Origin: Candidatus Hadarchaeota archaeon
Lineage (GTDB): Archaea; CAYQAE01; CAYVLA01
Direction: 5' to 3'
NCBI GenBank assembly: GCA_964621445.1
Contig: CAZUNO010000003.1
Location: forward strand, 32,001-96,000
Length of the DNA stretch: 64,000 nt
Shown here: positions 1-64,000 of the stretch, piece after piece
Layout of the letters: the number at the start of each line of letters is the position of its first letter
Numbering within the stretch: position 1 is the stretch's first letter
Program-made: the position numbers and the translations under genes
The notes under the pieces: generated by a model
What the model was told of the DNA's origin: nothing
Seen by the model: only the letters and a program-made list of their open reading frames with translations
Database searches by the model: none

Positions 1-869
1 CCACTCTCCACGATCTTGTCAACCATTTCACGGAGCATATCCTCCTCCTGGTCCAGGAACTGCTCCAACATGTTTGCATCCGAAACGTGGATCTTAGCAT
101 CGGTCTCGGTGTCCTTTACCTCGAGGGCGCAGCTGAGGGTCGCTATCTTGGCGTTCTCCACCTTCTTGGGCATTCCGGATTGGACCCTTTCCTTGTCTAT
201 GATAATGCCCTTGACCAGTTCGGTGTCGGCAACGGTGCCTCCTTCCTTCTTCTCGATCTTTATGTAATCGATGTCGAAGTCGTAACCCTCTCCCTCTCGC
301 TTCTCGGTCACTACCTGCTTCACGGCGCCAACCGCTATATCAGCGAGATAGTCAGAGATATTATCGGTGCCCTTTCCGGTCATGGAGGTGATTGCCACCT
401 TCCTCAGCACCTCTTCATCGTCGGGGTCGACCTTTTCTGCGATTTCATTTAGGATTTCGAGGGCTTTCTCCTCGGCTGCTCTGTATCCCTGAACTATTAG
501 GGTGGCGTGGACGTGCTCGTCGAGCATATCTTCCGCCTCCTTGAGCAGCTCCCCGGCCAGAACCACTGCCGTGGTCGTACCGTCGCCAACCTCATCATCC
601 TGGGCTTTGGCAACCTCCACCATCATCTTGGCGGCAGGGTGATCTACGTCCATCGCTTCGAGTATGGCCGCACCGTCATTAGTTATCACCACGTCACCCA
701 GGGTGTCCACGAGCATCTTGTCCATGCCCTTGGGCCCCAGAGTGGACCTCACGGCCTCTGCGATAACCTTCCCAGCCAAGATGTTATTGGACTGAGCGTC
801 CTTTCCTCTCGTTCGCTCGGTCCCTTCTTTCAGAAGAAGAACCGGTGTACCTCCAAGTTGTCCTGCCAT
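1..869 (-). CDS. Thermosome (group II chaperonin) subunit, N-terminal part; runs off window start
   Basis: Not in the ORF track. Minus-strand translation from ATG 869: [30 protein letters not shown]...[13 protein letters not shown]...ITNDGATIL...[19 protein letters not shown] upstream. Confidence 0.96.
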
Positions 870-923
870 ATTTTTTCACCTTCAGTCTCATGATAGTGTA
901 CTTTTCATCGAAATGACTTCTTG

Positions 924-937
924 GTTATATAAAAATA
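924..937 (-). promoter_or_regulatory. TATA box of thermosome gene
   Basis: Minus strand reads TATTTTTATATAAC, about 55-65 nt upstream of the ATG at 869. Confidence 0.6.
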
Positions 938-1021
938 TTCCCCCGGCTCGATCGGCTGAAGCACCGGTTACTAAACGCCGTAACAACATCCATTAGTGGA
1001 ATCGAGTTCACGTTTCAGGGT

Positions 1022-3397
1022 ATGAACCATATGACTCAGGAAACCCCGGAGGTCTTCCTTGCTCCCAACGGCTTTGACTGTGACGTCGCATTTCACCGGG
1101 GGGGATGGACCGCCTTCTATGTCTCCACTCCCAGCGTGGACTTCGACCATCTGGAAGAACTGGGTAGATACAAGGTCAGCTTCAGGCATGGGTCCAGTGA
1201 GAAGAATTGGAGGGATGCCTTCATCTCCCAGAAACGAGAGATGCATATGGTGGGTAGTACAGATGAGGGCATCAAGGAGGCTCATCTGGCTTCGGGTGAG
1301 CGCATGACCGCCCCCTCATTAGTAATAAGGGATGGTTTATACGCGGTTTGGGGGCAGCGCAGCGGTGGAATCTGGGAACTACAACTCTGGAATAAGGGTT
1401 CTATTAGCACCCTGTACCAAACACGGAATGTCATTAGGCGGCCCAGACTGGCGGCTGACTCCTCTGAAACCCTTTGGGTTGCCTGGGAGGAGACGACTCC
1501 GGACGGACACATGGTCTCCTTGATGTCCCAGGAAGAGGCCCCAAAAACCCGTTGGTCTTCACCGGGCACTGGAATCAACATCTCCTCCGGGTCCGGAGGA
1601 GCGGTTTGGCTCCTTTGGGAGTGCCCGAGTAAAGAGGGCACGCAGCTAAAGCTCTGGAACGTAAAAGAGGACGGAGCTCCTTCCGTCGTGCCCTCAAATG
1701 GCACCATGAATATAAACCCGGATCTTACCGTCGATGGCGAAGGGAATGTACTAATGGTCTGGGAATCCTCCCTGGCTTGGGGAAGGGATCAAAGAGCGGG
1801 ATTGAATCGTAGGATCGAGGGGTGTATATACGACCCCCGACCGGACGAGTTTAGAAGGATCCAGGGAACTGAAGAAGGGTACCTACCCATTCCCGACCTG
1901 GCCTTCAAGGACTTCAGCGTCCAGAACATCGTACCCATCCATCCCAAGATAGCTAACTCCTCGTCGGGAATAATCTGCACGTTTAGGATGTTCCACCCCC
2001 GGGGGATCAAATCCTTCGGCTGGGACATCTGCAAAATACATCGACACGATGGAAAATGGGTTCAACCAACGGTTATCAGCCAGGGGCCGGGTTATCCCGA
2101 TTCCGCCTACGGTGTCTCCCTCAAGGGAGATAGATTACTACTGGCATCTCATCGGTGCGATCATAAGCCGCAGCTTACCTACGAGGAGCAGGATCGGGGA
2201 GAAGAGGCCAGGGATACCCAACGGGCGGTAAATCACAGGATATCAGTGATCAACCGTCCAGCCTTTGAATCGAAAGGGCAAGAGGCACCTGTTCTGGAAA
2301 GGGGTCAGGCGCAATATGTCCCGGACCTGGACGTCCCTGACCCCATAGCCGGCCCCGGAAAGGGGATTCCCGATACCGGGTATCAGCTGATATGGGGAGA
2401 CATACACGTTCACTCCACCGCCTCCAAATGCATGAGCGCCAACGACGGCACCCCCATGGACAACATCCGTTGGCAGAGAGATGTCATGGATTCCCAGGTC
2501 CTCACTTTGACCGAGCACGTGGAGTACATGTCGGGACAGGAATATACTCGTAATGCGGATTTGCTGGAGGGAGAGGCCTGTGAAGACCGAGCTATACTCT
2601 ACGGACTGGAGTGGGCAAAGAGCCCGGCCCATCACACCAACTTCTTCTGCATCTCCAGAGTGGTATATGACCACCTGAGGACCATCCTACTTAGCGAAAA
2701 TCACCTAAGTGAGGTCTTCGACAGGGTGAAGAAGGAGCTACCTCCCCAATCGGTTTGTGCCATAAGGCACTTTCATGGGGAAAACGCCGACCAGTTCGGG
2801 GTTTCCGGGCCCAGAGTTACGGAGACCTTTGACGGGGAGGTAGAATGGGCCATGGAGGCCGTCCAGTCCAGGATAGACGCGATGACCGGGGATAATGGGC
2901 GTAGACTACCCCGATTTCCCGCTAATTTCCTCCAGCAAGGCGCTAAAATCGGGTTGGTGGGTGGGTCCGACCACTGCAGGGATAGCAGAAGGAGATTTTG
3001 CTTCACCGGGTTCTGGGTTGACGAGATATCTCCTCGGGGAGTTTTCAAGGCCCTCAGGGAGCGTCGGACCACGGCCACCGCATCCGGTAGGATAGCTCTC
3101 TGGCTGGAAACCGAAGGCGGAGAGGTGGAAATGGGCTCGGAGGGGCGAACAACATCACCGGTTGTCCTTAGGATAAAATATTCAGCCGAATCGCCTCTGA
3201 AATCCCTCCAGATATGGAAGGATGGGGAGTTCATCGACCTGGACACACCTGAAGAAAGCAGTGGAACGGTTAAATTCGTGGACCCGGACAGCGAAGGGCA
3301 GCACTGTTACCTGGCCCGTGCCACGTCAAGTAGCCATTTTCCCAAAATCAACGTTCTTGCCTATTCATCCCCCATATGGATAAAAGTAGAAAGATGA
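1022..3397 (+). CDS. PHP-like (CehA/McbA/DUF3604-type) metallohydrolase with N-terminal beta-rich domain
   Basis: C-terminal half has WGDIHVHS..S.NDG, TEH, HHTNFF and GLVGGSDH metal motifs. N-terminal half has Trp-rich propeller-like segments (LWVAWE, VWLLWE, LMVWE). Confidence 0.6.
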   Translation: MNHMTQETPEVFLAPNGFDCDVAFHRGGWTAFYVSTPSVDFDHLEELGRYKVSFRHGSSEKNWRDAFISQKREMHMVGSTDEGIKEAHLASGERMTAPSLVIRDGLYAVWGQRSGGIWELQLWNKGSISTLYQTRNVIRRPRLAADSSETLWVAWEETTPDGHMVSLMSQEEAPKTRWSSPGTGINISSGSGGAVWLLWECPSKEGTQLKLWNVKEDGAPSVVPSNGTMNINPDLTVDGEGNVLMVWESSLAWGRDQRAGLNRRIEGCIYDPRPDEFRRIQGTEEGYLPIPDLAFKDFSVQNIVPIHPKIANSSSGIICTFRMFHPRGIKSFGWDICKIHRHDGKWVQPTVISQGPGYPDSAYGVSLKGDRLLLASHRCDHKPQLTYEEQDRGEEARDTQRAVNHRISVINRPAFESKGQEAPVLERGQAQYVPDLDVPDPIAGPGKGIPDTGYQLIWGDIHVHSTASKCMSANDGTPMDNIRWQRDVMDSQVLTLTEHVEYMSGQEYTRNADLLEGEACEDRAILYGLEWAKSPAHHTNFFCISRVVYDHLRTILLSENHLSEVFDRVKKELPPQSVCAIRHFHGENADQFGVSGPRVTETFDGEVEWAMEAVQSRIDAMTGDNGRRLPRFPANFLQQGAKIGLVGGSDHCRDSRRRFCFTGFWVDEISPRGVFKALRERRTTATASGRIALWLETEGGEVEMGSEGRTTSPVVLRIKYSAESPLKSLQIWKDGEFIDLDTPEESSGTVKFVDPDSEGQHCYLARATSSSHFPKINVLAYSSPIWIKVER

Positions 3398-3401
3398 CCG
3401 G

Positions 3402-5627
3402 CTATCCCCCGGGATAGTTCTCATCAACCCATTTCTTTATCCTGGGGGCCAGCCTGCTGCCGATCCCGGGAACGTTGGACAGCTCCGCCACATGGGCCTC
3501 CTTTATATCAGGAAGCCCGCGGTAACCGGCATCCAGAAGGGCTCTCCCTCTAACCCGGCCCACCTGGGGAATGGAAACCAGAGGCAGGACCTCCTCCTTA
3601 ATCCCGTATCTTACCCGGTTTCGAAGCTTATCGATCTCTCCCCTCCCCCCGCTTCTCAGGACCCTGCCGATCTCGCTAGCTGCGTAGAGAAGCCAGTCCG
3701 CCGTCTCCAGTTTAGCTCTGAGACCGCCTGGAGCCACCCCAAATCGCTTCATGATGAGGTTCTCCCCGCATTCCTCTATCCAGGCCTCAAACATGGTGGC
3801 GGTCCTCAAGGCCTTCAGGAACTCCTCATATGAATATCCCCATTCATTGGGAATGGGAACTATCCCATCGGACTTCACCTCCTCCATTCGGTCCTCCATA
3901 TCTCCCCAGTCACCCTTGAGCCTCAGTAGCGGTCTCATCTCCACGGTATAACATATCATAAGTAGCAGGGAAAGAGGACTTGGTTTCCTATCCCTCTTTT
4001 TCATTCCCTTCATGGCCTCACATAGCCGGTACCCGGTATCGGGATCTATGTAGAGCTCGGATACCCGCTTGCCGATCTTGGTAGGACGGTACCTCCCGTC
4101 CCTCATTTTGATAAATCCATAATCCACAAGATCCCGGACCACGCCCTCGATCTTGGATTCCAACTCCTCGCTGGCGCCGAATTGATGGCCGTGAAACGTG
4201 GTACCGATAACCCTCATCAGGTCATGCCACTTGGACACGAAGTCGGATGCTATTAGCCCCAAAATATGCATTCTGAGCACCGGCTCCAGGGCCATCTTGG
4301 ACCTTATGGGCTCGATGTCTCCGCGGAGATACCTCTCCTCTATCTCCTTCTCCGACCCCTTGGACTTTGCTATGCATACCGCCTCGCCATGGTCGTCGTA
4401 CTGGGGCCTCCCCGCCCGGCCGCACATCTGACGATACTCGAGAACTGGGATATACTCGGCTGCAAATCCGGTGAATCTTTTCAGATTACGAATTACCACC
4501 CTCATGGCCGGCAGATTAACACCGTAGACCAGGGTGGGGGTCGCAGATACGACCTTGATCAGCCCGGATCTGTAGCTATCCTCAACTATCCTCTTCTGCT
4601 CGCTCGTCTCCCCTGCATGATGAAAAGCTGTTCCCTTTCTGACACAATCGGCCAAACGCTCGCATTGAACTGTGGGGGTCTCCACGGCGGAAAGTATCTC
4701 GTCGGCCAGACCCGAGAGCTGCAATAGGTGTTCCTCTCCCAGCAGCGACTCCATGGCGGACGCTGCGTCCTCGGCCAGACGCTCGGCCCCCCTGCGGGTG
4801 GACGCAAAGAGAAGTGCTTGTTTTCCCTCTCTAACCACCTCCCGAGCCAACATTATTGCCGGCGAACCGCCCTTCTCGCCCACTTCACGTAGGTCCTCCT
4901 CATCGCCATCGATGAACCTGATCCGTCCGTTTCTGTATATGCCCTGGCTAAGTTTAACCGGTCGCCAGTCGGAGGATACCAACACTCCATCCAGCCAGGC
5001 GGCGACCTCCTCAGGGTTCCCTATGGTTGCCGACAGGGCCAGAATCCTGGTGCTGGGATTCATCTCCCGAAATTTGGTTATCACCATCTCCAGTGTTGGG
5101 CCCCTTCTCTCGGAGTCCATTAGGTGAATCTCATCCACCACTACTATGCCCACGTCATCGAACCACATGGGCCTGGACCTGAGTATGGAATCGCATCTCT
5201 CCGAGGTGGTGATAAGGATATCAAAATTCAAGTGGTAGGGCGACCTCGAAAGATCTCGATCCCCGGTTTGTACCCTCACCTTGTATCCAAGTGGGGAATA
5301 TTTTTTCTCGAACTCCGTGTGTTTCTCCTTGGCCAATGCCCGTAAGGGCACTATGTAGACCACCTTCATTCCGTATTTGACCAGCGCTTCCATGAATGCA
5401 AACTCGGCCACGGCGGTTTTTCCGCTGGCGGTGGCTGAGCATATGACCATGTTCCGATCGCCCAAAGCCCCCTTTTCTAATGCAAGTTTCTGCACCGGGT
5501 TGAGCTCCTGGTACCCCGATTTCTCCATTACCAACTTGACGACATCTTTTTCAGCCCGATCCTCTTCCCGGTCCTCGGGTTCCACAAGTCGTCTCTGACC
5601 TCTGAGATCTCTTCCCGATAGCCTCAA
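3402..5627 (-). CDS. hel308: Ski2-like DNA helicase Hel308
   Basis: SATASGKT Walker A, DEIH, LSATIGN, FHHAG, QMCGRAGRP, C-terminal RVRGRAL and HhH motifs. Confidence 0.92.
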   Translation of the reverse strand: MRLSGRDLRGQRRLVEPEDREEDRAEKDVVKLVMEKSGYQELNPVQKLALEKGALGDRNMVICSATASGKTAVAEFAFMEALVKYGMKVVYIVPLRALAKEKHTEFEKKYSPLGYKVRVQTGDRDLSRSPYHLNFDILITTSERCDSILRSRPMWFDDVGIVVVDEIHLMDSERRGPTLEMVITKFREMNPSTRILALSATIGNPEEVAAWLDGVLVSSDWRPVKLSQGIYRNGRIRFIDGDEEDLREVGEKGGSPAIMLAREVVREGKQALLFASTRRGAERLAEDAASAMESLLGEEHLLQLSGLADEILSAVETPTVQCERLADCVRKGTAFHHAGETSEQKRIVEDSYRSGLIKVVSATPTLVYGVNLPAMRVVIRNLKRFTGFAAEYIPVLEYRQMCGRAGRPQYDDHGEAVCIAKSKGSEKEIEERYLRGDIEPIRSKMALEPVLRMHILGLIASDFVSKWHDLMRVIGTTFHGHQFGASEELESKIEGVVRDLVDYGFIKMRDGRYRPTKIGKRVSELYIDPDTGYRLCEAMKGMKKRDRKPSPLSLLLMICYTVEMRPLLRLKGDWGDMEDRMEEVKSDGIVPIPNEWGYSYEEFLKALRTATMFEAWIEECGENLIMKRFGVAPGGLRAKLETADWLLYAASEIGRVLRSGGRGEIDKLRNRVRYGIKEEVLPLVSIPQVGRVRGRALLDAGYRGLPDIKEAHVAELSNVPGIGSRLAPRIKKWVDENYPGG

Positions 5628-5667
5628 CGTGGTTAAATGGGCAGGACGACGAATAAATCTTCTGAAA

Positions 5668-6870
5668 CTAGGAAAGGTTTGAAATCTCTCTTGCCAGACT
5701 CATCTGTCTACTGAAAGCTCCCTTCGCCTTTCCCCGTCTTGTTAGGTCGCCGATATTGCCCATTACTTCACTTGAAATTGGTGCCGGCTGCTCCCCGGCC
5801 ATCGATGAGCCGGACAGGGGCATGAAATGATGAATCCTGATCTCACATCCCCGGTCGACGAGCTCGGAGATCAAACCCACGGTTTCCAGCTGATCGCTCT
5901 CGGTTTCTCCTGGAAAACCGAACATCAAATCCACACAGGGAACCAGGCCTGCATCCAATAGAATATCCACCGCGGAACGAATATCCCTCACCTTATGTCC
6001 CCTTCTCATTTTCCTGAGAATATCATCCGATCCCGATTGCCCCCCGATACTCACTCGTTCATTATCCGCCAATCGGGATATCAGATCTGCAGTCTCTGGG
6101 GTCACGAAATCCGGTCTGGCCTCGCTGGGAAAGGTTGAGAAGAATATCCTCTTCCTTCCCGGGAGGTTTCTCAGGGATTCTAGAAGCTCCTGAACCCGTG
6201 AAACATTGGGATTTCCATTCATTGACCCGTAACCCAATGAGTTAGGAGATATGAATCTGAAATCCCACCGATCCCTTAGCTCAACCAATCTCCTGGCAGC
6301 CTCCAGAACCGAGCCAACGGACCTGTGACGAAGTGGTCCGCAGCATTTCGGAACCGAACAATACCTGCATTTAAAGAGACATCCCCGGCTGATCTCAAGT
6401 GGGGGGTACAGAGCATGCTTGAAGGAAACCGGTGGGTAGCGGTCAAGGCTATCGATGGGTTCTCCCCTTACGATGGGCCATGAACCCGGCCTTTTTTCTC
6501 CACAGAGCGCATTCAATACACCAGGGAAAATTATCTCCCCTTCACCCCTCACCACGGCGTCAAACCCGATTTCCAGCACCTTTTCCGGCGATCCCGTCGC
6601 ATGGGGCCCACCAGCAAGCAGTTTTGCCTCATGACCGAATTCTTTCCTGATGTCCCTTACCAGTGACATCGTTTCCAGGAATTCCGTGGTCATGAAGGAC
6701 ATGCAACATATCACCGGTTTGAAATCCGGGATGAGCCGACCTATACGGGAAATAACATCCTTGGAGAGGAATACCTTCCCCTCAAAATCCGACTGCTCTA
6801 TGGAATTGACCAGAGGAACGTAGCTATACCAATTTCTATTCGTAGTATGAAAGACGATCGCTGGTCTCAA
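5668..6870 (-). CDS. B12-binding domain radical SAM protein (MJ1487-like)
   Basis: AGGPHATG and GEGE B12-binding-type motifs; EISRGCLFKCRYC CxxxCxxC; FPSEARPDFVT. Confidence 0.8.
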   Translation of the reverse strand: MRPAIVFHTTNRNWYSYVPLVNSIEQSDFEGKVFLSKDVISRIGRLIPDFKPVICCMSFMTTEFLETMSLVRDIRKEFGHEAKLLAGGPHATGSPEKVLEIGFDAVVRGEGEIIFPGVLNALCGEKRPGSWPIVRGEPIDSLDRYPPVSFKHALYPPLEISRGCLFKCRYCSVPKCCGPLRHRSVGSVLEAARRLVELRDRWDFRFISPNSLGYGSMNGNPNVSRVQELLESLRNLPGRKRIFFSTFPSEARPDFVTPETADLISRLADNERVSIGGQSGSDDILRKMRRGHKVRDIRSAVDILLDAGLVPCVDLMFGFPGETESDQLETVGLISELVDRGCEIRIHHFMPLSGSSMAGEQPAPISSEVMGNIGDLTRRGKAKGAFSRQMSLAREISNLS

Positions 6871-6883
6871 CTCATCTCCTCAG

Positions 6884-8020
6884 CTAAATCCCGATGAGAA
6901 GGGGGAGGTCCTGAAGCTTTCCCTCGGGCAGGACACCGTCTGCATACCTCTCAACCATGCCCCCCTTATCATATGCTATTCCGGTTCCCGCCTTCCGAAT
7001 AATTGAAAGGTCATTCGCCCCATCACCCACCGCCAATACCTGGTCCAGGGTTAAGCCGAGGTCGCTGGCCAGCTCCTTCATCTTCCTGCACTTCATCTCC
7101 CGGTCGATGACCTTCCCTCTCACCGTTCCGGTCAGACGCCCGTCCTTGATCTCAACCTCATTCCCTATGGCGTGGTCCATTCCAAGTCTCTGTCTGGCCT
7201 TCTCGGTGAAGAAGGTGAAAGCACCGCTTATGATTGATGTCTTCATGCCTCCCATTCTCAGCCTTCTCAGGAGCTGGGACACGCCCTCCGTGGTATCCGC
7301 CTTGGCCCAAACGTCCTGCAACTGTTCCTCGGTGACCCCTCTCAGGAGGGCAACCCTCTGTAGAAATGATCTCCTGTAATCCAATTCACCCGACATGGAT
7401 CTCTCTGTAAGCTCCTCGACCTGTTCCTTCTTTCCCGCCACCTTCCCAACCTCAACTATAAGTTCCTGGGCCACCAGGGTGCTATCAAGGTCAAAACAGG
7501 CCAGCTTCTTTCCTTTTTTAAAAAGGGAAAGGGGCTGGGAGATCATCCCTAAATCATGCCTCTCCGCCATATCAAGGAAATCCGGTCTCTTCTCGATTAG
7601 AGGGGTATGTCTCTCAGTGGAAAGACGGAAGTCCAAAGCGGCTGGCTGACCGGGATTGTGGTCCATCCTCACCAGGTCCAGTCCTGGGACCTCGTTTGAG
7701 AGATTCTCAAGCTTTCCTAGAAGGGCGGATTGACATTCCTCGGTCCTATGGACATTTCCAACCGCTCTAATAAACCAGTCCGATCCGGGAGGCGGGGGGT
7801 TATCGGCCACGGGGTTTCCCAGAGAAACGGAAATTCCCGGACCAACGATATCGGAGACTCTTTGGGTGGAGGTAGAGGAGGCAAGCCAGACATAGAGTAG
7901 GGTCTCCTTCCTCAGGGTTCCCAGGAGCGACAGACCTTCCTTGTCGAGAATTCTAACGATTTCTATTGCAGAATCGGTGGGATCCAGTTTCAGCAGGAAG
8001 ATCTTACCCCTGGGGGTCAT
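6884..8020 (-). CDS. serB: Phosphoserine phosphatase with N-terminal extension
   Basis: HAD motifs FDLDSTL, ISGAF, VGDGAND. Confidence 0.85.
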   Translation of the reverse strand: MTPRGKIFLLKLDPTDSAIEIVRILDKEGLSLLGTLRKETLLYVWLASSTSTQRVSDIVGPGISVSLGNPVADNPPPPGSDWFIRAVGNVHRTEECQSALLGKLENLSNEVPGLDLVRMDHNPGQPAALDFRLSTERHTPLIEKRPDFLDMAERHDLGMISQPLSLFKKGKKLACFDLDSTLVAQELIVEVGKVAGKKEQVEELTERSMSGELDYRRSFLQRVALLRGVTEEQLQDVWAKADTTEGVSQLLRRLRMGGMKTSIISGAFTFFTEKARQRLGMDHAIGNEVEIKDGRLTGTVRGKVIDREMKCRKMKELASDLGLTLDQVLAVGDGANDLSIIRKAGTGIAYDKGGMVERYADGVLPEGKLQDLPLLIGI

Positions 8021-8135
8021 GCCTTGGGCACGTCTAAGTTAGCTAATTAATATTGTCGCCTTGAGATTGTCCTTTCCAGTCCTGGATTTTGGTATCCGAA
8101 TAGATTTTATAAGCTCAAGAGGACTTGGAAGAAAG

Positions 8136-9215
8136 ATGGAAAACGGTGTCTCCCGGCGGCAATTCATCAAGGCCAGCTTTGCTGCATCCGCCCTTGCGCT
8201 TGCAGGTTCCAAAACGGTCGCTGCCCAAACGGAGCCGGGACCCGACTCCATAATAATGGCCAGGGACGGGACCCCAAATGAGCTGGTATCAGCGGCCCTG
8301 GAGCCCATCGGGGGGATGGAACGTTTTGTCAGCCCCGGTGACACCGTGCTGGTTAAGCCTAACGCAAGTTTCGCCGTTGGACCCGATACGGGACCCAACA
8401 CGAACACGGCCGTTGCATCAACGGTAGTTGGGCTGGCCCTCGAGGCAGGGGCAGACCGGGTTGTCTTGGCCGATCACACCATAAGTAAGCCTGGTTCAAT
8501 AACCACCAAAATCAATGGGCTCAAATCCGCGGCAGAGAGCTACGGAGGAGAGTTCCTCGTCCTACAGGAAAGCTCAGATTTTCAATCGGTACCCGTTGAA
8601 GGGGCAACAACGCTGACCGACACCGATGTCGCAAATATTTACCTAGATTCCGACACCCTCATCAACCTCCCCGTGCTCAAACACCATGACGCAACCGGCT
8701 GTTCCATTGGTCTCAAGAACCTGATGGGTCTCGTATATGACCGTAGCTTTTTCCACAAATACGGGCTCTACACCTGCATTGCGGAACTGTCCCTGGCCAT
8801 CAAGCCCGACATTACCATCGTGGATGCCACCAGGACATTAATGACAAACGGTCCTCGAGGACCCGGCGAAACACAAGACCTGGGCAGGATTGTAGCGGGT
8901 GTAGATCCAGTGGGCGTGGACGTCGCATGCATCGGACTGGGCTCTTCTCTAGGCTATTCGGGTTTTGATCTGGATAGGCATAATGAGTATATATCCATTG
9001 CACAGGACCTTGGTATCGGCGATGGTAATCAGGCGTCCGTGGCCGCCAAGACCTTTGACTGGGACTCCTCCCAACAGGATTGGAAGTGCATCGCAACCGA
9101 GGATAATGGAGGTCTGCCGGAATGGACTCCCTACGCATCCCTATCCCTGGCATCGATTGCACTGGGACTGGCTGCCACCACTTTCGACCGCAGGAGGGGC
9201 CGGGATGTCCAGTAA
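8136..9215 (+). CDS. Tat-exported DUF362-domain protein with C-terminal membrane anchor
   Basis: SRRQFIK Tat motif; VLVKPN, INLPVLKHH, GLKNLMG, DPVGVD DUF362 motifs; C-terminal TM followed by RRRGR. Confidence 0.8.
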   Translation: MENGVSRRQFIKASFAASALALAGSKTVAAQTEPGPDSIIMARDGTPNELVSAALEPIGGMERFVSPGDTVLVKPNASFAVGPDTGPNTNTAVASTVVGLALEAGADRVVLADHTISKPGSITTKINGLKSAAESYGGEFLVLQESSDFQSVPVEGATTLTDTDVANIYLDSDTLINLPVLKHHDATGCSIGLKNLMGLVYDRSFFHKYGLYTCIAELSLAIKPDITIVDATRTLMTNGPRGPGETQDLGRIVAGVDPVGVDVACIGLGSSLGYSGFDLDRHNEYISIAQDLGIGDGNQASVAAKTFDWDSSQQDWKCIATEDNGGLPEWTPYASLSLASIALGLAATTFDRRRGRDVQ

Positions 9216-9882
9216 GGATGGGGAAAATACACCGTTCAACGATATGAGCAGGCGCAAATTCCTCGGGGTTGTCGCTGCAGGCGGTGCTATCTCAGTGGCC
9301 GGGATTAGCATGGGCGGGAAAACAGAGGAAGTCGATCTACTCAGGCCACCGGGCTCCATCGAGGAGGATGGATTTCTATCCCTCTGTGCTCGCTGTGGGA
9401 GATGTGTGAGCGTGTGTCCCAACTCGGCGCTGCGCCTCCAGGGATTTGAAAATGGTGTACATAATTGGTTGACCCCGGAGCTAGTTCCGGGAAATGGCTA
9501 TTGCATCATGCCCGTAAACGGTTGTCAGAGGTGCATAGAGGCCTGTCCGGCCAAGGTTCTCCAGCCCATCGATCTGGAGGACGTGGCTCCTGGCGAGCTA
9601 TCAGGCCGGCTGAAGATGGGAACGGCGTCGGTGGACACCGACATCTGTATCCCCTATTCCCTTAAGCAGCCCTGTCTTGCATGTAAGGAGATATGTCCCG
9701 TTGAGGGAGCAATAACCACACACGGAGGAGAGGGAGAGGGAGGCCGGATCAAGAAACCCGAGTTCAATAACGATATTTGCGTGGGGTGCGGGGCGTGTGA
9801 GAATGCCTGTCCCACCACCCCCAAAGCGGTTACCGTATCCTCGGAAGGTGCCTTGAGAACCGGGTGGAGGGACAGAATATGA
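9205..9882 (+). CDS. MauM/NapG-family 4x[4Fe-4S] ferredoxin with Tat signal
   Basis: SRRKFLG; LRPPGS..E..FL..CARCGRCVSVCP; four Cys clusters. Confidence 0.85.
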   Translation: MSSKDGENTPFNDMSRRKFLGVVAAGGAISVAGISMGGKTEEVDLLRPPGSIEEDGFLSLCARCGRCVSVCPNSALRLQGFENGVHNWLTPELVPGNGYCIMPVNGCQRCIEACPAKVLQPIDLEDVAPGELSGRLKMGTASVDTDICIPYSLKQPCLACKEICPVEGAITTHGGEGEGGRIKKPEFNNDICVGCGACENACPTTPKAVTVSSEGALRTGWRDRI

Positions 9883-10649
9883 CTGAGGAGAAAGGCTTTC
9901 TCTCCTCCATAAAGGCCAGGTACCTCAGGCACATCGTCCAGGCCCAGGTGATGATCGTGATGATATATGCGGTCAGCCATCCGCAGATCCCGGTCTTCGT
10001 TCTTTGGAGGATCGACCCTCTGCTGAGTTTCGGTGCCGCCCTGTCAGGGGAGGTAATTGCTCTTGGATTCATAATTCTGGCCATTGCCATGCTAGTTCTC
10101 GCCGCAATCCTTGGCCGGGCTTTCTGCGGATGGGTGTGTCCCATCGGGTTCCTCCAGGATTTAACCTCCTATGGCACAAATAAGAAATGGATGCCCGAAT
10201 CCCTCAGATACGTCAAATACGCGCTATTAATCGGAGGTCTCGGCATGGCCGCTGTGTCGGGCTGGAATTTTCTGCATTGGATAACACCACTAAGCATGTT
10301 TCCTAGAGGTATTTCACCGGTCTGGGAGTGGTTCGATACCTCAGTATTTGGGCTTTCCATCCTATTATTGGCCCTGGGGTTTTCTGCCGTTACCGAAAAG
10401 AGAGCCTGGTGCAGGTATGTGTGCCCTCTCGGAGCAATGCACTCCCTTCCCTCCGGGTTCCGCGCGGTAGGAATCGACCTCGACCGGGATAAATGCATCA
10501 AATGCATGAAATGTGAGAAGGCATGTACAATGGGCATCATAGACATAAAGGGGCAATGGGGGTTGAGATGGGATTCCGAGTGTATCGACTGCCTTTCCTG
10601 CCGTGATGTCTGTCCGGTTGATGCCATAAATCTATCAACTAGGTTTTGA
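9879..10649 (+). CDS. NapH/MauN-family membrane 4Fe-4S protein
   Basis: GRAFCGWVCPIG, RAWCRYVCPLG, two C-terminal ferredoxin motifs, TM helices. Confidence 0.87.
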   Translation: MTEEKGFLSSIKARYLRHIVQAQVMIVMIYAVSHPQIPVFVLWRIDPLLSFGAALSGEVIALGFIILAIAMLVLAAILGRAFCGWVCPIGFLQDLTSYGTNKKWMPESLRYVKYALLIGGLGMAAVSGWNFLHWITPLSMFPRGISPVWEWFDTSVFGLSILLLALGFSAVTEKRAWCRYVCPLGAMHSLPSGFRAVGIDLDRDKCIKCMKCEKACTMGIIDIKGQWGLRWDSECIDCLSCRDVCPVDAINLSTRF

Positions 10650-10659
10650 TACGGAAATC

Positions 10660-11088
10660 ATGCGAATTTTATTCATACATGTGGAATCATTTCATTACGA
10701 GGTAAAGGAAAGCACCCCGGTGGCCATGGATATTGGCCCATCGGAGAGGGAGAAAACCCTGGGAGAATCGCTCCTCGTCCTCTATGCCGTCGAGGATGTC
10801 GATGAAAAAGATCCTATAATGGTGTCCGAACTGGCTGCACTGCAAATCGAGGAATACCTCTCAACTATAGGCAAGAAACAGATAGTGCTCTTCCCCTTCG
10901 CCTACCTTATAGGTAAGGACGAGAAAGGCTCTGCATCCACCGCAGGTAGGATGCATCATCTACTTATGGATGCCCTTGGGAAGAGGGACTTGCCGGTAGT
11001 TCCCTTTGGATGGTATAAAAAATTCTCCTTAACCTCTAAAGGACACCGATATGCGGTTCATTCCGCCAGGGTTGTCCCCGAAGGTTAG
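10660..11088 (+). CDS. Free-standing archaeal threonyl-tRNA synthetase editing domain (DTD-like fold)
   Basis: MRILFIH..F.YEVK, AVEDVDE, PFAYL, PFGWYKKF.L..KGH match the archaeal ThrRS N-terminal editing domain. Confidence 0.82.
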   Translation: MRILFIHVESFHYEVKESTPVAMDIGPSEREKTLGESLLVLYAVEDVDEKDPIMVSELAALQIEEYLSTIGKKQIVLFPFAYLIGKDEKGSASTAGRMHHLLMDALGKRDLPVVPFGWYKKFSLTSKGHRYAVHSARVVPEG

Positions 11089-11091
11089 TCA

Positions 11092-11652
11092 TCAGCCCTT
11101 GTTGGCCTTGTCCAGAAGCTTCATCATGAGGTCCTGTTCCCGGTTCTTTCTCGACTCGTATATGGAATCCACGACCTTCCTCGCTTTATCCCTCTTCTCG
11201 AGTCGCATAAGCTCATCAACATACTCCTTGTCTATGCCGGTGAGGAGCCGAGACCGGCGTTTTCCACCATTCGTCGACCCATCTGGCTTACCAGCTCTGG
11301 ACTTCACTCTTTCTATCTCCTCTTCCTCTTCCATCATTTCCAGTATTTCAATATACTCTTTATCTATTGGAGAGAGTCCATCACCATCAACGTTCCTTCT
11401 TCTGTTATAGGAAAGGTCTAATGCCTCCTCGGCCTCTTCCTTATTCCCACCCTCCAGCAGGGCCTCGTAGCATTCCCTTTCCTCCGGGGTAAACAGGGAA
11501 TCCTGTTTTCTCTTGCTTTTCTGATAGAATTCATCCACTTTGTTCTTCGCGTCTTCGTTATAGCCAAGTCTGATGAGTTGCTCGATATAATCTCTGTCCA
11601 GGGGTGACATAAGCGCCCCCTGGAAAACCTTGACTACCTCTTGCTCAGACAT
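11092..11652 (-). CDS. Hypothetical acidic protein with four ~39-aa helical repeats (paralog of 45896-46510)
   Basis: Repeated L[ST]PxD[KR]EYIExL..LG..E.A...VD..Y; ATG with GTGATGGG RBS-like sequence and TATA box. Confidence 0.75.
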   Translation of the reverse strand: MSEQEVVKVFQGALMSPLDRDYIEQLIRLGYNEDAKNKVDEFYQKSKRKQDSLFTPEERECYEALLEGGNKEEAEEALDLSYNRRRNVDGDGLSPIDKEYIEILEMMEEEEEIERVKSRAGKPDGSTNGGKRRSRLLTGIDKEYVDELMRLEKRDKARKVVDSIYESRKNREQDLMMKLLDKANKG

Positions 11653-11700
11653 CCCATCACTTCTTCACGGATCCTATTGAACTGGGTTAGCTAAAATGAT

Positions 11701-11716
11701 TTAATATATAAATATC
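11701..11716 (-). promoter_or_regulatory. TATA box for repeat protein A within an AT-rich divergent promoter region
   Basis: Minus strand GATATTTATATATTAA, about 50-65 nt upstream of ATG 11652. Confidence 0.55.
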
Positions 11717-11874
11717 TTGCATTATACCTGAAAAAAATTTTGTATTTTACTATAATTATTTTTCAAATTGAATATTTTCCCTTTGAAATCTCTTCTCCTT
11801 CCTTGATCCCCCCGGGAATTTTATCAGATCATAATAGTTATCTGTTCCCTGAACAAGACGTCATGGGAATATCC

Positions 11875-13113
11875 ATGGCCCAACTCGCAATTGATGGTGG
11901 CCCCAAAACAAGGGACAGATCTTTTCCAGGCTCTAGGTGGATAGGAAATGAGGAATTAAAGGAACTCGTTGACGTGATCTATTCCCAGAAGCTAAACCGC
12001 GTCGCGGGAACGAAGGTATCCAAACTCGAGAAGGAATTCTCAGAACTCTATGGTGTTAACCACGGCATAGCCTCCACCTCGGGGACATCCTCAATACACG
12101 TTGCCTTGGGAGCAATCAATCCTGATCCTGGGTCGGAGGTAATTACCACCGGAATCTCCGATATGGGAAGCATAATCCCAATACTGGCCCAGAACTGCAT
12201 CCCGATATTTGCCGATATGGACCCCAAGACCTACTCAATGGATCCAGATGACCTAAAGGATAAGATAAGCGAGAGAACCAAGGCGGTGATCGCCATTCAT
12301 CTGTTCGGGCTAATGGGGAATATGGAAGAAATCCGTGATATATGTGATGAAAATGACATATACCTTATCGAGGATGCCTGCCAGGCCCATATGGCCGAAA
12401 GCAATCAGAAATTGGCAGGGACATATGGCCATTTCGGGTGCTTCAGCTTCCAGCAATCAAAGCAGATAACATGTGGGGACGGGGGCATGACCATTACCGA
12501 CGATCCCGACCTAGCTTCACGGGCCCGTCTTTTTGCGGATAAGGCATGGCCTAGGGAAGGAGGATGGGCAAAGCGGGGCTACCTTTTCTTTGCCATGAAC
12601 TACCGCATGACCGAGCTACAGGGAGCGGTTGCCCTGGCCCAGCTGAAGAAAGTGAAGGCGATAGTGGATAAGAGGAGAAAACTAGCCTCGCAACTCTCTG
12701 CCGGACTGGAAGAGGCCCAGGGCGTGAATACCCCCTGGGTTCCGGAAGGGTCAAAACACTCCTGGTGGCTTTATCCAATAACCATAGACCAGGAACTGCT
12801 CGGAGTTACGCCTGAGGAATTTGCTAAGGCGGTGAGCGAGGAGGGAATACCGATTTCCCAGGGCTACATAAAACGTCCTCTGTACATGTTCCCGGTTCTC
12901 ACCGAGAAGAGGACATACGGATCATCCCACTGCCCCTTTGATTGCCCCATCTATGGAAAAGAGATCGAGTACAGAAAAGGCCTGTGCCCGGAAACGGAGC
13001 GCATACTGGAGGAAGTCATTACCCTGCGGGTCTGGGAATCCTGGGAAGAAAGCGATGTCCAGGACGCAGCCGAGGGGATAATCAAGGTGAGTGACCACTA
13101 CGCCAAACCGTGA
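11875..13113 (+). CDS. DegT/DnrJ/EryC1/StrS family PLP-dependent sugar aminotransferase
   Basis: LAIDGGP start, SGTSSI, IEDACQAH, SFQQSKQITCGDGG, NYRMTELQGA. Confidence 0.92.
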   Translation: MAQLAIDGGPKTRDRSFPGSRWIGNEELKELVDVIYSQKLNRVAGTKVSKLEKEFSELYGVNHGIASTSGTSSIHVALGAINPDPGSEVITTGISDMGSIIPILAQNCIPIFADMDPKTYSMDPDDLKDKISERTKAVIAIHLFGLMGNMEEIRDICDENDIYLIEDACQAHMAESNQKLAGTYGHFGCFSFQQSKQITCGDGGMTITDDPDLASRARLFADKAWPREGGWAKRGYLFFAMNYRMTELQGAVALAQLKKVKAIVDKRRKLASQLSAGLEEAQGVNTPWVPEGSKHSWWLYPITIDQELLGVTPEEFAKAVSEEGIPISQGYIKRPLYMFPVLTEKRTYGSSHCPFDCPIYGKEIEYRKGLCPETERILEEVITLRVWESWEESDVQDAAEGIIKVSDHYAKP

Positions 13114-13843
13114 ACCCGGTGACCAGGTAATTGATTGTAACACCTTTTTTGGGTCACGTCCAAGACAGGGCTTAACGGTCACCCATGAAAACCTCATCGA
13201 GAAGCTTAGAGAAAGAGGTGTTGGGAGAACGGTCTCCATCTCTCTCCAGGGCGTCTACCACGATTTCGAAAAAGGCAACCTCGAAACCCTATCCGTGTCA
13301 AAATCGAGCCAAGAGTTCATCATTCCTGCCTGTACTATTGATCCAAGGCGGTTCTATGGTCAGAGGTGCAAACTCGGGCTGGAAAAATTCGCGGTCCTAC
13401 GACTTTTCCCGGATCGGCAGGGATGGCCAGTTGACTATGCTCCATTCCACAAGATTCTAGATATTGCCTCCTCGGCCGGGATCCCGATAATGATACCGGC
13501 TGGCGGAAAGGGGAGACCAACCCAGATAGCAAAGGCGGCTGAGGATTATGCAATCCCTATCATATTTAGCTCCGTCAATTATTCCACGCTTTCCGAGATA
13601 CTGGTCCTGCTCGGCAAGCACTCAAACCTGTATATAACAAATGACATGTTAAACACGCCAGACGGGGTGGAGCTTTTCTGCGACCAGGTGGGACCCGAGA
13701 GACTCCTCTTCGGATCAAATTTTCCCTTCACCTATCTCCAAGGGCCCTTGATCACGATCAAAAAGGCCCAGATCCCAAGAACCAGCAAGATCAAGATACT
13801 GAAAGAGAATGCTGAAAGGATTCTGATTTGCGATGATATTTGA
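13091..13843 (+). CDS. Amidohydrolase_2-fold protein lacking the HxH metal motif
   Basis: IDCNTFFG in place of DxHxH; GPERLLFGSNFP; ILKENAERIL. Confidence 0.7.
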   Translation: MTTTPNREPGDQVIDCNTFFGSRPRQGLTVTHENLIEKLRERGVGRTVSISLQGVYHDFEKGNLETLSVSKSSQEFIIPACTIDPRRFYGQRCKLGLEKFAVLRLFPDRQGWPVDYAPFHKILDIASSAGIPIMIPAGGKGRPTQIAKAAEDYAIPIIFSSVNYSTLSEILVLLGKHSNLYITNDMLNTPDGVELFCDQVGPERLLFGSNFPFTYLQGPLITIKKAQIPRTSKIKILKENAERILICDDI

Positions 13844-14570
13844 CGTGCATGCCCATTGCGGAACCTGGTTCTTCCCCACATTTTGTGAAACCCCCGAACA
13901 AATGTCCGGTATTTGCGACAGGTTTGGAGTGGAGAAGGTGGTGGTCTCCTCCTCTCGAGCCCTAACCTACGACATGGTTACCGGCAACGCGGAGGCACTT
14001 GACTTCGTAAAACAGGACCCGAGATTCTTTGCTTACCTGTACCTGAATCCTAACGACCTCCAGGGATCGAGGGCGCAAATAGACCGCTACCTGGAAATGG
14101 ACAAATTCGTGGGAATCAAACTACACCCCTCCTATACCGGCCTAAAGGCTGACTCCGAGGAAACCCTCGGACTTCTTGACTATCTTCCCCATGGTGCCAT
14201 CCTCCTCATCCATACCTGGGGAGAGGACGGGGTTGGTAGGGTACATCATCTAGCCGAAAAATTTCCCAACTTCGATGTAATTATGGGGCACATGGGAGGT
14301 ACCTCTCGATCAGGGTGGATGGCAGCAATAGACTCTGCATCAAGAATAGAAAACGTGTATCTGGAGATATGTGGTAGCCTCCTGCATTACGACCGGATAA
14401 AGATAGCCGTGGGCTCAGCGGGGGCTGAAAAGGTTCTGTTCGGCTCCGATATGTCCCTCCTTAACCCCTCCTTTGCCCTGGGCCAGATCATTGGGTCCTC
14501 AATATCGGAGGGGGATAAGAAGATGATACTCCGGAACAACGCGGTCCGTCTTTTTGGATTCGAGGACTAG
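13833..14570 (+). CDS. Amidohydrolase_2 family protein
   Basis: FDVHAH, GIKLHP, LIHT, GHMGG, KVLFGSD. Confidence 0.88.
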   Translation: MIFDVHAHCGTWFFPTFCETPEQMSGICDRFGVEKVVVSSSRALTYDMVTGNAEALDFVKQDPRFFAYLYLNPNDLQGSRAQIDRYLEMDKFVGIKLHPSYTGLKADSEETLGLLDYLPHGAILLIHTWGEDGVGRVHHLAEKFPNFDVIMGHMGGTSRSGWMAAIDSASRIENVYLEICGSLLHYDRIKIAVGSAGAEKVLFGSDMSLLNPSFALGQIIGSSISEGDKKMILRNNAVRLFGFED

Positions 14571-14626
14571 AATCCGCCTGATAAACGAGGAATCCTTTTT
14601 GAACCTAGATCCCTCTTTGAGAATGA

Positions 14627-15331
14627 ATGCTGCCAATCAGGGATAGAAATCCCGGGAAGACTTTCCCCTATGTAACCTATATGCTGATAGGGATAAACGT
14701 GGTGGTCTTTCTCTTCGAGCTCCTTCTGGATGGCTTCGGGCAGCTCAATTCATTCATAAGGACCTTTGGCATGGTTCCCAAATTCGTCCTCTCGGGCGAA
14801 AGGCTCCATACCCTCCTGACCAGCATGTTCATGCATGGGGGATTCATGCACATATTCGGGAACATGCTATACCTGTTCATCTTCGGGAATAACATCGAAG
14901 ATACACTGGGACACTTCAAATTCCTGGTCTTCTACACCTTCTGTGGGCTCTGCGCATCTTTTCTCCACATCCTGCTGACCACGAACCGCAACATCCCCAC
15001 GCTCGGGGCCAGTGGGGCCATAGCGGGTGTGCTGGGCGCTTACCTACTACTTTTCCCCCAGGCCAAGGTTGACACACTAGTTTTCTTCTTCATCATCACC
15101 TGGGTCACCATACCGGCATTCGCCCTCCTAATATTCTGGTTCGTTCTGCAATTATTGACCGGTATCTGGTCAATCGCCTCGGTCAGCTCCGGCGGGGTGG
15201 CCTATTTCGCCCACGTAGGTGGATTCATAGCCGGGGTCCTAATCGCAATTCCATTCAGAAACAAGGTAAGTAGGCCCAGGCAACGGCCTAGATTCCCCTC
15301 TTTTGAAACCGAGGACAGTTACTGGCGTTAG
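14627..15331 (+). CDS. Rhomboid intramembrane serine protease
   Basis: HGGFMHIFGNM, GASGAIAG, AYFAHVGGF. Confidence 0.93.
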   Translation: MLPIRDRNPGKTFPYVTYMLIGINVVVFLFELLLDGFGQLNSFIRTFGMVPKFVLSGERLHTLLTSMFMHGGFMHIFGNMLYLFIFGNNIEDTLGHFKFLVFYTFCGLCASFLHILLTTNRNIPTLGASGAIAGVLGAYLLLFPQAKVDTLVFFFIITWVTIPAFALLIFWFVLQLLTGIWSIASVSSGGVAYFAHVGGFIAGVLIAIPFRNKVSRPRQRPRFPSFETEDSYWR

Positions 15332-16233
15332 AGGTATTCCTTCCAGTAGGCGACGCTAGTATCCAGGTCCTCCAGTACCTTCTTCTCGCTGGCCTCAAAA
15401 GCGTGGATTATCTCCAATACCAGGTCAACCTGGCTGGCACCGGAATTGTCTATGGCCTCTATGATATCCTCTGCATCAATAATTCCCTTCTCATTGTACT
15501 CCGGCGTAAACGGCCAATGCTGGTCCATTTGACCATCAGTCTGCTGGACATGCATTACCGGAGACATCGGTCCTATCTCCTCGATCCAGGTGTAGGTATC
15601 GAGGTCCTTGCCGCTCTCGCTGTAGGTACATTGGTGACCGGTGTCCATGCAGAAGTAGATGGGAACGCCAGACGACTTATTGGCCCTCATGTATAGTTTC
15701 TTTGCATCGTCTATCCTGCAGGGAGGTTCCCTCGGAACGGGCATAGGTTCCCATAGCAGGAACTCCTGACCAAGGTCCGAGGCCAGCCTGGAGAGATGCT
15801 GGAGCGAGTCAACGAGACAGGAGCGGAGGTAGCTTCTTCGATCCTCATCACGGTAGTCGTTATAGCTCATGGAGGCCACATGCCCCCCAGTGCCCGCCGC
15901 CTCCATCTCAGCGGTCATGTGGACCGCCTGCTCGTACCATTCAAGGGCGTCGCTCCTCATGCCAATGTCGGGGTGCATGAGAAGATTGAAGGAATAGGCG
16001 CCCAGCCCGGTAAATGTGCTGTGCACCTCAACTCCATAGCGCTCCCCGGCCTCAACTACCTCTCTACTCTTTCTCGCTCTCACCGACTTGCGAACCCTGG
16101 GGTCCACCAGGTCGAACGAGAACTGAGCCAGATCCAAGTCCAGCCTTGAGCCCACGATCTCCATCCATTCACTTGCCTCGGGCCATCTCTTGACGGCAAA
16201 ACAGGTATTTATTCCTAGATTAAGCTTGGCCAT
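15328..16233 (-). CDS. TIM-barrel sugar-phosphate epimerase (xylose-isomerase-like; EryC-like)
   Basis: LGINTCFAVKRWPE, LWEPM, DTGH, HVQQTDG..DQHWPF, LEI. Confidence 0.75.
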   Translation of the reverse strand: MAKLNLGINTCFAVKRWPEASEWMEIVGSRLDLDLAQFSFDLVDPRVRKSVRARKSREVVEAGERYGVEVHSTFTGLGAYSFNLLMHPDIGMRSDALEWYEQAVHMTAEMEAAGTGGHVASMSYNDYRDEDRRSYLRSCLVDSLQHLSRLASDLGQEFLLWEPMPVPREPPCRIDDAKKLYMRANKSSGVPIYFCMDTGHQCTYSESGKDLDTYTWIEEIGPMSPVMHVQQTDGQMDQHWPFTPEYNEKGIIDAEDIIEAIDNSGASQVDLVLEIIHAFEASEKKVLEDLDTSVAYWKEYL

Positions 16234-16353
16234 ATCCTACACCCATAGAATGGAAAATATCCCCGTCTAATATGAGTTTTCAAAGATATCTCAATATACC
16301 AAGCAAGGCACCGTATACACCAAAGTTAAGAGATGCTCGGAGCTATTTAACCC

Positions 16354-17472
16354 GTGAAATTATCCTCAGGGAGGTCATTTCTAGCCAAAGGGCCGATAAG
16401 AATCGAAATCCAAGAGGGATTGATCTCCTCTCGCGGAATGACATTTGATCCCTCAGCAAGCCCCCTAATCGTTAAGGCCTGGGAAGCCTTCGATCTAGAG
16501 GTTCGTGAGGATTCCGTCATATCGGTGACCGGTAATGGAAATCTATCACCTGAAGTTAATCCATACCCCGAGCCATGGTCGGGCTTTCTAGAAAATTGGC
16601 CGTCGGATTTTCAGGGGAATACCTTAATGGTCTTCGGGAAATCAGATACCGGAAAATCAACGCTTTGTACCCTTTTACTAAATGGGATGATCAAACACGG
16701 TCTTGCCCCGTGCATGATAGATGGGGATGTGGGACAATCCGATATCGGGCCTCCAACCACCGTGGGGCTGGGATTCACTGAATCACCCCTGATCCGGCTT
16801 CCCGAATGCCCAATGGTCGACGCCTTCTTCTTCGGTGACACCTCCCCTGCAACCTGCATTGAAAAGCTAATGGACGGCATATCAATCATCGTTAAGCGCT
16901 CCCGGGAGTATTCCCGGAACGTGATTATCGATACCTGCGGGCTGGTGACCGGTGAAATAGGACGTGGGTTAGCCCTTGGGATGGTGGAGAAGATATCTCC
17001 GGATGCAATCGTGTTGCTGGAAAACGACGGCGAGCTGGAATATATGACCGGAGGTAGTCCTTCAATCCAAAGGCTTCCCGCTCTACAAACCAGCAAGAAC
17101 AGAACCGAAAGGCGAACCTTTAGGTTCAGCCAATTCATCTCCTCATTGGAGGACTCCCAAGAACGGGTGATGGATCTATCGAAAGTTACCGTGGAAGGCT
17201 TCCTGGCCGATTATTCTGAAACAGCCTCACCTGAATTCAAGCCTACCATGACCTCTAATTCCTTGAGTCTAAAGTCCCTCGCCGACCTGGAGAACGCATT
17301 GCTTGGTATTCACAACAACCAGGTATTCGAGGGGATAGGTATCCTGGACTTCGTTGACTGCAACGGAAACAGGATAGAGGTAAAGACAAATTGTAAGAGC
17401 GATGTCGATCGCCTGGTGGTTGGCAATATAATTCTTGACGATCAAAGGGAGCACCGGATATGCAAGAACTGA
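16354..17472 (+). CDS. Clp1/Grc3-family polynucleotide 5'-hydroxyl kinase
   Basis: GKSDTGKST, DGDVGQSDIGPPT, IIDTCG, R..R..R lid motif. Confidence 0.88.
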   Translation: MKLSSGRSFLAKGPIRIEIQEGLISSRGMTFDPSASPLIVKAWEAFDLEVREDSVISVTGNGNLSPEVNPYPEPWSGFLENWPSDFQGNTLMVFGKSDTGKSTLCTLLLNGMIKHGLAPCMIDGDVGQSDIGPPTTVGLGFTESPLIRLPECPMVDAFFFGDTSPATCIEKLMDGISIIVKRSREYSRNVIIDTCGLVTGEIGRGLALGMVEKISPDAIVLLENDGELEYMTGGSPSIQRLPALQTSKNRTERRTFRFSQFISSLEDSQERVMDLSKVTVEGFLADYSETASPEFKPTMTSNSLSLKSLADLENALLGIHNNQVFEGIGILDFVDCNGNRIEVKTNCKSDVDRLVVGNIILDDQREHRICKN

Positions 17473-17518
17473 ATCTAGGAAATCCTGGTTAGGTCACCTC
17501 AGACAAATCTATAAGTAA

Positions 17519-18952
17519 ATGGACAGCTCGGATTACTATAGGGATATGATGAGCGATCAGAGACCCAATGTTATCCTGTTCACGACCGATCAACATCGGG
17601 GAGACCACATCGGGCTCTCAGGTCACCCTGTTGTCGAGACCCCGAATCTCGATAGTTTCGTTAATCAGGGCGCCTACTTCCCAAACGCCTACACCGAGAT
17701 ACCGTCAACTACCGGTGCGCGAAGATGTCTACTATCAGGCAAGGGAAGCTTTGACTGCGGTCTGGTTGGATATTCCTCGGTCGAGTGGTTTGAAACAAAC
17801 ACCTTGGCCAGGGTCCTGGCAGATAACGGCTATCACTGTATGAACGTCGGATTTCGCAACCTTCATCCCCGAAGGAAGCTCTACGGCTTTCATAACGTGA
17901 TATGCCACGATCTCCGTCCCGGCGAGGACGATTACATGGAATGGCTGAAGAAAGAGGCGGGGTACCATGCAAACGAGAGGGATCATGGAATAGACTCAAA
18001 TGGCTGGTTGGCCCGGCCCTGGCACCTTGAGGAAAGATATCATCCCACGGTATGGACCACCAACACCGCATTGGAAATGCTTGAGAAAAGGGATCCAACC
18101 AAGCCTTTCTTCATCTGGATATCCCACCACAGACCTCACTCGCCATACGACCCGCCCAAGTTCTTCTGGGACATGTATATCGACCGTGAGCTCCCCGAAA
18201 TACCCAGAGGCCAGTGGTCGGAAGAACACAACGTGGAAATGCCCCCTGACATGAGGGCATGGAGAGGGGAACTCTCACCGGAACAAAATCAACGCATGAG
18301 AGCCGGATACATGGGCCTGATAACTCATATCGATTACGAACTGGGACGAATGATAGAGCGGCTAAGAAGAATAAATCTCAACAATAACACCCTTTTCCTT
18401 TTCACGGCCGACCATGGAGATATGATGGGCGACCACTACCTCCACAGAAAGACCTATGCCTACGAGGGGTCGGCCCGAATACCTTTCGTGGTTCGGTACC
18501 CAGATGGCTTTGACCTGCCAACCGGAACCTACAGCCAGGTGGTGGGGCTTCAAGACGTGATGCCAACCATTATGGACGGACTGGATATCGATATCCCCGA
18601 AAATATAACTGGCAACAGCGTTCTCAAGGCCATACGAGGCGGGGAATGGAGGGAGTACCTGCACGGGGAGCACAGTCCCTGCTATTCGAACCACGAGGCC
18701 ATGCACTTTCTCACCGACGGCAGGGAGAAATACATATACCTCCCGGCAACAGGCAGGGAAAGGTTCTTCGACCTGGAGGAGGACAAGCAGGAGATTTACG
18801 ATCTTTCCCAGGACCCTGATTACCAAGAGCGGCTGCAAATGTGGAGGAATCGGTTGGTGGACCGCCTGGCCAACAGGGGAGACGGATTCTCGGACGGAAA
18901 AAAGCTGCTCATAAAAAAGAGCTGGAGCCCGGTCGCAGAGGAAAATATCTAG
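17519..18952 (+). CDS. Sulfatase-family hydrolase with atypical nucleophile motif
   Basis: PNVILFTTDQHRGD, TPNLD, RPHSPYDPP, TADHGDMMGDH; signature reads PSTTGAR instead of [CS]xPxR. Confidence 0.88.
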   Translation: MDSSDYYRDMMSDQRPNVILFTTDQHRGDHIGLSGHPVVETPNLDSFVNQGAYFPNAYTEIPSTTGARRCLLSGKGSFDCGLVGYSSVEWFETNTLARVLADNGYHCMNVGFRNLHPRRKLYGFHNVICHDLRPGEDDYMEWLKKEAGYHANERDHGIDSNGWLARPWHLEERYHPTVWTTNTALEMLEKRDPTKPFFIWISHHRPHSPYDPPKFFWDMYIDRELPEIPRGQWSEEHNVEMPPDMRAWRGELSPEQNQRMRAGYMGLITHIDYELGRMIERLRRINLNNNTLFLFTADHGDMMGDHYLHRKTYAYEGSARIPFVVRYPDGFDLPTGTYSQVVGLQDVMPTIMDGLDIDIPENITGNSVLKAIRGGEWREYLHGEHSPCYSNHEAMHFLTDGREKYIYLPATGRERFFDLEEDKQEIYDLSQDPDYQERLQMWRNRLVDRLANRGDGFSDGKKLLIKKSWSPVAEENI

Positions 18953-18958
18953 CCGGAA

Positions 18959-19726
18959 TCAGAAAATCCATCCACCGGTCCTTCCCAGCATCATCCACAC
19001 CGTGTTATTTGCAATGTGGGCCACCGAGGGGGCCACGAGGCTCCCTGTCCTCTCCAAGATATAAACCATGATTACCGCGAAAAGGAGTGCCGCGGCCAGG
19101 GCTGACGGCGGATTCGGGTAGTGGACGGCGCTGAAGAGCAGGGCCTGGAAAAGTGAACCCCATCTGGCCCCAACCAGGTTTCTGGCTGGCAGGTATATAA
19201 CGCCTCGGAACAGAAGCTCCTCAAGCAGTCCCACCAAAACGGATAGGGATATGATCCAGACCAGCGACCAGCCAAGGCCAAGATCCGGCAGGGTCACGAT
19301 CCTTTCCCCCGAAACATAGTCCAACACCCCGAAGGGCAGCCCTATCCCAGCACCAACTACAACTGCCCTGACAATTCCCCTGGAGGTGAGCCGAAGCATC
19401 GAGAACGAGAAGAAATGCCTGGCCAGGGGGAGAAGCACCAGTAGTGCCAGGGCCTGCTCAAGGTGCAGGCTCACAATATCTCCTATGTTCAGGGAAATCG
19501 CTGAGGAAGAGGCCAGCACCCTGACATACAGGGTGACGAAGAGCAGGCTGTGGGCCAGGCAGAGGTTAAAAAGTGGTTTGTTCTCCGTAAAAAAGACGGG
19601 GGATACTAGCCAGGTCACCGAGATTATGAGGAACAACAAAGGCTGTTTCTGGGCAAGTATCAATCCCGCAGGTATTGAAAGCAGGGAAAGAATCATTATG
19701 GCCTTTGCCTTCATTCCCGTGTCCAC
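18959..19726 (-). CDS. CPBP (CAAX/Abi) intramembrane metalloprotease
   Basis: EELLFRG, FSAVH, AHIANN. Confidence 0.87.
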   Translation of the reverse strand: MDTGMKAKAIMILSLLSIPAGLILAQKQPLLFLIISVTWLVSPVFFTENKPLFNLCLAHSLLFVTLYVRVLASSSAISLNIGDIVSLHLEQALALLVLLPLARHFFSFSMLRLTSRGIVRAVVVGAGIGLPFGVLDYVSGERIVTLPDLGLGWSLVWIISLSVLVGLLEELLFRGVIYLPARNLVGARWGSLFQALLFSAVHYPNPPSALAAALLFAVIMVYILERTGSLVAPSVAHIANNTVWMMLGRTGGWIF

Positions 19727-19752
19727 TTCAACGCAGCCCGCCCTTACATGGC

Positions 19753-20877
19753 TCAGCTAGGAGCGTAATGGCCTAATCTATTGATTTCTTCCAGCATGGC
19801 ACAGTAGTTCTCGAACTTGGTACCCACCAGGAGGGAATGGCTGGACGCGCATATGAAGCCACCTCCGGGGGAGGCGTACTTGAGTGCATAACGAGTGAGT
19901 TCCCTGATCTCCTCAACGGTTCCACCGGCAAGTCTCTCACATGATACTCCGCCCCAGAAGGTTATCCTATCCCCGTAAAGGTCCTTGAGCTTCGCGATCT
20001 CCATACCCGCAGTCGGTTGGATTGACTGGTAACCGTCATAGCCAGCACGGACGAAAAGATCCATTATGGGCCAGTTATTTCCACACGAGTGTTTCAGAAT
20101 CCAGACCCCCTGCTCGTGTGCTGCATCGCATTGCTTTTTCATCGCCGGAAAGTAGAGATCCTCTATTATCTCGGGCCTGAGAAAGGTCCCCTTGTTGTAT
20201 CCGTAGTCAGCGCCCGGGGCCAGAGCATCAACGCCCTCACGGGCCAGGATCCGGTCGATGTACATGGCCCTCTTAAGATTCACCTCAACCGCCTTCTTTA
20301 CGACCCAGGGTTTGGTGAGGCAAAGCCTCAGACCTCTCCTCAGGCCGCCGGGAAGTGCATAGGAACCATCCGGGCTTCTGGCAAAGATGAAATGGGTGTC
20401 ACCGAGCTCGTTTATCACATAGCGCACGAGTTCCAGGCTGCTCTCATCGATCTCTGGTTCCACGTACTCGAAGTCATCGACCGTATAATCACGATCCTCA
20501 TCGGAGTCATTCACCTTTATGATATTCTGGCTGGCCTCCGCGACCTTGTACACGTCCCCATTCTCGTATTTCCACATGTTCTTGCCTATTCTCTTCGGCT
20601 TTTCGTATTCCTCATCCTTGGAGGGGACGAGTCGCACCGGAACCATTTCCAGACCCATCTTCTTGCTGAACTCCACGATGTCCTTCTTCTTGCTCTCAAC
20701 GATTTTGTCCCTTTCCCCTTTCCATAGGCCCTTCCATTCCCTTACCTTGGCTCGCCAGTAGGTCTTATGGCCCAGCGCTGCCTCAATAGTCGGGAAATCC
20801 GTGGCGAACTCGCCGCTTGGTACCTTATCGGGTTCCTCTCTCATAAGGGTGGTGTGGACTCTTTCCTTTGGAAGCAC
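19753..20877 (-). CDS. Uroporphyrinogen decarboxylase / MtaA-CmuA superfamily protein
   Basis: ERV...L..EEPDKVP, ADYG, HSCGN, LKDLYGDRITFWGGV, GGGFI.ASSH. Confidence 0.82.
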   Translation of the reverse strand: MLPKERVHTTLMREEPDKVPSGEFATDFPTIEAALGHKTYWRAKVREWKGLWKGERDKIVESKKKDIVEFSKKMGLEMVPVRLVPSKDEEYEKPKRIGKNMWKYENGDVYKVAEASQNIIKVNDSDEDRDYTVDDFEYVEPEIDESSLELVRYVINELGDTHFIFARSPDGSYALPGGLRRGLRLCLTKPWVVKKAVEVNLKRAMYIDRILAREGVDALAPGADYGYNKGTFLRPEIIEDLYFPAMKKQCDAAHEQGVWILKHSCGNNWPIMDLFVRAGYDGYQSIQPTAGMEIAKLKDLYGDRITFWGGVSCERLAGGTVEEIRELTRYALKYASPGGGFICASSHSLLVGTKFENYCAMLEEINRLGHYAPS

Positions 20878-21085
20878 AATTCGTTTGCTAAATCATCTAG
20901 AAGAAAAATGTGCTCTTGCTAACAATAATCCTTTAAGCTCCACAGAGTATTGGTGGCATGACCCTCCGGTATCCATTCATTCCTGACCTCCGAGCATGGT
21001 CTGGATCCGTAAGCAATTGCCGCTAAGACGATGCCACGCCCCTACTCAGTAACCGTTTTATGGCCAGCCCAGTCTAGAAATCCCC

Positions 21086-21997
21086 ATGGCAGTAACAATT
21101 CTTCATGGAAGGTCGCCGCGGGTAATAATAATTCTGGGTGTACTTCTAATGGCTGTTTATCTTTCCGGCTGTCTATCGGAGGGAGAAGAGGGCGAAAACA
21201 TAGGGGTCATTGTCACCCTACCACCTCAAAGGGAAATGGCAGAAGCTCTGGGAGGAGACAGGGTAGATATCACGGTCATGGTCCCCCCTGATAAAAGCCC
21301 CCACGCCTATGCACCTCTACCGGCTCAGATGACCGCGGTGGCCGAGGCCGAGGTCTACATGAAGATGGGGAGTGGTGTGGAATTCGAGAACAATTACATG
21401 GACGAAATCATGGACCAGAATAAGGATCTACTGGTGGTCGATTGCTCCCAGGATATCCAATTAATAGATATGGGGGAACACCTTCAACAATCGAGCCCGG
21501 CCAATGCTCACAAGGATACCCATATCTGGCTCTCCCCTGAAAACGCCGCCGTTATCGTGGAAAACATGTTCCAGGGACTTGTGGAGGTCGACCCGGAGGG
21601 GCGAGAATTATACGAGCAAAACCGAGACGATTACCTGGAACGTCTACAGGGCCTTGACTCCTATATAGAGGAGCAGCTTCAGGGCATGGAGGGCGAAAGC
21701 TTCCTGGTATATCACCCCGCATGGGGATATTTTGCCGATGCCTACGGCCTCCGGCAGATGGCCATAGAGGAAGAGGGCAAGAAACCCGGCCCGGCCGGGG
21801 TGGCGGCCATAATCGAACAGGCCAAGGAAATGAATATTGGTGCCGTCTTCGTCTCTCCCCAGTTCGATCGCTCCGATGCGGAGACCATCGCTGATGAGAT
21901 AGACGGCGAGGTTATCGTTGTGGACCCCATGGCCCCGGATTACATCGAGAATCTTAAACACGTGTCCCGGATGCTGGCCCAGGGCCTCTCCGAGTAG
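21086..21997 (+). CDS. znuA: Zn/Mn ABC transporter substrate-binding lipoprotein
   Basis: LSGC lipobox, SPHAY, DTHIWLSP, YHPAWGYFA; TTTTAT box about 25 nt upstream suggests a leaderless start. Confidence 0.88.
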   Translation: MAVTILHGRSPRVIIILGVLLMAVYLSGCLSEGEEGENIGVIVTLPPQREMAEALGGDRVDITVMVPPDKSPHAYAPLPAQMTAVAEAEVYMKMGSGVEFENNYMDEIMDQNKDLLVVDCSQDIQLIDMGEHLQQSSPANAHKDTHIWLSPENAAVIVENMFQGLVEVDPEGRELYEQNRDDYLERLQGLDSYIEEQLQGMEGESFLVYHPAWGYFADAYGLRQMAIEEEGKKPGPAGVAAIIEQAKEMNIGAVFVSPQFDRSDAETIADEIDGEVIVVDPMAPDYIENLKHVSRMLAQGLSE

Positions 21998-22093
21998 CTC
22001 CATCTTTCCAGCAATCGGTAGGACATTAATAGACCCCTCGCCAAGATATTACAGTTCGCGAAAGATCATTAAAACTTGGATAGGAGGGGTGAA

Positions 22094-22864
22094 TTGACCG
22101 AGGAAAACTCGCCTTCAACCGTGATCTCTCTGGACGGAGTATGGGTGAGATTTGACCAGACGACGGTTCTGGAAGGCATAGACCTTTCGGTTCCCAGAGG
22201 AGACTATCTGGCCATCCTGGGACCCAACGGCGGTGGCAAGACCACCCTACTGCGTACGATTCTGGGTCTCGTGAAGCCCGATAAAGGCAAGGTTAGGGTG
22301 CTTGGAAAACCGCCCTCAAGGTCCAGGGATAGAATAGGATACGTTCCACAGTACACCAGGTACGATAGGGACTTCCCGATCAGCGTTTGGGATGTTGCCC
22401 TCATGGGCCGCCTACCACATAACGCACACGTGTCCGGTTACTCCAATGTGGACGAGGAGAAGGTCATGGAGGCGCTGGAAGCGGTTGATATTCAGGATCT
22501 CAGGGACAGACAGATAGATGAGCTCTCCGGCGGTCAAAGGCAACGGCTTTTCATCGCCAGGGCACTGGCCGTTGAACCGGAGATACTTCTACTTGACGAG
22601 CCCACCTCAAGCATCGATACCAGGGTGCAGACAAGCGTCTTCGACCTGTTGGCAGATCTTAACCGGGAAATAACCATAATGCTGGTGACACATGATTTAT
22701 CCGTGGTATCGACCAGAGTAAAAAGGGTCGCCTGTCTAAACAGGAAGCTCATTGTTCATGATGAAAAGCAAGTCTCCAAGGAGGAGCTTGAGGAGACATA
22801 CCAATGTCCCGTGGACCTCATCGCTCACGGGCGTCCCCACCGGGTTTTCGAGGAACATACATGA
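22094..22864 (+). CDS. znuC: Zn/Mn ABC transporter ATPase
   Basis: GPNGGGKTT, LSGGQRQR, LLLDEP, VTHD; C-terminal CPVDLIAHG.PHRV. Confidence 0.9.
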   Translation: MTEENSPSTVISLDGVWVRFDQTTVLEGIDLSVPRGDYLAILGPNGGGKTTLLRTILGLVKPDKGKVRVLGKPPSRSRDRIGYVPQYTRYDRDFPISVWDVALMGRLPHNAHVSGYSNVDEEKVMEALEAVDIQDLRDRQIDELSGGQRQRLFIARALAVEPEILLLDEPTSSIDTRVQTSVFDLLADLNREITIMLVTHDLSVVSTRVKRVACLNRKLIVHDEKQVSKEELEETYQCPVDLIAHGRPHRVFEEHT

Positions 22865-23703
22865 GCCTTGCTGATCTTTTCATGGCATTCCAGTACGCCT
22901 TCGTGAGGAATATGTTTCTGGCTGGCGTGTTGGCCAGCATAGCCTGCGGCATCATCGGAACCTACGTGATCGTGAAGAGATTGGTGTTCATCAGCGGGGG
23001 AATAGCTCATACCTGTTTCGGGGGCATTGGCTTGGCCTACTGGCTTCAATTCGAGCCCATGCTGGGTGCCGTTCTTTTCTCCTTGGTGACCGCGGTAACC
23101 GTGGGTATAACCAGCTTACGGACCAGGATAAGAGAGGACTCGACCATAGGAGCCCTTTGGGTGACGGGAATGGCTCTAGGAGTTATCTTCATAGACCAGG
23201 CTCCAGGTTACGTGCCGGATCCCATGAGCATTCTATTCGGGGACATCCTCCTAGTAAAGACACCCCACCTGTGGCTAATGCTTCTACTGGATATTGGCGT
23301 GGTGCTTACGGTGGCGATTTTTTATCGCCAGCTGCTGGCCATCACCTTTGACCGGGAATTTGCAGAGATCTCCGGCGTGAACACGGATGCACTGTACGTT
23401 TTGCTTCTAAGCCTGGTAGCCCTCACCGTTGTTTTATTGCTAAAGGTGGTGGGTGTGGTGCTGGTAATCGCCTTGCTAACGCTCCCCCCCACGATTGCCG
23501 GTCTATTTACCAACAGGATGAAGAGGATGATGGGACTGGCGGTCCTGGTAGGATTGGTGGTCACCACCCTGGGTTCGACCCTATCATGGCAGTACAATGT
23601 ACCGTCTGGACCTATGATCGTGGTGGTGGCCGTCTCCGCCTTGTTACTTTCCATGGGGGCAAGGAGAGTACTGGACGAGGTTAAAAACAAGGACGAGAAC
23701 TAG
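22861..23703 (+). CDS. znuB: Zn/Mn ABC transporter permease
   Basis: GGIAHTCFGG, LFGDIL, VGVVLVIALLTLP. Confidence 0.9.
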   Translation: MSLADLFMAFQYAFVRNMFLAGVLASIACGIIGTYVIVKRLVFISGGIAHTCFGGIGLAYWLQFEPMLGAVLFSLVTAVTVGITSLRTRIREDSTIGALWVTGMALGVIFIDQAPGYVPDPMSILFGDILLVKTPHLWLMLLLDIGVVLTVAIFYRQLLAITFDREFAEISGVNTDALYVLLLSLVALTVVLLLKVVGVVLVIALLTLPPTIAGLFTNRMKRMMGLAVLVGLVVTTLGSTLSWQYNVPSGPMIVVVAVSALLLSMGARRVLDEVKNKDEN

Positions 23704-24689
23704 GCAACCCATTCCATCATGGACTTCGTTACCTCATTATTCGGTTTCCGGCCCCTTAAAAAAAGATCCAGATCCTCCACCACGGTTCTTCCCTGCCTCC
23801 AGCGCGCCTCCCGGGTCTGACCCGCAATGTGCGGTGTCATGATGGAATTTTTCCCATTCTTCCCCAGATCCTCGGGCTCGAGATCGTAAGTGTCCAGAGC
23901 ACATCTAATCCTACCGGAGTTAACTTCCCGGGCCAGAGCGTCCTCATCCACCAGCTGGCTGCGGGCTGTATTCACGAAGATAGCCCCATCGGGCATTCTA
24001 GCCAGGAGCTCCTCGGTTATCATGCCCCGGTTTGCAGGTATATTTGGCGCATGCAGCGATACGACCCTTGAGCCGGACATTAGCTCCTCCAATGAACAGG
24101 GAAACGCACCTGATTTGCGTATTTCATCCCCGGGTTTGTACGGGTCATAGACGAGAACCCGACAGGAAAAGCCTCGCAGCAAGTCAACCACCCTACGGCC
24201 GACCTCACCCATACCTATGATGCCCACGGTTCGTCCGGTGAGCTCATGCATATCTCCAAACTCAGGTCGCCCCTCACCCCCGGCTTGGACGAAGCTGTTA
24301 TACCTACAGAGATACTTCAGGGAGGACAGTACTAGACCGACGGTAAATTCCGCAACTGAAACCGCTATTGCTGAGGAAGCGTTGGTAACGCAGATGCCCC
24401 GATTGAACACCTCGGGCTCGATATATGATCTAACGCTACCCGCAGCGTGGGAGATTATCTCCAGGATCTCCGCCTTTTCCAGAACATGCCGAGTCACTTT
24501 GGGCGAACCCCAGGAGGTGATTAATCCTCGATGCTCTGCAATGATTTCTGAAAGTTCCTCCTGTTCCATGTCTCCGGGGCCCTGGTAGTAGGTCACCCGG
24601 GCGAAGGACTCGAGCCTGGCGAGCGCATCCTTGTCAAATAGTCTTTCCTGAAGCGAAGGGCTTACAGCCATGAGTATCTTTGGTCCCAT
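23700..24689 (-). CDS. D-isomer-specific 2-hydroxyacid dehydrogenase family protein
   Basis: HAAGSV, VAE, GIIGMGEVG, FVNTAR, TPHIAG. Confidence 0.9.
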   Translation of the reverse strand: MGPKILMAVSPSLQERLFDKDALARLESFARVTYYQGPGDMEQEELSEIIAEHRGLITSWGSPKVTRHVLEKAEILEIISHAAGSVRSYIEPEVFNRGICVTNASSAIAVSVAEFTVGLVLSSLKYLCRYNSFVQAGGEGRPEFGDMHELTGRTVGIIGMGEVGRRVVDLLRGFSCRVLVYDPYKPGDEIRKSGAFPCSLEELMSGSRVVSLHAPNIPANRGMITEELLARMPDGAIFVNTARSQLVDEDALAREVNSGRIRCALDTYDLEPEDLGKNGKNSIMTPHIAGQTREARWRQGRTVVEDLDLFLRGRKPNNEVTKSMMEWVA

Positions 24690-24756
24690 GTCCAGATCCC
24701 TTGCACTTCTTTCTATTAACCGTAATTGGAAAAGGAGGGGTCGGGCAGCGAGAGAC

Positions 24757-27117
24757 CTACCTTTGTCTCCTTCTCAGCCAGGTCTCTGCAACACCTATGC
24801 CCCGATATTCGCCAACCATGGACCAGACCAGGGTTAATGATCCCCCCTCGGTTGCCTCTCTGGGTAATTCGAAAACGAACTGCTTGGGCTGTTTTGGAAT
24901 TTCCATTGGTCCGTGGACCTCGATACCACTGTTGGCGTCCAACTTTAACCTCGTGGTGTGTCTGTATCCCCCATAAGTTACCGTCAGCTCGTAAACCGAA
25001 ACGGGATCGAGGTTCTCGTAACGCATCTTCAAGGGGGCTCCCCAAAGGGTGTTTATCTGTCTCCTCCAGGACAGCCTGCCACCTTTGGCCTTCTCAAAAT
25101 CGAATGCCAGGGCCGGCCTCTCCACCCTGCCGGGATCCTCCTCCCAATCGATTTCCCTGACCAGGTGGGGTTGTTCCTCCGGGTTCCCTAGGTCGTCGTA
25201 AAACCCTCCAGGACCGGCGTCCTTCCAGTTAATCACCTGGTCCACGACCCGCGGGGTCTCCTCATCATTCCCGCTATCCAAAAGGGGTTCTAACTTGGCG
25301 GTAATCCATTCGGAATTATTCAGTGGCTCGTCGAGAAAGTCAAGAATGTCAGCTCTTTGCCGTCCTGCACCGTACTTCCTGCCCAGTTTCATGCCTATAT
25401 TCTGATTTAGTGAAGCAGCCAGAGCTTCGACCCTTTTTCTCAGATCGGTGTCTCCCCCTCTTCGACCAATGATATCCAGGCACGATCTTAGCGAATCCAC
25501 CGATACCTTGCCAGAAAGTTCCTTGAGAGCTTTTTTCTCCAGCTCGTGTTCCTCTTCAAGTTTCCCCTTCACGTATGCATCGAGGTAAGCTCTCAGCACA
25601 AGGAGCTGGAACCGCCAGTTATTCTTCACCGTCTGGGGAGCATCTCGCTCTATCTCACGCCACAATTCGAGAGTGGCTTCAACTGACTCGTTGGTCAGAA
25701 GACTTCCTTTCCAGTTTTGTTCCAGGGCCAAGATGCCCCTTGCCATCTCACCGTTCATGCGGCCTCCCATCAGGTACCGCGAATAATCCGTTAATATCTC
25801 CATCAAAGGGGTGTCGGGGTCCCAGTCCAGGGCGCTCCAAAGTATCTTGTTCAGGTCATCGTTCACACCATCTGAATATGTGACACTACCGCAGAAGTTC
25901 TCGGCGTACAGGTTATGGATATGCTTATGATCCCTGGGACGGGGGTTGGGACACTCCCGGCCCTCAATTAGGGCATATGCGTGGTCCCAATCAGGGGCCT
26001 GGTATTGACACCTTACCGAGTGGCATATATCCGGGTAATTCCGTACCTGGTAATCCCCGGGAAGCCTTTCTCGCATGGTCTCCACCTTCTGGGTTGCCCA
26101 TGGAGAATAAACGAGGCCCCCCAGCCAACTCGGCATATGTTCCTCGATATACTGGTATAGGTAATCATTTTCCCGTGGAGTGAACATCTGGTTGGAAACC
26201 CAAATCTTGGCCTGGGGATGATTTTCCCGGAGTATTGGTGCTAGCTTTCCGGCCAGCTCCATCATCGTCCTTGCCCAGGGCTGACATTTCTCGCATTCGC
26301 ATCCTCCAGGGTCCCCGCCAGGTATGAATACGTGATCTATCCTCTCCAAAGCTCCGAAAAGCTTACGCCTTGATTCCAGTAGTGCCTTTAGACCATTTGA
26401 GGTTGAAGGACAGAGGCGTTCACCGGGTTTGAAACCTTCAATTTCCTGACCCTCGAGAACCGTGTCATTCATGGGCATCCAAACATGGACCTGGAGATCA
26501 TAGGAGTCCAATATCCTCGATAGGTCTTTTGCCATTTGCCAGGCCTTACGCCCGAACCCAGCTTCGTTGATTACCTCCTTGGACGTAGACGGTGCTATGA
26601 GTTCTATGCTGTTGGCTCCCCAGGCCACGAGGTCCCTTATATACTGCTCGTATTCCTCCGTTCCCCAGGAATCGTAGGTGTTGCTCTTGCGACGATAGCC
26701 AATCTGATGGCCTCTCATGGGGTACTGGGGATTACTATGAAGGGAGAAATCGTGTTCTACCCCCACGCCACCGATGGAATATACCATCCTTCTCAGAAGA
26801 CGGCCCACCCCGAAGAGAAGTCCCCTGGAATCCGATCCAAGCACCCAGACCAGATTCCTGTCGCCATCAGCGCCAATGAAGTACCCCTCGGGTTCCACCG
26901 GGCAATTTTCGGTCCCAACTTCCTGGCCTAGATACCCCGGTTGATCCCTGGTTCCTAGTGCAATAACCGGCCGGGAATCATCACCCTCCCAATCTCCTAG
27001 ACGTACTCCGGTTCTCCTCTCAATCTCCTCCACCAGCATCTGTTTTGCCTTGGGTCCTGGTTTATCTTCGAAGAAAAGACGAACGCAGGCTTCGCTCAGA
27101 TCGAATTCCCTCTCCAT
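24757..27117 (-). CDS. Putative glycoside hydrolase (GH67/GH20/GH115-like N-terminal domain)
   Basis: EGY.I..., GSDSRGLLFGVGRLLR, P.YPMRGHQIGYR; C-terminal beta-sandwich-like region. Confidence 0.55.
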   Translation of the reverse strand: MEREFDLSEACVRLFFEDKPGPKAKQMLVEEIERRTGVRLGDWEGDDSRPVIALGTRDQPGYLGQEVGTENCPVEPEGYFIGADGDRNLVWVLGSDSRGLLFGVGRLLRRMVYSIGGVGVEHDFSLHSNPQYPMRGHQIGYRRKSNTYDSWGTEEYEQYIRDLVAWGANSIELIAPSTSKEVINEAGFGRKAWQMAKDLSRILDSYDLQVHVWMPMNDTVLEGQEIEGFKPGERLCPSTSNGLKALLESRRKLFGALERIDHVFIPGGDPGGCECEKCQPWARTMMELAGKLAPILRENHPQAKIWVSNQMFTPRENDYLYQYIEEHMPSWLGGLVYSPWATQKVETMRERLPGDYQVRNYPDICHSVRCQYQAPDWDHAYALIEGRECPNPRPRDHKHIHNLYAENFCGSVTYSDGVNDDLNKILWSALDWDPDTPLMEILTDYSRYLMGGRMNGEMARGILALEQNWKGSLLTNESVEATLELWREIERDAPQTVKNNWRFQLLVLRAYLDAYVKGKLEEEHELEKKALKELSGKVSVDSLRSCLDIIGRRGGDTDLRKRVEALAASLNQNIGMKLGRKYGAGRQRADILDFLDEPLNNSEWITAKLEPLLDSGNDEETPRVVDQVINWKDAGPGGFYDDLGNPEEQPHLVREIDWEEDPGRVERPALAFDFEKAKGGRLSWRRQINTLWGAPLKMRYENLDPVSVYELTVTYGGYRHTTRLKLDANSGIEVHGPMEIPKQPKQFVFELPREATEGGSLTLVWSMVGEYRGIGVAETWLRRRQR

Positions 27118-27178
27118 GATCTATCCTCCACGGTCACCGCTCTTCAATGAAACACATGTTTATCCTCCAAGGTATTGT

Positions 27179-27400
27179 TTATTCAAAGACCCTTACGCTA
27201 GGAAGAATGCTCATCCTGATATAGAGAAGGAAAAGGCCACCGAAAAGTATCAACACGCCCCAGGGAACGAACTTCCAACGCTCCGCCATGTCAGGTAAGG
27301 CCAAACCGAGAAGAAGAACCCCGACCACGAGCAGTACCAGGCCCATAAGGACGGGAAGCACTTTCTGGGTCCCTGACCAGGGTTCAAGGGCTTCCTTCAT
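27179..27400 (-). CDS. Small two-TM protein, last gene of the hydrogenase operon (EhbQ position)
   Basis: Two hydrophobic helices; ATGA overlap with the EhbP-like gene. Confidence 0.55.
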   Translation of the reverse strand: MKEALEPWSGTQKVLPVLMGLVLLVVGVLLLGLALPDMAERWKFVPWGVLILFGGLFLLYIRMSILPSVRVFE

Positions 27401-27672
27401 TCCTCAGCATCCCCCGATTTCATTGATTCCATGGCCTTCTTCACGACCTCAATGGCCTGTACCAGGTTTTCCCCCTCCTTGACCGGTCTCACCACCAGAT
27501 CCAGCTCCCTGATAGCCTCAATCATCCCCTCCGAATATATGGGTATATCGATCTTGACCGGCTCGTCCAAAGGATTACCAACCACAACGTCCCTGTAGGG
27601 CAGGTCGGCCACGGGCTCGCATATGTATCCTCCTAGATTTATGACCTTGCCCGGTTCAAAGTAATACTTCAT
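27397..27672 (-). CDS. ehbP: Energy-converting hydrogenase B subunit P
   Basis: NLGGYICE, LPYRDVVVGNPLDEPVKIDIPIYSE. Confidence 0.8.
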   Translation of the reverse strand: MKYYFEPGKVINLGGYICEPVADLPYRDVVVGNPLDEPVKIDIPIYSEGMIEAIRELDLVVRPVKEGENLVQAIEVVKKAMESMKSGDAEE

Positions 27673-28691
27673 CAGACGAAACCTCCTATGGTCATCACAA
27701 AGGTGAAGAACCCGACCAGGGTAAGGGCGATCGACAGCGGGATGAGCTGCCTAAAGGTCAGTATGGGACTGAAAGCGCTGAGAATTGACATGGCCACTGG
27801 CAGTATGAGGACCAGTAACAGGTGCAAAAGCAAGGCCACCTCATCCAGAGGGTTCAGCGGGATGCCAAGATATAGGGTAACAAATATGCTGGAAACGGCA
27901 AACATGACCAGGGCCCGCATGAGATAGTAACTAGCCCTCCAGCTGGAGGCCAGCTCCATCATAGGTCCCTCCAGGATGTCCGCCTTGGCCTTACCAATGG
28001 AGAACGGATATTCGTTAAGGATGGCCACGTATCCGAAAAAGAAGACTATGGCCCCGATAATCCCCGGAACGGTTAATATGAAGGGGTTTCCCCCAGATTG
28101 GGCATTGATAATATCCAGGATGTTTATCGATCTGGTGTAGGCAACCGGTATGAAAAGTGCCACGTAAAGGGGAAGAGAGGCTAGCATTATCATCTTCCAC
28201 ATTCTCACGGATCCCCAGTTCTCAAGGGTTGACCTCGCCGCCTGAGGCCACTTGGACCCCTTTGCGGTGTCCGGATATGGAAGCCTGACCGATAGAATGT
28301 TGGATGAGAGGTAGCCCATGACCACGTATACGAATTCCTCCACCTTGAGCAGCCCGATAATTGCCACCAAGCTACCAAGCCCCAGGATATCCGACCACTG
28401 GGGAGTGAGGAAAAGCACCACGAAGTAAACGGACCCAATGCCCACGAAGGGGCTCCACTTGTAGAGCGTGGGCATGGAGGATGTAATTATGGGCTTGTGC
28501 TTGAAGATAAACTTGAAAATGCTGAAGAAACCCGGGGTTAGGATACCGGGACCAATTCTCTGCTGGATTCGGGCCTGGATTTTTCTCTCAATCCCCGGTA
28601 ACACCGTTGCATAAAGCATGGAAACCATGGGTATTCCAAATGAAGCGATGAGAACGCCGCCAATGAAATCTGGATCGGTTAACCAGTCCAT
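27672..28691 (-). CDS. ehbO: Ehb membrane subunit O (NuoH-like)
   Basis: GIERKIQARIQQRIGP, PFSIGKAKADILEGP. Confidence 0.85.
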   Translation of the reverse strand: MDWLTDPDFIGGVLIASFGIPMVSMLYATVLPGIERKIQARIQQRIGPGILTPGFFSIFKFIFKHKPIITSSMPTLYKWSPFVGIGSVYFVVLFLTPQWSDILGLGSLVAIIGLLKVEEFVYVVMGYLSSNILSVRLPYPDTAKGSKWPQAARSTLENWGSVRMWKMIMLASLPLYVALFIPVAYTRSINILDIINAQSGGNPFILTVPGIIGAIVFFFGYVAILNEYPFSIGKAKADILEGPMMELASSWRASYYLMRALVMFAVSSIFVTLYLGIPLNPLDEVALLLHLLLVLILPVAMSILSAFSPILTFRQLIPLSIALTLVGFFTFVMTIGGFV

Positions 28692-28693
28692 CG

Positions 28694-29902
28694 TTACTGC
28701 CTCCTCATATCCTCCACGCTCATGATCCTCTCATCTCCCCTCTCATCAACCACCACGAATCTGTTGCAGCAGGTCAAACAAGGATCACAACTGGCTAGAG
28801 TAACCACGCCGTCGGTGAGTTGATCCCCTATACACGCAACTTCCATGGTGGCCAGGTTGGTCATGGTCGGTGTTCTGACTATGTAGTGATTGATCTTACC
28901 CAGAGCATTCAGGGAATACGAATGGTATAGCTCACCACGAGGGACCTCCGTATATCCATGTTGCATCTCCATGGCCCCCGTCTCCCAGTCCCTGTTCAGA
29001 ACCTGATCGTCCCCCATGGCCATTTCAACGCACTGCTTTGCGATATCCAGGGAGACAAAACACTCCAGGGCCCTGGTCTTAATTCGTGCCGCGTTGTCGC
29101 CCTCGTCGAGAACGACCATCTCCCAATCGAAGTTCTCGTACTCATACATGTGGGTCCGATGATCAAATTCCAGGCCCGAGGCCCTTCCCGTGGGCCCGTT
29201 TGCGTGGTACTTCTTGGCCATATCCCTGTCACAGAGCCCGACTTCGCTCAGCCTGGACATGACCATCACGTCGGATAATACACGGTCCACGAATTCCTTC
29301 AACTTTGCCTCCAGATCGTCCATGGCCGCCAGTATCTTCTTGCCCTTCCATTCCGGGATCTGTGTTCTGGGCCTCACCCCGCCGAGGACCGGTATGGAAT
29401 AGTGTACTCGATTTCCGGAGATCATGTACAATAGCTGCATGACCGGCTCTCTCATCAGGAAGGTCCGGTAGGCAAATGTCTCATGGCCCAGGACCTCACA
29501 AGCATGGGCTATGAAGATAAGGTGGCTATGCAGCCTCTCCAGTTCCTGGCCCAGAACCCGTATGGCCACTGCTGCCTCGGGTGGCTCTATTCCCAGGCCG
29601 ATCTCGGCTGTACGCACGGAGTTGAAAAGATGGCCATGGCTGCAGATTCCGCATATACGCTCGGTGATTATATTCGCCTTTTCCACCCGCATGCCCTGCA
29701 GTATTCTCTCTATACCTCTGTGAGCCGGGTCCACCTCGATTTCGCAGTCCCGAATTATCTCGTCCTCAACGAAATACCTGGTCCTATAGGGTTCAAGCAA
29801 CGCGGAGTGGTTGAAACCTATGGGAACCTCGGTCTCGAAGGTTTTTTCCCTCGACCTGCCCTTTCCCATGAATTCGGCATATGGATCATCTTCGGTAGCC
29901 AT
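28694..29902 (-). CDS. ehbN: Group 4 [NiFe]-hydrogenase large subunit
   Basis: L1 ERICGICSHGH, L2 DPCLTCCNR, EVPRGE, ELERLHSH; C-terminal extension after L2. Confidence 0.9.
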   Translation of the reverse strand: MATEDDPYAEFMGKGRSREKTFETEVPIGFNHSALLEPYRTRYFVEDEIIRDCEIEVDPAHRGIERILQGMRVEKANIITERICGICSHGHLFNSVRTAEIGLGIEPPEAAVAIRVLGQELERLHSHLIFIAHACEVLGHETFAYRTFLMREPVMQLLYMISGNRVHYSIPVLGGVRPRTQIPEWKGKKILAAMDDLEAKLKEFVDRVLSDVMVMSRLSEVGLCDRDMAKKYHANGPTGRASGLEFDHRTHMYEYENFDWEMVVLDEGDNAARIKTRALECFVSLDIAKQCVEMAMGDDQVLNRDWETGAMEMQHGYTEVPRGELYHSYSLNALGKINHYIVRTPTMTNLATMEVACIGDQLTDGVVTLASCDPCLTCCNRFVVVDERGDERIMSVEDMRRQ

Positions 29903-30348
29903 CAGTCGGACCTCGCAGAAAGTATCTTGATCGCCGTTGCAGCTGTAGATATTATGTCCCGGGGGCGTGGTGGACAGCCAGGGACCTTGGCGTCGACCGG
30001 TATTATCTCTTCAACCGGGCCCGCCAGTTCCCAGCTTGATCCAAGGTCGCCTCCCAGATTCTTGTACACGTTTCCATTTATGGCACAGGCACCAACCGCA
30101 GCCACGACCTTGGGCTCCGGTATCGCTTCGTATATCTCCTTCAACGCGGGTGCTATCTTTTTGGTAACCGGGCCGGTCACCAGTAAAACGTCAGCCTCTC
30201 TCGGATTCCAGGTGAGCAAGACGTTGTACTGCTCCAAATCGTGGACCGGGGAAAACATGGAGGCTACTATCTCTATATCACAGCCATTACATCCGCCGGT
30301 GTAGACCACCATGACATGAATTGAACGCTTTCTGGCCAGGGATTTCAT
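29902..30348 (-). CDS. ehbM: [NiFe]-hydrogenase small subunit
   Basis: [33 protein letters not shown]. Confidence 0.9.
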
Positions 30349-30863
30349 TCCACTTCCTCCTGGTCTATTATGGTGCTGGCCTCATCGGCAAGAAGCCTCT
30401 GTATCTCAGCCATCTTGTTATCGGGTATCTTTACGGGTATCTCCAAGAGCTCCGTGGGGTCCTTGGTCAGGTCGGATAGGTCCCTTGGATTGGCCACCTC
30501 TCTGGGGTGGATGGTGGCCGGGAGCCCAAATAAGGCGGTTACCGGACAGTTGTCGTGGCACTGGAAACAGTAGATGCACCTCATGGTATCGATCCTTGGT
30601 ATGCTCTTCTTAACGTAACCGGGAAGTATCTCAACCGGTTCATCTATGGGAACCATCTCAATGCAGTCCATGGGGCACACATTGGCACAAGCACCACATC
30701 CCAGACAACCGTCAACGTTCTCCAGCTGATTAGGTTTAACCGAGCCCGTTAGTATCTCCTTTCTAAGATCCATGCTGGTGGCTCGATCATACCCGAATAA
30801 TAACCTGGAAAGATTCGTGTAGATCCCCTTGAGGAACACCCTGAGGAAACTGGATAATGACAT
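30345..30863 (-). CDS. ehbL: 2x[4Fe-4S] subunit (NuoI-like)
   Basis: [12 protein letters not shown] and [12 protein letters not shown]; ATIHPR. Confidence 0.82.
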
Positions 30864-30871
30864 GCCTCGCA

Positions 30872-32248
30872 TCACCTCTCTCCAAGTTCAACTCCGTTAT
30901 CGAATTTTCTCCATACCCTTATGGCATTCACCGGACATATATGGCCGCAGGCTCCGCAATGCACGCACTTCTCGGGGTCGACGTTAATATCTTCGTCTAT
31001 GGCGTCATGGGGACAGTTCTGGACACAGAGCATACATTGCACGCATAGATCCTTGTCAACCTTGGTCTCTCCCTCCACAACCTCCTTCTTCGGCAGGTTG
31101 GTGAGAATTGGTATGGCATCGTACGGACAATAGGATGCACATGTCTCGCAGAGTATGCATTTATCGAGATCGACCTTTACATTCTCGCCGGGCGATAGGG
31201 TAATGGCCCCGGTGGGACATACCTGAGAACAGGTACCGCACCTGGTACAGGCGTCAGTAACCGACCCATCCCATTTCACCCTGGCAAAGGATATGGCGTC
31301 CTCCGGGCATTCCTTGATACATTTCCCACATAATATGCAGGTGCCCTTGTAGATGCCGTTCTCCTCATGTCTAATATCCATGGGGCAGACATCGATACAC
31401 CTGCCACACTTTACGCAGACGCTGGGATCATTGAGGTACTTGCCCCTCTCCTCATAGATGGCCCTGGTAGGACAGCTCAATTCGCAGATGCCGCAGTTCG
31501 CACACCAGGTTATGGTTCCCTGTATCTCCTCGTCCTGAGGCGGCCTAATCTTTACTTCCCCATCCTCCACATAGATGGCTCCCTGCGGGCACTCGGGGAT
31601 GCACTTTAGGCAGTTGGTACATCTTCTGAGCATCTCGTAGTTATCCAGGTCGATGGCGTTGAAGGGGCATACATCCACACATCGGCCACATCTTGTGCAA
31701 CCCTCGGTCTCTATATCAAGGCTTATGGCCGAGGCAGGGCATATGATCTCGCAGCGGCCGCACTTAACGCACTTCTCCTCGTCAATGGTGATGCTTCTCT
31801 TCTTGATCTCGCCTTTGGGCTCCTCTTCCTTACGGAGGTCCTCCTTGATCTCCTCGGCCGTCTTCTCAATATAGGCCAGGTCCATCAGCTTGTCCACGAG
31901 TTCCTCCTTTCTGTATTTCAGGAACCCTCCACCATCGACCCTGGCATTTACTGGACAGACATCCACGCACTTACCACATCTGCTGCAGATGCCGATTGGA
32001 TAGGGATCCATCCTGATTATATTCATTGGGCACACTGCTTTGCAGAGGCCACACTGGGTACACTTCTCCTTATCGACCACGAACCCGCCGTACTTGTTCA
32101 TGGTTATTGCTTTGGTGGGACAGATATCTGCACACATTCCACAGGTAATGCAGCTCACAACCCTCCCACCTACCTCCATTATGGCCTGGGTTGGGCATTC
32201 TCGTATGCAGGCACCGCAGTTAGTGCAATCGGAGGTGGTCACGAACAT
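30872..32248 (-). CDS. ehbK: Polyferredoxin with 14 CxxCxxCxxxCP motifs
   Basis: 14 ferredoxin motifs counted in the translation; operon position. Confidence 0.85.
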   Translation of the reverse strand: MFVTTSDCTNCGACIRECPTQAIMEVGGRVVSCITCGMCADICPTKAITMNKYGGFVVDKEKCTQCGLCKAVCPMNIIRMDPYPIGICSRCGKCVDVCPVNARVDGGGFLKYRKEELVDKLMDLAYIEKTAEEIKEDLRKEEEPKGEIKKRSITIDEEKCVKCGRCEIICPASAISLDIETEGCTRCGRCVDVCPFNAIDLDNYEMLRRCTNCLKCIPECPQGAIYVEDGEVKIRPPQDEEIQGTITWCANCGICELSCPTRAIYEERGKYLNDPSVCVKCGRCIDVCPMDIRHEENGIYKGTCILCGKCIKECPEDAISFARVKWDGSVTDACTRCGTCSQVCPTGAITLSPGENVKVDLDKCILCETCASYCPYDAIPILTNLPKKEVVEGETKVDKDLCVQCMLCVQNCPHDAIDEDINVDPEKCVHCGACGHICPVNAIRVWRKFDNGVELGER

Positions 32249-32553
32249 CAGTTACCACTCCCCGCTGCTTTGCCTCTCCTTCCAAGGATCTCTCTGCCGG
32301 CGACAAGACCCAGGATGGAGAATAGAAAGGCACCGGAAAGACCGGGCCACAAGGACGTAGAATCCAAAACGACCGTGTCCAGGCGGTAGAAGTGGAAGTC
32401 ATATGCTCCATAAAGAAACACGGCCGCTAGAATGCCGAATAAGTAACCTACCCGAACCCTTCCCTCAGAGGTTGTGGAACGGAGCCGGGATCCCAGTAGA
32501 GCCCCGAAAATGAAGGCCAGGACTATCTCACCCACGGGGACAAGGATATTCAA
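32248..32553 (-). CDS. ehbJ: Ehb membrane subunit J-like
   Basis: Three TM helices, FIFGALLG; position between the I and K subunits. Confidence 0.55.
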   Translation of the reverse strand: MNILVPVGEIVLAFIFGALLGSRLRSTTSEGRVRVGYLFGILAAVFLYGAYDFHFYRLDTVVLDSTSLWPGLSGAFLFSILGLVAGREILGRRGKAAGSGN

Positions 32554-33392
32554 CTCTTCTTCGCCTCCGTGAGAACTAGAATCAGGGTGGAAAGCCCACC
32601 CAGAACCTTCAGTAATATTGCAATATTGAGAAAAGGAATAAGGCCAGGGCCTTCGTAGGGCCGATTCGGGGCATCAGGATAGTTCAACTCCGCGTTCACG
32701 CCGGTATCGGCGGGTGAGTGGTAGCTCTCTACGATGCTATCCTCGATGACATCGGTATAGCCAAGATTGGATCCCGTATTGTATAGGAAAAATCCGGTGG
32801 TCAGGACTCCTACCAGGCCCAGTGTAAGGAAGGTCAAAGCACCTATGGTTTCCAGGGAGGAGAGAGCCCCGTGCTTTAGATCTATCGGATTGCGCTTCAG
32901 TCCATAGGCCACGACCCCTAGAAGATAGGCCGAGGCCACTATTGACCCGCCCTGGAAGCCTCCTCCCGGCGTGATGTGGCCTCCCAGGGTAATCACTATG
33001 CCGTAGGCAGCGATAACCACTATGAGGGGGTAACTAAATATTTTGATTATCACCGAATCGTGAGCTTCGGAGAGTCCCTGCCCGTGCTCCTCGGCCTTTT
33101 CCTTGGCCTTTTGCAGGGCACCCCTTCCAAAGAGCATGGAGGTCACAACCACCCCGGTGACCAGGACAAGCGCCTCTCCAAGGGTGTCAAAGCCTCTCCA
33201 GTCAAATAACACAACCGTGACCTGGTTTGGGGCAATATAGACACCAAGGTAGTTATACATCCGGGAAACGTACATCCTGAGCCCTGTATCCGAGGACACC
33301 TCGGCCAGCCTCAGCGTCTCTCGGAATAGAAGACCGCCGAAACCGGCCACCAGTATCATGATAATTAGGGATCTAGCAATGCCCCGTTTCAT
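32550..33392 (-). CDS. Fused EhbH-EhbI (MnhB-like) subunit
   Basis: N-part APNQVTVVLFDWRGFDTLGEALVL (EhbH-like); C-part GGHITPGGGFQGG (MnhB/EhbI). Confidence 0.78.
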   Translation of the reverse strand: MKRGIARSLIIMILVAGFGGLLFRETLRLAEVSSDTGLRMYVSRMYNYLGVYIAPNQVTVVLFDWRGFDTLGEALVLVTGVVVTSMLFGRGALQKAKEKAEEHGQGLSEAHDSVIIKIFSYPLIVVIAAYGIVITLGGHITPGGGFQGGSIVASAYLLGVVAYGLKRNPIDLKHGALSSLETIGALTFLTLGLVGVLTTGFFLYNTGSNLGYTDVIEDSIVESYHSPADTGVNAELNYPDAPNRPYEGPGLIPFLNIAILLKVLGGLSTLILVLTEAKKS

Positions 33393-33727
33393 CCCGACCA
33401 CGACCACGCTATCAGAACGGTAACTGCAAACAGCACTACCATGACATAGAAGGCCATCGAATCAAAATCACCGCTGGACTCCACCCTCAGTCTGATTCCT
33501 GCCGGGAGATTATTTACCAATAGAAGAACCAGGACGGCCATTCCCAGCAAGGCCGCAGCCAGGCCAAAATTGAAAATCGAAAATAGGCTGATGACCAATA
33601 GAATGATGGGGATCTCCACACCTATGAAGGAGCCAACCACGAAGCTCTTATCCTCTGCCTCCTCTCCCTCCTTAGATTCCAGCGAGGAACTCAAGATGTG
33701 ATCAAAGATCTCAGAAATTCTCGTCAA
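33389..33727 (-). CDS. ehbG: Ehb membrane subunit G-like
   Basis: Three TM helices, TTG start with GGAGG RBS, operon position. Confidence 0.5.
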   Translation of the reverse strand: MTRISEIFDHILSSSLESKEGEEAEDKSFVVGSFIGVEIPIILLVISLFSIFNFGLAAALLGMAVLVLLLVNNLPAGIRLRVESSGDFDSMAFYVMVVLFAVTVLIAWSWSG

Positions 33728-33730
33728 TGT

Positions 33731-35272
33731 TTAACCTCCAAAAAGGGCCGTCAAGCCCGCAATGATGGGATTAATTGCCACATCGGGCATCAAGCCGAAG
33801 AAAATCTCAAGTACCACCGGCACGGTCAGAGCCAACATCATGGCAAATGGAATTTCAAGCGGCTTGGACTCGGTTCCATCATCTGCCGGTCTCAGGAATA
33901 TGAGAACAAACGCCTTGGCAACGGCATAGAAGACCATGACCGTGCTAACCACCATGAGTAGACCCACGGTAAGGAAGCCGTTCTGGAAGGCGAATTGAAT
34001 TAACCTCCACTCGCTCTGGAAGCAGTTCAGGGGAGGAAGGCCGGCCACGGCAAGCATCGAAATCAGGGTGAGTACCGCAAATTCACCGTTTCTCCTGGCA
34101 AGTCCCTTGAGCTTGGTCATATTGGTGTGACCATATTCATGCAATATTACAGCCGCGCTTATGAACAGGGCAGAGGTCACGATAATCTCGTTAAATCCGT
34201 GGAATATTCCGTAGGCCATTCCTTCGTGTCCCCAGGCATAGACCGGCCCCTGGTTACCGTAGCTGGGCATTCTTCTGAAGAATGATAATCCAATGGCCAC
34301 CAGACCAGCCTGGTTAATGGCCACGTAAGCTATCAGACGCCTGTAGTCATTTTGCAGCATGGCCAACACCGCCCCGATCATCATGGCCACGGTGCCTATG
34401 AGCATCATCGCCTCCCAGGTCGCATCCTGCCAGAAGAACAGCCGAGCTATTAGGACGCCCACGGCAATCAGAAGCACCTTGGATATGGCCTGCAACACCG
34501 CACCGGCCTCCGGTGACGCCCGGGAATAGAGCTCCGATTTTATGGTATGGAAGGGGGGCAGGCCTCCGCCGTATGTCCAGGCAAATATCAGCAGTGCCAG
34601 ACCCATGAAGATCATTGGGGCATCGCGCTGGGTTGCACCGCTGGCGAAGAACTCGAACATATCTGAGACGTTCAATACCCCCGTGGAACCCAGTAGAAAT
34701 CCGACTCCCAGAAGCAACATGGCCCCGGCCACCGATCCCAGAAGCATGTACTTGAGCGAGGTTCTAAAGGCGTCGCCCTTGTTCAACCAGGCCACTATTC
34801 CCGCTTGAGCTACCGTGCAAATCTCGAAGAACACGAACATATTGAAAACATCGTCCACCAGGGCCACGGCACAGGCCGTCGATATGGCCATGAGTATTAG
34901 GAAAATGTAGACCCCGGAGACCTTCTCGTGCATCACCAGGCATACGGAAACGGCCAAGGCAGACATAACCGCAAAGCCCAGGAGGAGAACCATCTGAACC
35001 TGGGTATACTGGTAGGCTATACCCAGGTTGAAGGCCATATTGACCCCCTCGTCAAGGAAATACTCCACCTCGGGATGGGCACCGAAAACGTAATAGCTAT
35101 CTTCGTAGGATGTAAAGAAGGGTAGACAAACCAGGGCTATCATCCCTATGGATGCCAGGGCCTTGACGGCCTTGCTTCTCTTGTACAGGAAGTTTGATAC
35201 CACGGCAACTATTATGGGAATGACCACGAAGAGGGGTATGGTCTCCTGAAGGCCGAAGATGGGGCTAATCAT
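33731..35272 (-). CDS. ehbF: Antiporter-like subunit (MnhD/NuoN-like)
   Basis: DDVFNMFVFFEI, GLPPFH, AGLPPLN; about 14 TM helices. Confidence 0.85.
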   Translation of the reverse strand: MISPIFGLQETIPLFVVIPIIVAVVSNFLYKRSKAVKALASIGMIALVCLPFFTSYEDSYYVFGAHPEVEYFLDEGVNMAFNLGIAYQYTQVQMVLLLGFAVMSALAVSVCLVMHEKVSGVYIFLILMAISTACAVALVDDVFNMFVFFEICTVAQAGIVAWLNKGDAFRTSLKYMLLGSVAGAMLLLGVGFLLGSTGVLNVSDMFEFFASGATQRDAPMIFMGLALLIFAWTYGGGLPPFHTIKSELYSRASPEAGAVLQAISKVLLIAVGVLIARLFFWQDATWEAMMLIGTVAMMIGAVLAMLQNDYRRLIAYVAINQAGLVAIGLSFFRRMPSYGNQGPVYAWGHEGMAYGIFHGFNEIIVTSALFISAAVILHEYGHTNMTKLKGLARRNGEFAVLTLISMLAVAGLPPLNCFQSEWRLIQFAFQNGFLTVGLLMVVSTVMVFYAVAKAFVLIFLRPADDGTESKPLEIPFAMMLALTVPVVLEIFFGLMPDVAINPIIAGLTALFGG

Positions 35273-35684
35273 TGTTCTCCTCCCCTAATACTTCGGAGGC
35301 ATTCAGGCTCTCCTTCTGCTGGTACATCTTGATGGTCAGGCCCAGTACCACGGCCATGGTTGCGGCGCCGATGACTATGTTGGTTAGAACCAGGGCGTAT
35401 GGAAGACAGAAGCCGGCCTCGGTCGCAAACTCGGCGGTAGCTACCCCCATTGAGGAATTCATGGATTCGTAGAACTCCTCGGTGAAGATGGGAACGATTC
35501 CTCCGTCTGGGGCCTGAAGAGGATAACCCAAGGCTACCAGGAAAAGGTTCACACCATCGGTCAGGAACATCATTCCCAGGATCTTCTTGATCAGGTTGTC
35601 CAGGAACAGGACGGCCACTAGGCCGATGAGTACCAGGCTAACGGAGCCCAGAAGAGATGCCGTCTGGATATTAATGAGGGTCAT
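35265..35684 (-). CDS. ehbE: MnhC-like subunit
   Basis: NLIKKILG...GVNLFLVALGY; PYALVLTNIVIG. Confidence 0.82.
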   Translation of the reverse strand: MTLINIQTASLLGSVSLVLIGLVAVLFLDNLIKKILGMMFLTDGVNLFLVALGYPLQAPDGGIVPIFTEEFYESMNSSMGVATAEFATEAGFCLPYALVLTNIVIGAATMAVVLGLTIKMYQQKESLNASEVLGEENND

Positions 35685-35938
35685 TCCTCCCACCTCGTGG
35701 TCTTGTAAACTGCTATGAACATCAGGGCTGGTAGGAGAGCCGAAGCCAGGATGGCTTGGGTTATGGCGACATCGGGAGTAAGCAGCCTCATGAATAGAAT
35801 GGAAAGTGATAGACCCTCGATACCCCCACCGACTATAACCGCCTTGTAAAGGTCACGCGGCAATAAGGACAGAATGGCTATTATCACCGATGCCAAGATA
35901 AGTGCATATACCGGAAGGTCGGCCAGCACTGCCGTCAT
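35681..35938 (-). CDS. ehbD: DUF4040-like subunit
   Basis: RDLYKAVI, PDVAITQAI. Confidence 0.75.
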   Translation of the reverse strand: MTAVLADLPVYALILASVIIAILSLLPRDLYKAVIVGGGIEGLSLSILFMRLLTPDVAITQAILASALLPALMFIAVYKTTRWEE

Positions 35939-36225
35939 TCAGCCCTCTCCTCCTCCACCATGAAGTGGCGTGCATTGGCAATGGTATGCCCAGCAACCGG
36001 CATCAGAATAAAGTAGGTGAGAGCCACCAGAGGGTAACCCAGAACCAGGAGGATAGCCATGCAGGTGACATCCACCACACCCACGATGTGGATCCTGCCG
36101 TAAAGGATATTGTTAACGTTATCTTTGAACCGCCAGAGGCCTATGCATGCGAAAAAAATGAGCACCGAAGCCACTATCAGCACAAGGCCCTGAAGGAGTT
36201 CCATGAGGCCCTCAAGACCAATCAT
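35935..36225 (-). CDS. ehbC: MnhG-like subunit
   Basis: IGLWRFKD...YGRIHIVGVVD, HTIANA. Confidence 0.78.
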   Translation of the reverse strand: MIGLEGLMELLQGLVLIVASVLIFFACIGLWRFKDNVNNILYGRIHIVGVVDVTCMAILLVLGYPLVALTYFILMPVAGHTIANARHFMVEEERAE

Positions 36226-36524
36226 CGGAAGGTTCCCTCCCTGAGAACCCTGGAGAACATCAGTATTCCAATGGCCCCAAAGACGATGAGGACGAAGGTT
36301 ATCTCCCTAGCGTAGGCAATTCCGAATTCCCTTGCTAGGAGAATTAGCGCCGTTCCCAGGGAGATGGTGGCCACGTTGGCCCCCACTAGGGATGTCGTGG
36401 ATCCTTTCCTCGCTACCAACCGGGCGCCGGTAAGAAAAGAGATCGAAAGGGCAACGAATAGAAAGTATGTGCCCAAATCAAGCACCAGGGGCCCCAGATC
36501 TCCATAGGCAATCAAAACAGTCAC
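36222..36524 (-). CDS. ehbB: MnhF-like subunit
   Basis: Three TM helices, AREI....IVFGAIG...FSRVL. Confidence 0.68.
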   Translation of the reverse strand: MTVLIAYGDLGPLVLDLGTYFLFVALSISFLTGARLVARKGSTTSLVGANVATISLGTALILLAREFGIAYAREITFVLIVFGAIGILMFSRVLREGTFR

Positions 36525-36832
36525 TCCAGCATTCCTTTGATGAATCTCTCAAACGGTATGATTTCCTCAACCGGCCTGGGGGTTATGACTGCCACTAGCA
36601 ATTTCTTCTCAGGGTTATCGATATCGATAGTTAGCGTTCCAGGAGTTAGGGTTATGCTGTTGGCCAACACAGTCTGGCTTACTTCCTTGCTCAGCACGGT
36701 GTCTATCTCCATAACCGTGGGATTTACGTCACCGGTAAGACACAACCAAGCCGTCTTGACGGCAGCGAGGGCCATGTTCCAAGCCAAATCAACTAGATAC
36801 GCTATAGCGTAGACGATCCGTAAAGGTAACAT
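36521..36832 (-). CDS. ehbA: MnhE-like subunit
   Basis: LANSITLTPGTLTIDID; TTTATTA box at about 36877-36883. Confidence 0.82.
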   Translation of the reverse strand: MLPLRIVYAIAYLVDLAWNMALAAVKTAWLCLTGDVNPTVMEIDTVLSKEVSQTVLANSITLTPGTLTIDIDNPEKKLLVAVITPRPVEEIIPFERFIKGMLE

Positions 36833-36994
36833 GGGTTGACCCTCGGTCTTATGTGAGATCGAGGCCCGAAATCCGCTAATAAATCTTTCACGGGGTAACA
36901 AAGTGTCCACCTAGGCGTGTCATTCGAGCCGTAACCGGAAAGAATTATCAGAATACGTTCCTCTTGAACCCTAATCTCGATTTTCTATATTATC

Positions 36995-37804
36995 TTGGAC
37001 GGAGGCAGAATCTTGGATTTGGATAAACTCTTGCAGGAATACAAGCGAGGCATGATCTCGGAAAAGGAGCTCCTTGCCAAACTTAAGATGGACCATTTGC
37101 AGACCATGGAGGACAGGTTCAGATACGATATATCCAGGGAGGCAAGGACCGGTTTTCCTGAAGCGGTTTTAGCTATCAGGAAGAGTGCTGAGGACATAGC
37201 AAAGATCGTTAAAAGCGTGGTACCGGTGAAGGGATCTGTACTGGTTACCAAGCTGGATGAAGAGAAGATGGAGAAGGTTAGATCCATGCTCGAGGAGGAA
37301 TGCTCAAGTGACGATCTACAAATCGAATATCACCGGGACCCGGAGTTGCTACTTGTAAGGGGTTCCAATTATGATCCTCCCCAAAAGATTGGCTGTTCGG
37401 TTGGGATAATAGCCGCTGGCACCTCCGATATTCCAATAGCAGAGGAGGCCAGGCTGATTCTGGATGAATCTGGCATAGAGACACTAAAGGCATATGATGT
37501 CGGGGTTGCCGGTCTTCACAGGATATTTCCTCCGGTAAGAAGGATGCTGGACGAAGGAGTAGATGTACTAATAGTTGTAGCGGGAATGGAAGGTGCACTT
37601 CCCTCGGTGGTAAAGGGGCTGGTCGACCTGCCGGTTATCGGCGTTCCCTCCTCAGTTGGATATGGTTATGAGGCAGGAAGATCAGCTTTGATAGCCATGC
37701 TCAACTCCTGTGTACCTGGAATAACGGTCACAAATATAGATAACGGCTTCGGAGCCGCAGCCGCGGCCCACAGCATCTGCAGAAGGATATCCGTCCATAA
37801 ATGA
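36995..37804 (+). CDS. larB: Nickel-pincer cofactor biosynthesis protein LarB (AIR carboxylase-like)
   Basis: R..RTGFPE, AAGTSDIPIAEEA, DVGVAGLHR, AGMEGALPS, NIDNGFGA. Confidence 0.9.
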   Translation: MDGGRILDLDKLLQEYKRGMISEKELLAKLKMDHLQTMEDRFRYDISREARTGFPEAVLAIRKSAEDIAKIVKSVVPVKGSVLVTKLDEEKMEKVRSMLEEECSSDDLQIEYHRDPELLLVRGSNYDPPQKIGCSVGIIAAGTSDIPIAEEARLILDESGIETLKAYDVGVAGLHRIFPPVRRMLDEGVDVLIVVAGMEGALPSVVKGLVDLPVIGVPSSVGYGYEAGRSALIAMLNSCVPGITVTNIDNGFGAAAAAHSICRRISVHK

Positions 37805-37860
37805 TGTGAACACCAACATCCCGCACCATTAATTAGCCCCGGATATTCCGCCCCTCTAAC

Positions 37861-38439
37861 TTGCTTAGCAGATACAGAGATACCATAAACGCCTTTTTCG
37901 AAAAGATCGCCGCACATTTCAAATTTCTTCCACCGAATGCAATAACCGTTTCCAGCCTCCTTTTCTCCTTCGTACCCGCCTATCTCTTCTATCTGGGAAT
38001 GGTCCAGATTGGCTCCATCCTTGTTCTTCTATCCGGAGGATTCGATGTCATGGATGGTGCAGTAGCCCGTTTGACCGACAGGGTAACGTTATTTGGGGGA
38101 TTCCTGGATTCCACATTCGATCGTATGGCGGACTTCATAATCCTGGGCGGAATAGCTTTATCGGGAATCGTGGGCTGGGAATTGGTATTATTCACCGCCT
38201 TCGGCTCTTTCATGGTCCCCTATTGCCGTGCCAGGGGCGAAGCGGCTGGATGTGATAAGATGGCGGTTGGAATTGCCGAAAGAGCGGAACGCCAATTGGT
38301 CCTGGTCGCCGGGGGGCTGATTCACCCGCTAGTTGAAGAGGTGAATATCCTCCAGATATCAGTGGCAATACTGGGCATCCTAGCGTGGATAACCGTTTTC
38401 CAGAGGATAATCGCGGCCAAGAGATGTCTAGAGAAATGA
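37861..38439 (+). CDS. CDP-alcohol phosphatidyltransferase (archaetidylinositol-phosphate synthase-like)
   Basis: PNAIT, DVMDGAVAR..., GGFLDSTFDR, YCRARGE, GIAERAER. Confidence 0.88.
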   Translation: MLSRYRDTINAFFEKIAAHFKFLPPNAITVSSLLFSFVPAYLFYLGMVQIGSILVLLSGGFDVMDGAVARLTDRVTLFGGFLDSTFDRMADFIILGGIALSGIVGWELVLFTAFGSFMVPYCRARGEAAGCDKMAVGIAERAERQLVLVAGGLIHPLVEEVNILQISVAILGILAWITVFQRIIAAKRCLEK

Positions 38440-38455
38440 GGAGGCGAGTTTAGAC

Positions 38456-38604
38456 GAACCGGCAGCGACTCTTGCTTCCCAAAGGGTCTCCCACTTCAGT
38501 ACAACAAGCGACGCTGGCCTGCTTAACTTCCGGGTTCGGATTTCTCCTTCCTTAAATCAGAAGTATGAGACCGGGTGTTGCCAGGCCGCTATGGCCGCCG
38601 GCTC
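38456..38604 (-). rRNA. rrf: 5S rRNA, stand-alone, containing a 24-nt insertion
   Basis: Minus strand GGCGGCCATAGCGGCCTGGCAACACCCGGTCTCAT-[24 nt]-TCCGAACCCGGAAGTTAAGCAGGCCAGCGT...GTACTG...GGGAGACC...GGGAA...TCGCTGCC. Helices I (GAGCCGGCGGC/GCUGCCGGUUC) and II (GGCCUG/CAGGCC) pair. Confidence 0.95.
38541..38564 (-). other. Predicted BHB intron in 5S rRNA loop C
   Basis: Insertion ACUUCUGAUUUAAGGAAGGAGAAA. Central helix UCUC/GAGA, 3-nt bulges AUA and AAU, inner helix CUUCU/GGAAG, outer helix CGG/CCG. Confidence 0.85.
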
Positions 38605-38638
38605 GGTGTCCCTCGCCCCTTCATCTATTTAAGCTAGC

Positions 38639-38646
38639 ATTAAAAA
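38639..38646 (-). promoter_or_regulatory. TATA box of the 5S rRNA gene
   Basis: TTTTTAAT on the minus strand, 19-26 nt upstream of the start of the precursor stem at 38620. Confidence 0.6.
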
Positions 38647-38745
38647 TGTAATTCCAATTCGCATAGATTCGGGGTTATTGATATATCAGTCCTTAGGAAA
38701 AATGAGTAAGACAGATAAATAGAGGTACAAATCACGCGAAACAAG

Positions 38746-39624
38746 ATGGGTAACAAAGACGACCAGGCAATGGATAGTCTCCTTCAGGCACAACAAAACG
38801 AGATCACCGAGTACGAGGTCTACAACCGGATACAGGACCAGATAACTGACGCCCATAACAAGAACGTAGTAAAAAGGATAGCCGATGAGGAGCTATCGCA
38901 TTATCAATTTTTCAAAGAGCACACCGGAAAAGAACTTGAACCATCTAAGTTTCAAATAATGAAGTTCGTTATCCTGTCCAAGATCTTTGGCATAACCTTC
39001 TCGATAAAATTAATGGAAAGAGGGGAAAAGGATGCTCAGGATTTTTATCAAGATCTGATAGATACCGTACCTGAGATCGAGGAGATTTTATCTGATGAAT
39101 ATAGCCATGAAAAGCAGCTCGTTGACCTCCTAGATGAGGAACGTCTCCGGTACACGGGGTCTATTGTCCTCGGTCTTAACGATGCACTGGTTGAACTCAC
39201 GGGAGCGCTTTCGGGTCTCACTCTGGCACTACAGAAGCCAAATCTAGTGGCCGTTACTGGTTTGGTAACCGGGGTTGCAGCGGCACTATCCATGGGGGCT
39301 TCCGAGTATCTATCCACCAAGTCCGTCCCTAACGACACAAAGGACCCCTTTCGAGCCTCGCTTTACACCGGGACTGTCTACATACTAACGGTATTTCTAC
39401 TGGTAGCTCCTTATCTGGCCTTCTCAAACGTATATTATGCCCTTGGCATCACTCTCGTGTGTGCCATCCTGGTTATCCTGATATTTTCCTTTTACATATC
39501 AGTGGCCCAAGATGCCTCCTTCAAAAGGAGATTTGGCGAGATGGCAGGACTAAGTATGGGCGTAGCTGCCCTTTCCTTCATTATAGGTTTCATCATACGG
39601 ACCTTCCTAGGAGTCGATGTGTGA
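38746..39624 (+). CDS. VIT1/CCC1 transporter with N-terminal ferritin/rubrerythrin-like domain
   Basis: QQNEITE..VY, IADEELSH, MERGE, DEYSHE; VLGLNDALVELTGAL, ALSMGASEYLS. Confidence 0.88.
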   Translation: MGNKDDQAMDSLLQAQQNEITEYEVYNRIQDQITDAHNKNVVKRIADEELSHYQFFKEHTGKELEPSKFQIMKFVILSKIFGITFSIKLMERGEKDAQDFYQDLIDTVPEIEEILSDEYSHEKQLVDLLDEERLRYTGSIVLGLNDALVELTGALSGLTLALQKPNLVAVTGLVTGVAAALSMGASEYLSTKSVPNDTKDPFRASLYTGTVYILTVFLLVAPYLAFSNVYYALGITLVCAILVILIFSFYISVAQDASFKRRFGEMAGLSMGVAALSFIIGFIIRTFLGVDV

Positions 39625-39683
39625 AGGGCATTCTAGGAATGACAGGAAAAGAAATTAAGGTGCCCGGTAAATATTATCTTCAA

Positions 39684-40163
39684 ATGAATGATAAAGAAAC
39701 TCTGGTCATATTTTTACTCATCTGTCTCATCGCCTGGTGTGGATGTATTGGCAGCAAGGAAATAACCTTGAGCAACATCACGCTGTTATCGGAGTTCAAT
39801 GGCCCAGGAAACTACACCGTACTCCAATCAGATGTCCTGGGCGATGCCCAAAATGTGATATTTTACGTGGAGACTACCAACTTCAAGACCCAAAAGGATG
39901 ACGGCCAGTACGAGTTCTGGGTGAGTATGGACATAACTATCGGTGGGCCGGAAGGGGAAATATACGTAGAGAAGCTAAACGATAGGGAGATCCACATAAA
40001 AAATGCCACCAGCAAGCCCACAATGGTATATTACAAGTACCCCTGGAACACGGCGAATCTGGTTCAAAGCGGGGAATACTGGGTCAAGATCGCGGCCACG
40101 GATAAATTGTCCGGGAATATCGTGGAAATGGAGCGCAAATTCCAGGTTGATCTCAATAAATAG
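39684..40163 (+). CDS. Hypothetical lipoprotein with beta-sandwich-like domain
   Basis: Hydrophobic N-terminus ending CGCIG; GEYWVKI.ATDKLSG. Start uncertain. Confidence 0.6.
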   Translation: MNDKETLVIFLLICLIAWCGCIGSKEITLSNITLLSEFNGPGNYTVLQSDVLGDAQNVIFYVETTNFKTQKDDGQYEFWVSMDITIGGPEGEIYVEKLNDREIHIKNATSKPTMVYYKYPWNTANLVQSGEYWVKIAATDKLSGNIVEMERKFQVDLNK

Positions 40164-40239
40164 ACGCCATCGAGTTCGTCCCCGGCATTGAGAAAAGATT
40201 GTTAAGTCAATCTTAGACCATTTTATGGAGTGAGCTTCG

Positions 40240-40812
40240 TTGGCAGATATCACTGAGATTCGCTGGCACGGAAGAGGCGGTCAAGGGGTAAAGACCGCCG
40301 CCGAAGTTCTGGCCGAAGCCGCCATTAGGGACGGGAAATACGTCCAATCGTTCCCTGAATACGGCCCGGAAAGAATGGGAGCACCCGTGCTTGCGTTCAA
40401 TAGGTTATCAAACGAAAGAATAGACCTTCACAGCAATGTTTATACCCCAAACCATGTGGTCGTCCTCGACCCCACATTGATGGAAAGCATGGACGTAAGC
40501 GAAGGTCTGGACGAGAAAGGCCTGCTTCTTGTTAATACCGAATTGGATTCAGAGGAAATCCGGAAGAAGACCGGTTTCCAGGGAGATATCCGAACGGTGA
40601 ACGCCACAAAGATAGCGAGGGAGGAAATTGGTCGTCCGATAGCTAACACCACAACCCTCGGTGCCTTCGTGGCTGCTACGGAACTAACTGGCCTGGACCG
40701 CATAAAGGACGCGGTTCGGGAACACCTTGGATCCAAGCTCGGTGAAAAGGTAATCGAGGCTAACATGAAAGCACTGGAGAGAGCCTACAAGGAGGCAAAG
40801 GAGAATGAGTGA
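40240..40812 (+). CDS. porC: Pyruvate:ferredoxin oxidoreductase gamma subunit
   Basis: EIRWHGRGGQG, FPEYGPERMGAP. Confidence 0.92.
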   Translation: MADITEIRWHGRGGQGVKTAAEVLAEAAIRDGKYVQSFPEYGPERMGAPVLAFNRLSNERIDLHSNVYTPNHVVVLDPTLMESMDVSEGLDEKGLLLVNTELDSEEIRKKTGFQGDIRTVNATKIAREEIGRPIANTTTLGAFVAATELTGLDRIKDAVREHLGSKLGEKVIEANMKALERAYKEAKENE

Positions 40813-41086
40813 GAAACCAGGATGGAAAGAAATACCTCCGGCAGGACTAATACTGAAGGCCGGTAACGCCGAGGAGTACAAGACAGGAGATTGGCGTACA
40901 GAGAGGCCTGTGATCGATAAGGAGAAGTGCACGAACTGCCTGATCTGTTGGATAAGCTGCCCGGACACGGCCATCATAGTGGAAGATGGCGAGTTCAAGG
41001 GATTTGACCTCGATCACTGCAAGGGATGCGGAATATGTGCAAACGTATGCCCCAAAAAGGCCATTCATATGGAATCTGAGGAGTGA
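40805..41086 (+). CDS. porD: Pyruvate:ferredoxin oxidoreductase delta subunit
   Basis: YKTGDWR..RP, CTNCLICWISCP, CKGCGICANVCP. Confidence 0.92.
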   Translation: MSEKPGWKEIPPAGLILKAGNAEEYKTGDWRTERPVIDKEKCTNCLICWISCPDTAIIVEDGEFKGFDLDHCKGCGICANVCPKKAIHMESEE

Positions 41087-42273
41087 TGAATTTGAGCAAA
41101 TCAATGCCACTAAACGGTGATGATGCTGGCGCCTTTGCCATGAAACAGATAGATCCAGATGTGGTAGCGGCTTACCCCATAACGCCCCAAACTGAATTGA
41201 TGCAAAATTTTGCCCAATACCACTCAGATGGCAAGGTGCGAACGGAATTGATAACCGTGGAGTCCGAGCATAGCGCTATGAGCGCTTGTGTTGGAGCCTC
41301 CTCGGCTGGGGGCCGGGTGATGACCGCCACATCCTCACAGGGTCTTGCTCTGATGTGGGAGATACTCTACATAGCCGCTTCCTACCGGCTTCCCATCGCC
41401 ATGAATGTTGTGAACAGGGCCCTTTCCGGACCCATAAATATCCACTGCGATCATTCCGACTCCATGGGAACCAGGGACACGGGGTGGATACAGATCTACG
41501 GCGAAAACCCCCAGGAAGTCTACGACAATACCATTCAGGCAATAAGAATAGCCGAGCACGATGAACTCAGACTTCCCACCATGTGCATGCAGGACGGTTT
41601 CATAACCTCCCATGCCGTGGAGAGGGTTGATCTTCTTGATGACCAGGTTATCCAGGATTTCATAGGAGAATTTTCGCCCAAATATCCGCTACTGGACATA
41701 GACAGCCCGGTAACATACGGTCCATTGGACCTTTATGACTATTTCTTTGAACACAAGATGCAGCAGATCGATGCCATGTCCAAGGCAGAAGCGGTGGTCA
41801 GGGAGATAGGGAAGGAATACGAGAAGATAAGCGGCCGTTCCTATCAGATGCTTGAGCCATATGGACTGGAGGATGCAGAACTAGTCACAGTGGTTCTAGG
41901 CAGCACCTCGGGTACCGCACGGGAAGCCGTCAAGGACCTGAGGGAGGAAGGAAAAAAAGTCGGAATGATCAAGATCAGATGCTTCCGACCATTCCCCAAG
42001 GACGAGCTCCTTGACCTATTGAGAGACGTAAACGTAGTTGCCACCCTTGACAGGTCCGATGGGATGGGCGCATATGGATCTCCCGTTTTCAATGAGGTAA
42101 GAAATGCCCTTTACGACGAGGAACAATCGCCGGAAGTTGTTGACTACGTCTATGGCCTGGGAGGCCGGGACATAGGCAAGAAGGACATAGCAAAGGTGTA
42201 TTCCGAGCTGGAGAAGATCGATTCAACCGGAGAGATCGAGAGACGCATTAACTATCTTGGAGTGAGGGAATAG
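41083..42273 (+). CDS. porA: Pyruvate:ferredoxin oxidoreductase alpha subunit
   Basis: AAYPITPQT, VESEHSAMS, TATSSQG, YGLGGRD. Confidence 0.92.
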   Translation: MMNLSKSMPLNGDDAGAFAMKQIDPDVVAAYPITPQTELMQNFAQYHSDGKVRTELITVESEHSAMSACVGASSAGGRVMTATSSQGLALMWEILYIAASYRLPIAMNVVNRALSGPINIHCDHSDSMGTRDTGWIQIYGENPQEVYDNTIQAIRIAEHDELRLPTMCMQDGFITSHAVERVDLLDDQVIQDFIGEFSPKYPLLDIDSPVTYGPLDLYDYFFEHKMQQIDAMSKAEAVVREIGKEYEKISGRSYQMLEPYGLEDAELVTVVLGSTSGTAREAVKDLREEGKKVGMIKIRCFRPFPKDELLDLLRDVNVVATLDRSDGMGAYGSPVFNEVRNALYDEEQSPEVVDYVYGLGGRDIGKKDIAKVYSELEKIDSTGEIERRINYLGVRE

Positions 42274-42284
42274 GAGGAATCTAA

Positions 42285-43235
42285 ATGCCGAGTCTAAAAG
42301 AACTATCAAAGAGGGAAGAACGACTTTCATCTGGACACCGACTATGCGCGGGATGCGGAGCCTCCGTGGCGGTAAGGCAGGTCCTAATGTCCACGGAAAT
42401 GCCCATCGTGGCCTGCGCGGCAACCGGATGCTTGGAGGTAGCGACCACCATATATCCATTCACGGCCTGGAAGATTCCCTTTATACACAATGCTTTCGAG
42501 AATTCTGCAGCCACCATTAGCGGCGTGGAAAGCATGTACCGTGCCCTTAAGAAAAGGGGAAGGCTGGACGAGGATCGAGACATCAAGTTCATCGCCTTCG
42601 GTGGAGATGGCGGAACTTACGACATCGGTCTCCAGTCATTATCCGGTGCCCTTGAGCGGGGGCATGATTTCACCTACGTTTGCTATGACAACGAGGCCTA
42701 CATGAATACCGGAATACAGAGAAGCAGCGCAACTCCGATTGGAGCCCACACCACAACGAGTCCTTGCGGTGACGAGATACCCGGCAAGAGGAGACACCGT
42801 AAGAACCTTACCCAGATAGTCGCCGCCCATGACGTGCCATACGCAGCCCAATCAACGCCAGCCCATTACATGGACCTGATACGGAAGGCGAAGAAGGCCA
42901 TAGAGACGAATGGACCCACCTTTCTGAACGTCCTATCCCCCTGCCCCAGAGGATGGAGGACGAAGGGAAGCGACTTCTCCACGATTGGCAAGGGAGCAGT
43001 TGAAACCTGTCTATGGCCTCTATACGAGGTCGTGGATGGAAAATACGTGTTGAATGGTATCACCAAGCGTATTGCTCAGGGTAAGAGAGACAAGAAACCG
43101 ATCGATGACTGGCTAAAGACGCAGGGAAGGTTCAAGCACCTTTTCAAGGACGAGAAGGGTAAAAAGGTCATTGAAGCCGCCCAGGCCAGGATAGATAAGG
43201 ATTGGGAGAAGCTCAAGGCCTACGCGTCTATTTAG
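42285..43235 (+). CDS. porB: Pyruvate:ferredoxin oxidoreductase beta subunit
   Basis: GHRLCAGCG, ATGCLEV, GGDGGTYDIG, DNEAYMNTG, PCPRGW. Confidence 0.92.
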   Translation: MPSLKELSKREERLSSGHRLCAGCGASVAVRQVLMSTEMPIVACAATGCLEVATTIYPFTAWKIPFIHNAFENSAATISGVESMYRALKKRGRLDEDRDIKFIAFGGDGGTYDIGLQSLSGALERGHDFTYVCYDNEAYMNTGIQRSSATPIGAHTTTSPCGDEIPGKRRHRKNLTQIVAAHDVPYAAQSTPAHYMDLIRKAKKAIETNGPTFLNVLSPCPRGWRTKGSDFSTIGKGAVETCLWPLYEVVDGKYVLNGITKRIAQGKRDKKPIDDWLKTQGRFKHLFKDEKGKKVIEAAQARIDKDWEKLKAYASI

Positions 43236-43256
43236 TGACGGACAGAGGGCTGAGAA

Positions 43257-43586
43257 GTGGTTCTGGATATCTATTCCAAGGCACTAATCCTGGTAAACTT
43301 CTCGGTCCTTCTTTTTCTCCAAAGGTATTTTGATGTTCAGCTAATGATTGTTCCATTCGGGATACTTCTTGTTCTTCAATGGATCTGGATCTACAAGCTA
43401 CTGGAACCGCGGGGGTTCACCATTCCCGCCATTATCTCCTTTGTCTCTGCCGGCGCCCTGTACATACCAAACATCTCGATCCGGATAATCGGCCTTGCAG
43501 TCGTCATTCCTGCCATAGCGGTGGCAATGCGTCATCTCATTAAGCCAGAGAATAAGCAGGGGGCTAAGAACCCGGCCCGGATTTAG
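43257..43586 (+). CDS. Hypothetical membrane protein
   Basis: Four hydrophobic segments; GAGGG RBS-like sequence. Confidence 0.55.
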   Translation: MVLDIYSKALILVNFSVLLFLQRYFDVQLMIVPFGILLVLQWIWIYKLLEPRGFTIPAIISFVSAGALYIPNISIRIIGLAVVIPAIAVAMRHLIKPENKQGAKNPARI

Positions 43587-43595
43587 CCGGTCGGG
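43571..43595 (+). terminator. GC-rich hairpin at the end of the por operon
   Basis: CCCGGCCCGG-ATTTAG-CCGGTCGGG spans the stop codon of the last ORF; no long T tract. Confidence 0.3.
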
Positions 43596-43655
43596 GACAA
43601 AACCGCTAGAACCAATTTATTAGATCTCTTCACCGATCTCCTACCGTGAACACAC

Positions 43656-44699
43656 TTGAGACTTCCTCCATTGGTCACTAATTTAATTGGGAGTTTCCCC
43701 CTGAGAAACACAAGGGAGAATTTCAGGGCCATACTAGATGACCAGGTAGAAGCAGGGCTCGATTTCGTTAGCTATCCCCAATTACTGGATATGAACTCCA
43801 TGTTCTTGGACCCTCTGGTGGACGAATCGACGGTCACTAAGGAGGACTCAAAATATATCATTAACGAGGACTTTAATCCCACTGTCACCAAAGAGGTGCG
43901 AAAATGGGCGGAAGAATCCCATGCCTACCTTCGAAAGAAGAAAGGAAGGATACCTCTCCGCTCCTGCGTTACTGGACCATTTACCCTTGCCAGCAATATC
44001 CGGGTCAAAGGTATGGAGGCCAAGCCATTTCCTCGCGGATACGCGGAGATAATCTCCGAACGACCCTGGGTCCTCGAAAAGCTCACCAAGTATGTGAAGA
44101 AGATCTGTAGACATTACTCAGTTACTAGCTCAATGATCAGCATAGACGAGCCCTTTCTCTCAATACTGGTTGGGAAGAGAAGAAACCTCCTGGAAATGGA
44201 GATGAGCCGGTCGGAGGCCTACGAAGTTGTGGTGGAGGTACTGGACACCGCTATTGGCGGCATAAAATCGATATCTGCTTTGCACGTTTGCGGCAGGATC
44301 GGGAGGAGGCTTTCCGAAATGCTCATGAACACCGATGCGCAAATAATGAGCCACGAATTCAGCTCTATTCCCGAGAACTTTGAATCCTACCCAAATGAGA
44401 AGGTGGAGGAGTATTCCAAGGTGATCTGCTGCGGGATTGTCACCACCACCCCAACCGAGGACGAGTCACGGGTTGAACCCGTGGAGTTGGTTAAGAAGCG
44501 GATGATGACGGCCATTGATCACTATTCCAAGGATCTGGTCCTTTTCTCACCAGACTGCGGGTTTAGGTCTTTGAGGAACTCCGAAGGCGAGAAGGAAGGA
44601 TACCGAATCGCCATGGACAAGATAGAGACCATGGTAAGGGCCAGAGGGGAGGTCGCCGCCGCCTTGGACCTAAAGGAGGATGAAGGGGAAGTGTCTTGA
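43656..44699 (+). CDS. Core (catalytic-domain-only) methionine synthase, MetE-like
   Basis: IGSFP, DQVEAGLD, TGPFTL, IDEP, zinc ligands LHVCG / HEF / SPDCG. Confidence 0.82.
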   Translation: MRLPPLVTNLIGSFPLRNTRENFRAILDDQVEAGLDFVSYPQLLDMNSMFLDPLVDESTVTKEDSKYIINEDFNPTVTKEVRKWAEESHAYLRKKKGRIPLRSCVTGPFTLASNIRVKGMEAKPFPRGYAEIISERPWVLEKLTKYVKKICRHYSVTSSMISIDEPFLSILVGKRRNLLEMEMSRSEAYEVVVEVLDTAIGGIKSISALHVCGRIGRRLSEMLMNTDAQIMSHEFSSIPENFESYPNEKVEEYSKVICCGIVTTTPTEDESRVEPVELVKKRMMTAIDHYSKDLVLFSPDCGFRSLRNSEGEKEGYRIAMDKIETMVRARGEVAAALDLKEDEGEVS

Positions 44700-45065
44700 T
44701 TGGCCAAGGGCACCGAATGTGAATACTGCGGAGAAAGGACCTTCATGCCCTACAGGTGTCGCTATTGTAATGGCATTTTCTGCTCTGATCATCGATTACC
44801 GGAGAACCATGATTGCGTTGGTCTGAGAAGAATCAGGAACCAACCCCAATGGGAGGATTACGCGAAACAGGTGAAGAGGAGATCCTCCGTCAGCTCGGGA
44901 CCTAACCTCGGGGAGAGATGGGATCGCGAGGAGGGTGGCCTGTTTGGAAACGTGTTTGGAGGCCGCCTGAGCAGTTCAAGGGACGTGAATAGGATGAAGA
45001 AAGCACTGGTCGCAGTACTGGCTCTGTCACTTATATTTGCCATAATGATCCGCTTCGTCCTGTGA
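44700..45065 (+). CDS. AN1-type zinc finger protein with C-terminal TM helix
   Basis: CEYCG...MPYRCRYCNGIFCSDHRLPENHDC. Confidence 0.85.
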   Translation: MAKGTECEYCGERTFMPYRCRYCNGIFCSDHRLPENHDCVGLRRIRNQPQWEDYAKQVKRRSSVSSGPNLGERWDREEGGLFGNVFGGRLSSSRDVNRMKKALVAVLALSLIFAIMIRFVL

Positions 45066-45075
45066 AGGGTTTCAA

Positions 45076-45885
45076 TTGTTCTTGGCATTACTGGCATCCA
45101 TACCGGCCGTTTCCCAGGATCGGGAAATGTGCTCTCTTTACCTGGATACGGCGTATGAACTGGGAATAACAGGAGTGGAGATTAAGCTCGGGAACCACGA
45201 CCTTATCGGCCAAGACATGAAAAAATGGCTGAAGGAGGCCCTTGAGGTCTATGACTTTGATATATACACCCACCTACCCTACCTCCAGGGAGACGTCAAT
45301 CTAGCGAGTAGCAATGAACGGTTGGCCGATGAGGCGAGCTCCATTCTATTGGAGTCCATAGATTATTCGGCTGATCTTGGAGCATCGCTAGTCAATACCC
45401 ATCTGGGAGCGGGAAGAGGGGATGGCGGCTTCATCAAAAGAGCCGTGGATAGGCTGAAGGAAATAATTCCGTTGGCTGAGTGCAGGGATGTCGAAATATC
45501 AATCGAAAACCAGGAAAGTGGCTGTGACGGGATATTGAATTCTCCCCAGGATATCAAAAGGGTCCTAACATTGGAGAAGGACCTTTCCCTCACCTTCGAT
45601 GCCGGTCACGCCAAGACCCATGGGTTCGGCGTCCATGAGTTTCTTCCATCGGTTCTCCCCAGACTGCGTTACCTTCACCTACACGATAATAATGGTGGAA
45701 GGGACCAACACCTTAGCCTAGGAAATGGCAGTATAGATTTCCAGTATCTTTTCCATCAGCTAAATGAATTCAAAGCCGATCTTGTCGAAACGATGCCAGC
45801 GACGCTGGAGCTCACCTACCAAGACCTGGGTCCATCCCTTCGCTATCTTGAGGGAATTGAAAGAGGAACCATCGAATTCGCATAG
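45076..45885 (+). CDS. Sugar phosphate isomerase/epimerase (AP endonuclease 2 TIM barrel)
   Basis: THLP, IEN, FDAGHA, LHLHDNNG..DQHL.LG.GSIDF. Confidence 0.85.
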   Translation: MFLALLASIPAVSQDREMCSLYLDTAYELGITGVEIKLGNHDLIGQDMKKWLKEALEVYDFDIYTHLPYLQGDVNLASSNERLADEASSILLESIDYSADLGASLVNTHLGAGRGDGGFIKRAVDRLKEIIPLAECRDVEISIENQESGCDGILNSPQDIKRVLTLEKDLSLTFDAGHAKTHGFGVHEFLPSVLPRLRYLHLHDNNGGRDQHLSLGNGSIDFQYLFHQLNEFKADLVETMPATLELTYQDLGPSLRYLEGIERGTIEFA

Positions 45886-45895
45886 ATTGGAGGGC

Positions 45896-46510
45896 CTAGG
45901 CCATGAGATCCGCTAGAACCTCGTTCTGGGTGCTCTTGCTCATGTACAGCGAGTCCACCGTCTCACGGGCCTTTTCCTTGCTACCCAATTCAATTAGCAG
46001 CTCTATGAATTCTCTGTCCAAGCTGGAGAGAAGGTGCTCTTCCCGTTCTCTCTTTTGCTCCTCAAATGTCCCTCTACGCTCATCCAGGATGTTTTTAGCA
46101 TCCTCTCGGTAACCCATATCCTGCAGCAGGTCGATATACTCCTTGTCCAACGGGGTAAGGAATGAGTCCTGCCTTTTCTTGGCCCTTTGATAATATCCCT
46201 GGAGGAGTTCCTCGCATTCCTCCATCTGACCCTGGTCCATTAGTTCTCGGATATGTTGCCTCTCCTCGTCCCTCAACAGCCCATTTGGCTCGGACTTCAT
46301 TTCGGAGTAGGCATCGTCTATGAGGCGTCTTGCTTCATCCCGGTATTCCAATTTTAGCAGTGCCTCAATGTACTCCCTATCTATCTTGGACAGGAAGTCG
46401 CTCCTTTCTTCCTCGTTAGAACCGTTTCCATCCACTTTTTCTGCCTCCCTACCTTGGGCAATAACTTCTCTTTCACCGGTTACCTCATTTTCCTTTCCCA
46501 AGCTTATCAT
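45896..46510 (-). CDS. Hypothetical acidic protein with four ~39-aa helical repeats (paralog of 11092-11652)
   Basis: FLSKIDREYIEAL, FLTPLDKEYIDLL, LLSSLDREFIELL repeats; GAGGT RBS before ATG 46510. Confidence 0.75.
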   Translation of the reverse strand: MISLGKENEVTGEREVIAQGREAEKVDGNGSNEEERSDFLSKIDREYIEALLKLEYRDEARRLIDDAYSEMKSEPNGLLRDEERQHIRELMDQGQMEECEELLQGYYQRAKKRQDSFLTPLDKEYIDLLQDMGYREDAKNILDERRGTFEEQKREREEHLLSSLDREFIELLIELGSKEKARETVDSLYMSKSTQNEVLADLMA

Positions 46511-46556
46511 GAACATACCTCGGTGCAAACTAAAATAGGGCTTATTAATCCGTAAT

Positions 46557-46600
46557 TTAAGTTCGCTAATTACAACTTAATACTAATAATATAAATATTT
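46557..46600 (-). promoter_or_regulatory. TATA box with downstream inverted repeat
   Basis: TTTATATT box on the minus strand at about 46589-46596; TTAAGTT-N10-AACTTAA at 46557-46580. Confidence 0.5.
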
Positions 46601-46695
46601 CGGCTAATGTTTTGTGTTATTTGCATAATTCTGGTCTTTAGTTTGAAGTGGGTGCGTGCAAAGTCTATAAGAAGGCCCCTTTCCTAAATCCTTAT

Positions 46696-47598
46696 ATGCC
46701 TGGTGTAATCGGTCTTGGTGCCCTAAATATGGACAGGATAATGTTTGTTGATAAGATACCCGGACCGGATGAGGAAGGATATGTCCTCTCGGTCGAAAAC
46801 CACCCCGGAGGTTCGGCACCAAATACCATTGTGGGTCTCTCGCGCCTTGAAGTAAGAACCGGGCTCATAGGCAGAGTAGGAAACGATGTCGAGGGGGATG
46901 ACATGGTCTCCGACCTAAGGGAGGAAGGAGTGGAAACCAGGGGGATCCAAATCTGCGAAGGAAGGAGCGGAACTGCCCTTTCAATGGTCAATACCGATGG
47001 AGTAAGAGCCCTGATAATTGATCCCGGCGTTAATGACACAGTGGAGATGTCGGATATAGACATCGATTACGTGGGGGGATTCGAGTTGCTCCACCTGAGC
47101 TCCTTTATTTGTAAGAACACCGAACTCTCCTTCAGGACCCAGATAGAACTCGCTAAGAGGGTAGGTATTCCCCTCAGCCTGGATCCGGGACAGCTATACG
47201 CGGAAAGGGATCTTTCAGAACTAGAGCCGCTGATTAGCAGATGTCGGGTTATTCTACCTAACCAAGGGGAACTGGAAATGATGACCGGTGTTGGGATGGA
47301 GGAGGGAGCAGAAAAACTAATCGACATGGGGTGCGATCTAGTGGTTGTCAAGAGGGGTATGGATGGATGTTATTTGACTGATGGCGATATGGAGGAAAGG
47401 GTCCAGGCATACGGGGAGAAGGGAAAGGACACCACGGGAGCCGGGGATGCCTTTAACGCGGGCTTCATATACTCGATCATCAATGGCTTTTCCCCCGTCC
47501 AAGCGGCCGAGATGGGGACCAAGGTTGCCTGTTTCTCCGTACATGAGGCCGGTGCCCGTAAAGGTCTACCATCACTCGATCAGCTGATGTCGGACTAG
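46696..47598 (+). CDS. PfkB-family carbohydrate/nucleoside kinase
   Basis: GLGALNMD, PGGSAPN, DPG, PN..E, DTTGAGDAF. Confidence 0.9.
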   Translation: MPGVIGLGALNMDRIMFVDKIPGPDEEGYVLSVENHPGGSAPNTIVGLSRLEVRTGLIGRVGNDVEGDDMVSDLREEGVETRGIQICEGRSGTALSMVNTDGVRALIIDPGVNDTVEMSDIDIDYVGGFELLHLSSFICKNTELSFRTQIELAKRVGIPLSLDPGQLYAERDLSELEPLISRCRVILPNQGELEMMTGVGMEEGAEKLIDMGCDLVVVKRGMDGCYLTDGDMEERVQAYGEKGKDTTGAGDAFNAGFIYSIINGFSPVQAAEMGTKVACFSVHEAGARKGLPSLDQLMSD

Positions 47599-47601
47599 AT
47601 A

Positions 47602-48690
47602 TTAGCCCAGGCTCCCGATTGCCCTTCCTCTAACCTGCTTCCGGAATAACTCGCTTTCCGCGATAACCTCATCCATAGCTATCTCGGGGAGCCAGAACAG
47701 CGAAGGTGGAATCCCCTGCCCTATTGCCCCATCAAGCCCCTGGAAGACCCTTTCCCCGAGGAGGTCATCGGACCTTAGCTCGGATAGCAAAGATCGGCCC
47801 CACTTTCCAGTTGCCTCTCTCAAACCCTCGATGCCCGCTCTTTGATGCACATCCATGGCTGCGGCAGTCATCCAGCAGGTATCCGAGATTATTGCCACGT
47901 TCGAATTCCCGATTGCGTATCTATTCCCGTTAAAGGATATGGCTAGGCCGCCGGCCTTTCTGGTCCTTTCCAACATGACGCTATCCGTGATGCTATCGCC
48001 AATGACCCTAGCTTCGGGGAGCGATTTTCCCTCCAACTCCAATGCCTCGGCCAAGGCCGTAAATTTCCTCTTTCCACCGACGGGCTTTGTATGGTCTAAG
48101 AGAGGTGCAAATGATGTTTCAGGTAACTTTTCCCAGAAGAAATAATCGAGTTGTTCCTTGGCCTGGAGTTCTAGGTCATCCAACTCACCTTTCTCCCCGG
48201 CTTCAATCACCGGCATCTCAATTATTTTTGAGGTCCAATCCTTGATCAGCCGTACGTCCTTCTCCTCCACATCCTGTTTGTATGAATCTATTGGAAATCG
48301 CGTGCAGAAGTACTTACCCTTTTCCACCCCCAGCAGCACTGCTATTCTTTCCACGTACTGCTCGTAAGAGGTGGATACCAGGTAAAAGGGATCCGTCTCC
48401 TTTATGTACCTTATGGACTGTCGTGCACCTGAAATCAACTTGGTGTTGTTGGGGAGGTTAGCTACCGTCCTCAAGAAGGAGTCCTCGACCCCAAAGGCCA
48501 CCAAAAAGGGAGCTACCAGCATTAGGGTGTCCCCAGCCTCGTACCCGGGCGCCCGTTCGAAGAAGAATCGGTAGTCATCATAGGCTGATAGAACCTCGAA
48601 TAGAGCCTTTCCCTGGGGGATGCCCTTTGAGACAGAATCAAATGCGTGATCGGCCTTCACCCATGGGCCTTCGAGGTCTGACACGATCAA
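47602..48690 (-). CDS. EhaR-like HAD-superfamily protein
   Basis: DLEGPW...DHAF, LSAYDD, YEAGDTL.L..PF, STSYEQY, GDSITD, SFNGNRYA. Confidence 0.75.
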   Translation of the reverse strand: MIVSDLEGPWVKADHAFDSVSKGIPQGKALFEVLSAYDDYRFFFERAPGYEAGDTLMLVAPFLVAFGVEDSFLRTVANLPNNTKLISGARQSIRYIKETDPFYLVSTSYEQYVERIAVLLGVEKGKYFCTRFPIDSYKQDVEEKDVRLIKDWTSKIIEMPVIEAGEKGELDDLELQAKEQLDYFFWEKLPETSFAPLLDHTKPVGGKRKFTALAEALELEGKSLPEARVIGDSITDSVMLERTRKAGGLAISFNGNRYAIGNSNVAIISDTCWMTAAAMDVHQRAGIEGLREATGKWGRSLLSELRSDDLLGERVFQGLDGAIGQGIPPSLFWLPEIAMDEVIAESELFRKQVRGRAIGSLG

Positions 48691-48694
48691 TATA

Positions 48695-50044
48695 TCACCC
48701 GCGCCGGATCCTCTTCATGTGCCTTATTCTAGTCTGGACCAGTTCCTCTCTACCAACGTCCCGTCTATAGAAAACCGGTCCCTCGACCCTGCTTATGGCC
48801 CTTTCCGCAATCTTCTCTGCGGATTCCATGTCATCGGCAATTCCCGTACAGGCAAGAGCCCTGGAACTGCTCATGTATATTCCATCCTCGCGCTGGTCAA
48901 CTGAAGCGTAATGAACCAATGCCTCCGTCTCACCAAGACCTCCGATGTCAATCTTCTTGCCCTTCACGGGATTCGTGGGATACCCTTTTGGTGCCAGGTA
49001 CTTGCAGACGGTGGCCTTGTCCTCAAAATCCGGGGATAGCTTTCCTAGGTCGCCCTCTGCCATTGCCCAGCATAACTCCAGGAAATCGGAGCTCAGTATC
49101 GGCAGGACATTCATGGCCTCGGGATCACCCCACCTGGCATTGAACTCCAGGATTTTTGGTCCCTCGGAGGTTAGGGTGAAGCCTCCATAGAGCAAGCCCT
49201 TGAACTCCAGACCCTCTTTTCTCATCGCGTTTACGGTCTTCTCCATCACTTCCATGGCCTTGAAAAAATCGGTTGCAGTCATGAAAGGTAGTAGATGATT
49301 ATGATCAGAAAATGATCCCATGCTTCCGGTGAAAGGCCCGGTATCTCCCTCGTAGGCGAATTTATTGTCCTGGACCAGAGGCGTGGGCAGGACCCTCTTT
49401 CCATCAACCAGTGTTTGAAGGGTGAACTCCTCGCCCTCCAGCTTCTTCTCCACCAAAACCGCCGGTTGACCGCCTATTTGCTCCTCAATGACCCTACGAG
49501 CGTATTCCTTGGCCTCCTCAAGATCCTTCAACTGACCCGTCAAATCCGGGTCGACTATCTTGACGCCCTTTCCACCGGTTAAACCTATGGGCTTGACCAC
49601 CACCGGACCATCCACATCATCAATATATTTCTCGGCTGCATCCGCCTCGATAAACCTCTCCCAGGAATTTTGTCCTGGAACTTGGTATCTATCCATCAAT
49701 GAGCGTGCAAAAAATTTGCTGGTCTCTATGGCGGCCGCCTTGCGGGTTGGACTGGCACACGGCACTCCCTTCTCCTCAATTTCATCGACGACCCCGGCCG
49801 CTAGAGGCTTTTCCGGACCGATTACGGCTAGATCCACCCCTGCCTGCTCAGCAAAGCCTGCCACGGCCTTTCCGTCCGATATGTCCCCTATTTCCAGTTC
49901 ATCGGCCAGGTCAACTATTCCCGGGTTTCTTGCCTCCACGAAGGCGCATAGCTCCGGCTCCTGTGGGCTACTCACTAATGCCTCGCAGATCGCGTGTTCT
50001 CTGGCCCCGTTCCCAACAACTAGTACCTTTTGCATTCCCATCAA
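48695..50044 (-). CDS. purD: Phosphoribosylamine-glycine ligase
   Basis: VGNGAREHA, IGPE.PL..G, ETSK, GGKGV, EFNARWGDPE. Confidence 0.95.
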   Translation of the reverse strand: MMGMQKVLVVGNGAREHAICEALVSSPQEPELCAFVEARNPGIVDLADELEIGDISDGKAVAGFAEQAGVDLAVIGPEKPLAAGVVDEIEEKGVPCASPTRKAAAIETSKFFARSLMDRYQVPGQNSWERFIEADAAEKYIDDVDGPVVVKPIGLTGGKGVKIVDPDLTGQLKDLEEAKEYARRVIEEQIGGQPAVLVEKKLEGEEFTLQTLVDGKRVLPTPLVQDNKFAYEGDTGPFTGSMGSFSDHNHLLPFMTATDFFKAMEVMEKTVNAMRKEGLEFKGLLYGGFTLTSEGPKILEFNARWGDPEAMNVLPILSSDFLELCWAMAEGDLGKLSPDFEDKATVCKYLAPKGYPTNPVKGKKIDIGGLGETEALVHYASVDQREDGIYMSSSRALACTGIADDMESAEKIAERAISRVEGPVFYRRDVGREELVQTRIRHMKRIRRG

Positions 50045-50049
50045 CCCTG

Positions 50050-51450
50050 CTAATTACTTGCTTTCTTAGTTACTTGCTTTTTTCTATCAAGAGGATAATC
50101 ACCGGTTAGGCAGGCCATGCATAAATTCTCTCTGTCCAGGCCTATTGCCTCCACCAGTCCATCGATACTAATATAGCCCAGGGAATCGGCGCCAAGTTTT
50201 TCCCTGATTTCTTCGGTCGAGCGATTGGAGGCCAGCAATTCCTCCCTGGTGGCCATGTCCACTCCCATGTAACATGGCCACTTCAAGGGCGGACAGCCTA
50301 TCCTAACGTGCACCTCGGATGCCTTGCCCCTCGATCTCAATATCCGTACGATCTCCCTTGTGGTGGTCCCCCTAACGATACTGTCATCCATCAACACCAC
50401 CCTCTTTCCCTCGGTTAGCGGCCTAACGGCATTCATCTTAAGCCTGACCGCCTCCTCTCTCATGGATTGCTGGGGCATGATGAATGTCCTCCCGATATAC
50501 CTATTCTTATAGAGGCCCTCCACCGCAGGTATACCGGACTCCTTTGAGAACCCATGTGCCGCAGTCCTCGCCGAGTCCGGCACCGGCACCACTATATCGG
50601 CCTCCACCGGATGTTCCCTTGCCAGGACCCGTCCAATACGCTCCCTAGCTTGAAGAACATACCGTCCGTCAATTACGGAGTCTGGACGGGCGAAATACAC
50701 ATATTCAAACATGCAGTGTGCTTCACTGGTCACGTCGAAGGGCATTATGGTCCTGATTCCATCCTCACTGAATAGAACCACCTCCCCAGGCTTCACATCC
50801 CTTTCAAATCGGCCGCCAGCCGACTCAATTCCCACCGACTCTGATGCGATAAAGTGGGCATCCTCCGAACAACCTATGCAAAGTGGCCTGAACCCAAGAG
50901 GGTCCCTGACCGCCGCCAGCTCACCCCTGCCGGTGAGGATCACCAGGGAATAGGCACCCTGTATCTTCTTCATGGTCTCTACAATGGCGGTCTCAAAATC
51001 GTGTTCGATTAGCTCAATGGCCAACACGTGGGCTATTACCTCGGTATCCGTGGAGGAGGTGAATACATGACCCTGGCGGGAAAGGTCGGCCTTAAGCTGG
51101 TCGTAATTGACGAGATTGCCATTATGAGCTATCGCTATTCCATTCCTGGTGCCACTTATGAGGAATGGATGTGAGTTCTCAGCCGTGGAGCCTCCGGTGG
51201 TCGAGTATCTGTTGTGCCCAATACCGTAGGGCCCGAACAGGCCCTGGAGATCGCCGTTATCGAATACCTCCCTCACCAGACCCAGCTCTCTGTGAATTCG
51301 GAGACCCTCATTATCATAGGTGCATATACCAGAGGCCTCCTGACCTCTGTGTTGGAGAGAGAGAAGCCCGTAGTAGATCGACTTGGCTACCATGGTTCTG
51401 TTATTTCGTGAGTAGGCAGCAAATACTGCACATTTCTCCTTTGGAGACAA
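50050..51450 (-). CDS. purF: Amidophosphoribosyltransferase
   Basis: EKC N-terminal Cys, LQHRGQE, GHNRYST, AHNGNL, DDSIVRGTT, CMACLTGDYP. Confidence 0.96.
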   Translation of the reverse strand: MSPKEKCAVFAAYSRNNRTMVAKSIYYGLLSLQHRGQEASGICTYDNEGLRIHRELGLVREVFDNGDLQGLFGPYGIGHNRYSTTGGSTAENSHPFLISGTRNGIAIAHNGNLVNYDQLKADLSRQGHVFTSSTDTEVIAHVLAIELIEHDFETAIVETMKKIQGAYSLVILTGRGELAAVRDPLGFRPLCIGCSEDAHFIASESVGIESAGGRFERDVKPGEVVLFSEDGIRTIMPFDVTSEAHCMFEYVYFARPDSVIDGRYVLQARERIGRVLAREHPVEADIVVPVPDSARTAAHGFSKESGIPAVEGLYKNRYIGRTFIMPQQSMREEAVRLKMNAVRPLTEGKRVVLMDDSIVRGTTTREIVRILRSRGKASEVHVRIGCPPLKWPCYMGVDMATREELLASNRSTEEIREKLGADSLGYISIDGLVEAIGLDRENLCMACLTGDYPLDRKKQVTKKASN

Positions 51451-51548
51451 GGTCTTCTTCCCGTTAAAACTGCTTGATGCTATGCCCTTTGAAATTCTAA
51501 TAAATCCTACTTCGATAGTAAATCTCCTCGGTAATAGTTAATAGACTT

Positions 51549-52094
51549 TTGATTCGCATCAGAGGTGTGGATCCCTGCTTCTTGGATATAGAGACCACAT
51601 CCCTTTTTGCGGATATAGGGATGCTGGTCTGTGGTTTACTTCGTGAAAAGGAAGTTGAAAGTGCCTTATTCGTTCCTTCCCCCGAAAATGAAAAGGCGGT
51701 AATCGAACAGATTCTGGAAAGGATATCCAAATGTTCCCTAATAGTCACCTTTAATGGAAGGTCATTCGACCTGCCATTTCTCCACTCCAGAGCTATGATC
51801 CTAGGAATAGAAAATATCCCGTGCTTTATGGGTCATCATCTTGACGTCTATGAGCAGTTCAAGAAGAGAATGCGTTTCAGCAAGCTTAGTCTTTCGCACC
51901 TTTCACGCGTGCTCGGTCACCAGACGGATGACCAGTCGAGTGGGAGGGAGATACCTCTCCTTTACCTTCAGTATCTGGCCAGTGGTAATCCAGAGCTCAA
52001 ATCCAGAATACTCGAACACTGCTCATCGGATGTCGATCTGCTCGAAGAACTGTACGCCGATTTAAGGAGCGTTATGGACAAGGAGGATCATTAG
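51549..52094 (+). CDS. YprB-type RNase H-like (DEDD) domain protein
   Basis: FLDIETT, VTFNGRSFDLPFL, HLD, ILEHCSSDV. Confidence 0.85.
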   Translation: MIRIRGVDPCFLDIETTSLFADIGMLVCGLLREKEVESALFVPSPENEKAVIEQILERISKCSLIVTFNGRSFDLPFLHSRAMILGIENIPCFMGHHLDVYEQFKKRMRFSKLSLSHLSRVLGHQTDDQSSGREIPLLYLQYLASGNPELKSRILEHCSSDVDLLEELYADLRSVMDKEDH

Positions 52095-52096
52095 AT

Positions 52097-53344
52097 ATGA
52101 GTCTCAATGTAAAAATACACGGAAGTGGAATGGAGGTCGGTCGGTCCTGTTTAACCATCGACGACAGCGTCATGCTCGATTGCGGAATTTTGATGTCAGA
52201 GGAGGCCAATCCGGCGCCCTCGGATTTCTTTCCCAGGATCAAAAGGCCCCTGGATGTGGAGGACATATTCATATCCCACGCCCACCTGGACCATTCGGGA
52301 TTCCTTCCATTCCTAGTCGACGCCGGTTTCGAGGGAAACGTGTACTGCGTGAAACCGACCAAGGACCTGTTGGCAGTATTATTCACCGATGCCATTGGTC
52401 TGGCCAAGGGTCCATGGGGCGACCTCGATAAATCTCTGGTACATCGGGTTATGGATATCCTCACACCGGTGGAATACGGGGACGAGATCCCAATTACCGG
52501 AGGTAGGGCAAAGTTCTTCCAGAACCATCACATATTGGGCTCCGCAATGACCTTGGTGGAGAAGGATGACCGCAAGATCCTATACACCTCGGACTATAAC
52601 GCGGGGCCAACCAGATGTTTCAAGGGCTCAAAGAGCGAGGTCGAAGCCCACGAGGAACTTAGAAACGCTGACGCACTATTCATGGAATCCACCTACGGGG
52701 ATAAGATGAGGGCCCCACGTGAATTGAGGGAGAACTACATGGTTCACGCCGTCACCGAAAACCTGAATCAAGGTAGACGGGTTTTTCTGCCAAGCTTTGC
52801 ACTTGGAAGGGCCCAGGAGCTGGCCAGAATTTTCGTTTCCAAGAGAGAGGAGATCCCCTACACCAATATCCACGTTGACGGGATGATACGAGAGATGAAC
52901 CGGATCCATTCCCGGTACGACCGTTTCATGGATACGGATTTCCCGCTAATATTCAGAGATGTAACCAGGTCGGTTAGAAGCCAGGCCCTAAACGACCCAA
53001 ACGCAATAATCATCACCACCTCGGGCTTTTGTCAGGGAGGACCGATAAGATTTTACCTTGATAACGCCTCGGAGGGCGACACGGTTATTTTCTCAAGTTC
53101 ATACTTCCCCCGGGGATCAATGGCCGACAGGATACATCTCAATCGGGCATATGACGGTTTGCCACTGAACGTGGAGGTAGTTGACCTTTCGGCCCATTCG
53201 AGTCTGAGGGATTCCATGAAAATGGTCAAGATGCTGAATCCCAAGGTCACCTACACCCTGCATGGCGACCCGGTACCCGAAAAATTCCTTGCCTACCAGG
53301 TGGATGGCTACCCCTTGGTAAACTCCCAACGCATTAAGGTCTAG
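52097..53344 (+). CDS. MBL-fold beta-CASP ribonuclease (aCPSF2-like)
   Basis: EVGRSC, LDCG, SHAHLDHSG, HILGS, ESTYG, FALGRAQE, LSAH, LHGD. Confidence 0.88.
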   Translation: MSLNVKIHGSGMEVGRSCLTIDDSVMLDCGILMSEEANPAPSDFFPRIKRPLDVEDIFISHAHLDHSGFLPFLVDAGFEGNVYCVKPTKDLLAVLFTDAIGLAKGPWGDLDKSLVHRVMDILTPVEYGDEIPITGGRAKFFQNHHILGSAMTLVEKDDRKILYTSDYNAGPTRCFKGSKSEVEAHEELRNADALFMESTYGDKMRAPRELRENYMVHAVTENLNQGRRVFLPSFALGRAQELARIFVSKREEIPYTNIHVDGMIREMNRIHSRYDRFMDTDFPLIFRDVTRSVRSQALNDPNAIIITTSGFCQGGPIRFYLDNASEGDTVIFSSSYFPRGSMADRIHLNRAYDGLPLNVEVVDLSAHSSLRDSMKMVKMLNPKVTYTLHGDPVPEKFLAYQVDGYPLVNSQRIKV

Positions 53345-55161
53345 CTATCTTCCTGGGCGGCCATTAATTGCATTTCGCATAGCTTTTGGTAAAGCCCTTC
53401 CCTGGCCACAAGCTGTTTGTGGGTCCCTTCCTCCACGATCTCTCCTTCATCCATTACCACTATGCGGTCGGCATTCCTGACCGTGGATAGCCTGTGGGCA
53501 ATTACGATGGATGTCCTATCCTGCAACAATTGCTCAAGGGCGGTCTGAATGACCAGTTCCGTGTAGGGATCGACGCTCGATGTAGCCTCGTCAAGTAATA
53601 AGATAGGGGGATCCACCAGCAAGGCTCTGGCAAAGGAAACCAGCTGTCTCTGCCCCACTGAGATGTTCTCTCCCCTCTCCCTGATCATAGTATCATATCC
53701 CGAGGGCAGGCGTTTGATGAACTGGTGTGCCCCCACCATCTCAGCCGCCTCCTCCACCTCCCGGTCGGATGCATCCGGTTTCCCAAAACGTATGTTATCC
53801 CTGACGGTTCCCGAGAACAGAACCGTGTCCTGTAAAACTATGGCCGTGTTTTCCCTTAGCGAATCCAGGGATAGATCACGGACGTCTATGCCGTCAATCT
53901 TTACCGCTCCTTCATCAACATCATAGAATCTGAGAAGCTGGTTCATTACCGTGCTCTTTCCCGCTCCCGTTGGCCCCACAATGGCCAGTGTCTCGCCAGC
54001 CTCAACGTGTAGGTTGAAGTTCTGAAGAACGTCCTGGTCCCGCACGTAGCCAAAGGTCACGTTATCGAAATCAACCACACCCTGCACCTCCCCTAGCTTT
54101 TTAGGATTCTCGCTCTCCATAACCTCCGGGTTATTATCAAGAAGGGTGAAAATCCTCTCCGCAGCGGCGAAGGCCGATTGCAGGCTGTTATAGAACATGG
54201 TCAGATGCATAATCGGATGGAAGAATTGCATAACGTATGATGTGAACATGACCAATACACCCAACTGGATCTCCTCCGTGATGACCGCCAGGGCCCCGAA
54301 ATAATATAGGATGGTCATGCCGACCGCCCCGATAACCGATATCAGGGGGAAGAACATGGAGAACACCTGTGCAGCGTACACATTGGCCCTCAGATTCTCC
54401 ACATTGGCCTGATCGAAGTCCTCGGCGTTTTTTTCCTCCCTAGTGAAGCTCTGGGCGACTCTTACCCCTGATATCGTCTCCTGTAGGTTTGACATAACAC
54501 CGGCTATCTTTTTTCTGGTTCTCCGGTAGGCCCTTCTGGCGATATTCCTGAAACCCAGAGCCGTCAAAATGAGCATTGGGACGGTAACTAGACAATACAG
54601 GGTAAGACGTACATTTATGCTCAGCATTATGCCAATTATCAAGCCTAGCTTGAGGAAATCGCTCATTCTGCTGACCAGGCCAGTGGCGAGCACTTCGTAC
54701 ATGGTGTCCACATCCGAGGTCACCTTGGACATCAAGGTCCCGGCCTCTGACTTATCGTAAAACTCCTTGGACATCTCCAGCAGGTGTCCGAACATCCTGT
54801 TCCTTATATCCCTCATTATGCTATGTCCCATCCAATTCATCAGATAATGCCTGGCAAGGGAGATCAGGTAGGAAGTGATGGCCAGGGCAACCAAACCACC
54901 GGCCACCCAGGCCAATCCCTCAACAGCCGCCGAGGCCTCGATAACCCCCTCGGCAGCGGGGTTGATGTAGTCATCTATAGCCACCTTGAGGAGATATGGC
55001 TGGACAACTCCAAGGACAGAGCCCGAAGAAACCAGGATGACGGATGCGATGAATCGTTTCTTGTAGTCCATTAGGAAGGACCAGAGCCTGGCCATCAGGG
55101 CACGGTCAGGCATCTCACGTTCAAAGCCCTCATCCTCCATCATGTGGTGATGCCTTCTCAT
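53341..55161 (-). CDS. Heterodimeric ABC exporter subunit (TM288-like)
   Basis: TMD plus NBD; GPTGAGKST, degenerate ISVGQ signature, LLLDEATS, AHRLS. Confidence 0.9.
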   Translation of the reverse strand: MRRHHHMMEDEGFEREMPDRALMARLWSFLMDYKKRFIASVILVSSGSVLGVVQPYLLKVAIDDYINPAAEGVIEASAAVEGLAWVAGGLVALAITSYLISLARHYLMNWMGHSIMRDIRNRMFGHLLEMSKEFYDKSEAGTLMSKVTSDVDTMYEVLATGLVSRMSDFLKLGLIIGIMLSINVRLTLYCLVTVPMLILTALGFRNIARRAYRRTRKKIAGVMSNLQETISGVRVAQSFTREEKNAEDFDQANVENLRANVYAAQVFSMFFPLISVIGAVGMTILYYFGALAVITEEIQLGVLVMFTSYVMQFFHPIMHLTMFYNSLQSAFAAAERIFTLLDNNPEVMESENPKKLGEVQGVVDFDNVTFGYVRDQDVLQNFNLHVEAGETLAIVGPTGAGKSTVMNQLLRFYDVDEGAVKIDGIDVRDLSLDSLRENTAIVLQDTVLFSGTVRDNIRFGKPDASDREVEEAAEMVGAHQFIKRLPSGYDTMIRERGENISVGQRQLVSFARALLVDPPILLLDEATSSVDPYTELVIQTALEQLLQDRTSIVIAHRLSTVRNADRIVVMDEGEIVEEGTHKQLVAREGLYQKLCEMQLMAAQEDS

Positions 55162-56987
55162 CTCAGCACCTCCGCGCCCTTATCAGGTACCTCGCCGGAG
55201 GACTGAGCCTCGTATATCTTCCTGTAAACTCCTCCCTTCTCCAAGAGCTCCTGGTGGGTCCCCTCTTCCGCTATCCTCCCGTCCTCCAATACTATGATGT
55301 GACTTCCCTTCCTCATCATCGACAACCTTTGAGTTATGATGAAGGTTGTGCGGTTCTCCAAAAGGGCGTCCAGGGCTTTCTGGATTTCGTATTCAGTCTC
55401 GGTATCCACGCTCGAAGTGGAGTCGTCCAGGATGAGTATCTTGGGATCCATTAGCAGGGCCCGGGCAATGGCTATCCTCTGCTTCTCTCCTCCCGAAAGG
55501 GTTACGCCCCTCTCTCCCACCTTGGTCTGGTATCCATTGGGCATTGAGCGGATGAATTGATCGGCCTCCGCTATCTTTGCGCAGTGGATGATCTCTTCCA
55601 TGTTGGCGTCGGGCTTTCCGTAGGCGATATTCTCCTTGATGGTGGTTGAGAACAGGAAGGTCTCCTGGGGGACTATCCCTATCTCCTCCCGGATGGACTT
55701 CAGCTTCAGGTCCCGTAGGTCATGCCCATCTATCTTCACCGAACCCGAGTCGGGGTCGTAGAATCTTGGGATTAGTTTAATTACGGTGCTCTTGCCGGAC
55801 CCCGTGGCTCCCAACAAAACCACCGTCTCCCCCGGGTCGATGTCGAAGGATACGTTTTCCAAACTAAGTTGATCCTCCCTATAACCAAAGGATACTTGAT
55901 CGAAGGTCACCCTTCCTTCAACATCCTCAATATCGACGGCATCAGGCTTTTCCTGTACGTCCGATTTGGCATCCATTATCTCGAATACCCTCTTGCCGCC
56001 GGCAATGGCATCCCGGTATAGCCTGGTCATGTTCCCAAGCATTCTAAGTGGGCGGATGAGTCTCGTGAGATACATGGTAAAGGCGACCAGTACACCTACC
56101 TTCAGATTCCCGTTTACGACCTGGTATCCCCCATAGATGATTATAATCGCCATACCGATGGTTGACAGTAGGGAGGTCAAGGGTGAATAAATGGCCCTGA
56201 TACGTGCCAGGGTGATCGACAGGTCGAAGTATGACTCGTTCCTCTCCTTGAATTTCCCTAACTGTTCTTTCTGGTGGCCGAATGCGGTTAACACGTCCGA
56301 TCCGGTTAGGCTCTCCTGGAGAACGGAATTCATTCTGCCAAACATATCCCGGCTTTTATACAGAGGCTCCCTGAGAAGAGAAGAATAGCGCCTCATGGCC
56401 AGCACGATGAGTGGCCCGGTGGAAAAGGCCAACACGGTCAGTACCGGGGCTTTCAGTTCGAATACACAGATGAAGAACACCACCACGAAGCCGATCAGCG
56501 CCTGTGATATCATTCTGAACCCAAAGCTGAGAAAGCGGCGGATTAGATTGACGTCCATGGTGGTTCTGGACATGAGTTGACCGGTCTCGGTTTGGTCAAA
56601 GAAGGCGAATGACTTGGACTGTATGCTTTCGTAAATGTCCTTTCTAAGCTCGTAGATTACCTTCTGGGCCACTATCTCCCCCAGGTAACGCTGGAAAAAG
56701 CCGAATAGACCTGATGCGGCGGTAACCGCCACGATCATGCTCGCTAAAAACAGGACCCTGCTCTGGTCCTCGGTCCTTATGGCATCATCTATTATGGTTC
56801 TCACGTAAAGGGCCGGCATGGCGTCCAGTATGGAAACGGAAACCAGGCAGATGACAACCACGATGGAATATTTCCAGTGTTTTATCCAGTAGCCGAAAAG
56901 CCGTTTGAATATTCCGGTACCTCCCTTTACATCTAGATACTCCTCTTGATTTGTTGAGGTTGGAGGTGGACCTGGTGGACCGGGCAA
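55158..56987 (-). CDS. Heterodimeric ABC exporter subunit (TM287-like)
   Basis: TMD plus NBD; GATGSGKST, LSGGE, degenerate Walker B ILDD and switch TQRLS. Confidence 0.9.
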   Translation of the reverse strand: MPGPPGPPPTSTNQEEYLDVKGGTGIFKRLFGYWIKHWKYSIVVVICLVSVSILDAMPALYVRTIIDDAIRTEDQSRVLFLASMIVAVTAASGLFGFFQRYLGEIVAQKVIYELRKDIYESIQSKSFAFFDQTETGQLMSRTTMDVNLIRRFLSFGFRMISQALIGFVVVFFICVFELKAPVLTVLAFSTGPLIVLAMRRYSSLLREPLYKSRDMFGRMNSVLQESLTGSDVLTAFGHQKEQLGKFKERNESYFDLSITLARIRAIYSPLTSLLSTIGMAIIIIYGGYQVVNGNLKVGVLVAFTMYLTRLIRPLRMLGNMTRLYRDAIAGGKRVFEIMDAKSDVQEKPDAVDIEDVEGRVTFDQVSFGYREDQLSLENVSFDIDPGETVVLLGATGSGKSTVIKLIPRFYDPDSGSVKIDGHDLRDLKLKSIREEIGIVPQETFLFSTTIKENIAYGKPDANMEEIIHCAKIAEADQFIRSMPNGYQTKVGERGVTLSGGEKQRIAIARALLMDPKILILDDSTSSVDTETEYEIQKALDALLENRTTFIITQRLSMMRKGSHIIVLEDGRIAEEGTHQELLEKGGVYRKIYEAQSSGEVPDKGAEVLR

Positions 56988-57079
56988 CGATCAATCATTC
57001 CCCTTGCTACTTTCCGAGAGGGATTCTCTATAGTGCGGTATCGAATAGTTCGATTACGATATTATAACTCTTTCCATAA

Positions 57080-57628
57080 TTATGAGCCATTACCCCGTCC
57101 TAATATCAGTTTCACTTTTTCTCGAATTCTGTCCGGCAGAGAATCCCTATTCTGCGGAGTCACGACAACGAGTTCCACATCATCTCTGGACTTGACCTCT
57201 CCCGCAAAACCGGTCGAGGCCCTCTGATGAATTGCAGCCACTACTGGTATAGATAAATCCAGGATCCTCCCCACCTCCTGCCTGAAAACGGGACTTTTCA
57301 TCTCCATGGGCCCTATCTCATCAATCAGGTACAGGTCTACATCCCTACTTAGCGCCTCCTTACTTATCCTCTCCACGTCCCTCAGGTTGACCCCATATCT
57401 CGATATCCTGGGCACATCGGAGGATGCCAGGGACACATGTGATAAGACCCCTCTCTCACCCCTAAGATCGACGATCTCAAACCCCTTTCTCCTTCCTCTT
57501 TCACGGATCTCCGGACAAACGATACCCCCAACCTCAAGCCCCTCCCCTTCCAGCATCTCCGCCGCCCTCTGGAGAACCGTGGTTTTTCCGCAGCCCGGAG
57601 GCCCGGTGATTAACAGATTTACCTTCAT
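57080..57628 (-). CDS. THEP1-family NTPase
   Basis: ITGPPGCGKTT, EIRERGRRKGF, IDEIGPME. Confidence 0.9.
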   Translation of the reverse strand: MKVNLLITGPPGCGKTTVLQRAAEMLEGEGLEVGGIVCPEIRERGRRKGFEIVDLRGERGVLSHVSLASSDVPRISRYGVNLRDVERISKEALSRDVDLYLIDEIGPMEMKSPVFRQEVGRILDLSIPVVAAIHQRASTGFAGEVKSRDDVELVVVTPQNRDSLPDRIREKVKLILGRGNGS

Positions 57629-57707
57629 GCTCCACCTTTATCCACCCTCCTTTTTGCTATTGTGTTAACAGATATTAGCAATGCCAGTGGCCCAAGCGAT
57701 AGGTATC

Positions 57708-58367
57708 ATGATCCTCGGCATCGATGAGAGCGGAAGAGGTCCCGTAATAGGAGACATGGTAATAGCCGGGGTTCTTCTCCCAACCAAGGAATCAGAGCTG
57801 GAATTGGTGAAAAGCGGCGTCAAGGACAGCAAGAAACTCAGTAAGCACAAAAGGGAGGATCTTTTTCCACTCATTCAGGAAATTAGCACCAAGGTGATCA
57901 CCAAGGTCATTAGCGCCAGCCAGGTCGACGAATGGCGTAAGAACAAGGGGAGCCTCAATGACATGGAGGCGAAGTTCTTTTCCCAGGTAATATCAGAGGC
58001 CCCGGCAAGGAGAATCTTCGTCGATTGTTCGGACGTGATCACCGGGACCTTCAGGGAGCGTATGGAACGTTACAAGGGAGGGAATATACAGGGCCTGGTC
58101 TGTCGTCACTTTGCCGATGACACCTTTCCAGTTGTCTCTGCCGCCAGCGTGGTGGCAAAGGTGGTGCGTGACCGAAGAATCTTCCGTCTCAGCCGCTCCT
58201 TCGGCGAGATGGGAAGCGGGTACTGCCACGATCCCCGGACCCTGAGTTTTCTCCAGAACTGGCTTGACGACAATGGCTCCTTTCCGGATTTCGTGCGCAA
58301 GACCTGGTATACGGCCCGCAGACTAAAGGACTCAAGAAACCAGCGGAAGTTAACGGATTGCTTTTGA
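57708..58367 (+). CDS. rnhB: Ribonuclease HII
   Basis: GIDESGRGPVIG, GVKDSKKL, VSAASVVAKV.RD, GSGY..DPRT. Confidence 0.95.
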   Translation: MILGIDESGRGPVIGDMVIAGVLLPTKESELELVKSGVKDSKKLSKHKREDLFPLIQEISTKVITKVISASQVDEWRKNKGSLNDMEAKFFSQVISEAPARRIFVDCSDVITGTFRERMERYKGGNIQGLVCRHFADDTFPVVSAASVVAKVVRDRRIFRLSRSFGEMGSGYCHDPRTLSFLQNWLDDNGSFPDFVRKTWYTARRLKDSRNQRKLTDCF

Positions 58368-58772
58368 TTACAGCTTCCAGAGGTAAATAAATATCGCCGC
58401 TACGATAGCTACCTCGATAACGAAAGGCGTCACCAGGGGATAGAGATTGTAGCCCTGGAAACTCCGCATCTTGTTCTGAAATAGCACCATATAGAATAGG
58501 AAGGCAAATAAAGCGGTGCCAATTATTGATAACACCGAATATTTTAGGTTCCGGGCATAAATACAAAGGAAAGCGAAGAAACCTCCAACCGCCAAGAAGC
58601 CAAGAGTGGCCAGGGCCAGAAGAATCGTCCATACCCAGGTAAGGATGTTCATAAGCCCATCCTCCCCTTCATCATCTTCTTCCTCCGCCAATGCTGGTGA
58701 GATTACTGCTGAAGCGATCAGGATCAAGATGAGGGCAAGATATATGCCGCGCCTTAAGACAGATTTGTTCAC
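58368..58772 (-). CDS. Hypothetical membrane protein
   Basis: Signal-like N-terminus, acidic linker, three TM helices; GGTGGTGA RBS. Confidence 0.6.
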   Translation of the reverse strand: MNKSVLRRGIYLALILILIASAVISPALAEEEDDEGEDGLMNILTWVWTILLALATLGFLAVGGFFAFLCIYARNLKYSVLSIIGTALFAFLFYMVLFQNKMRSFQGYNLYPLVTPFVIEVAIVAAIFIYLWKL

Positions 58773-58871
58773 TGAATCACCACCGAGCGATCATCGATCT
58801 CTCTTAAAATATATTTCGCATAGCCCAAATGAAACGTATTCAAAAGGGTTTGAGAATTAAGACCCGTTATT

Positions 58872-59426
58872 TCAGGCTTTTTTCTCCCATCTTCTGGTCA
58901 GGAATAGGGAAAAATTGTTTGCCAGAATGTGGAAAGTAATGGGAAATACGATATTCGGCATCATATACTTGAAAAGAAATCCCAGAATTATGCCTATGGC
59001 AAAGGCGTATGCAACCTCCACCAGGGACTCGTATCCTATGTAATGCATCACCCCAAATATTACCGCTGATGGTATAACCCCGACGACGCTAAGGAGAAAC
59101 CCCCGGAAAAAGAGTTCCTCCCCAGTTGCCACAGCTACATTCAGGGCCAAAATATCCCTAGGCTCCAACCTGTTGGCCAGGATCTCCTCCAACCTGTTTC
59201 CATATCCCAGATACCTGGGAAGATAAAGAAATGGGATAATGAAGATAAAAAGAACGGTACCGTACAGAATCGCTATCTCCCAATTCTGGGTAGTGATTCC
59301 CATTGAGGAGGGGTTTCCAGTAAGAACCAGGTAACCCAAGGTTATGCCCGTGAACACCAAGGATTGAACTAGGGTCAGCCTAATGATGTCCTCTCTTTCT
59401 ATGTGTAAATACTCCTCCTCTGGCAT
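58872..59426 (-). CDS. CPBP intramembrane metalloprotease
   Basis: GEELFFRG, FGVMH, FHILAN. Confidence 0.85.
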   Translation of the reverse strand: MPEEEYLHIEREDIIRLTLVQSLVFTGITLGYLVLTGNPSSMGITTQNWEIAILYGTVLFIFIIPFLYLPRYLGYGNRLEEILANRLEPRDILALNVAVATGEELFFRGFLLSVVGVIPSAVIFGVMHYIGYESLVEVAYAFAIGIILGFLFKYMMPNIVFPITFHILANNFSLFLTRRWEKKA

Positions 59427-59441
59427 TTGTCAACACTTTTG

Positions 59442-60254
59442 CTATTTTCCGGTTATTCCTCTGATGTAATCCAGGTCATCCCTGGTTCGGGATATTATGT
59501 CCCCAGCTTTTAAGTCGCCGTACTCGCTGTGAAGAGAAATAGGGCCAGAGAAGGCCATGGCTTCCAGGTTCTTGAAAACCTCGGGCCAGGGCACCATGCC
59601 CTGGCTCAAGGGAACATGCCTTACATTCCAGGTTTTTGGTTTCCGGGGACCCCTTTCCCAGATGAAGTCCTTAACGGCAACCATCTTGGTTCTCTCAGAG
59701 AGGAGGTCCATGGATAATTTCCAGCCCGATCGACCTCCCTCCACTACCATGTGCCCCGGATCGATATATGCTCCAATATATTCCGGATCGAGATCCTTGA
59801 GTAGATTGTAAACCAGGCACCCGGTTCCCGAAACGTAATCGCCTGCATGTATGTGGAGTCCTGCCGCCACGCCGTGCTCTTCCGCCAGAGCCTGGATTTC
59901 GGATAAATCTTTTTTTACCACCTTCAGCTGATGTAATAGCTTTCCAAACCCCTCGTACTTCCAGTAGCCCAGCTTCAAATAATCAACCCCGCATCTACCG
60001 GCCGCTTCGAAAATCTGACCTGAAAGGGGGTCAGATGCATCGGTGATCGAGGTGGTGATCATGGGTACCTTTAGGCCGTGGGATTCAAGGATATCCACCG
60101 CTTGCGGGAGAGTTGAAATTGCATCCTGTGGCCGTATATGTCCACCAGGCCTTACGGTTAGGTCAACTCCATCCATTCCCAAGGCAGATACCTCTTTGCC
60201 TAAACGGTCGATTGAGAATGACCCGAGCTTCTTGCTAAACATCACTAGATCCAT
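59442..60254 (-). CDS. Sugar phosphate isomerase/epimerase TIM barrel
   Basis: DGVDLTVRPGGH, DPGHMVVEGG, VKDF.W, GMVPW, SLHSEY. Confidence 0.85.
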   Translation of the reverse strand: MDLVMFSKKLGSFSIDRLGKEVSALGMDGVDLTVRPGGHIRPQDAISTLPQAVDILESHGLKVPMITTSITDASDPLSGQIFEAAGRCGVDYLKLGYWKYEGFGKLLHQLKVVKKDLSEIQALAEEHGVAAGLHIHAGDYVSGTGCLVYNLLKDLDPEYIGAYIDPGHMVVEGGRSGWKLSMDLLSERTKMVAVKDFIWERGPRKPKTWNVRHVPLSQGMVPWPEVFKNLEAMAFSGPISLHSEYGDLKAGDIISRTRDDLDYIRGITGK

Positions 60255-60387
60255 CTAAAGCCTCCTCAGGAGCTCTACTGGGGTAAGATAATGCTTTTTC
60301 CCTTTTCTGATCGGCAAAAGAAAGATAACTCCTCCGCAAATACATTTTTAAGGTATTTGGAAGGCTTCTTGTAGAGGTGTACCTTTA

Positions 60388-60495
60388 ATGCTCCAAGTTT
60401 TCGGCAACGTAGGGGTCGTGCTGGCCCTCATATCCGGCGGGATCGCAATCCTCAGCTTGGTGTTGATTCTCTACTTCGCCAAGTTTGTACCCTGA
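60388..60495 (+). CDS. 35-aa single-TM small protein (below ORF-track cutoff)
   Basis: MLQVFGNVGVVLALISGGIAILSLVLILYFAKFVP; GAGGTG RBS at 60374-60379 and TTTTTAAG box at about 60346-60353. Confidence 0.7.
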   Translation: MLQVFGNVGVVLALISGGIAILSLVLILYFAKFVP

Positions 60496-60628
60496 TTCCG
60501 AGAGCTGGAACACCTCGCCAAAACGAGGATCCCCAACCGGTGCTATTTTAGGTACCTCGTAGTTCCCTATCCGATCGCGGGCAACCTCTTCTCTCTATCA
60601 ATTCGGGCCATTGCCATGGAGTATTTTC

Positions 60629-62386
60629 ATGAATAAATCTCCCAAAGGACCCTGTCTTAGCCTTTCGAGTTATATCACGGCTCAAGCCGTTTCCAAGCAC
60701 TTTTCGTCGCCCCCAGGTAGTGCTGATTCAATAGATCTATTGCAAAATTTGGGTATAACCCGGGCCTATGTCGAGTTTTACCGGGGAGGAATAACGATAC
60801 CGGAGGAACTCCTCAGGTCAACAAAATCTGCTCTTGAAGAGGCGGGAATACAAACCTCCGGGGGTATTGCCACCACTCATGGGAAGGGAGAGACCGAGGG
60901 ATCGACCGGAGCGAGCTTCTGGCTGTGCTTCACCTCCCGGAAGACCTCCAGATGTCTGGAGCAAGCGATTCGTATTGGGGCTAGGGTATTTGATCGTATA
61001 ATCGTCGACGACTTCCTATGCACCGATTGTACCTGTAGCAGGTGTAGATCAAGGAAAGGTAAGAGGGAATGGTCAGGTTTTCGACGATCCCTCCTTTCGT
61101 CCTTCGCGGAAGAGTACCTTATCGGGCCGGCCAAGGAGGAAAATCCAGAGGTTACGATGATCATAAAATACCCCCAGTGGTACGACCGATTCCATGTGTA
61201 TGGATATGACGTGGAGAGGGGGAGTGAAATTTTTGACGGGGTTTGGGTCGGAACGGAGATTAGGGACCCGAGGGTTGATTTCGTACACCAATACCAGGCG
61301 TTTTCCAACTATAGATACATTACATCGGTTGCTGGTGAAAAGGTGGGAGGAGCTTGGTTTGACCATCTTTGGTGCTACCCGGAGATATACCTTGAGCAGG
61401 CCTTTCAGAGCGTGCTAGCAGGGTCAAAAGAACTCGTGCTTTTCTCTTTCAGCCCACGAAGATACGACCTCCAAAATCCCAATACCAATACTCTGATTGA
61501 CAGGCGTGAACTTCTAAACAGGTTATGCACCGAGATTTCCGGGCTAACCCATCTAGGAGTCGAGGCATATAAACCCCATAACAGCGACCCGGGTACTGAA
61601 AATTACATTTTCGACTACCTGGGTATGCTGGGGATACCCACACTAGTCACCTCCTGTCGACCCAAAACCAGGAGCCTCATTTTAACTACCCACTCGTTAA
61701 GCGATCCCGACATCGAAAACTTCCTCCTAGACCTGGACTCTGGTTCAACTGTACTGGCCACCAGTGGATTCCTGGAGGGCGTTAAGGATAATGGTATGAT
61801 TCGACGCGCCTTCGGCCTTTCGGATCCTCCGGTGACAAGAAAGAGATTCTTCCCCTACCGCTTTACAGTTTCGGGAAGCGAGGTATGTGCCGAGGAACGC
61901 GTTCTATTCCGGTCTTTACTAAATACCGACGGGGCCCAGGTCCTAGCGACTGCTCACTGGGATGAAGATCACCCAACTTTGTCCATGAACCAGGAGGACG
62001 ACATTACATATGTCGGTGCCTGTCTTGACACCTATAGCTCCCAACCCTTTCACCCCTCTCCCAGCGTGACAACCGCAGAGCCTGTATCCCTGGTCCATCT
62101 GCCCGCGCCTTATGCCAACGCCCTTAGAGCCCCTCTATTGGACCCCTTGGGAATACGATTCCATGCACCGCCAAAGGTTGGGCTTTATGCGTTTTCTAAT
62201 CCAGGAGAAAACGAAATTTCCAAGCTCGTACTGGAGAACTTCGGAGATCAGGAGACTACCACAATCCTTGAACTTCCCAAATACATGCAACCAGTCCTGG
62301 ACAGATGCATGTGGGAAAGGGAAGGTCGAAAGCTTGAGGTCAAACTCCCAAGACGGGACATTGAACTGATGTCTCGCCAACCATGA
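60629..62386 (+). CDS. Conserved hypothetical protein, possible glycoside-hydrolase-like TIM barrel
   Basis: SGGIATT, FDRIIVDDFLCTDCTCSRC, IIKYPQWYDRF..GYD, WVGTE.RDP. Confidence 0.55.
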   Translation: MNKSPKGPCLSLSSYITAQAVSKHFSSPPGSADSIDLLQNLGITRAYVEFYRGGITIPEELLRSTKSALEEAGIQTSGGIATTHGKGETEGSTGASFWLCFTSRKTSRCLEQAIRIGARVFDRIIVDDFLCTDCTCSRCRSRKGKREWSGFRRSLLSSFAEEYLIGPAKEENPEVTMIIKYPQWYDRFHVYGYDVERGSEIFDGVWVGTEIRDPRVDFVHQYQAFSNYRYITSVAGEKVGGAWFDHLWCYPEIYLEQAFQSVLAGSKELVLFSFSPRRYDLQNPNTNTLIDRRELLNRLCTEISGLTHLGVEAYKPHNSDPGTENYIFDYLGMLGIPTLVTSCRPKTRSLILTTHSLSDPDIENFLLDLDSGSTVLATSGFLEGVKDNGMIRRAFGLSDPPVTRKRFFPYRFTVSGSEVCAEERVLFRSLLNTDGAQVLATAHWDEDHPTLSMNQEDDITYVGACLDTYSSQPFHPSPSVTTAEPVSLVHLPAPYANALRAPLLDPLGIRFHAPPKVGLYAFSNPGENEISKLVLENFGDQETTTILELPKYMQPVLDRCMWEREGRKLEVKLPRRDIELMSRQP

Positions 62387-62399
62387 GGCCCTTATCTTG

Positions 62400-63875
62400 A
62401 TGGGTAGCAAATCGACTAGTAAACTTAATCTAACCAAGGGGCCGATACTTCGGCCCTTATTTACTCTATCACTTCCGATAATGATTACCTATGGAATGCA
62501 AACGGCCTATAATGTGGCCGACACCTTCTGGCTAGGGCGGATTGGGGCCGAAGCTGTTGCTGCGCTGTCCATTGCCTGGCCGTTGATCTTTTTGCTAATT
62601 TCAATCGCCGGGGGACTGGCAGTGGCGGGAACCACTCTCGTGGCCCAATACACGGGTGCGGAGGACCAGGAAAGCGCTGATTTCGTGGCCGGGCAGATCC
62701 TCTTCCTCTTGCTTGCGGTAGGAATTGCCTTCAGTGCAGCCGGTTTCCTATTGGCAGAGACCCTTATGGAACTGATCGGAGCTCCGCCGGAGGTCCTGCC
62801 CCTGGCAACAACATATGTGAAAATAATTTTTGGGGGTATCGTCCTCATGTTTGGTTTTTACATATTCCAGTCCATAATCAGCGGTTGGGGGGACACGGTA
62901 ACTCCCATGAAGATCATGGTATTGTCCGCTACTTTGAATATAGTGCTCGATCCACTTCTCATATTCGGGGTGGGCCCCTTTCCGAGGATGGAGGTTGCGG
63001 GTGCAGCTGTGGCCACGGTTTTCGCTAGGGGCATTGGATCTCTCATAGGTTTCTATCTCCTGTTCTCGGGAAAGAAAGGAATAACCCTTCGGCTGGAAAA
63101 TATGAAACCAGATATGGAGACCCTTTCTCGCATCATCAGGATAGGCATTCCATCCTCCATTGAACAGTCAACCATGGCCCTGGGATTCACGTTCATGATG
63201 AGCATAGTGGCCGGTTTCGGGACCTATACCCTCGCCGCTTTTGGCATCGGCAACAGGATATCATCGGTAATTTTCATGCCTATGATGGGCTTCGCCACGG
63301 CAATTACCATCATGGTTGGCCAAAATCTGGGAGGAGAAAAGACCAAACGCGCGGAAAGAATTGGCTGGCTTGGGGCTGGTGCTATATTCCTGGGGATGAC
63401 CGTGGGCGGAGCACTCTGTTTCATCTTTTCGCAGGGGCTTGTGGGCATCTTTATCACCCAGGAAGATGAGGCGGTGATAGAGTTGGGATCCCAGTTCATC
63501 CGGATAATTGCCTTCGGCCTGGGTTTTGTGGGCGTTCTCCGTGTCCTCAACGGGGCGTTCCGAGGAGCCGGAGACACCATAACTGCGATGATCCTATCAA
63601 TACTATCCTTATGGGTCATCCGGCTGCCACTAGCATACGTGCTAGGGCCCCAGATGGGAACTGATGGCCTCTGGTTAGCGGTATTGATAGGAAATGTGGG
63701 AGGAGGCCTGGCGGCGGTTATAGTTTTTTGGCTTGGAAGATGGAAAAGGAAGTCCATCTCCGAGAGAGGATGGACCAAAACCCCAGCTCAACCAAGTCCA
63801 AATATTGATCCCCCGGGTGATGATTGCAAAAGCAATAAAACAGGCCCCGGGGAACTACGAGGTAATGAAACCTAG
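62400..63875 (+). CDS. MATE family efflux transporter
   Basis: LTKGPI, YNVADTFWLGRIG, GDTVTPM, NIVLDPLLIFG, GAAVAT, VGQNLG. Confidence 0.92.
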   Translation: MGSKSTSKLNLTKGPILRPLFTLSLPIMITYGMQTAYNVADTFWLGRIGAEAVAALSIAWPLIFLLISIAGGLAVAGTTLVAQYTGAEDQESADFVAGQILFLLLAVGIAFSAAGFLLAETLMELIGAPPEVLPLATTYVKIIFGGIVLMFGFYIFQSIISGWGDTVTPMKIMVLSATLNIVLDPLLIFGVGPFPRMEVAGAAVATVFARGIGSLIGFYLLFSGKKGITLRLENMKPDMETLSRIIRIGIPSSIEQSTMALGFTFMMSIVAGFGTYTLAAFGIGNRISSVIFMPMMGFATAITIMVGQNLGGEKTKRAERIGWLGAGAIFLGMTVGGALCFIFSQGLVGIFITQEDEAVIELGSQFIRIIAFGLGFVGVLRVLNGAFRGAGDTITAMILSILSLWVIRLPLAYVLGPQMGTDGLWLAVLIGNVGGGLAAVIVFWLGRWKRKSISERGWTKTPAQPSPNIDPPGDDCKSNKTGPGELRGNET

Positions 63876-64000
63876 AATAGGATACTGGGCACCGCTAGAG
63901 GGGTTCAGAGATCCCGTCAAGCTACTCGAACTGGCCTCCATGGCCGAGGATGTTGGGTTCCAGATCACCGGTGTGAGTGACCATTTTCATCCCTGGACTC
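63865..64000 (+). CDS. LLM-class (probably F420-dependent) oxidoreductase, N-terminus; runs off window end
   Basis: MKPRIGYWAPLEGFRDPVKLLELASMAEDVGFQITGVSDHFHPWT; SDHFHPW motif of the Fgd/Adf-like family; GAGGT RBS. Confidence 0.8.
   Translation, partial: MKPRIGYWAPLEGFRDPVKLLELASMAEDVGFQITGVSDHFHPWT

Follow-up and report, generated by a model that had tools for sequence, protein, structure and literature searches.

A conserved bulge-helix-bulge motif around the stand-alone 5S rRNA gene of a Candidatus Hadarchaeota family

Excision and circularisation at bulge-helix-bulge (BHB) motifs is taken as the hallmark of 16S and 23S rRNA maturation in archaea, from which 5S rRNA is explicitly set apart: in one account, 16S and 23S 'but not 5S rRNAs' undergo excision and circularisation (PMC12918454). 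The 23S circle made in this way can be the mature ribosomal form (PMC12918454 and PMC7758197), and circular or permuted 23S rRNA in ribosomes, known from several uncultivated phyla and from Pyrococcus and Thermococcus, provides a precedent for 23S only. The maturation of 5S rRNA has been assigned to tRNase Z acting at a tRNA-like element (Haloferax), to FAU-1/RNase W (Pyrococcus, Thermococcus) and to an A/U-motif endonuclease (Methanococcus) (PMC10515664, PMC7714728 and PMC7758197). Low-level circular 5S rRNA has been recorded in Sulfolobus solfataricus (123 nt, not validated by RT-PCR) and Halobacterium salinarum, and the source gives the mechanism as not known (PMC3326292). Circular 5S molecules with variable ends have been read as decay products (PMC12558985), and according to a 2026 preprint on Thermococcus barophilus any 5S circles would, should they be confirmed, arise 'in absence of BHB motifs'.

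The locus analysed here, in a Candidatus Hadarchaeota genome, resembles the pathway that turns the precursors of 16S and 23S rRNA into circles in that leader and trailer form a stem with two 3-nt bulges 4 bp apart, and the same enzymes are encoded. It differs in that the RNA is 5S rRNA from a stand-alone gene, the inner helix is the mature helix I, and the leader is only about 12-15 nt long and begins at the predicted transcription start. With the BHB introns of archaeal tRNAs and of 16S and 23S rRNA it shares the motif and the predicted cut positions, and an inner 24-nt insert is of precisely that kind; around the 5S, by contrast, the excised piece would be the functional RNA and the ligated 'exons' the waste. 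The proposed product would be covalently closed like the circular 5S of S. solfataricus, S. acidocaldarius, H. salinarum and Pyrococcus abyssi, but the circles of those four species are described as rare, with ends that vary at or inside the mature termini and with no BHB, and are regarded as products of decay or of another ligase (PMC3326292, PMC12558985 and the preprint), whereas here a BHB is present and the predicted junction falls outside helix I. As in the known 5S routes, the ends would be formed from a longer precursor, but the signal here is structural and the flanks hold neither a tRNA-like element nor an A/U-rich motif. In a search of the archaeal literature that ran outside subscription journals and supplementary files, we found no report of a 5S intron and none of a BHB around 5S rRNA.

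A double bulge-helix-bulge at the 5S locus

In the window, meaning the whole 64,000-nt stretch of DNA that was analysed, the minus strand has a single Rfam match, to 5S rRNA (RF00001); it spans 38602-38457 and scores 90.8 bits (E 3.1e-18). The match covers model positions 1-120, scores above the gathering cut-off of 38 bits and carries an unaligned insert in loop C. An Rfam search of the whole genome (3.2 Mb, 89 contigs) found this one 5S gene; the 16S and 23S genes lie together on a different contig. The 5S gene is a solitary unit with a protein gene on either side: a convergent CDP-alcohol phosphatidyltransferase gene on the plus strand, with its stop codon at 38437-38439, and a divergent VIT1/rubrerythrin-like gene that starts at 38746. 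The elements of the locus, in the direction of 5S transcription, are as follows.

38639..38649, minus strand: conserved promoter element ACATTTTTAAT, a TATA box with upstream ACA; ACATTTT(T)AAT in 9/9 sequences
38616, minus strand: predicted transcription start, the 23rd base after the TATA element, from TATA-to-start spacing
38612..38619, minus strand: outer helix, leader strand GGGGCGAG, with conserved core GCGAG at 38616-38612; read base by base and in the nine-sequence comparison
38608..38611, minus strand: central 4-bp helix, 5' strand GGAC
38605..38607, minus strand: 5' bulge ACC, predicted cut 38606/38605; a 3-nt bulge (ACC or AAC) in 9/9 sequences
38456..38604, minus strand: 5S rRNA gene (Rfam RF00001) including the 11-bp helix I, GAGCCGGCGGC at 38604-38594 with GCUGCCGGUUC at 38466-38456
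38570-38567 with 38546-38543, minus strand: central helix of the mini-intron's inner BHB, UCUC with GAGA
38566-38564 and 38542-38540, minus strand: bulges of the inner BHB, AUA and AAU
38541..38564, minus strand: 24-nt BHB mini-intron in loop C, the unaligned Rfam insert, with conserved pairing
38452..38455, minus strand: central 4-bp helix, 3' strand GUCU; read base by base and in the nine-sequence comparison
38449..38451, minus strand: 3' bulge AAA, predicted cut 38450/38449; a 3-nt bulge (AAA or AAU) in 9/9 sequences
38441..38448, minus strand: outer helix, trailer strand CUCGCCUC, 1 base from the phosphatidyltransferase stop codon

The strands run outer helix, central helix, bulge and inner helix on the 5' side, and inner helix, central helix, bulge and outer helix on the 3' side, an order around the 5S that we take to be the canonical archaeal bulge-helix-bulge geometry. 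The outer helix (38619-38612 with 38448-38441) has 8 bp including one G.U pair, and the central helix 4 bp, also with one G.U. The ACC and AAA bulges lie on opposite strands and exactly 4 bp apart, as in the canonical hBHBh' form, and helices flank them on both sides, the outer one of 5-10 bp across relatives and the inner one being helix I. The original prediction had proposed an 8-bp outer helix, a GGAC/GUCU central helix and two 3-nt bulges stacked on helix I, and on reading the minus strand we found every element where it had been placed. The canonical BHB rule sets the cut positions inside the two bulges. Cuts after the second base of each bulge would release 38605-38450, a piece 156 nt long that shrinks to 132 nt once the 24-nt inner insert is removed, and both sizes, calculated from the coordinates, agree with those predicted.

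A chance origin is excluded for the motif of this genome. Its two 35-nt flanks were shuffled 5000 times, with the motif required to stack on helix I, and a strict 3-4-3 arrangement (bulge, central helix, bulge) arose in 8/5000 shuffles when the outer helix had to reach 5 bp or more, and in 0/5000 when it had to reach 8 bp or more. The 201-nt fold, at -85.6 kcal/mol, has a z-score of -4.61, and none of 200 shuffles was equally stable. Its minimum-energy structure contains the leader-trailer helix, but with a 6x6 internal loop in place of the 4-bp helix. We do not weigh this loop against the motif, since the energy rises by only 0.9 kcal/mol when the BHB is imposed (-71.5 versus -72.4, and -78.4 versus -79.3); nearest-neighbour energy rules are reluctant to draw bulges, and we read the loop in that light. 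An alternative C-G pair can lengthen helix I, leaving the central helix at 3 bp.

The insert in loop C carries a BHB of its own, in which all 11 pairs are kept in the nine family sequences introduced below (99/99 cells). Its distal loop differs among them in both length and sequence, in keeping with an intron, and without the mini-intron loop C has the canonical length, as judged by eye against the Rfam consensus. The nested arrangement that had been proposed, with one BHB inside another, is thereby upheld; the label of an intron within an intron sounds more exotic than the case is. Ribosomal RNA introns inside BHB-excised pre-16S and pre-23S are already known. The nesting is not new, and what is new is the BHB around the 5S.

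Conservation in the family and the ends of the transcript

The phylum is represented in the genome collection by only five species genomes: four of the family studied here and the single genome of a sister family (G004). The 5S gene is 148-149 nt long in the three other family genomes and 158 nt in G004, where a 36-nt insert with a looser motif occupies the same loop-C site. We compared nine distinct family sequences, four from the species genomes and five metagenome variants. The variants were retrieved with an 18-base pattern from within the gene, at the loop-C insert's 5' edge, so that the flanks played no part; the scan returned 24 loci, comprising 16 unrelated pattern matches and 8 5S genes, from which three duplicates were removed ahead of any count: L038 (the same as G001), L040 (the same as L036) and L055 (with the motif of G002). 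The nine sequences make up about five clades of close kin, with a mean column identity of 90%.

Conservation of the flanking BHB in relatives, which the original prediction had made a touchstone, is borne out. With the motif scanner, seven of the nine sequences show a strict 3-4-3 motif on helix I, and all nine carry it if the definition is slightly relaxed for G003 and G002. In G003 the core is strict, and its outer helix consists of 2 bp, a bulged A and a further 7 bp; G002 has one A.G mismatch, which breaks one central-helix pair. In the ungapped alignment of the nine, helix I is paired in 99/99 cells, the central helix in 35/36 and the inner five outer-helix pairs in 42/45, the three misses being the register shift caused by the bulged A of G003; overall, 91.3% of cells are paired, compared with 34-55% when the partner columns are slid, counts that are to be read as consistency among kin and not as independent proof.

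The outer strands are GCGAG/CUCGC in most sequences, GAAGAG/CUCUUC in G002 and GCUGGCG(A)GG/CCCGCCAGC in G003. They differ between lineages yet stay complementary, and the outer-helix pairs of G002 and G003 are thus compensatory changes. In the central helix the nine sequences have one-sided changes only (G-C/G.U, A-U/G.U) and no double compensatory change. Since G.U pairs occur in it, the structure is specific to RNA of the 5S sense. Judged by this comparison of sequences, the outer BHB is a real feature, conserved with compensatory changes.

Upstream of the leader, the element ACATTTT(T)AAT is the sole part that can be aligned among the nine relatives, the sequence between it and the leader being unalignable; in the source genome the 16S gene has a similar ATATTTTTAAG upstream of it. 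In archaea the start of transcription usually falls about 23 nt past such a TATA element. The base at that position is G in 9/9 sequences, and in 7/9 the outer-helix leader strand begins with it, although the length of that strand varies (5, 6 or 10 nt). In the source genome (G000) and in variant L037 the predicted start lies inside the leader strand, by 3 bases and 1 base respectively, with complementarity running further upstream. Correspondingly, the distance from TATA element to core tracks the length of the leader strand, at 27, 28 or 32 nt. This spacing suggests that the primary transcript opens with the outer helix, and it is the best argument for that placement. The idea that a TATA box would start transcription at the outer helix has therefore gained a conserved element and a predicted start on the helix's first base in most sequences. 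For the outer helix itself, the 8-bp pairing stands, but the helix transcribed from the conserved promoter probably has only 5 bp in most members, and up to 8.

Two further elements occur only in the source genome, in the region of window positions 38621-38632 and 38434-38439. One is an additional 6-bp complementarity, AGAUGA/UCAUUU, beyond the outer helix; it is not conserved and probably lies upstream of the start. The other is a TATA-like TTAAATA at 38632-38626, between the conserved TATA and the leader and upstream of the predicted start. TTAAATA could start transcription at the mature 5' end, bypassing the motif in this genome.

At the other end of the gene, no run of at least five T follows the 5S in any of the nine sequences, so the transcript should read through the trailer strand. 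In the sister-family genome the 3' end of the 5S runs directly into six T, and about 24 nt separate the TATA from the 5S start; the outer motif was not found at this 5S, at which the loop-C insert is present.

Enzymes, other stable RNAs and the 5S genes of other archaea

We examined the source genome for the enzymes and for BHB motifs at its other stable RNAs. EndA is encoded by two genes, identified by domain matches (PF01974, PF02778), of which the larger has an extra Sen54-like N-terminal match.

C2:82920-83723 (L057): EndA, 373 aa, two-unit form
C9:29229-29699 (L058): EndA paralog, 507 aa

Two EndA loci occur in each of the four family genomes and one short locus (a 190-aa open frame) in G004, so that EndA copy number and the outer motif appear correlated, among kin only. 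An RtcB-type ligase is represented by a PF01139 match of 609 bits in a 483-aa open frame. RNase III was considered as an alternative processing enzyme for the leader-trailer stem and rejected, because its domains (PF14622, PF00636) had no match in the source genome, which is 96% complete. Aragorn predicts 26 intron-bearing tRNA genes, about 20 of them with introns of 12-43 nt; six predictions with introns of 246-2214 nt were discounted as implausibly long and probably artefacts. Several of the predicted tRNA introns sit at positions other than the canonical 37/38.

BHB stems flank the 16S and 23S genes as well. Around the 16S, read by eye, a 15-bp helix is followed by UGGC, an AAA bulge, GG opposite CC, GCCA, an AAA bulge and the 15-bp partner strand; the motif scanner misses this BHB, whose inner helix is 2 bp. 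Around the 23S, AGGCCCAGUUC-GGAG-UAA-UCC stands opposite GGG-CUUU-GAC-GAACUGGGCCU. A scan of the flanks of SRP RNA and RNase P RNA in the same genome found no BHB. The 16S-tRNA(Ala-like)-23S operon, with its canonical BHB stems, occupies C17:11560-16849 (L031, L032, L143), and the RNase P RNA gene is convergent to it, about 120 nt past the 23S 3' end and close to the trailer strand of the 23S stem.

To place the motif among archaea we drew on a wide sample of 150 genomes, 144 of them with a 5S match. One locus was taken from each of 80 genomes in listing order, of which 79 were usable (L063 is cut by a contig end), and these together with 25 loci from our first search for relatives, G004 being left out, make up 104 loci from outside the phylum. 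None of the 104 (0/104) has a convincing outer BHB, and among the matches listed a 5S longer than 124 nt occurs only in the five genomes of the source phylum. Two strict hits among the 104 were rejected, their 5' strand being TATA-box sequence with no contact to helix I, as were two trivial hits among the 26 loci of the first search, which lie away from helix I. The sole relaxed hit of the 104, in G083, was also rejected, the motif being absent from three other members of its genus.

In this GC-rich genus (L109, L132, L134 and L137, from G083, G062, G104 and G041) leader and trailer lengthen helix I of a 124-nt 5S by several pairs in some members, for example G104; these four loci share no conserved 3-4-3 motif. 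Five further genomes (G012, G017, G040, G061 and G082) gave only partial or sub-threshold 5S matches, such as one to model positions 17-62 or two adjacent weak ones, and these could hide interrupted 5S genes.

Maturation of the 5S precursor

Taken together with the EndA and RtcB genes, the conserved motif leads us to the following proposal. The stand-alone 5S would be transcribed from its own conserved promoter, starting at about 38616, into a precursor of about 176 nt or more, in which the first 5-8 bases would pair with the trailer so that flanks and helix I build the BHB. EndA would cut both outer bulges, at 38606/38605 and 38450/38449, releasing a 156-nt pre-5S with one extra base at the 5' end and six at the 3' end. 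The inner BHB would be cut likewise, at 38565/38564 and 38541/38540, and loss of the 24-nt intron would leave 132 nt. RtcB would then ligate the loop-C exons and also the two ends of the excised 5S. Both cleavage and circularisation are argued by analogy with pre-16S and pre-23S. On that footing, processing of the 5S precursor by EndA at the outer BHB is the reading we favour and consider likely, and an at least transient 5S circle is a serious prospect that we nonetheless stop short of expecting.

EndA may also cut as proposed and the 5S product stay linear or be trimmed at once, with no circle. Such an outcome is a tenable possibility to which we give only limited credence. BHB-excised RNAs (tRNA introns, pre-16S, pre-23S) are generally found circular, which speaks against a linear product, as do the RtcB gene of this genome and helix I, which keeps the two ends together. 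The literature, for its part, treats 5S as the rRNA without a circular stage (PMC12918454), and the 5S circles that have been reported are rare, variable and thought to be decay products (PMC3326292 and PMC12558985); yet the species in which they were reported have, according to the T. barophilus preprint, no BHB at their 5S.

The leader-trailer helix might instead be a plain stem that protects or helps to process the ends, as an exonuclease roadblock or as a site for tRNase Z, an FAU-1/RNase W-type or an A/U-motif enzyme, its likeness to a BHB being incidental. Archaeal 5S maturation as so far described does use other enzymes (PMC10515664, PMC7714728 and PMC7758197), terminal stems have been proposed as trimming rulers (PMC10515664), and the missing double compensatory change in the central helix fits a stem of this kind. 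A plain stem, however, has no need of two 3-nt bulges on opposite strands, 4 bp apart, kept in 8/9 sequences even as the outer helix takes on another sequence and length; the same geometry flanks the 16S and 23S genes of the source genome, and in the GC-rich flanks of the 5S the signals of the other enzymes, a tRNA-like element or an A/U-rich motif, were not found. We regard the plain stem as improbable.

Least likely is that the 5' strand is untranscribed promoter DNA. On this view transcription would, as in Sulfolobus and the sister family, begin at the mature 5' end, and the complementarity would act at the DNA level or be inherited by chance. The AGAUGA/UCAUUU pairing of the source genome does enter sequence that is not transcribable from the conserved promoter, and BHB-like hits in two control genomes included TATA boxes, but TTAAATA is absent from the other eight sequences, and a constant 22 nt separate the conserved TATA from the helix start while the helix itself varies in length. 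Read from the other strand, or in a DNA cruciform, the G.U pairs would become A.C mismatches, and the compensatory changes point to selection for pairing in RNA.

Within the favoured reading, EndA processing at the outer BHB, a stronger form can be stated, in which the mature ribosomal 5S is itself a covalently closed circle: EndA cuts, RtcB joins, and helix I, capped by the conserved 7-nt loop GUCYAA+C, is never reopened. We think this unlikely, while noting one pattern that it would account for. The central helix and the bulges are near-invariant whereas the outer helix varies freely, and if the circle were permanent this would stem from selection acting on a loop that the mature RNA keeps. 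All three rRNAs would then pass through one EndA/RtcB pathway, with the smallest keeping its circular form.

Against a background of 5S circles that in model species are rare and of mechanism not known, a conserved BHB at the 5S would show that the EndA/RtcB pathway is able to take over all three rRNAs, and that the 3' end of an RNA can be set by splicing enzymes and not by a terminator. The precursor of about 176 nt with its two nested BHBs is a compact substrate for the order and specificity of EndA cuts, and the family offers a natural case for asking if ribosomes are able to function with 5S rRNA in circular form.

Follow-up and report, generated by a model that had tools for sequence, protein, structure and literature searches.

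The archaeal DNA analyzed here, a stretch of 64,000 nucleotides (nt) labeled Candidatus Hadarchaeota and referred to as the window, carries on its minus strand a 5S rRNA gene that is interrupted in loop C by 24 nt at positions 38541-38564. Based on sequence comparisons, we interpret these 24 nt as a spliced archaeal bulge-helix-bulge (BHB) intron in the sole 5S rRNA gene of its genome, a reading to which we assign a probability of roughly 0.8. This would place an established type of intron in a host RNA for which, as far as we found, none has been described. A preliminary description of the locus had proposed a spliced 5S rRNA intron of an undescribed class. The proposal of splicing is supported in that every testable prediction at the sequence level held. 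As for the class, we found no precedent for a 5S rRNA intron in the literature covered, which included few subscription journals, so that a prior report is possible. To our knowledge, 5S rRNA is the only universal rRNA without a reported intron and, judged by the literature search, the introns considered here would be the first described in the 5S rRNA of any organism.

The 5S rRNA gene with its insert spans positions 38457-38602 on the minus strand (146 nt). Using cmscan on the window, we found that it matches RF00001 over model positions 1-120, i.e., at full length, with a score of 90.8 bits and an E value of 3.1e-18. In the cmscan alignment, loop C comprises 2 nt in the model and 26 nt in the gene, in agreement with the 24-nt insert that the preliminary description had expected this comparison to reveal. 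The gene is the sole match to RF00001 in the genome of the window (G000; 3.2 Mb, 96% complete, an 89-contig draft). It stands by itself with a plus-strand open reading frame (ORF) on either side, and the 16S-tRNA-23S operon is located on another contig (C17), unlinked to the 5S gene. By eye, we identified an A/T-rich TATA-like box on the minus strand at positions 38626-38632, which is 24-30 nt upstream of the 5' end of 5S; a scan for bacterial promoters gave no match. We note that the matches to the 16S and 23S models exceed these models by 37 and 46 nt, respectively, and that no large insert was found within the ~720 alignment positions of the 16S rRNA that were inspected.

The insert and the bases flanking it have the features of a BHB motif. 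The minus-strand sequence as read in the preliminary description matches ours. In this motif, the exon strand UCUC of the central helix H (38567-38570) pairs with the intron strand GAGA (38543-38546) in 4 of 4 positions. On the 5' side, H is followed by the bulge AUA (38564-38566), with the predicted cut between 38565 and 38564, and then by the inner hairpin h' (38547-38563), in which a 5-bp stem with one G-U pair (38559-38563 with 38547-38551) closes a 7-nt loop (38552-38558). On the 3' side, the predicted cut within the bulge AAU (38540-38542) separates 38541 from 38540. Cleavage behind the second base in both bulges would excise exactly 24 nt and leave, after joining, a product of 122 nt. 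Based on the cmscan alignment and this cut register, the predicted 5' exon (38565-38602, 38 nt) comprises the 5' strands of helices I, II, and III and the start of loop C, and the predicted 3' exon (38457-38540) comprises 84 nt; the boundaries of the predicted intron are given by the cmscan insert, by a scan for a strict BHB motif, and by the register that restores the 5S consensus. In its computed fold, the predicted product resembles 5S rRNA, helix III and loop C being normal, and the spacing of its loop C flanks is identical to that in all 15 intron-less archaeal 5S genes that matched our regular expression, out of 25 loci tried, of which 10 failed to match. Thus, the earlier claim that canonical cuts would remove exactly 24 nt and give a consensus loop C is borne out.

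The claim that the motif is a canonical BHB was borne out in part. The strict scan detected the motif in exactly the register of the preliminary description, with H paired in 4 of 4 positions, 5 bp in h', 3 bp in the outer helix h, and a length of 24 nt. In the minimum-free-energy folds computed for the complete gene and for the local 56 nt, UCUC/GAGA is paired, AUA is bulged as 3 nt, and the 5-bp inner hairpin CUUCU/GGAAG is closed; moreover, the 5' bulge has 3 nt in 24 of 24 sequences with an insert at the loop C site (site A). The outer helix did not fare equally well. It consists of CGG (38571-38573) paired with CCG (38537-38539) and competes with native helix III, which is retained in the minimum-free-energy fold, placing the 3' cut site inside a 9-nt bulge (38534-38542). 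Forcing CGG/CCG costs 3.9 kcal/mol (-54.1 versus -58.0 kcal/mol). Across relatives, the pair of this alternative helix adjoining H (6-50) is unpaired in 4 of 15 distinct sequences, while native helix III is 100% paired and covaries in 15 distinct sequences. The 3' bulge accordingly has 3 nt if CGG/CCG forms and 9 nt, a relaxed form, if it does not. Because CGG/CCG lacks support from covariation, the motif in the window is strictly canonical only in a suboptimal conformer. A reading of the structure as a K-turn was also considered and rejected by eye, since the tandem G-A pairs are missing after both bulges.

Two calculations define how much weight the pairing itself can bear. For the strict hBHBh' motif, we allowed G-U pairs and used the criteria of at least 4 bp in h', at least 3 bp in h, and lengths of 12-60 nt. 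With these criteria, 129 occurrences were found among the 128,000 start positions on both strands of the window, so that BHB-like pairing is common overall and, taken by itself, carries little weight; for one given start position and one given length, the expectation for the strict motif is ~2e-5. The local 56-nt fold was no more stable than shuffled sequences (z of -0.46), and, therefore, we do not count stability as evidence. The support is comparative, not thermodynamic.

Each of the five genomes of the phylum examined has one 5S gene, 146-158 nt in length, and the position of the insert is shared by all five. Four of these genomes are at least 98% complete (rounded figures), and the intron-free copies that the preliminary description had proposed to look for were absent from all five. 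Among public records sharing 5S sequences with three of the relatives (G001-G003), two are labeled Candidatus Hadarchaeota and one is labeled "uncultured Thermococci archaeon." In the other archaeal genomes of our first sample (n = 36), no 5S match exceeded 124 nt. Since every genome of the phylum has only an interrupted 5S gene, splicing would be obligatory for making ribosomes. We note that fixation in five of five genomes would also be expected of a tolerated structural element, i.e., of a segment that is retained in the mature RNA, a reading to which we return below.

To identify similar inserts elsewhere, we searched for loop C flanks located 13-43 nt apart. Among 185,579 species genomes, this pattern gave 9 matches, and metagenome contigs yielded 28. 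By reading, we assigned the nine genome matches to three relatives from the phylum, two metagenome-assembled genomes (MAGs) of Woesearchaeota, one MAG of Aenigmatarchaeota, and three bacterial contigs in which loop C is directly duplicated. The metagenome matches (n = 28) were likewise assigned to 8 sequences near the lineage of the window, 4 Woesearchaeota-like sequences, 1 other archaeal sequence (L046), 10 bacterial-like 5S genes with non-BHB inserts, 3 duplications, and 2 sequences that are not 5S. Aligned in the consensus-restoring register, 17 distinct sequences had H paired in 4 of 4 positions in 15 cases and in 3 of 4 in 2 cases (G004 and L046, both with an A facing a G at the outer pair), and h' had at least 4 bp in 16 of the 17. 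In sampling of whole groups, 5S matches were detected in 107 of 121 genomes from the order of the Woesearchaeota MAG, 7 of them at least 130 nt long, and in 92 of 101 genomes from a sample of the phylum Aenigmatarchaeota, 11 of them at least 130 nt long. Seven further Aenigmatarchaeota 5S genes had H paired in 4 of 4 positions, h' of 4-8 bp, and introns of 22-67 nt in the predicted register. The distribution of the inserts in these groups is sporadic. Several of the copies with predicted introns scored 28-39 bits against RF00001.

BHB inserts were also found at other positions of 5S rRNA. In L073-L076, the insert separates the 3' strand of helix III from loop B, and in L078, it is located one base upstream of that site. 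The insert of L090 has a strict hBHBh' motif and is displaced downstream from the loop C site by two bases, and L092 has one within the conserved 3' motif of loop C, again strict, in which native helix III serves as outer helix. In each of these genes, H is paired in 4 of 4 positions in the consensus-restoring register, and L076 contains two BHB inserts in one 5S gene. Altogether, BHB motifs account for 16 of the 18 oversized 5S genes in the two DPANN samples; in the remaining two, L077 (G116) and L083 (G200), we found no BHB that would restore the consensus. As a negative control, we used 12 non-archaeal loop C sequences caught by the same pattern, i.e., 5 duplications along with 7 bacterial-like inserts, which fall into three types. 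From this set, we omitted L035, which contains an N; L058, L062, and L066, which have the insert of L053; and L052 and L056, which are not 5S. At the restoring register, the controls paired in 0-2 of the 4 positions of H and had an h' of 0.

The preliminary description had suggested a survey of relatives for covariation preserving the BHB, and this comparison provides a stronger argument than pairing alone. Alignment A2 contains 24 rows, 23 of them distinct, from three or more archaeal lineages. Among its 272 cells, 98.9% are standard pairs; shuffled sequences reached 79.5%, with 0 of 500 shuffles reaching the observed value, and sliding the partner gave 38-58%. These sequences are related and not independent, and the shuffle statistics, therefore, overstate the support. 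The covariation score was 0.585 versus 0.204. Central helix H is paired in 97.8% of cells across the 23 distinct sequences, and in the inner helix h', all four junction-proximal pairs change on both sides. The pair 9-80, which joins an exon base to an intron base, is UA in 12 sequences, CG in 10, and UG in 1. It switches inside each of three groups (G004 versus its phylum, L031 versus L039, and L084 versus the other Aenigmatarchaeota), so that the change does not trace to a single inherited event.

The main alternative is that the mature 5S rRNA retains the 24 nt as an extra hairpin protruding from loop C, in the manner of the retained expansion segments in Halococcus and some Clostridia. Retained 5S insertions do exist, and in their survey of oversized prokaryotic 5S rRNAs, Stepanov and Fox (2021; PMC7812874) judged loop C to be among the least obstructed sites of bacterial 5S rRNA. 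Also, some bacterial-like 5S genes in the metagenome contigs have loop C inserts, in a setting where the splicing endonuclease EndA is not expected. Several observations nevertheless make retention unlikely. First, the insert in the window pairs with conserved bases of loop C and helix III, and the exon-insert pair covaries; the expansion segments of the survey are described as internally paired without noticeable complementarity to the core (PMC7812874), and the insert in the window is not self-contained in this way, as four of its bases are paired to bases of helix III and loop C. Second, the 4-bp helix and the 3-nt 5' bulge stay fixed while the predicted introns at site A range from 20 to 67 nt in length. 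Third, the same geometry recurs at four other 5S positions in the consensus-restoring register, and the non-archaeal loop C inserts lack it. Fourth, in the survey, archaeal insertions are reported only in Halobacteriales and at a different site (positions 104.1-105), and loop C insertions are reported only in Clostridia (PMC7812874). Retention, thus, does not explain the covarying helix between exon and insert, the invariant 4-bp and 3-nt geometry, or the recurrence at other positions. The survey screened RefSeq, nt, Rfam, and 5SrRNAdb, metagenomes not being mentioned in its text, and its authors state that excision is not excludable without experiments (PMC7812874).

A second alternative accepts excision by EndA and dispenses with ligation. 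The mature 5S rRNA would then consist of two pieces, one of 38 nt and one of 84 nt, and would be comparable to fragmented rRNAs from which intervening sequences have been lost. The BHB evidence applies to this scenario in the same way, the pieces would be kept together across the break by helices I, II, and III, and excision of this kind has been raised as a possibility for rRNA insertions (PMC7812874). We regard it as quite improbable. No feature of the sequence argues for a nick, and the genome of the window encodes RtcB (609 bits). In archaea, RtcB is the ligase that joins the fragments left when tRNA and rRNA precursors are cleaved at a BHB.

Returning to splicing of the insert, we identified two EndA proteins encoded in the genome of the window. 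The first (373 amino acids [aa]) is alpha'2-like with an N-terminal and a catalytic domain and has full-length matches to the two-unit enzymes 3p1y, 1r0v, and 2gjw. The second (507 aa) is epsilon2-like and matches 4FZ2, the epsilon2 EndA of ARMAN-2 (PMC12397907), over residues 125-507 with an E value of 4.6e-74. An enzyme of the latter type would fit the predicted conformer with the 9-nt bulge, and its gene is common to G000-G003. Using the same query, we found no full-length epsilon2-like EndA in G004, nor in any of five DPANN genomes that carry inserts; only frames of ~190-220 aa matched, and none did in G041. For this reason, we rejected the idea that epsilon2 EndA is a general companion of 5S inserts, and it does not appear to be a general requirement for them. 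Twenty-six of the 42 tRNA genes in G000 were flagged as intron-bearing by ARAGORN. Near the ARAGORN boundaries, the strict scan detected an hBHBh' motif in only 5 of the 19 tRNA introns of up to 150 nt, seven ARAGORN "introns" of 246-2214 nt having been skipped. This low rate of confirmation probably reflects imprecise ARAGORN boundaries combined with a strict filter, and what the tRNA scan establishes is only the existence of BHB tRNA introns in G000.

The possibility that the insert is an artefact or that the gene is dead (a mis-assembly, or a 5S pseudogene with the true gene outside the bins) is suggested by the loop C duplications that the same pattern caught in bacterial MAG contigs (L033, L035, L036, L041, L051, and L060) and by the draft state of G000 with its 89 contigs, but is effectively refuted by contigs of a separate study that carry the insert, by relatives from different assemblies that have homologous inserts with compensatory changes, by exons that score 90.8 bits over the full model in a phylum without a second 5S gene in five genomes, and by the finding upon reading that 38541-38564 is not a repeat of its flanks. 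Specifically, the sequencing runs listed for positions 38360-38700 comprise 14 DNA runs that contain this stretch in full or in part and no RNA run, an outcome uninformative as to expression, and the contigs of the second, independent study span positions 38541-38564 free of gaps (X3 record 4, covering 38504-38673, and X4 record 5, covering 38424-38608) with a single difference within the insert, at 38556 in the hairpin loop. An assembly artefact, which the preliminary description had named as a possible refutation, is not what these contigs indicate.

Based on these data, we suggest the following pathway for splicing of the putative intron. Within the primary transcript, GAGA of the insert would pair with UCUC, to which helix III contributes its last two base pairs and loop C its first two bases. 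The resulting 4-bp central helix would be bordered by the inner hairpin and, on both strands, by a bulge of 3 nt. EndA would cut after the second base of each bulge, and RtcB would join the exons to give a 5S rRNA of 122 nt with a normal loop C, with the 24-nt intron being released, probably as a circle. Extending this to the other lineages, we favor the view that the small Hadarchaeota-labeled phylum of the window, Woesearchaeales-like Nanobdellota, and Aenigmatarchaeota have obligatorily spliced BHB mini-introns at at least five positions of the helix III/loop C arm of 5S rRNA and that, with the loop C intron fixed in the phylum of the window, splicing by EndA and RtcB would be compulsory there for 5S maturation and ribosome assembly. 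The introns may even act as a checkpoint tying the supply of 5S rRNA to the tRNA-splicing machinery.

If the inserts are spliced, the archaeal splicing endonuclease acts on a wider range of substrates, extending to the third rRNA, and the 5S maturation of whole lineages depends on EndA and RtcB. The gene in the window would also provide a compact natural substrate (146 nt with a 24-nt intron) for studying how EndA enzymes of the strict and relaxed types recognize a BHB in competition with a native helix. For genome annotation, it would follow that some DPANN genomes may seem to lack 5S rRNA or fall below the Rfam threshold owing to inserts, and oversized archaeal 5S matches should be tested for a BHB in the consensus-restoring register.

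BHB motifs, as described for tRNA, pre-rRNA, and pre-mRNA, have a 4-bp helix with a 3-nt bulge at either end where exon and intron meet (PMC5829648), and in the ARMAN-2 EndA-RNA structure, the cleaved bond precedes the third bulged nucleotide (PMC12397907). As of 2018, the known archaeal introns were all of the BHB type other than a small number of group II introns (PMC6125680). With respect to 5S rRNAs, the expansion segments discussed above (PMC7812874) resemble the gene in the window in that the 5S is oversized, the insert is helical, and loop C is one of the bacterial insertion regions. They differ in that the segments with experimental support stay in the mature RNA, and the inserts described here pair with the core in the register of a BHB. 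A study of CPR bacteria is reported to have found zero insertions of at least 100 bp among 645 5S genes (PMC11270868).

EndA also cleaves BHB stems flanking the 16S and 23S pre-rRNAs, followed by ligation (PMC10515664; PMC12918454), and EndA-dependent circularisation is stated to take place for the 16S and 23S rRNAs and not to extend to 5S rRNA (PMC12918454). In those processing stems, the leader and trailer form the motif and the whole rRNA is released as a circular intermediate, whereas the motif in the window is internal and would remove a piece of the 5S body. A closer likeness is found in the relaxed tRNA introns (HBh', hBH, and BHL), which occur at non-standard positions and are associated with EndA of broad specificity (PMC5829648; PMC12397907): the gene in the window resembles them in the disrupted 3' bulge of its minimum-free-energy fold and, in the family of G000, in the presence of an epsilon2-like EndA. 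Because the 3' bulge of the copy in the window has 3 nt only in a suboptimal conformer, this copy is nearer to such relaxed BHB forms. It is unlike the relaxed tRNA introns cut by epsilon2 or (alpha-beta)2 EndA in that the substrate is not a tRNA.

Compared with the archaeal introns in tRNA, 16S and 23S rRNA, and cbf5, the 5S inserts are alike in the recognition motif, in the predicted use of EndA and RtcB, in their sporadic spread, in their occurrence at several sites, and in that more than one can be present per gene. Unlike those BHB introns, they have 5S rRNA as the host RNA, are 20-67 nt long and devoid of ORFs, and are fixed in the sole 5S gene of the phylum of the window.

Bulge-helix-bulge (BHB) inserts are also present in 5S rRNA genes of DPANN archaea. 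A Woesearchaeales-like 5S gene (L076; G045:C6:11111-11357, plus strand) contains two of them: the first (29 nt) lies in loop C, and the second (22 nt) follows the helix III 3' strand. For each, canonical cutting after the second base of the bulges restores the consensus. Six further DPANN 5S genes (L073, L074, L075, L078, L090, and L092) have BHB inserts at four additional positions in the helix III/loop C arm. Some of these BHB-bearing 5S genes were mis-aligned by cmscan, as for L073, the insert of which was erroneously placed in helix IV/V. The cmscan scores were as low as 34-39 bits for L073-L076, and the 5S match of L078 scored 28.6 bits. For the inserts of two oversized DPANN 5S genes, L077 (G116) and L083 (G200), we found no BHB that would restore the consensus; the insert in L083 is located in the helix IV/loop D region.

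The genome from which the window derives (G000) encodes two types of the splicing endonuclease EndA, i.e., an alpha'2-like and an epsilon2-like enzyme, and the EndA genes map to contig C2 (L068:1468-2589, minus strand) and to G000:C9:28248-29771 (L069:520-2043, plus strand), respectively. The epsilon2-type EndA, which has its top match in ARMAN-2 EndA (4FZ2; E-value of 4.6e-74) and contains an additional N-terminal stretch of ~120 amino acids, is common to G000 and its same-phylum relatives G001-G003. Contigs from an independent hypersaline-lake study differ from the window at 38556 (A to G, plus strand), which is in the hairpin loop of the predicted intron (38541-38564, minus strand), and at 38580 (G to T, plus strand), a single 5' exon base at which the variant is the base of G001-G003.

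The rRNA operon of G000 (G000:C17:12023-16849) comprises 16S, a tRNA, and 23S without 5S, and the 16S and 23S matches exceed the Rfam models by 37 and 46 nt, respectively; inspection of roughly the first 720 positions of the 16S revealed no large insert. ARAGORN flagged introns in 26 of the 42 tRNA genes in G000; in seven genes (contigs C1, C8, C9, C25, and C34), the called "introns" are 246-2214 nt long. Some of these calls are probably mis-calls. The window itself contains no tRNA gene.

In 5S genes on bacterial MAG contigs (L033, L035, and L036) and metagenome contigs (L041, L051, and L060), the loop C region is directly duplicated, in one case with NN at the joint; these duplications look like assembly artefacts. 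Bacterial-like 5S genes on metagenome contigs have loop C inserts of 21-39 nt of three sequence types (L043, L044, L054, L057, and L061; L053, L058, L062, and L066; and L059). These inserts lack a BHB and are possibly retained expansion segments like those surveyed by Stepanov and Fox.
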